Source of the DNA: Deinococcales bacterium | Lineage (GTDB): Bacteria > Deinococcota > Deinococci > Deinococcales > JAAFIG01 | Assembly (NCBI GenBank): GCA_031414595.1 | Contig: JANNVX010000094.1 | Location: 1 to 11,083 of the forward strand | Length of the DNA: 11,083 nt | Direction: 5' to 3' | In this document: positions 1-11,083 of the stretch, in pieces | Numbering within the stretch: the stretch's first letter is position 1 | Layout of the letters: each line of letters starts with the position of its first letter | Program-made: the position numbers and the translations under genes | Notes under the pieces: model-generated | Told to the model about the DNA's origin: nothing | The model's database searches: none | Seen by the model: the letters and a program-made list of their open reading frames with translations, nothing else

Positions 1-112
1 GCCATATCACTTGGCGACGAGTTTTTTCTTTGGCATCTTTGCACTGTTTGTAGTGTTTCTCGAGTTCTTCAGTCGTATGGTGGGCGGTTAGAGGTGTGCC
101 TAATCTTGACAT
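1..112 (-). mobile_element. 5' end of a probable IS630-family transposase (N-terminal HTH region), running off the window edge
   Basis: Manual translation from ATG at 112: MSRLGTPLTAHHTTEELEKHYKQCKDAKEKTRRQVIW. This resembles the 'H-x-x-x-EEL-x-x-x-Y...D-x-x-E-x-x-R-x-Q-x-IW' start of IS630 ORFA proteins. A TA+ATACCAA end-like motif lies just upstream (141->133). Not in the ORF track because it is partial. Confidence 0.65.
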
Positions 113-140
113 TCCTTATTATCTACCTAAAGTTGGTATT

Positions 141-212
141 ATACCGTCTTTATTTAGATACCATGCTATCCGCAAAAAACGCGGATTGCTCCGTACCTGT
201 CAAAGACGGTAT
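141..212. repeat. 72-bp element with perfect 11-bp terminal inverted repeats and an internal hairpin (MITE-like)
   Basis: ATACCGTCTTT (141-151) and AAAGACGGTAT (202-212) are exact reverse complements. Internal stem ATCCGC (168-173)/GCGGAT (181-186) with a 7-nt loop. Confidence 0.55.
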
Positions 213-264
213 TTATTGATACTCCTTTTAGTCAAGACGTTCTACGAACTTCTTCAATTTGGTA

Positions 265-786
265 TTACTTAATATCTGGAGTGAATAAGTTTTTTAAGAC
301 CACTGCCCCAGACGGTGACATGATGCCTAATCCACCACTATTGGGTGAAGTCACCAACCATTTTTTGACGGCGCTGTCCGAAACAGCTTCGTTTAACCAT
401 ACGGGTAAACCGACACTGGGATAATTAAAATTCTTATTGATAGGATTTTCGCTTCTCGGGAAAGACAGTGCCAAAGTACAAATCAGGCTTAGCCCAAGGA
501 TAAACCCACCTAAGCCACCAGCCGCTTGGTTGGCAAAATCAGATAGATTCTGCATCAGATCATTTAATAAATTGCGCCCGAGCATCGAAATCAGTGTTCC
601 GAATCCTAGTGCCAGTACAAAACCAATCAGGGGGTGGATACCACCAAAAACATTGACCACCAACCACAACAATAAACTCAGGATTGCCGCCACCAATCCC
701 AGCAGCCCACGCCGAGCGCCAAGCACCACAATGCCAGCCAGCAGCGTCACCAATACCAAGTCTAACCATGTTAAATCAAGCGTCAT
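265..786 (-). CDS. CvpA (colicin V production)-family membrane protein
   Basis: 173 aa. N-terminal 'WLDLVLVTLL...LGARRGL' and later 'NQAAGGLGGFILG' match CvpA-type motifs; several hydrophobic helices. TAGAAT box 7 nt before the ATG. Confidence 0.75.
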   Translation of the reverse strand: MTLDLTWLDLVLVTLLAGIVVLGARRGLLGLVAAILSLLLWLVVNVFGGIHPLIGFVLALGFGTLISMLGRNLLNDLMQNLSDFANQAAGGLGGFILGLSLICTLALSFPRSENPINKNFNYPSVGLPVWLNEAVSDSAVKKWLVTSPNSGGLGIMSPSGAVVLKNLFTPDIK

Positions 787-880
787 TGCAGGTATTCTAC
801 TGCATTATCCTTACCAAAGCGTGACATGGTGATACGACAACGGTATGCCTGACCAGACACAGCACGGTATGCTTTTATGG

Positions 881-1354
881 ATGACTACCGATACCCAAGA
901 CCTCCCAGCCATTGCCCTTGATGTTGGAATTGCCCGAATTGGTTTTGCGGTCTCTGATGTAACAGGCAGGTTTGCTTTCCCAAGGGGCTATGTCAAACGT
1001 CTTAAATTAAGCACCGATATTGCGGCAGTTCGCAACTTTATGCAGCAAGAAAACGCCAGTCTGGTGGTGGTAGGTTTACCGCTTCGTACCGATGGGGCGT
1101 ACTCAGGGCAAACGCAGCGTGTTCGGGCATTTGCCAAAGACCTTGAACGCGCAGGTATTCGGATTGCTTTACAAGATGAGCGCTTTAGCACCAAACTGGC
1201 AAATAGTCAGTTGTTGGTGATTAGTAATAAACGCGATAGGCTCGAGAAGGGCTTGACCGACGCGCAAAGTGCAGTCTTAATTTTAGAAACTTTTCTCGAG
1301 AAACGCCGTTTGCTTTTAGCTGCCAACGCACCCGAAGCCGAATTTGAGGATTAA
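881..1354 (+). CDS. ruvX: Holliday junction resolvase RuvX / pre-16S rRNA nuclease YqgF
   Basis: Motifs ALDVGIARIGFAVSD, VVGLP, QDERFST and DAQSAVLILE. Start moved from 845 to 881 because TATGCT (868-873) lies 7 nt before this ATG, as in the neighbouring leaderless genes. Confidence 0.93.
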   Translation: MTTDTQDLPAIALDVGIARIGFAVSDVTGRFAFPRGYVKRLKLSTDIAAVRNFMQQENASLVVVGLPLRTDGAYSGQTQRVRAFAKDLERAGIRIALQDERFSTKLANSQLLVISNKRDRLEKGLTDAQSAVLILETFLEKRRLLLAANAPEAEFED

Positions 1355-2589
1355 GTGATTGTCTCGGCTTGGCTGGCTTTGAAAGCAGGAGTTTGGAAAG
1401 CCCGTAAAATCAGCACCAAAGAAATAACCGAAAGAACGGCTGCCATAAAAAAGGCGATTCCGGGGATTTTTACGGGGGCTGCCTCGGAAATAAAGTAACC
1501 AAAAGCAGTGTTGGCTAAAAGTGGACCAACCACCCCAGATAAACTGGCAAGACTGGCAAGACTACCTTGTAAAGAACCTTGTTCGTTGGCGGGTACACCC
1601 CTCGAGATGATGCTTTGTAAGGCTGGACCTGCGATTCCGCCAATTGCACCTGCGGCAATAATTGCATACATCATCCAACCTTGGTTGGCTAGTCCATAAA
1701 GCGTAAAACTAATCACTGACGAAACCTGACCAATTAAAATAGCGTTCTTTTCGCCAAAATAGGGCAGTAAAACCCGTATTAAACCACCCTGCATAATTGC
1801 AGCAGTTAAACCCACCACCGCTAAAGAAATACCAACATCGGTCGGAGTCCAATTAAATTTATAGTTGGTGTACAAAACCCAAGTGGTTTGCAAGGCATTT
1901 TGGGCAAGGTAGGACAAGACAATACTGGCAGTCAGCGTCAATACCACAGGGTATTTGGTCAGTGATGTTAAAGAACCGATTGGGTTGGCTCGAGACCACG
2001 AAAAATTGCGGCGATTTTCTAGCCCCAGAGATTCTGGCAAAATAAAAAAACCGTACAACCAGTTAATTAGGGTTAAACCAGCCGCCACAAAAAAAGGCAC
2101 ACGTAAACCGACATCACCCAACACACCACCCAAAGCAGGACCGGCAATAAAGCCAAGTCCAAAAGCCGCGCCAATTAAACCAAAGTTCTGGGCGCGTTTC
2201 TCGGGCGGTGAAACATCGGCAATATACGCCGTGGCAGTCGAAATACTGGCGGAAGTTGTCCCAGCAATGACCCGTCCGATAAAAAACCAAATTAAATTGG
2301 GCGCAAAAGCCAAGAGTAAATAATCTATGCCTAAACCAAAAAGCGAAAGCAGCAAGACTGGACGACGACCATACTTGTCCGATAAACTCCCCAGAATCGG
2401 TGCAAAAATAAACTGCATTAGGGCGTAAACAGCCGTTAAAATGCCTGTATAAAAAGCCGCATTGGAGGTGCTGCCACCCGTGAATTCTTCGATTAACTTG
2501 GGCAGCACTGGAATAATTAGTCCAATGCCAAGAATGTCGAGAAACAAAGTAAAGAATATAAAACCAATCGCTGGTGTACGCTGACTCAT
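1351..2589 (-). CDS. TCR/Tet-family (DHA1) MFS efflux transporter
   Basis: 412 aa, about 12 hydrophobic segments. Motifs '[14 protein letters not shown]', motif A '[14 protein letters not shown]', motif C '[12 protein letters not shown]' and '[17 protein letters not shown]'. Its stop overlaps the ruvX stop (TTAA 1351-1354). Confidence 0.92.
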
Positions 2590-2713
2590 CTGGTGCAGTC
2601 TAACCTAATTTATGCCAAGACGGTAATGTGTTAAATGACTTATGCTAGAGCCTAACATGGGCTGCATTTTCAGTTGCCTCAAAGCATTAAGCCTAGGCAC
2701 TTAAAAAAACGCA

Positions 2714-4048
2714 TCACCGAATTTCATCGGCGGCACGTTGACCACTTTGTAAAGCCCCATGCACGGTTGCCAAATGCGCCCGAGAAGTGGCTTCGCCAGC
2801 AAAATGCAGTCTGCCAATTGGGGCGGCTAAACCAGCAATATCGGCAGGTGTGCTGCCCGCTTGCAGACTCGAGTAACTGCCCCAAGTCAACGGGTCGTTG
2901 CTCCAGCGCGTTAAAAGACTGGCGCTAGGCTCTGGGATTTTACCAAACATGGTTCTTAGGGTTTGCAGCGCACTCGAGACCACAGATGTTTCGTTTTGTT
3001 TGGCAAAGCCTCGAGCCACGCTGCCTGCATTAAACATTACCAGTACAGGTTCGCCAGTCACGGCGCTTAAATCATAGGTTTCTGCCCATTGCCCACGGGT
3101 CTGCCCAATAAAAGCGATTAAGTCGGCTTCGGCATCTGCCCAAAAATTCTTAGGAAAACGTAAAATCGTTTTGTCCAGCACCCCAAAACCGAGGTTGCTA
3201 ATGGCTCGAGTCTTGGCGGCGGATAATTCTGGAATAAATTTTATCGCACCACGTTTTAGCACCCCAAGCGGCACGGTGATAATCGCTTCAGTTGCTTCAA
3301 AAACTCCTTGGTTGGTGGTAATTTTCACGCCGCCAGCATTGTACTCGACACTCGAGACGATGGTTTCAAAACGAATCTCTTGCCCTCGAGCCAGAATTTG
3401 TGGGATTTGACTGTAGCCTTTTTGAAGCATTAAGTCGTCGCCTTGGTCTTCGTCGCTGTCATCATAAAACCGCGTCGAAAGATTCTCGACATCCTCAGCG
3501 TACTCATGTTCGATATTGGCATTGATGCTGTACTCGAGATTCCTGTCCTGCATGGCATTTAAGCGCAGACTGGGTTTTACAGCGTTGATCGTGCTGCGTA
3601 AATTCTGGCTCGAGTCATCACGGCTTGGGTGATTGTCTATTCGTTCGGTCAGGTCTTCAAACTGCGTTTCGATTTCTTGTTCAAGCCGCGATGAAATTTC
3701 GCCTTGTTCGTTAAAAGTTGTGACCCGTTCAAAATCGGTGATTCTGGTACTGAGGTTATTTTGTTTTGCCATCGTTGCAATCGGATTATTTTTTGTGCCA
3801 TGAATCCATTGTGCGCCCATCTCGAGCGGAAAACCCAGTCGTGAATCTGTCCAGACACGCCCACCAATGCGGTTACGAGCCTCGAGAATCAGCACTCGAG
3901 CGCCCCTTGCCGTTAGGCGTTGAGCGGCGGCTAAGCCCGCCACGCCAGCCCCAACAATAATCACATCGGGTTTAGCTTGTGCCACAGCGTGGGCAGAAAA
4001 AGGCAACACAGCCGCCAGTTTAAGCAGGTCTCGGCGATTAAGGCTCAT
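2714..4048 (-). CDS. Flavin-containing monoamine/polyamine oxidase family protein with a Tat signal peptide
   Basis: FAD-binding 'IIVGAGVAGL...LEARNRIGGR', 'GAQWIHG', 'TVPLGVLK' and C-terminal 'FAGEAT...TVHGALQSGQRAA'. N-terminus MSLNRRDLLKLAAVLPFSAHAVAQA is a twin-arginine signal. Start set at 4048 (TACACT at 4059-4054). Confidence 0.9.
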   Translation of the reverse strand: MSLNRRDLLKLAAVLPFSAHAVAQAKPDVIIVGAGVAGLAAAQRLTARGARVLILEARNRIGGRVWTDSRLGFPLEMGAQWIHGTKNNPIATMAKQNNLSTRITDFERVTTFNEQGEISSRLEQEIETQFEDLTERIDNHPSRDDSSQNLRSTINAVKPSLRLNAMQDRNLEYSINANIEHEYAEDVENLSTRFYDDSDEDQGDDLMLQKGYSQIPQILARGQEIRFETIVSSVEYNAGGVKITTNQGVFEATEAIITVPLGVLKRGAIKFIPELSAAKTRAISNLGFGVLDKTILRFPKNFWADAEADLIAFIGQTRGQWAETYDLSAVTGEPVLVMFNAGSVARGFAKQNETSVVSSALQTLRTMFGKIPEPSASLLTRWSNDPLTWGSYSSLQAGSTPADIAGLAAPIGRLHFAGEATSRAHLATVHGALQSGQRAADEIR

Positions 4049-4121
4049 AAAACAGTGTACTTTTTTTGCCAATTATCAGTGTGAGGGATTAAAAATTTGT
4101 TTGTATTCAACTATTTTGTGC

Positions 4122-4149
4122 TTGTAAACTCTAAAACTTCTGCTACACT
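4122..4149 (+). promoter_or_regulatory. sigma70-type promoter for the leaderless antitoxin/PIN operon
   Basis: TTGTAA (4122-4127), 16-nt spacer, extended -10 TG-c-TACACT (4141-4149), ATG 6 nt downstream at 4156. Confidence 0.55.
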
Positions 4150-4155
4150 AAAATC

Positions 4156-4404
4156 ATGATTGCAATTCATTCCAAAACCCAACAAATCATTTTGGAATCC
4201 CTCGAGCAAATCGAACCAATAGCGATTCTGCGAGATGGTCTGATTACAGGATATTACGTGCCTGTTATTCCGAATCATGCGGACACACAGGCAATACGGG
4301 CATCATCTGAGGTGATGCAGCAATGGCTCGAGGCTCGAGGGATTCGTGAGGACGATGTTCTGGCTGATTTTAATTCATTGCGTAAAAATCAACACTCTGC
4401 ATGA
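4156..4404 (+). CDS. Phd/YefM-like antitoxin
   Basis: 82 aa. 'PIAILRDG..TGYYVP' and the C-terminal 'GIREDDVLADFNSLRK' resemble Phd-type antitoxins paired with PIN toxins. Its stop overlaps the PIN start (ATGA 4401-4404). Confidence 0.7.
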   Translation: MIAIHSKTQQIILESLEQIEPIAILRDGLITGYYVPVIPNHADTQAIRASSEVMQQWLEARGIREDDVLADFNSLRKNQHSA

Positions 4405-4610
4405 AACGTATTGTTATAGATGCCAACGTTTTGATTCGAGCTATTCTTGGAGTTCGAGTCGCTGGACATATCGCACAGCACGCAACTACGGTACAATTCT
4501 TGTGTTGGCACTTTGCCTAGGAAGGACGCACCAATACTGGGGCAAGATTGGTATCGGGATGCACTTGGCACATCACTTTACAATCTTCAAACAAGATGAA
4601 ACAATAGAAT
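4401..4610 (+). pseudogene. Decayed PIN-domain (VapC-like) toxin
   Basis: 4401-4520 translates to MKRIVIDANVLIRAILGVRVAGHIAQHATTVQFLCWHFA*, a typical PIN N-terminus (IDAN motif) that stops at 39 aa. Pieces resembling the PIN C-terminus (VLALCL, DAPI, GIG, TW) follow in shifted frames. The right boundary is approximate. Confidence 0.7.
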
Positions 4611-4865
4611 TCCCAAACGACAGCAAAAACCTACAATTTGTAGATAACCTCAAAGACATAAAACCAAGCGAACTCAATGGTACAGGTACAATCGCGGTAC
4701 TCAAATTCACAAATCAAATGAATATGGGCAAAGAAATATTCTCGGTTATCCCCTCGAGTAAACGTTCTAAGTGAATTTGCGGTATCTTTGAGTGCAATGA
4801 AGTTTTCACTCGAGTTGGCAGCAAAAAGCGTCCGTAGGTTTACAAGGGCATAGTTGAATGTCAAA

Positions 4866-5618
4866 TTATAGAGCGTCGAAAAAATCTTTTGCGTCCATTC
4901 CAATATGTTTTATTCCCTGCGTCTTCAAAAAGTCCTGCACTTGAGCATTGAGTGGTTTGCGTGTAACTGCATACCTAGGCGGACGAGCATTACCAAGTGC
5001 TTGATGGAGTTGTTTTTCAATCCAAGTGATGTTCGAGCGTCCAAAACCAAAACCCACATAAACCATTGAGTGGGTTTTAGCCATTTCAATGTATTCCAAA
5101 AACAATGCGGGTTGTGAAACCAAAGCACAGTCCATTTGAAGTTGAGTCAGTGCCAAAGGCGGTTGGTTCATGCCAATATGAGCGATACAGCCGTGCATCT
5201 TGAGATACAGCGTGCCTAGATTCTTTGGTTTTTGCCCTGAAACCCAAGTGACCAATGGCTTTTTAGACTGCTCATAGGAGCGTTCAAGCACCAGATTGTA
5301 ATTGGTTGTAGCAATCATTGCCCAATTTTGCTTGGGGATTTTGAAATGGAAATCGTTTGGAATAAGGTTCTCGAGATAATTAGCAATAAATGCCTCGACC
5401 ACATCGCGCCCATGCAGACTTTCGGCAAACGCACTGACCGACTCGAGTGTATCTCCAACTATACCGAATTCGGTTGTTAATTTTTCTTGTAGCTCTTTAC
5501 CTGTAAGCGGAGGTTTAAGCAGGTCTCTGCTCAGCGCACCTGCGGTTGCGCCAGACCCAAGAAACAGCACCACTTTGCCAGCCTTAATATCCGCTTGCAA
5601 TTGTGTAGGAATGGTCAT
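4866..5618 (-). CDS. Stand-alone SIR2-like (SIR2_2) domain protein with non-canonical motifs
   Basis: 250 aa. VVLFLGSGAT, IATTNYN, YLKMHGC and MVYVGFGF correspond in order to the SIR2-like GAGxS, TTNYD, KxHG and GYS motifs. Confidence 0.85.
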   Translation of the reverse strand: MTIPTQLQADIKAGKVVLFLGSGATAGALSRDLLKPPLTGKELQEKLTTEFGIVGDTLESVSAFAESLHGRDVVEAFIANYLENLIPNDFHFKIPKQNWAMIATTNYNLVLERSYEQSKKPLVTWVSGQKPKNLGTLYLKMHGCIAHIGMNQPPLALTQLQMDCALVSQPALFLEYIEMAKTHSMVYVGFGFGRSNITWIEKQLHQALGNARPPRYAVTRKPLNAQVQDFLKTQGIKHIGMDAKDFFDAL

Positions 5619-5624
5619 GGGCTA

Positions 5625-5652
5625 ATTGTAGGGCAGTCAAGCATTTTGTCAA
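5625..5652 (-). promoter_or_regulatory. Near-consensus sigma70 promoter for the SIR2-like gene (leaderless)
   Basis: Minus strand TTGACA (5652-5647), 16-nt spacer, TACAAT (5630-5625), ATG 6 nt downstream at 5618. Confidence 0.7.
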
Positions 5653-5679
5653 CGCATGAACGCACGATTCGTGAAAATT

Positions 5680-5719
5680 TGCTATGATTTTCCTCACAAA
5701 CTAAAAAGTAAAGCGGGAG
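5680..5719 (+). promoter_or_regulatory. Extended -10 promoter and Shine-Dalgarno for the nitrilase-patatin operon
   Basis: TG-c-TATGAT at 5680-5688. GGGAG at 5715-5719, before the ATG at 5724. Confidence 0.5.
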
Positions 5720-5723
5720 TGAT

Positions 5724-8291
5724 ATGACGAACGGAACTGACCAATCTGGGACTTCTAAGCCACTTGATTCAAACACCAAAGCCAATCTAAAAACTGCGGT
5801 GCGAACATATTGGCAAGTCATGGAAATGCTGATTAGAAGCCGCAAAAGCGCTTTTAAGAAAGATGGCGATGATGATACTCAAGAAAAATCCATAGACAAA
5901 TCTGATTATGAAAACTGGGAGTATTGGCTCGAATGGTCACCAGATGTTTTTGCACTGACATCGCTGATTCTCGAGACCACTGGCTGGTATCGGGATATGC
6001 CAGACAATGATTTTGCTAAACACCCAATACCAAAAAATGCAAAAGTTGAATGGAAGCACATTCGTAGAGCGTGGCTGGCTTTGATGTCTGGCGAGTTGAC
6101 TAGAATTTTGATAGACAACAAAGTAATTTCTCGAGGTGACGACGAGTTAAAATCCGTCCTATCAAACCTCGAAGAGTTTGATAAAGGTAAACCAAACACA
6201 GCCTTAGAAAAAATACTTTTGGATGAAGAGCATGAGGGGCAAGAAGATTTCCCTACATTGGTACTAGAAGCAGTCAAATACATTAAAAAAATAATTTCCG
6301 AACTGCATCAGACTTTTACCAACCAGAACATAAAATTGAATAAGGGTGAGTCCTCTGGCAGTTGGGAAAAAGATATACGCGATAAAATCTTCTGGCTTCA
6401 TGCTGCTTCAGATGAAGCCTCTAAGAATTTTGGTTTTATGAGTGGTGGACATGGGCATTGTACCATCGTTAAATTTCTTGCCCACAGCTTTCTTGAAATT
6501 CGTGGTTCTTTGTCGCGGATTGATAGGCACTTTGGTGTCGTACTGCCAAAAATGCGTACCCCACAGGTCGGACTAACTTTGCGGAGCGCTTCACACCACT
6601 TGTGTTTTTGTCGCTCAGAGGTTATAACCACTTGGCGCACTTTTCCGTGGATTGGAAATACAGAACGTGAAATGAGCGTTTTGCTTGTACCGTATCCAGC
6701 AACTTTTCAACGTAACGCCATAAAACCAGTTGTGCCTAAATCAAAACCTGCTGATGGTTATGGATATTTTACTTACGAACCAAAACCTGACCAATCTGGT
6801 ACTGCTGCTGTTCAGTACGTTAAAAGTTTGCTCGAAAAGGCAGAAGAAGAAATAAATAAATCCATTGATGTTATTTTAATGCCAGAATTATCGTTAAGCC
6901 CTGAAGAATTCGAGCAAATATTAGCCTTTTTAGAGCAGCACGGTACTAAAGGAGATACGAAAACTCCGCCAGTTCTGATTGCAGGGGTTCGTGGATTTTT
7001 ATCCAAATCACCTGACTGTAAACAGCAAGATGATACACAAGATAAACAAGGTCAAAACATCGTCTATGTCGCCGCTTATTTCTACGACCAGTGGTGTGTT
7101 TATGAGCAACATAAGCACCATCGCTGGATGCTCGAGAAGCAACAAATCAATCAGTATAAGTTGACCCTGCCAACCAACAAAAAGTATTGGGAAAATATCG
7201 AGATTCCGAGTCGCAACGTTACTTTTTTTATGCCAAACCCGTGGCTCTGCCTCTGCCCACTTATTTGCGAAGACTTAGCCCGAAGCGAGCCAGTCTCGAG
7301 TTTAATCCGTACCGTTGGACCGAACTTGTTGGTAGCGCTGCTGCTCGATGGACCTCAACTCAAGGAACGCTGGTCGGGACGATATGCGGCTGTTTTTGCC
7401 GATGACCCCGGTTGTAGCGTGATTACCCTGACCTCGCTTGGTTTTGTTGAACAAGTCAGGTACAGCGACCAAGTGCCGAACAGAACCATTTCTTTGTACA
7501 AACAAAACGATGGCACAACCCTGCCTATTTTGCTCCACGAAAACGAAAGTGGTGCAATTATTACCCTAAAGGCAGTATCGGAAAAAGAATTTAGTGTGGA
7601 TGGGCGTAGTGATGAAGGAATTGCTAGTTATATCAGAATTCAAGACCCAAGAGTATTGCCGATTGCAAAACCAAATGACTCAGAGGTGACCTTAGATACT
7701 AAAATAGTCCCCCAAAACTATAGTGGCTATAGCATTACCGAGCAAATGACCATAACATTGCTTTCAATTTGTACAGATGTTTGTTTGGAAGCAACAAAAG
7801 AAGTCTTAGAGGATGTAGAGGCAATAATATTACAACGTAATGATTTTAATCTAAATACATGGCAACCGAAAACACATTGTACGCCAGCCATTGCAAAATT
7901 TGTTGCAAAAGAAATTCAAAGCAAACTACTAGATTTTTTGAAAAAGGAAGATGATATTGAGAAAGAAAGTAAATGGGTGACTCGATTAGAAATTCTATTG
8001 GCATTTATAAGACAAGCCTCTGATCAACAACCTCGAGATTGGAATGCAAGAAGACAACAGTGGGATAACTTGGTCGAAAGCCTGTCCAAAAATGACGCTG
8101 ATCCGCTTGTAAAAAAATTAGTCTATTGGACTATTCATAACCGTTTAGACTTTTATAAGTCCCAGCCTCGGCATTTGGAAAAACCAGATGAAGATACAGT
8201 GAATAAAGAATTAGGTAAGATTTATTCAGAATTCTACAAGATATACGAACCTCAAGCACACAAATCAGCTTCACTTGAGGGCAGTAAATGA
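5724..8291 (+). CDS. Large carbon-nitrogen hydrolase (nitrilase-fold) domain protein with uncharacterised N- and C-terminal regions
   Basis: 855 aa. Triad-like motifs in nitrilase order: DVILMPELSL (E388), YEQHKHH (K464), PLICEDLA (C515). About 300 aa N-terminal and about 210 aa C-terminal extensions are not recognised. Confidence 0.75.
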   Translation: MTNGTDQSGTSKPLDSNTKANLKTAVRTYWQVMEMLIRSRKSAFKKDGDDDTQEKSIDKSDYENWEYWLEWSPDVFALTSLILETTGWYRDMPDNDFAKHPIPKNAKVEWKHIRRAWLALMSGELTRILIDNKVISRGDDELKSVLSNLEEFDKGKPNTALEKILLDEEHEGQEDFPTLVLEAVKYIKKIISELHQTFTNQNIKLNKGESSGSWEKDIRDKIFWLHAASDEASKNFGFMSGGHGHCTIVKFLAHSFLEIRGSLSRIDRHFGVVLPKMRTPQVGLTLRSASHHLCFCRSEVITTWRTFPWIGNTEREMSVLLVPYPATFQRNAIKPVVPKSKPADGYGYFTYEPKPDQSGTAAVQYVKSLLEKAEEEINKSIDVILMPELSLSPEEFEQILAFLEQHGTKGDTKTPPVLIAGVRGFLSKSPDCKQQDDTQDKQGQNIVYVAAYFYDQWCVYEQHKHHRWMLEKQQINQYKLTLPTNKKYWENIEIPSRNVTFFMPNPWLCLCPLICEDLARSEPVSSLIRTVGPNLLVALLLDGPQLKERWSGRYAAVFADDPGCSVITLTSLGFVEQVRYSDQVPNRTISLYKQNDGTTLPILLHENESGAIITLKAVSEKEFSVDGRSDEGIASYIRIQDPRVLPIAKPNDSEVTLDTKIVPQNYSGYSITEQMTITLLSICTDVCLEATKEVLEDVEAIILQRNDFNLNTWQPKTHCTPAIAKFVAKEIQSKLLDFLKKEDDIEKESKWVTRLEILLAFIRQASDQQPRDWNARRQQWDNLVESLSKNDADPLVKKLVYWTIHNRLDFYKSQPRHLEKPDEDTVNKELGKIYSEFYKIYEPQAHKSASLEGSK

Positions 8292-10810
8292 GCCACACGG
8301 TGCCGCGTCATACGGTGCGTTTTTCTACGGTGATGTTTGGTGGAACAAGCCTAGCAATTTACATGAGCGGTGTCGCCCAAGAATTACTGCACCTGACTCG
8401 AGCTACCCAAAAAACCTTTGGAGAATGTTCTGACCTCGAGAAACAGTATTTTCATATCGCCAATTTGTATGGACATTTCCGTCAACATGAAAATAAAGAC
8501 TTACCAGTACAAATGCTAAAGTGTACAGATTCTCAATACGCCAGCGCAGAATTTATCGTTGATATTCTAAGTGGTACTTCGGCAGGTGGATTAAACGCCT
8601 CTTTTCTGGCTCGAGCCTTGGTGATGGGTGGGGATTTAGAAGTATTGACTACAGTCTGGGCAAAGCAAGGAGGTGCGGCGGAATTACTGCAAGCACCAAA
8701 AGCAGCCAAGTGTTCGTTTTTTGATGGCGATAAATTTTTCCAAGAAATTTATAAAGCATTAGACCAGATTAAAGGTGAGTATCCAGTTAATTACAGGGTT
8801 GATTTGTTTAACACCGTAACCGACCTTCAAGGTATCAACCGTAAACTGCCTTTGATTAACCGCAACGAATTGGTTCATACCCATTTATTCCATTTCCGCT
8901 ATTCGCCTAGTGCAGCCTCTGACCCTTTTGCAAATACTACCATGCTTGCCTATGCCAGTAGGGTTAGCGCTGGAATTCCACCAGCATTCAGTACCCTTTC
9001 CCTAAAAGAAGCCTATGCACTAAACGGTAGTTCAGAATTGTTAAACGGCAACTTATTTCCAAAAGAATTAAAAGATAAATTTGCAATACGCCGATACAGC
9101 GATGGTGGTATTTTGGACAATAAACCTTTTGGTGCTGCGATTAAGGCCATGAAAAATAGCTATGGCGTTGGGCGTAGGGTTTTGATTTATCTCGAGCCAA
9201 TAGGAGAAGCATCAATAGCACAAAGCCCCGAAAATAATCCAACCCATCCCTTTTTTGACCTGCTTAAAAGTGGTTTAGACATTCGTCAAAAAGAAAATAT
9301 TCGCACCGATTTAGAGCAGTTAGAAAGAATAAACATATTGGCTCAACACCTTCAAAAAACAGAAGCATATATTTTAGGAAAAGTTGAGCTTACAAGAATT
9401 AAAGACTTTGAAAAATCATCTCTGGACGATATGGTCAAGGTCTATGGGATGGGTTATCCGATGTACCATAAACTTAAACTCGATTTGGTACTCAATTGGT
9501 TAGCCCAACGGATGGCTCATGTTTTTGACGACAGCCAAACCTTAAAGCAGATTCAGAATCAATTACAAGATTGGTACACACGTCACTACAGCGATAACGG
9601 GGAAGATAACAAATTATTTGCAAACACTTTCTTAAATGACTTTGATGTTCTATTTAGAATTCGCCGTTTAGTGAGCTTGCGCGACGTAGTGCGGCGCGAA
9701 TATTTGAAGAATGCCACCGAGGAACATAAACAGCTATACAACGACCTCGAGCGCTATATCCAAATATGGGACAACGTAGATGAAAGAATCCAAAATGACC
9801 CGAAGTGCAGGGAGGCAATCCAGGCATTTTTGCAAACCGAAAAGCCTACGGCAGACGCTCTTAACACACTAAAAGTTCTCATCGAAAAAACTCGCCAAGA
9901 TGTGTCCGAGTCACTTAAAAAAACATTAAAACTGGACAAAAATAACCTCAATAATCCAACTTCTTTTCTAAAGCATTACTTGAGTTCTAATCACATCGAT
10001 ATGGTGCTGCTGCCAGCCGCCGCAACTTTGGGGGATGAGCGGTTAATTCCAATAGATGTCTGGCGAATTGGGACAGAAGAAGCCTCAACAAGAAAATTTG
10101 AGCCACCAAAATTAGCGGGGGTACAATTGGCATTTTTCGGGGCTTTTTTTCGTACAGAATGGAGGTTAAACGATATTTTGTGGGGTAGGTTGGATGCCAG
10201 CGAGATTCTGGTCAAGCGATTATTTTCCTATGAAACTTTGACTGAACCTCAACAGCATCAACTGGATAAAGTTATTGAAAACCTACAAAATGCCATCTGG
10301 ATAGATTTTTGGAACAGCATCAGCCGCGACAAAGACATGAAAACAAAATTCACCGAGCTATACACAAGTGCAGGAGACAACACAAACCTTGATACTGTTT
10401 TAGCAAGCCGACTGGACGAAATGTCACTAGACGCTAGAAAAGACATGAAAACGCTGGTGAAAGCCTTGCGTTTTTTACCAACGTTTTTTAATTTTACCAA
10501 GACTGGCTTAAAAATAGCCGATGGTCTTGCCACTACTTGGGTCAATTTTCAAAATGGAATGAGAACGTGGTTTGCTGTAAATATCATATTGACCGTATTT
10601 GTATTTTGTCTCAATTTGGGGCAGATTGCTCAGTATCTAGCCATTATGTTGTGGGCAGTGTGGTTTTTTATTTGTGGCACTCTTTTAGTGTGGCGCTTTT
10701 TGCCAACTTTGGTCGGGTTCTATTTTGGAATTGTCTTACCATTCTCAAAATGGATTAAAGCACTGCTTGCTAGAGAAGTTAAAAAGTCGATTCCTAGTGA
10801 TTTGTCCTGA
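8288..10810 (+). CDS. Patatin-like phospholipase with DUF3376-type region and C-terminal transmembrane helices
   Basis: 840 aa. Oxyanion loop GGTSLAIY, nucleophile GTSAG (S98), catalytic DGG (D272, YSDGGILDNKPF). The segment KLAGVQLAFFGAFFRTEWRLNDILWGRLDASE is DUF3376-type. Hydrophobic tail at about aa 760-820. ATGA overlap with the upstream gene. Confidence 0.88.
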   Translation: MSHTVPRHTVRFSTVMFGGTSLAIYMSGVAQELLHLTRATQKTFGECSDLEKQYFHIANLYGHFRQHENKDLPVQMLKCTDSQYASAEFIVDILSGTSAGGLNASFLARALVMGGDLEVLTTVWAKQGGAAELLQAPKAAKCSFFDGDKFFQEIYKALDQIKGEYPVNYRVDLFNTVTDLQGINRKLPLINRNELVHTHLFHFRYSPSAASDPFANTTMLAYASRVSAGIPPAFSTLSLKEAYALNGSSELLNGNLFPKELKDKFAIRRYSDGGILDNKPFGAAIKAMKNSYGVGRRVLIYLEPIGEASIAQSPENNPTHPFFDLLKSGLDIRQKENIRTDLEQLERINILAQHLQKTEAYILGKVELTRIKDFEKSSLDDMVKVYGMGYPMYHKLKLDLVLNWLAQRMAHVFDDSQTLKQIQNQLQDWYTRHYSDNGEDNKLFANTFLNDFDVLFRIRRLVSLRDVVRREYLKNATEEHKQLYNDLERYIQIWDNVDERIQNDPKCREAIQAFLQTEKPTADALNTLKVLIEKTRQDVSESLKKTLKLDKNNLNNPTSFLKHYLSSNHIDMVLLPAAATLGDERLIPIDVWRIGTEEASTRKFEPPKLAGVQLAFFGAFFRTEWRLNDILWGRLDASEILVKRLFSYETLTEPQQHQLDKVIENLQNAIWIDFWNSISRDKDMKTKFTELYTSAGDNTNLDTVLASRLDEMSLDARKDMKTLVKALRFLPTFFNFTKTGLKIADGLATTWVNFQNGMRTWFAVNIILTVFVFCLNLGQIAQYLAIMLWAVWFFICGTLLVWRFLPTLVGFYFGIVLPFSKWIKALLAREVKKSIPSDLS

Positions 10811-10967
10811 ATTACTTTAATGTCTGCTCGAGTTGCGAATCAGTTACCAACTTGATAACCTATTTGTATGGCAAGGGATTTATTTCATAATGCAGTTCGG
10901 CACGCGCTCGAGAAAGAACAATGGTTAATAACCAATGACCCCCTAAGGATTTGTCCCAGAATAACTT
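10793..10967 (+). repeat. Imperfect 25/26-bp direct repeat (possible IS/MITE ends)
   Basis: CCTAGTGATTTGTCC-TGAATTACTT (10793-10817) vs CCTAAGGATTTGTCCCAGAATAACTT (10942-10967): 21 of 26 aligned positions identical. Confidence 0.55.
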
Positions 10968-10984
10968 CCCGATTTCAAGAATAG
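10868..10984 (+). pseudogene. xisH: Truncated XisH-family (PD-(D/E)xK nuclease-like) gene
   Basis: Manual translation MARDLFHNAVRHALEKEQWLITNDPLRI matches the XisH N-terminus (A[KR]DxFHxAVRxALxKxxWxITxDPL). Similarity ends there, and the frame stops after 38 aa, well short of a full-length XisH. Confidence 0.8.
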
Positions 10985-11083
10985 TGTCATTCGGTTCTCG
11001 GTTTGGTAAAGTCATTTGAATGCAGACCTACTCACTAAAAGTCAAAAATATGATGTTACGGCTGTACCAGTCACTTAATGAAC

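Follow-up and report, generated by a model that had tools for sequence, protein, structure and literature searches.

To our knowledge, nitrilase-fold enzymes have so far been known in phage defence only as fusions to class 3 reverse transcriptases (RTs). For DRT1, the nitrilase domain is reported as the effector and its substrate as unknown (PMC13275509), and CN-hydrolase appears among the domains fused to bacterial NACHT proteins (10.1101/2022.07.19.500537). The window analysed here, an 11,083-nucleotide stretch of Deinococcales DNA, holds a nitrilase-fold protein encoded by a gene of its own. Three open reading frames (ORFs) free of internal stops lie at 4866-5618 (minus strand), 5724-8291 and 8288-10810 (both plus strand), and encode a stand-alone SIR2_2 domain protein of 250 aa, a multi-domain nitrilase-superfamily protein of 855 aa from an unnamed family, assigned from a predicted model and a family search, and a TIGR03607/DUF3376 patatin-like phospholipase of 840 aa. 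The SIR2 and 855-aa genes diverge from a 105-bp spacer (5619-5723), which contains, on the minus strand, a promoter-like sequence at 5652-5625 and, ahead of the 855-aa gene, a GGGAG run; the patatin start overlaps the stop of the 855-aa gene in an ATGA (8288-8291, within AAATGAGCC at 8286-8294), with a GAGGG Shine-Dalgarno-like run upstream. This layout bears out the preliminary description of the DNA, whose gene assignments, active-site residues and truncated xisH were likewise recovered; its membrane patatin proved to have a C-terminal anchor. The trio of suicide-weapon-type enzyme genes on foreign DNA is a candidate and no recognised defence system. We favour, at a probability of roughly 0.4, the explanation that a lineage-specific two-gene conflict module, made up of the nitrilase-fold enzyme and the membrane phospholipase, lies beside an independent SIR2 gene.

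Compared with the described systems, the 855-aa protein shares with DRT1 and the class 3 UG-Abi RTs (UG1, UG5) a nitrilase fold, an intact catalytic site and an accessory, conflict-type setting; in contrast, neither it nor any of the 13 window ORFs scanned contains an RT domain, its flanking helical domains are different and have no solved relative, and the sole profile that it matches in four libraries, PADLOC RT_UG5-nitrilase (E=8.8e-6, residues 362-493), is matched weakly and over about a third of the core. Two family members adjoin AAA_16-TPR NTPases that are mutually homologous (on a D. aetherius plasmid and at locus L056; E=6e-35), which recalls the NACHT/STAND proteins with a fused CN-hydrolase, whereas the present hydrolase stands as its own polypeptide and neither a sensor NTPase nor a nucleotide cyclase is encoded in the window. 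The SIR2 protein aligns with the N-terminal NADase domain of plasmid sirtuins that we infer to be of the DSR1/DSR2 type; unlike these, it lacks the C-terminal sensor part of ~800 aa and reaches 14.4 bits against NCBIfam Dsr2, for which the cut-off is 1,400. CapV of CBASS resembles the patatin in its phospholipase fold, Ser-Asp dyad and presumptive role as a membrane-damaging effector, but no CD-NTase cyclase was detected in the window ORFs scanned, and the patatin is of the TIGR03607/DUF3376 type with its own membrane anchor and matches none of the PADLOC models (E≤0.1). Thoeris pairs a SIR2-SLOG protein (ThsA) with a TIR protein (ThsB), whereas the SIR2 protein here covers only positions 13-232 of the 478-position ThsA1 model (PADLOC, E=2.9e-7) and no TIR domain occurs in the window ORFs scanned; the same ORFs include neither the HerA helicase of SIR2-HerA nor the short Argonaute of SPARSA. 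Lnt and the vanin/biotinidase enzymes have the same fold and would share a possible membrane-lipid link through the patatin partner, but the 855-aa protein has no transmembrane domain and is no more similar to them than to other branches. Consistent with the preliminary placement of the locus outside known systems, PADLOC assigns it to none and returns weak domain-level matches only, although catalogues later than PADLOC 2.0 could hold a matching candidate. Full-text literature searches returned nothing joining nitrilase, patatin and SIR2 in defence, nothing on DUF3376 and nothing that combines three or more of the topics nitrilase, patatin, STAND NTPase and effector-associated domain; nothing relevant was found in PMC13069673.

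The 855-aa protein matches no Pfam (E≤0.1) or NCBIfam family, leaving even the Pfam CN_hydrolase model PF00795 unmatched, and 26 of 27 relatives are equally without a Pfam family, the remaining one having a PAS domain only. In its AlphaFold2 model (pLDDT 76, pTM 0.84), residues ~311-640 (6654-7643, plus strand) adopt the alpha-beta-beta-alpha sandwich of the nitrilase superfamily and match 24 entries at VIA Z values of 13.2-16.5, the best being yeast Nit2 (4h5u_A; VIA Z 16.5, rmsd 4.4, 248 aligned), with NAD synthetase (3n05_B; VIA Z 15.1), vanin-1 (14.9) and Lnt (14.3) among the others; Foldseek gave 89 matches at E≤0.001, those to the nitrilase superfamily at E of about 1e-5. The triad residues of this core lie in the motifs PELSL (E388), KHHRW (K464) and LICED (C515) and are invariant in 26 sequences. 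On either side stand helical domains. The N-terminal one (residues 18-260; 5775-6503, plus strand) carries the family-wide motifs WPPD.FALTS..L..TGAYR and LHA.ADEAC.GFG, and its model (pLDDT 72.6) found no solved relative (best VIA Z 5.4, best Foldseek E 0.82); the C-terminal bundle (residues 671-849; 7734-8270, plus strand) is found only in the longer members of the family (17 of 81 related loci encode an ORF of 700 aa or more) and gave generic helical matches only (Z≤10.2). A family profile run against PDB sequences likewise returned only chance helical matches (E≥0.17), and a protein atlas gave no usable match for residues 1-300 and, for the whole protein, unnamed clusters only, plus one with CN_hydrolase in 11% of its members. 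Judged by predicted fold and triad, the protein may be placed in the nitrilase superfamily as a divergent branch that lacks a sequence model.

The patatin matches Pfam PF01734 and DUF3376 and scores 318.3 bits against TIGR03607 (cut-off 262.45), and its best relatives are only ~30% identical. Its catalytic motifs, GTSAG at 96-100 (S98) and DGG at 272-274 (D272), contain a serine and an aspartate that are invariant in 27 sequences. A C-terminal hydrophobic anchor spans residues 757-817 (10556-10738, plus strand), with Kyte-Doolittle 19-residue windows of up to 2.23; by the same measure neither the 855-aa protein nor the SIR2 protein has such a segment. Modelling patatin residues 1-745 in complex with the C-terminal domain of the 855-aa protein (660-855) gave a score of 0.00, a value that speaks neither for nor against binding.

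The SIR2 protein matches Pfam SIR2_2 (PF13289) with E=2.3e-13 and 50.9 bits against a cut-off of 24.5, over profile positions 2-141 of 141. N106 in TTNYN and H142 in LKMHGCI, which we take to be the catalytic Asn and His, align with TTNYD and LKLHGCI of plasmid-borne ‘SIR2 family proteins' of 1,034-1,048 aa, and the protein runs collinear with their N-terminal ~230 aa, beginning at residue 1, at 28-34% identity. The neighbourhood of the plasmid sirtuins contains IS, toxin-antitoxin and restriction genes. When four of them were used in tblastn against the window and the whole genome, only the first ~230 aa matched and no C-terminal remnant was found; a word search of 5.8 billion sequences with the SIR2 protein returned itself only and no protein of similar length. 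By alignment, then, it looks like the NADase head of single-gene DSR-like sirtuins. The spacer site on its side, TTGACA-16-TACAAT, agrees at 11 of 12 positions, is the best in 4300-11083 and has a -10 hexamer ending 6 nt before the SIR2 ATG, while promoter-like sites overall are not above chance (15 found versus 14.4 expected). Most likely, the SIR2 gene acts, or decays, on its own.

The block is cargo of a horizontally acquired, variable foreign island. The GC content of 4073-11083 is 0.414 versus 0.472 for the genome (1.35th percentile of 1,115 seven-kb windows), with 0.446 for the SIR2 gene and 0.411 for each of the other two, and CTCGAG, the signature palindrome of the genome, occurs at 2.0/kb versus 5.2/kb genome-wide, a 2.6-fold depletion (0.9th percentile of 1,323 windows). 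In the same-genus genome G131, different genes occupy the equivalent place: an antitoxin-like gene is followed there by PadR and HAAS-like genes. The antitoxin-like ORF of 82 aa in the window (4156-4404, plus strand; no Pfam match) belongs to the native flank outside the island, the DNA of 4142-4409 being 97% identical in G131:C251. The left edge of the island falls at about 4815-4865, to judge from a remnant of native sequence at 4703-4814 (78% identical to G131:C251 9994-10103, where a 400-aa gene has its 3' end). The SIR2 gene lies right at the border of the island, 52 bp off native sequence. Between this remnant and the antitoxin-like ORF, a 39-codon ORF (4403-4519, plus strand) that had been called a decayed PIN toxin gene has no Pfam match at E≤1. 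On the right, a truncated xisH (10868-10981, plus strand; 38 of about 134 codons) matches Pfam XisH at profile positions 3-29 of 134 (E=2.5e-9) and is interrupted by a multi-copy IS-like element 1,325 bp long, whose end (10943-11083) also closes the contig; this element is repeated at 99-100% identity at 9 further sites in the genome, shows about 12-fold depth and forms a contig of 1,325-1,326 bp in four of four runs. The surroundings are decayed, comprising the truncated xisH, the IS-like repeat and a possible toxin remnant. The block 3500-10971 recurs as contiguous sequence with zero differences in contigs from four runs of one study, which may be the source of this DNA and are not independent support; the sequencing runs with the locus are these four DNA runs, and no RNA run is listed.

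Relatives of the 855-aa protein form a family of 1,693 clusters (E≤0.001) that is rare (1-1.5% of genomes) and mostly solitary, with a single locus in a single-protein scan of the genome contigs. The family is missing from all seven same-genus and all 18 same-family genomes; within the phylum 4 of 364 genomes match, only two at full length, and among sampled Acidobacteriota 6 of 401 genomes carry it. It occurs on 12 of 72,556 plasmids and on three IMG/VR contigs, in one of which a phage integrase and a CI-like repressor flank the gene, and was not found in 50,697 phage genomes. Neighbours were compared across 81 loci, with at least 2.5 kb downstream in 35 and at least 2.5 kb upstream in 37, and no neighbour family recurs in more than four; a related patatin was nearby in none of five further Acidobacteriota genomes carrying the family. 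A conserved partner is absent among the relatives examined, all of which are at most about 40% identical to the 855-aa protein, so that a clade-specific pairing may exist; the closest full-length relatives are 33-34% identical over 85-90% of the query. Small ORFs beside many high-GC relatives were considered as a conserved operon and rejected, as they do not cluster. Partners elsewhere vary and include AAA_16-TPR NTPases, CHAT proteases, restriction-modification genes and prophage lysogeny modules. Conflict- or mobile-type genes lie at most two genes away in 16 of 57 scanned loci, a raw count rather than a demonstrated enrichment; they comprise CHAT (twice), AAA_16, DarTG, PtuB, type I restriction, a GajB-like helicase, PDC-M30/M41 with a methylase, another patatin, an MkoA-like kinase, integrase (three times), IS66, TrwC and RepA. 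In the remaining 41 loci every neighbour is either unannotated or a housekeeping gene, for instance adenylosuccinate synthetase, GatB or aspartokinase. In G710 a Dcm-Vsr pair overlaps the family gene, and at L010 a classical Sir2 (PF02146) lies two genes from it. Taken together, the family behaves as accessory or mobile.

Homologues of the three genes do not co-occur, since tblastn with the patatin and the SIR2 protein found neither in any of 85 foreign loci of the family. This result goes against the preliminary proposal that all three genes form one anti-phage system, in which the SIR2 protein and/or the amidase would detect or convert a signal derived from NAD or an amide, with the patatin as executor of abortive infection; the earlier interpretation is, overall, partly supported. 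The three genes do adjoin across a shared divergent spacer, have a low island GC in common, represent known effector modules in all three domain types and are matched by no PADLOC system, but the SIR2 gene is served by a strong promoter-like site of its own, sits at the edge of the island, and has as its nearest relatives the heads of ~1,045-aa single-gene sirtuins that work without such partners. We consider joint action of all three improbable, and on comparison of genomes the block is not a conserved three-gene system. At the other extreme, the genes may be unrelated cargo with no joint function, the overlap being incidental and the SIR2 gene the surviving head of a DSR-like gene that lost its sensor. 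Stop/start codon overlaps arise between unrelated genes too in compact genomes, trio and pair alike occur only here in all the material examined, and the alignment of the SIR2 protein with the beginnings of much longer proteins, its lack of matches of similar length and the decay around the block all fit this reading. It seems somewhat unlikely, however, given three intact frames with their catalytic residues kept, a SIR2_2 domain complete to the end of its profile and the lack of any DSR C-terminal remnant in the window or genome; furthermore, CTCGAG at 2.0/kb, against a chance expectation of ~0.1/kb, argues for long residence with the frames held open.

The similarity of the core to Lnt and vanin-1, about as close as to amidases, and the membrane anchor of the patatin would also suit a non-defence operon for amide-lipid or membrane-lipid remodelling, in which an Lnt- or vanin-like amidase or acyltransferase works with a phospholipase as metabolic cargo. 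Family members are mostly surrounded by genes of housekeeping or metabolism, a convergent amidase gene is present at four loci, and in one related family 13 of 128 genomes encode TIGR03607 patatins, for which a connection to defence is not evident. Against this stand the lack of a hydrophobic segment in the 855-aa protein, the rarity and patchiness of the family, which are too great for core lipid metabolism, its presence on plasmids and in a prophage lysogeny module, and a patatin partner that is not conserved, and we regard such a metabolic role as unlikely. More broadly, the 855-aa protein may, though this seems somewhat unlikely, represent a new RT-independent nitrilase-fold anti-phage family of ~1,700 clusters that uses its own helical domains as the sensor and operates alone or in modular combination with a STAND NTPase, a CHAT protease or a patatin. 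If so, the locus would be a two-effector abortive-infection module hitting an amide metabolite and the membrane at once.

Under the favoured two-gene explanation, the core of the locus would be a translationally coupled and probably co-transcribed pair, the 855-aa enzyme with its putatively novel helical N-domain, Cys-Glu-Lys hydrolase core and helical C-domain, followed by the membrane-anchored TIGR03607 patatin phospholipase, the two products being coupled physically or functionally in an abortive-infection-type conflict module. The helical domains of the 855-aa protein would restrain the enzyme and respond to an invader; its active site would then hydrolyse an amide bond of an essential metabolite or transfer an acyl group, and the patatin would degrade membrane phospholipid. 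The SIR2 gene, with its own promoter-like site, would be independent of this pair.

The main lesson is negative: three effector-type domains do not become a system by being neighbours on an island, and in this case comparison fails to tie them together. A large free-standing family that shares this catalytic machinery and is carried on plasmids, prophages and islands would give a second, simpler entry to the question of the nitrilase substrate, and the family of the 855-aa protein would add a new type of effector or sensor to the defence catalogue.

The window is an entire contig of the assembly (G000:C94), and all three open frames were recovered exactly where the preliminary description had placed them: the SIR2 gene (250 aa; 4866-5618, minus strand), the nitrilase-like gene (855 aa; 5724-8291, plus strand) and the patatin gene (840 aa; 8288-10810, plus strand). 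The 105-bp spacer between the SIR2 and 855-aa genes and the ATGA overlap of the 855-aa and 840-aa genes were likewise confirmed from the sequence, and a GAGGG run lies close upstream of the overlap. A further ORF of 173 aa with no Pfam match occupies 265-786 (minus strand), between the left repeat and ruvX.

The composition of the region was then compared with that of the genome, revealing a GC content of 0.414 for 4073-11083 relative to 0.472 genome-wide (1.35th percentile of 1,115 seven-kb windows). The palindrome CTCGAG is present in 23,235 copies in the 4.49-Mb genome (5.2 per kb, 7.4 times the next palindromic hexamer) and in 35 copies in the window against 1.1 expected (for example at 59-64, 4327-4339 and 10907-10912); this signature is common to the genus (3.8-6.4 per kb in same-genus loci), and a Deinococcus aetherius locus has 0.05 per kb. 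The island block that holds the three genes carries 12 copies (2.0 per kb; 0.9th percentile), far under the genome level but about twentyfold over chance, so the block is foreign yet not newly arrived, or derives from a donor lineage with a weaker signature. In the literature, CTCGAG was not found paired with the term 'highly iterated palindrome' in any paper. Several GC-rich palindromic hexamers are nearly absent from the same 4.49-Mb genome (GGGCCC, 0; TGCGCA, 2; CGATCG, CGCGCG and GACGTC, 3 each), a scarcity that suggests strong restriction avoidance. The genome belongs to the same order as G008, whose contig C3 corresponds to plasmid pDAETH-2 of D. aetherius, so the host is probably a member of Deinococcales.

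The antitoxin-like ORF at 4156-4404 is native: genome G131 of the same genus has it at 97% identity, followed there by PadR and HAAS-like genes. The ORF at 4403-4519, described earlier as a decayed PIN toxin gene, gave no Pfam match and is at most a putative remnant; a 78% native remnant at 4703-4814, identified in the same comparison, places the left island edge at most 52 bp from the SIR2 stop codon. The truncated xisH reported on the right proved to be a real gene, cut after 38 codons by a 1,325-bp element, sequenced at about 12-fold depth, that also ends the contig. Window positions 1-141 and 10943-11083 are copies of multi-copy repeats that recur at the ends of many other contigs, with other copies of the left-end repeat at 17 places and of the right-end repeat (part of the 1,325-bp element) at 9; neither end is an inverted copy of the other.

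The 855-aa protein matched no Pfam or NCBIfam model, its sole profile match being PADLOC RT_UG5-nitrilase (8.8e-6). Modelled with AlphaFold2 from 26 sequences (pLDDT 76, pTM 0.84), it comprises a helical N-domain (residues 18-260), a nitrilase-fold core (residues about 311-640) and a helical C-domain (residues 671-849). Structure comparison matched the modelled core to all branches of the nitrilase superfamily at Z 13-16.5 (Nit2, Nit4, aliphatic amidase, formamidase, NAD synthetase, vanin and Lnt), and E388, K464 and C515 are invariant across the 26 aligned sequences. The N-domain has motifs common to the whole family and no solved relative (best Z 5.4, best Foldseek E 0.82), and the C-domain is missing from the short family forms, which have about 520-620 aa. 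Judged by sequence, the protein is without a close relative, the nearest by BLASTP showing 33-34% identity over 85-90% of its length.

The family is large, yet rare and patchy. A search of 1.84 billion representatives gave 1,693 clusters at E<=0.001, of which 1,190 reached E<=1e-30, and a word-based search with the 855-aa protein retained 551 of 7,998 candidates at E<=0.001, nearly all 'hypothetical'. Members occur in 4 of 364 genomes of the phylum, including the window's own (full-length matches in only 2), in 6 of 401 sampled Acidobacteriota genomes, in 12 of 72,556 plasmids and on 3 IMG/VR contigs; none was found in 50,697 phage records, in the seven same-genus genomes or in the 18 same-family genomes. 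The patatin is also absent from those 18 genomes. It scores above the curated TIGR03607 cut-off (318 versus 262 bits), S98 (in GTSAG) and D272 (in DGG) are invariant in 27 relatives, no relative exceeds about 32% identity, and a hydrophobic stretch (residues 757-817) lies at its C-terminal end.

The SIR2 protein is a SIR2_2 domain (PF13289, E 2.3e-13) in complete form, spanning positions 2-141 of the 141 in the profile, with TTNYN (N106) and LKMHGCI (H142) motifs, and a word-based search of a 5.8-billion-sequence collection yielded no protein of similar length. Among plasmids it matches 18 records, and in 16 the match spans at least 80% of the SIR2 protein. Each of the four inspected is one gene encoding 1,034-1,048 aa, with IS, toxin-antitoxin or restriction genes on its flanks. 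Their first ~230 residues align with the window protein from its residue 1 onward (28-34% identity); their remaining 800 residues have no counterpart in the window or genome. Within the spacer, on the strand of the SIR2 gene, is the region's highest-scoring promoter-like site (TTGACA-16-TACAAT, 11/12; 5625-5652, minus strand), and because the -10 hexamer stops 6 nt short of the ATG a leaderless mRNA is predicted; leaderless messages are common in Deinococcus. Given the single-gene plasmid relatives and this promoter-like site, the SIR2 gene looks like an independent unit, and it may be either a minimal NADase or the head that remains of a DSR-like gene. The only other SIR2-beside-nitrilase-fold adjacency seen is on a plasmid of Acinetobacter, where a gene annotated as carbon-nitrogen hydrolase family (L129:8344-9303) comes after a SIR2 family gene of 1,034 aa, on the opposite strand.

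To evaluate the company of the family elsewhere, 115 neighbours at 57 loci were scanned with Pfam and PADLOC. Conflict- or mobile-type genes lay within two genes of a family member at 16 of the 57 loci, counted without a control set, and the remaining 41 had housekeeping or unannotated neighbours; the conflict-type company is thus suggestive, not an enrichment. The conflict-type neighbours are CHAT proteases (loci L009 and L013), DarT-DarG (L011), PtuB (L058), a GajB-like helicase (L021), PDC-M30/M41 genes with a methylase (L063), an unrelated patatin (L006) and an MkoA-like kinase (L040), and an AAA_16 NTPase (L056) and a type I restriction subunit (L039) overlap the family gene; mobile-type neighbours are three integrases, IS66, TrwC and RepA. 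Outside these, a Dcm-Vsr pair overlaps the family gene in genome G710, and in Massilia it lies near a PifA-like NTPase and an IS3 element. In a prophage from IMG/VR, a short-form gene (L135:5461-7194) has the integrase (1447-2661) on one side and a CI-like S24 repressor (10862-11551) on the other; the locus ends with a fragment of terminase gpA. In Agrobacterium sp. S7/73, a plasmid-borne short-form gene begins 13 bp after the gene for a 753-aa protein (L090:3286-5547) that neither Pfam nor PADLOC recognises, and faces DGQHR-domain, radical-SAM and HATPase genes; two other plasmids showed no conflict-type neighbours. On a D. aetherius plasmid, 59 bp separate the family gene from a downstream gene for an AAA_16-TPR protein, beyond which lies VapBC. 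This NTPase (L089:10000-12984) is homologous to that of L056 (2267-5593; 32% over 513 residues, E 6e-35), and as it adjoins the family gene in two unrelated records, downstream in one, upstream and overlapping in the other, the pair is possibly a recurrent two-gene unit.

The preliminary description had proposed that the SIR2, nitrilase-fold and patatin genes form one undescribed anti-phage system. When the patatin and SIR2 sequences were searched by tblastn against 87 loci, they matched only the two copies of the window itself; at the 81 foreign loci (at least 2.5 kb downstream in 35 and upstream in 37), clustering of neighbours within three genes found no family in more than 4, and in five further Acidobacteriota genomes with the family gene a patatin profile gave only two weak matches, both on another contig of one genome. 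The expected co-occurrence did not appear among the distant relatives to which this comparison is limited. By the co-occurrence criterion that the preliminary description itself set, a three-gene system is therefore not supported, and despite the shared spacer we consider it improbable.

What survives of that interpretation is an unclassified, foreign locus of effector-type genes, rather than a demonstrable system. That the genes are unrelated cargo is doubtful, and a lipid or amide metabolic operon is less likely still. No paper on the 855-aa family, DUF3376 or the three-gene combination was found in the open full-text literature. One source describes the nitrilase domain as the defence effector of DRT1, its substrate still unknown (PMC13275509), and another lists nitrilase domains among fusions to bacterial NACHT proteins (10.1101/2022.07.19.500537). 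Every mechanistic step for the locus is our inference, and the most likely account, at a probability of about 0.4, is that the nitrilase-like and patatin genes form a two-gene conflict module specific to the lineage, with the SIR2 gene next to it as an independent unit.

Follow-up and report, generated by a model that had tools for sequence, protein, structure and literature searches.

The P0001 locus

The window, that is, the whole 11,083-nt stretch of DNA analysed here, which derives from a Deinococcales bacterium, carries on its forward strand a gene (5724..8291) encoding a predicted divergent nitrilase-superfamily protein of 855 residues, which we term P0001. Its open reading frame, the longest in the window, initiates at the ATG at 5724, and a Shine-Dalgarno sequence, GGGAG (5715..5719, forward strand), lies 4 nt 5' of this codon. 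The segments quoted in an earlier note on this DNA are all present in the translation: WSPDVFAL occupies residues 71-78, LHAASDEAS 225-233, VLPKMRTPQVGLTLRSASHHL 273-293, QHKHHRW 462-468, LICEDLAR 513-520 and LLLDGPQLKERWSGRYAAVFADDPG 539-563, and residues 388, 464 and 515 are Glu, Lys and Cys, respectively. The gene is real: 551 relatives were found at E ≤ 1e-3 (7,998 candidates scored), together with 2,691 family clusters at the same threshold among 1.84 billion representatives; every name borne by these ~2,700 clusters is 'hypothetical'.

Immediately downstream, and on the same strand, lies a gene for an 840-residue patatin-like lipase with DUF3376 (TIGR03607; 8288..10810), as assigned by family models. 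The lipase has the GTSAG motif at residue 96, DGG at residue 272 and C-terminal membrane segments spanning residues 757-817. The stop codon of the P0001 gene and the start codon of the patatin gene overlap in the sequence ATGA (8288..8291, forward strand), and this overlap, with GAGGG at 8277-8281 positioned 5' of the patatin start, indicates translational coupling. Divergently transcribed from the reverse strand is a gene for a SIR2_2 (ThsA-like) protein of 250 residues (4866..5618), preceded by a promoter, TTGACA-16-TACAAT, at 5652-5625. The window ends in a multi-copy repeat (10943..11083, no strand assigned), likely an insertion-sequence terminus, of which 99-100% identical copies occur at the ends of no fewer than nine other contigs of the same genome; it bounds the island in which P0001 lies.

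The P0001 gene was found in none of the 40 related genomes searched, seven of them of the same genus, and the patatin gene was likewise found in none of those seven. Homologues of the window's patatin or SIR2 occur at 0/160 loci that carry P0001 relatives; indeed, a tblastn search of these loci with the patatin, the SIR2 and two small upstream ORFs gave a single match, to an amine oxidase (locus L125). The patatin is, therefore, the operon partner of P0001 in the source genome only. The island that holds P0001 is specific to the strain and places it next to two enzymes, patatin and SIR2, of a typical cell-killing, defence-type character. We found no literature that joins nitrilase, patatin and anti-phage activity, and none on DUF3376.

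The nitrilase-fold domain

In the whole-chain model of P0001 (pLDDT 79.8, pTM 0.87), residues ~313-640 are predicted to form the alpha-beta-beta-alpha sandwich typical of nitrilases (C-N hydrolases); VIA and Foldseek, run on the model, delimit this fold as residues ~313-645 (6660..7658, forward strand). Nitrilase-superfamily chains fill the first 24 rows of the VIA list, with Z scores of 13.6-16.8 and 215-252 residues aligned over model residues 310-643, well clear of the rows below them at Z 9.6 and then 7.9. The list is headed by Nit2 (PDB code: 4h5u; Z 16.8, rmsd 4.2, 252 residues aligned), and its lowest nitrilase rows are NAD+ synthetase (3ilv) and Lnt (8aq2), tied at Z 13.6. Foldseek returned 69 PDB matches at E ≤ 0.001, the best at 4.6e-6.

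The three candidate catalytic residues are each invariant in 136/136 family sequences, as are ~25 further positions clustered around them: E388 (codon 6885..6887) is the candidate base, K464 (7113..7115) belongs to the invariant Q-x-K-H-H-R-W, and C515 (7266..7268), which the invariant C-E-D-L contains, is the candidate nucleophile, all three codons being on the forward strand. In an hhalign comparison with 15 canonical PF00795 proteins from related genomes, they fall on the canonical Glu, Lys and Cys (probability 33%, E 4.6e-4). A weaker alignment again places E388 on the Glu of the canonical 'PE' and C515 on the canonical Cys, with K464 two columns off the canonical Lys; the probabilities span 14-33%, so that the link in sequence is a weak one. 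The secondary structure of the model agrees with these assignments: E388 lies within strand 383-391, K464 just past strand 457-463, and C515 just past strand 510-513 and ahead of helix 523-531, all positions as expected. Taken with the fold match, the profile alignment suggests that the three residues are juxtaposed. Candidates for the second Glu of an E-K-E-C tetrad are E490 and E516, both of which are invariant (136/136), and position 471, which is Asp in 107 sequences, Asn in 17, Glu in seven and Thr in four; the canonical alignment is unreliable in this stretch.

P0001 shares its fold with the single-domain amidases Nit2 from yeast and mouse (4h5u and 2w1v), the formamidase AmiF (5g3o and 2dyu), beta-ureidopropionase (2vhi) and aliphatic amidase (2plq) at Z 14.4-16.8, and presents its Glu, Lys and Cys in the matching motifs 'PE', 'K-h' and 'IC-[ED]-D'. 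The identity to these enzymes is 11-17%, and ~50 residues separate the Lys from the Cys. It differs from them in the invariants peculiar to its own family (Q-x-K-H-H-R-W, C-E-D-L-A-R, D-G-P-Q-L-x2-R-W and D-x-R), and in the addition of an N-terminal module and a helical tail, the latter represented by a partner protein in short relatives.

Existing models do not recognize this domain. Across its whole 855 residues, P0001 matched no Pfam or NCBIfam family at E ≤ 0.1; PF00795 reached threshold with none of 35 family members (closest E 0.21), and, when searched against the host genome, found four other genes, that of P0001 not being among them. Neither the P0001 sequence nor a profile of the 35 members retrieved a nitrilase from the PDB chains, the latter giving coiled-coil noise on the tail only (best E 0.013). 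The ESM Atlas contributed look-alike 'hypothetical' clusters, one of which has CN_hydrolase on 11% of its members. Moreover, no 19-residue window of P0001 attains a Kyte-Doolittle value of 1.6 (maximum 1.46), and the protein therefore lacks an Lnt-type membrane domain. P0001 belongs to a large and very divergent nitrilase branch that is described in no family library. The proposals of the earlier note on this domain, namely, an intact E388/K464/C515 triad, an uncharacterized branch of the superfamily, and the lack of a reverse transcriptase (RT), synthetase or Lnt partner domain, are thus borne out as far as they were tested, by the invariance of the triad and its alignment with the canonical one, by the fold match and the absence from family models, and by the lack of domain matches and membrane segments.

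The N-terminal module, helical tail and small partner

The N-terminal module (residues ~59-312; 5898..6659, forward strand) was delimited by conservation and by a separate fold prediction; it is mostly helical and terminates in an invariant strand-turn segment, VLPK(M)RTPQxGLTLRS. Several of its residues (W71, P73, F76, Y89, D230, P275-K276, G283 and R287) are 95-100% conserved across all forms of the family, and, because this is so even in those of only 520-600 residues, the module must be regarded as part of the family core; it is what defines the family. Modelled by itself (pLDDT 74.8), it resembles no solved chain closely: the top VIA score against the PDB is Z 4.9, with zero chains at Z ≥ 5, and the best Foldseek match has E 1.9, with nothing at E ≤ 0.001. 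These results do not of themselves prove a new fold.

The C-terminal extension (residues ~667-855; 7722..8288, forward strand) is confined to the long forms and is predicted to comprise seven helices (671-841 in the model). At its start stands a degenerate version of a motif of the long forms, D-[IL]-x-E-[LI]-[ST]-x3-[FY]-x2-D-A, and its matches among solved chains are generic helical ones, with Z ≤ 9.6. Pfam detected nothing in 38 long members but PAS domains, and these in only two of them.

In short relatives, a small helical ORF lies directly 3' of the enzyme gene. It is found at 53/79 loci where the enzyme is shorter than 620 residues, at 4/14 where it has 620-699 residues, and at 0/42 where it has 700 or more; in some relatives (e.g. 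L131) it is fused to the enzyme. The window contains no match to an HMM of this partner at E ≤ 0.05, the downstream gene being that of the 840-residue patatin. The partner is predicted to bind the short-form enzyme: the modelled complex of one such pair (L056) has an ipSAE of 0.81 (0.80-0.83 across runs), as against 0.01 for the best control, with at least 44% of the contacts common to the runs and a partner pLDDT of at least 73. This mark is attained by 116/157 solved complexes and 2/215 mismatched pairs, counts that apply only roughly here, as self-made alignments were used. The most confident contacts in this complex involve the first seven residues of the partner and enzyme residues 392-395, just before the catalytic Lys400. 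Projected onto P0001, the sites touched by the partner fall at residues ~244-259, 305-316, 414-415 and 505-507. The partner alignment has zero invariant columns, M1 and L12 alone being near-invariant, and ten partners gave no significant match in Pfam (best E 0.015).

Homology between the long-form tail and the small partner was considered and is unsupported (hhalign probability 0.2%; hmmsearch E ≥ 0.096). A sole, loose resemblance can be seen between 'LWAIHNR' and 'R-x-W-A-x2-N'. As homology is undetectable, the equivalence of tail and partner is argued solely from their distribution; this distribution is complementary, which speaks for the tail being a regulator or partner rather than a generic 'oligomerization module'. 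We infer that the helical tail of the long forms acts as a regulator, replacing the partner that is otherwise supplied in trans. The architecture drawn in the earlier note needs some revision in consequence. The 'long N-terminal region' does contain the motif-like segments it quoted, but is no optional extension, being conserved in all forms; the 'charged helical C-terminal tail' is helical in the model, but only slightly more charged than the protein as a whole (30% Asp, Glu, Lys and Arg in residues 660-855, versus 27%); and, where sensor or oligomerization functions were suggested for the extensions, the distribution of tail and partner points to regulation or partnership rather than oligomerization.

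Distribution and genomic neighbourhoods of the family

Family members occur in Acidobacteriota, Bacteroidota, Myxococcota, Chloroflexota, Planctomycetota, Actinomycetota and Pseudomonadota; the distribution is patchy, of an accessory kind. Relatives were found on 12 plasmid records, and none among the 50,697 records of a phage collection. Synteny is conserved at the Pyrinomonadaceae loci, suggesting vertical inheritance there. In a FastTree tree, midpoint-rooted and descriptive only, P0001 falls in the long-form clade.

The neighbours of the long-form relatives were tallied within two genes on either side at 44 loci (132 neighbours), as raw counts without matched control genes. A number of them are associated with conflict or mobility: TIR (L016 and L029), patatin-TIR (L029), patatin (L117), DarT/DarG (L122), NACHT-TPR (L061), CHAT (L120), EAD11 (L010), HD-CE (L015), an ORC-CDC6-like protein with CARF6 (L022), a PtuB-like protein (L169), the SocA antitoxin (L136), and transposases or a resolvase (L014, L025 and L157). 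Many others are metabolic or housekeeping genes (rhamnosidase, glutamine synthetase, GatB, RsmB, MFS and peptidases), and asparaginase and penicillin amidase also occur beside relatives; the relative on Deinococcus plasmid pDAETH-2 has branched-chain amino-acid ABC transporter genes upstream. PADLOC gave a specific match at E ≤ 1e-12 in only 5/44 long-form loci, and no RT family is present among the 132 neighbours. When the neighbours from 80 genome loci were clustered, no cluster extended beyond five loci, and those obtained represent synteny inside one family. No conserved defence partner was found across the related loci (0/160 with the window's patatin or SIR2).

Comparison with known nitrilase-fold systems

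The only sequence models that match the family are those of DRT-associated nitrilases. Residues 362-493 of P0001 align with RT_UG5-nitrilase (E 8.8e-6, 22 bits), a weak and local match, and the DRT nitrilase models gave eight weak matches (E ≤ 0.01) among the 35 family members, four to RTasNitrilase, three to RT_UG5-nitrilase and one to Drt1a, in which the same members may recur. According to the published account, the nitrilase is the effector of DRT1, its substrate is unknown, and a C-terminal segment serves as an inhibitory lid (PMC13275509); a second account describes the nitrilase as at times a separate gene beside the RT (PMC13436386). There are also differences: in DRT1/UG5 the RT is fused or adjacent, whereas P0001 and the other ORFs of the window lack any RT family, and the N-terminal module of the DRT1/UG5 nitrilases differs from that of P0001. 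The PDLC03780 profile, run over 364 genomes of the phylum, found matches to its RT part only, in two genomes. Our search of the literature on the nitrilase superfamily in defence islands found nothing beyond the UG5 work, and one further paper (PMC7159879) makes no mention of nitrilase, amidase or patatin.

Two other multidomain branches of the superfamily invite comparison. Lnt has a nitrilase-fold domain that transfers an acyl group to a protein N-terminus, preceded by an N-terminal multi-span membrane domain. It has its fold in common with P0001 (8aq2; Z 13.6 over model residues 282-619), and, as a further parallel, the operon partner of P0001 handles membrane lipids. However, P0001 has neither the hydrophobic segments of such a polytopic domain nor a match to an Lnt model, and the host genome already holds three Lnt-like PF00795 genes of ~500 residues. 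The glutaminase domain of glutamine-dependent NAD+ synthetase also shares the fold (3dla, Z 15.4; 6ofb, Z 14.9; 3n05, Z 15.7) and, like P0001, belongs to a multidomain protein, but these Z scores are not above those of other branches, and no NAD-synthase (PP-loop) domain was detected in P0001, whose C-terminal part is an all-helical bundle in the model.

Possible function

In the nitrilase superfamily, a Cys nucleophile, a Glu general base and a Lys that stabilizes the tetrahedral intermediate make up the established catalytic machinery. By analogy, C515 of P0001 would attack a C-N bond at its carbonyl or nitrile carbon, with E388 as the general base and K464 stabilizing the tetrahedral intermediate, and the resulting thioester would then be hydrolysed (amidase) or handed to an amine (acyl transfer). 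Invariant basic and polar residues of the N-terminal module (K276 and R287), along with others that surround the triad (H465, H466, R467, R549, R553 and R628), may indicate a pocket for an anionic substrate; Q462, D517 and D626 are likewise invariant. The results favour none of the candidate substrates named in the earlier note, a nucleotide amide, an N-acyl lipid or a protein. In the short relatives, the helical regulator would be provided in trans from the small downstream gene, and in the long forms by the C-terminal extension; once released by this regulator, the effector would destroy or modify an essential amide-bearing molecule, presumably as part of a conflict system of the anti-phage or toxin type. 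With a probability of roughly one half, we take P0001 to be a soluble, active Cys-dependent amidase or acyltransferase with a built-in regulator, and probably a conflict or defence effector. Its catalytic activity is suggested by the conserved active site and its defence role by the neighbourhoods; the conflict role is the most likely one because of the coupling to the patatin, the facing SIR2-like gene, and the absence of the island from the relatives searched.

A doubtful alternative is that P0001 is a metabolic enzyme of the usual kind, an amidase, carbamoylase or nitrilase employed in nitrogen scavenging or secondary metabolism, its extra modules having no purpose beyond stability or oligomerization and its neighbours in the window being coincidental. 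Every characterized structural neighbour is metabolic (Nit2, formamidase, beta-ureidopropionase and aliphatic amidase), and many relatives adjoin metabolic or transport genes, such as the pDAETH-2 ABC transporter, glutamine synthetase, asparaginase and penicillin amidase; moreover, the PAS domains of 2/38 long members recall small-molecule-regulated enzymes, and the synteny in Pyrinomonadaceae is conserved. Against this, the 80 genome loci hold no conserved metabolic operon, neighbour clusters spanning at most five loci, a search of 40 related genomes did not find the gene, and the operon partner in the window is a membrane lipase, which is neither a transporter nor a pathway enzyme; a dedicated, fast-diverging partner with predicted binding would also be unusual for a catabolic amidase. 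That P0001 is merely a scaffold or pseudo-enzyme, retaining the nitrilase fold without catalysis, is barely credible: no sequence model of the superfamily recognizes it, but the invariance of E388, K464, C515 and ~25 nearby positions in 136/136 sequences from many phyla amounts to a conserved active-site signature.

Two superfamily branches act on protein N-termini, Lnt by N-acylation and Nta1 by N-terminal deamidation, and P0001 might similarly modify a terminus or a side-chain amide of a protein or peptide, be it the small partner, its own tail in the long forms, or another protein. Lnt (8aq2, Z 13.6) and an N-terminal amidase (5b62, Z 14.1) are indeed among the fold matches, the partner is small and invariably directly downstream, and in the L056 complex its first seven residues are predicted to contact enzyme residues 392-395, near Lys400. 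We nevertheless judge this improbable: the partner N-terminus is unconserved, with only M1 and L12 near-invariant, and thus offers no evident modification site; the enzyme residues contacted come before the catalytic Lys in a strand and may sit away from the active-site end; and the long forms do without such a partner. It is quite improbable, too, that P0001 and the patatin act as a pair on membrane lipids, for example through Lnt-like N-acyl transfer or hydrolysis that uses or makes the fatty acids of the lipase. The ATGA overlap and GAGGG show translational coupling, the GTSAG/DGG dyad of the patatin is intact and the lipase carries membrane segments, the two genes are missing from the identical seven same-genus genomes, and patatin-domain genes lie within two genes at 2/44 long-form loci (L029 and L117). 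However, the patatin neighbours at L029 and L117 are on the opposite strand and of other architectures, a homologue of the window's patatin is present at 0/160 related loci, P0001 has no membrane segment, and the invariant basic residues of the putative pocket do not suggest a lipid substrate.

Returning to the preferred reading, an amidase or acyltransferase that serves as a conflict effector, we tentatively suggest that the family might form a hitherto unrecognized, RT-independent class, DRT1-related but uncoupled, in which an amidase is silenced either by a small helical protein, in a two-gene arrangement akin to toxin-antitoxin, or by a fused tail; in the present genome, it would appear in a dual-effector operon with a patatin, beside a gene of the SIR2 NADase type. 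This particular proposal is possible rather than probable.

DRT1/UG5 represents a recent instance of nitrilase-fold enzymes in anti-phage immunity (PMC13275509). To this are added here the N-terminal module, the short-form partner with its predicted binding, and the long-form tail that would replace it, within a new branch of this much-studied superfamily, in which an unusual set of invariant His and Arg surrounds the triad. Even if the role of P0001 were metabolic, an annotation gap would be filled for hundreds of 'hypothetical proteins'; if it is an effector, the P0001 family may offer a second, simpler system for finding what nitrilase effectors attack.

Primary sequence and predicted fold

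The gene for P0001, the 855-residue nitrilase-like protein, occupies window positions 5724–8291 on the forward strand; it is the longest ORF of the window, comprising 855 codons from an ATG start, and a ribosome-binding site (GGGAG) can be read on the same strand 4 nt 5' of the start. Translation returned every motif quoted in the earlier note at the position given, and placed Glu, Lys and Cys, the candidate catalytic triad, at positions 388, 464 and 515. The reported lack of an RT, synthetase or Lnt partner domain was also borne out: Pfam and NCBIfam gave no family at E ≤ 0.1, and there is no hydrophobic segment. A phmmer comparison with all PDB chains gave no match at E ≤ 10, and the sole sequence-model match, to the PADLOC model 'RT_UG5-nitrilase' (aa 362–493, E = 8.8e-6, 22 bits), is weak and local.

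An AlphaFold2 model, built from an input alignment of 35 sequences, was confident (pTM 0.87, pLDDT 79.8). Foldseek found 69 matches to it in the PDB at E ≤ 0.001 (best 4.6e-6), the best 50 of which all belong to the nitrilase superfamily (β-ureidopropionase, formamidase, Nit2, NAD+ synthetase and vanin). In the VIA search, which is independent of Foldseek, the top 24 rows were 24 nitrilase-superfamily chains (Z 13.6–16.8), with 215–252 residues aligned to model residues 310–643; the rows below lay at Z 9.6, being generic helical matches to the C-terminal tail, and then at Z 7.9. No branch was distinctly closest in VIA: Nit2, plant nitrilase, amidases, carbamoylase, the NAD+ synthetase glutaminase, vanin, N-terminal amidase and Lnt were near-equal, with a spread of about 3 Z units.

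E388, K464 and C515 proved invariant (136/136) when P0001 was aligned with 135 genomic and metagenomic relatives. The same invariance holds within the fold for Q462, H465, H466, W468, Q474, E490, R497, E516, D517, L518, D542, Q545, R549, W550, D561, P562, D626 and R628 and, in the N-terminal module, for D230 and G283. Of the E-K-E-C catalytic tetrad that PMC13275509 describes for nitrilases, the three triad residues could be assigned in P0001. The sequence link to canonical nitrilases is faint: none of 35 family members reached PF00795, one scoring E 0.21, and a profile of the family recovered no nitrilase from the PDB sequences. Using hhalign against 15 canonical PF00795 proteins out of related genomes, the family core scored a probability of 14% with 35 sequences and 33% (E 4.6e-4) with 136. 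In that better-scoring alignment, the canonical residues, namely the Glu of 'PE', the Lys and the Cys of 'IC-x-D', line up with E388, K464 and C515, respectively; in the weaker 35-sequence alignment, the Lys is displaced by two columns. The predicted secondary structure fits these assignments, with E388 inside strand 383–391, K464 and C515 directly past the ends of strands 457–463 and 510–513, and a helix following the Cys. By this indirect route, P0001 would pass the refutation test set in the earlier note, on whether the three residues meet in a nitrilase fold. It is predicted, from model and sequence, to share the fold and triad of the nitrilase superfamily and to work like its amidases, but it lies outside the curated sequence definition of the Pfam CN hydrolase family (PF00795). 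The source genome also holds three Lnt-like PF00795 proteins of ~500 aa and a canonical 312-aa nitrilase-family protein; sites given for its PF00795 genes are 7244–7855, 4502–4993 and 4499–5122 on contigs C79, C12 and C52, respectively.

The N-terminal module

The N-terminal region is not the mere extension that it had been taken for: its motifs (WPPDxFAL...GAY, AxADEAxxGxG and VLPKxxTPQxGLTxRS) are 95–100% conserved, forms of only 520–600 aa included. The P0001 module (aa ~59–312) holds about 60–90 additional, poorly conserved residues. Modelled by itself (pLDDT 74.8), it reached at best Z 4.9 against solved structures in VIA, every chain falling short of Z 5, and E 1.9 against the PDB in Foldseek. 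The model resembles nothing solved, from which it does not follow that the fold is new.

Size and spread of the family

A word-indexed search found 551 proteins at E ≤ 1e-3 out of 7,998 candidates scored; among the 120 matches listed, all were named 'hypothetical protein' or equivalent, and a precomputed Pfam domain, of the PAS fold, was attached to just one. These names, and the failure of any of 35 members to reach PF00795, agree with the earlier proposal of an uncharacterised branch of the superfamily; moreover, we found no paper on such a nitrilase-like family, the literature searched yielding reports on DRT and UG systems instead, and look-alikes in the ESM Atlas are unnamed clusters. An exhaustive profile search of 1.84 billion representatives returned 2,691 clusters at E ≤ 1e-3, 2,080 at ≤ 1e-10 and 1,563 at ≤ 1e-30. 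Pattern scans confirmed at least 568 relatives in species genomes (from 600 stretches) and at least 531 in metagenomes (from 599 stretches), their hosts including Acidobacteriota, Bacteroidota, Myxococcota, Chloroflexota, Planctomycetota, Actinomycetota, Bdellovibrionota, Pseudomonadota and Gemmatimonadota-type bacteria (Longimicrobium). Relatives occur in 12 of 72,556 plasmid records and in none of 50,697 phage records.

A small partner or a fused tail

Many relatives are followed by a small helical ORF of about 65–110 aa, commonly with a basic tail and belonging to no Pfam family. Its distribution was surveyed with a partner HMM at 135 loci where the gene is complete and is followed by 400 nt or more (from 157 with an identified enzyme ORF, of 160 loci): it lies directly downstream, on the same strand, at 53 of the 79 loci with an enzyme shorter than 620 aa, at 4/14 with one of 620–699 aa, and at none of the 42 with one of 700 aa or more. 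Examples, each time immediately behind a short-form enzyme, are L028:9381–9671, L056:9322–9579 and L174:8153–8407, with about 68 further loci; in a few cases the partner is fused to the enzyme, as at L131, a locus outside the census. Its N-terminal helix reads L-[ST]-x2-D-A-[SY]-x-L-x2-[IL]-A, and its centre A-[RK]-x-[IV]-A and then A-A-x3-R-x-W-A; in many cases a tail rich in Arg and Lys comes next. Short forms lacking this partner often precede other small ORFs, which fall into three further small clusters (L024:9790–10254, L030:9785–10267, L064:5600–6025 and L169:4067–4450; L013:4691–5038 and L050:9316–9663; L018:9371–9751 and L135:4010–4300) and may be alternative partners. A relative on a Massilia plasmid has an annotated 123-aa hypothetical gene 13 nt downstream.

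Binding of partner to enzyme is supported by a predicted complex of the 597-aa L056 enzyme with its 85-aa partner, which scored an ipSAE of 0.81 (runs 0.80–0.83), the best of three controls reaching 0.01. This is above the tool's mark, passed by 116/157 solved complexes and 2/215 mismatched pairs, counts that are only approximate here because our own alignments were used. The runs had at least 44% of contacts in common, with a partner pLDDT of at least 73. The predicted contacts involve the first ~20 and last ~18 residues of the partner and, on the enzyme, a helix of the N-terminal module, the junction of module and fold, and strand segments of the fold (~244–259, 305–316, 414–415, 505–507 and 619 in P0001 numbering).

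Long forms instead carry a variable linker, the motif D-[IL]-x-E-[LI]-[ST]-x3-[FY]-x2-D-A and then helices; the P0001 copy of this motif, near aa 668–685, is degenerate. The P0001 tail, previously described as charged and helical, is indeed helical in the model, but its charge is only slightly raised (30% D/E/K/R vs 27% for the whole protein). Homology between tail and partner is undetectable by hhalign (probability 0.2%); from their complementary distribution, we infer that the two are equivalent. A midpoint-rooted, descriptive FastTree of the family core gave three groups, namely long forms, partner-bearing short forms and other short forms, with P0001 a long basal branch within the first. 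Across 38 long members, the longest of 1,401 aa, Pfam found no domain in the extensions except PAS, in two: P0110 (N-terminal, aa 10–105) and L068:3488–6439 (C-terminal, aa 867–964).

Genomic context

The P0001 stop overlaps the start of a patatin-like gene (8288–10810, forward strand) in an ATGA at 8288–8291, with GAGGG 7 nt upstream. Its 840-aa product (Patatin 4.6e-8, DUF3376 1.5e-18, TIGR03607 1.7e-94) has intact GTSAG (aa 96) and DGG (aa 272) motifs and hydrophobic membrane segments at aa 757–817; searching the literature in full text for DUF3376 yielded no paper. Upstream of P0001, and transcribed divergently from it, is a stand-alone SIR2_2 gene (4866–5618, reverse strand; 250 aa; Pfam 2.3e-13, with a weak ThsA1 match at 2.9e-7), having a near-consensus promoter, TTGACA-16-TACAAT, at 5652–5625. 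P0001 was not found in any of 40 related genomes, seven of them of the same genus (completeness 57–94%). The patatin-like protein was likewise not found in the seven and occurs once elsewhere, in a genome of the same order, at 33% identity and with no nitrilase-like neighbour. Synteny with related genomes stops after an amine-oxidase gene, near 4090. Beyond this, two small overlapping forward-strand ORFs (4156–4404 and 4346–4774) belong to no Pfam or NCBIfam family, and patches at ~4142–4409 and ~4578–4814 are 76–97% identical to other contigs in same-genus genomes. The contig ends in a 141-nt repeat (10943–11083) that recurs, at 99–100% identity, where at least nine other contigs of the assembly end, and that is probably the terminal repeat of an assembly-breaking insertion sequence; its shorter core of ~36 nt recurs in some 30 more places. 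The SIR2, nitrilase-like and patatin genes therefore form a strain-specific island, edged by an IS-type repeat. No homologue of this patatin or SIR2 was found at the 160 related loci, and the pairing is not a trait of the family.

No neighbour of the relatives is conserved beyond close kin. The scan of long-form surroundings, up to two genes either side, covered 132 proteins from 44 loci (137 qualified, from 45 loci; five very long ones were left out for size). Pfam placed conflict- or mobility-type domains at about 15 of the 44: TIR (L016 and L029), patatin-TIR, TIR-kinase-TPR and DUF3800 (L029), patatin (L117), DarT and Macro (L122), NACHT-TPR (L061), CHAT (L120), EAD11 (L010), HD-CE (L015), ORC-CDC6-like (L022), SocA_Panacea (L136), AAA_21 (L129), Sir2 (L121), and resolvase or transposase (L014, L025 and L157). 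Metabolic, transport and regulatory genes also occur there, as do many proteins with no Pfam family. PADLOC at E ≤ 1e-12 gave specific matches at 5/44 loci (DarT/DarG, CARF6, PtuB-like, PDC-S60 and a PD-T4-6-type kinase), and generic ones besides. As raw counts without a matched control set, these neighbours are no more than suggestive. L122:9517–11204 holds a complete DarT/DarG pair (PADLOC 1e-60 and 2.8e-115) ~570 nt downstream of the long-form gene. L029, from a Pyrinomonadaceae MAG, looks like a dense conflict-gene island: a patatin-TIR fusion (4837–6231) and a TIR-protein kinase-TPR protein (13560–16475) flank the long-form gene, and DUF3800 and M48 peptidase-WD40 proteins are also encoded. 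Behind a Deinococcus megaplasmid copy lie a TPR protein and then a VapBC pair; the Massilia plasmid copy has a mer operon on one side and IS3 on the other.

Possible function

We propose that P0001 would be an active enzyme using nitrilase-superfamily thiol chemistry. The invariance pattern argues for this, and against a pseudo-enzyme, which we regard as very improbable. The substrate may be anionic, as suggested by the large number of invariant His and Arg within the N-terminal module and surrounding the triad. The helical partner, or the tail, would regulate access to the enzyme or its assembly. This is suggested by the split between partner-bearing and tailed forms, by the binding predicted and by DRT1 as a precedent, in which, according to PMC13275509, a C-terminal segment of the neighbouring protomer closes the nitrilase pocket. 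The same source portrays the DRT1 nitrilase as an abortive-infection effector, its substrate still unidentified. UG-linked nitrilases are, according to PMC13436386, fused to RTs or encoded beside them; PMC7159879 makes no mention of nitrilases. P0001 is missing the defining partner domain of Lnt, of NAD+ synthetase and of DRT1, and the family's sequence affinity to DRT-associated nitrilases is weak (eight member-to-model matches among 35 members at E ≤ 0.01).

That P0001 is a plain metabolic amidase we consider rather unlikely; such a role would sit with the metabolic genes beside some long forms. A protein-modifying enzyme with the partner as its substrate would also accord with the predicted complex, and seems improbable. 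Still more doubtful is a lipid-directed pair formed with the patatin, to which the overlapping genes would point and the absence of that patatin from the related loci would not. A conflict-system effector, toxin–antitoxin-like variants included, is the single most likely role (roughly 40–50%) in view of the gene's accessory distribution, the rapid divergence of the small partners, the patatin/SIR2 island and the TIR, DarTG, NACHT and CARF neighbours; the narrower claim of a new RT-independent defence class is put forward only tentatively. Overall, the P0001 family is a new, architecturally distinct branch of the known nitrilase superfamily.
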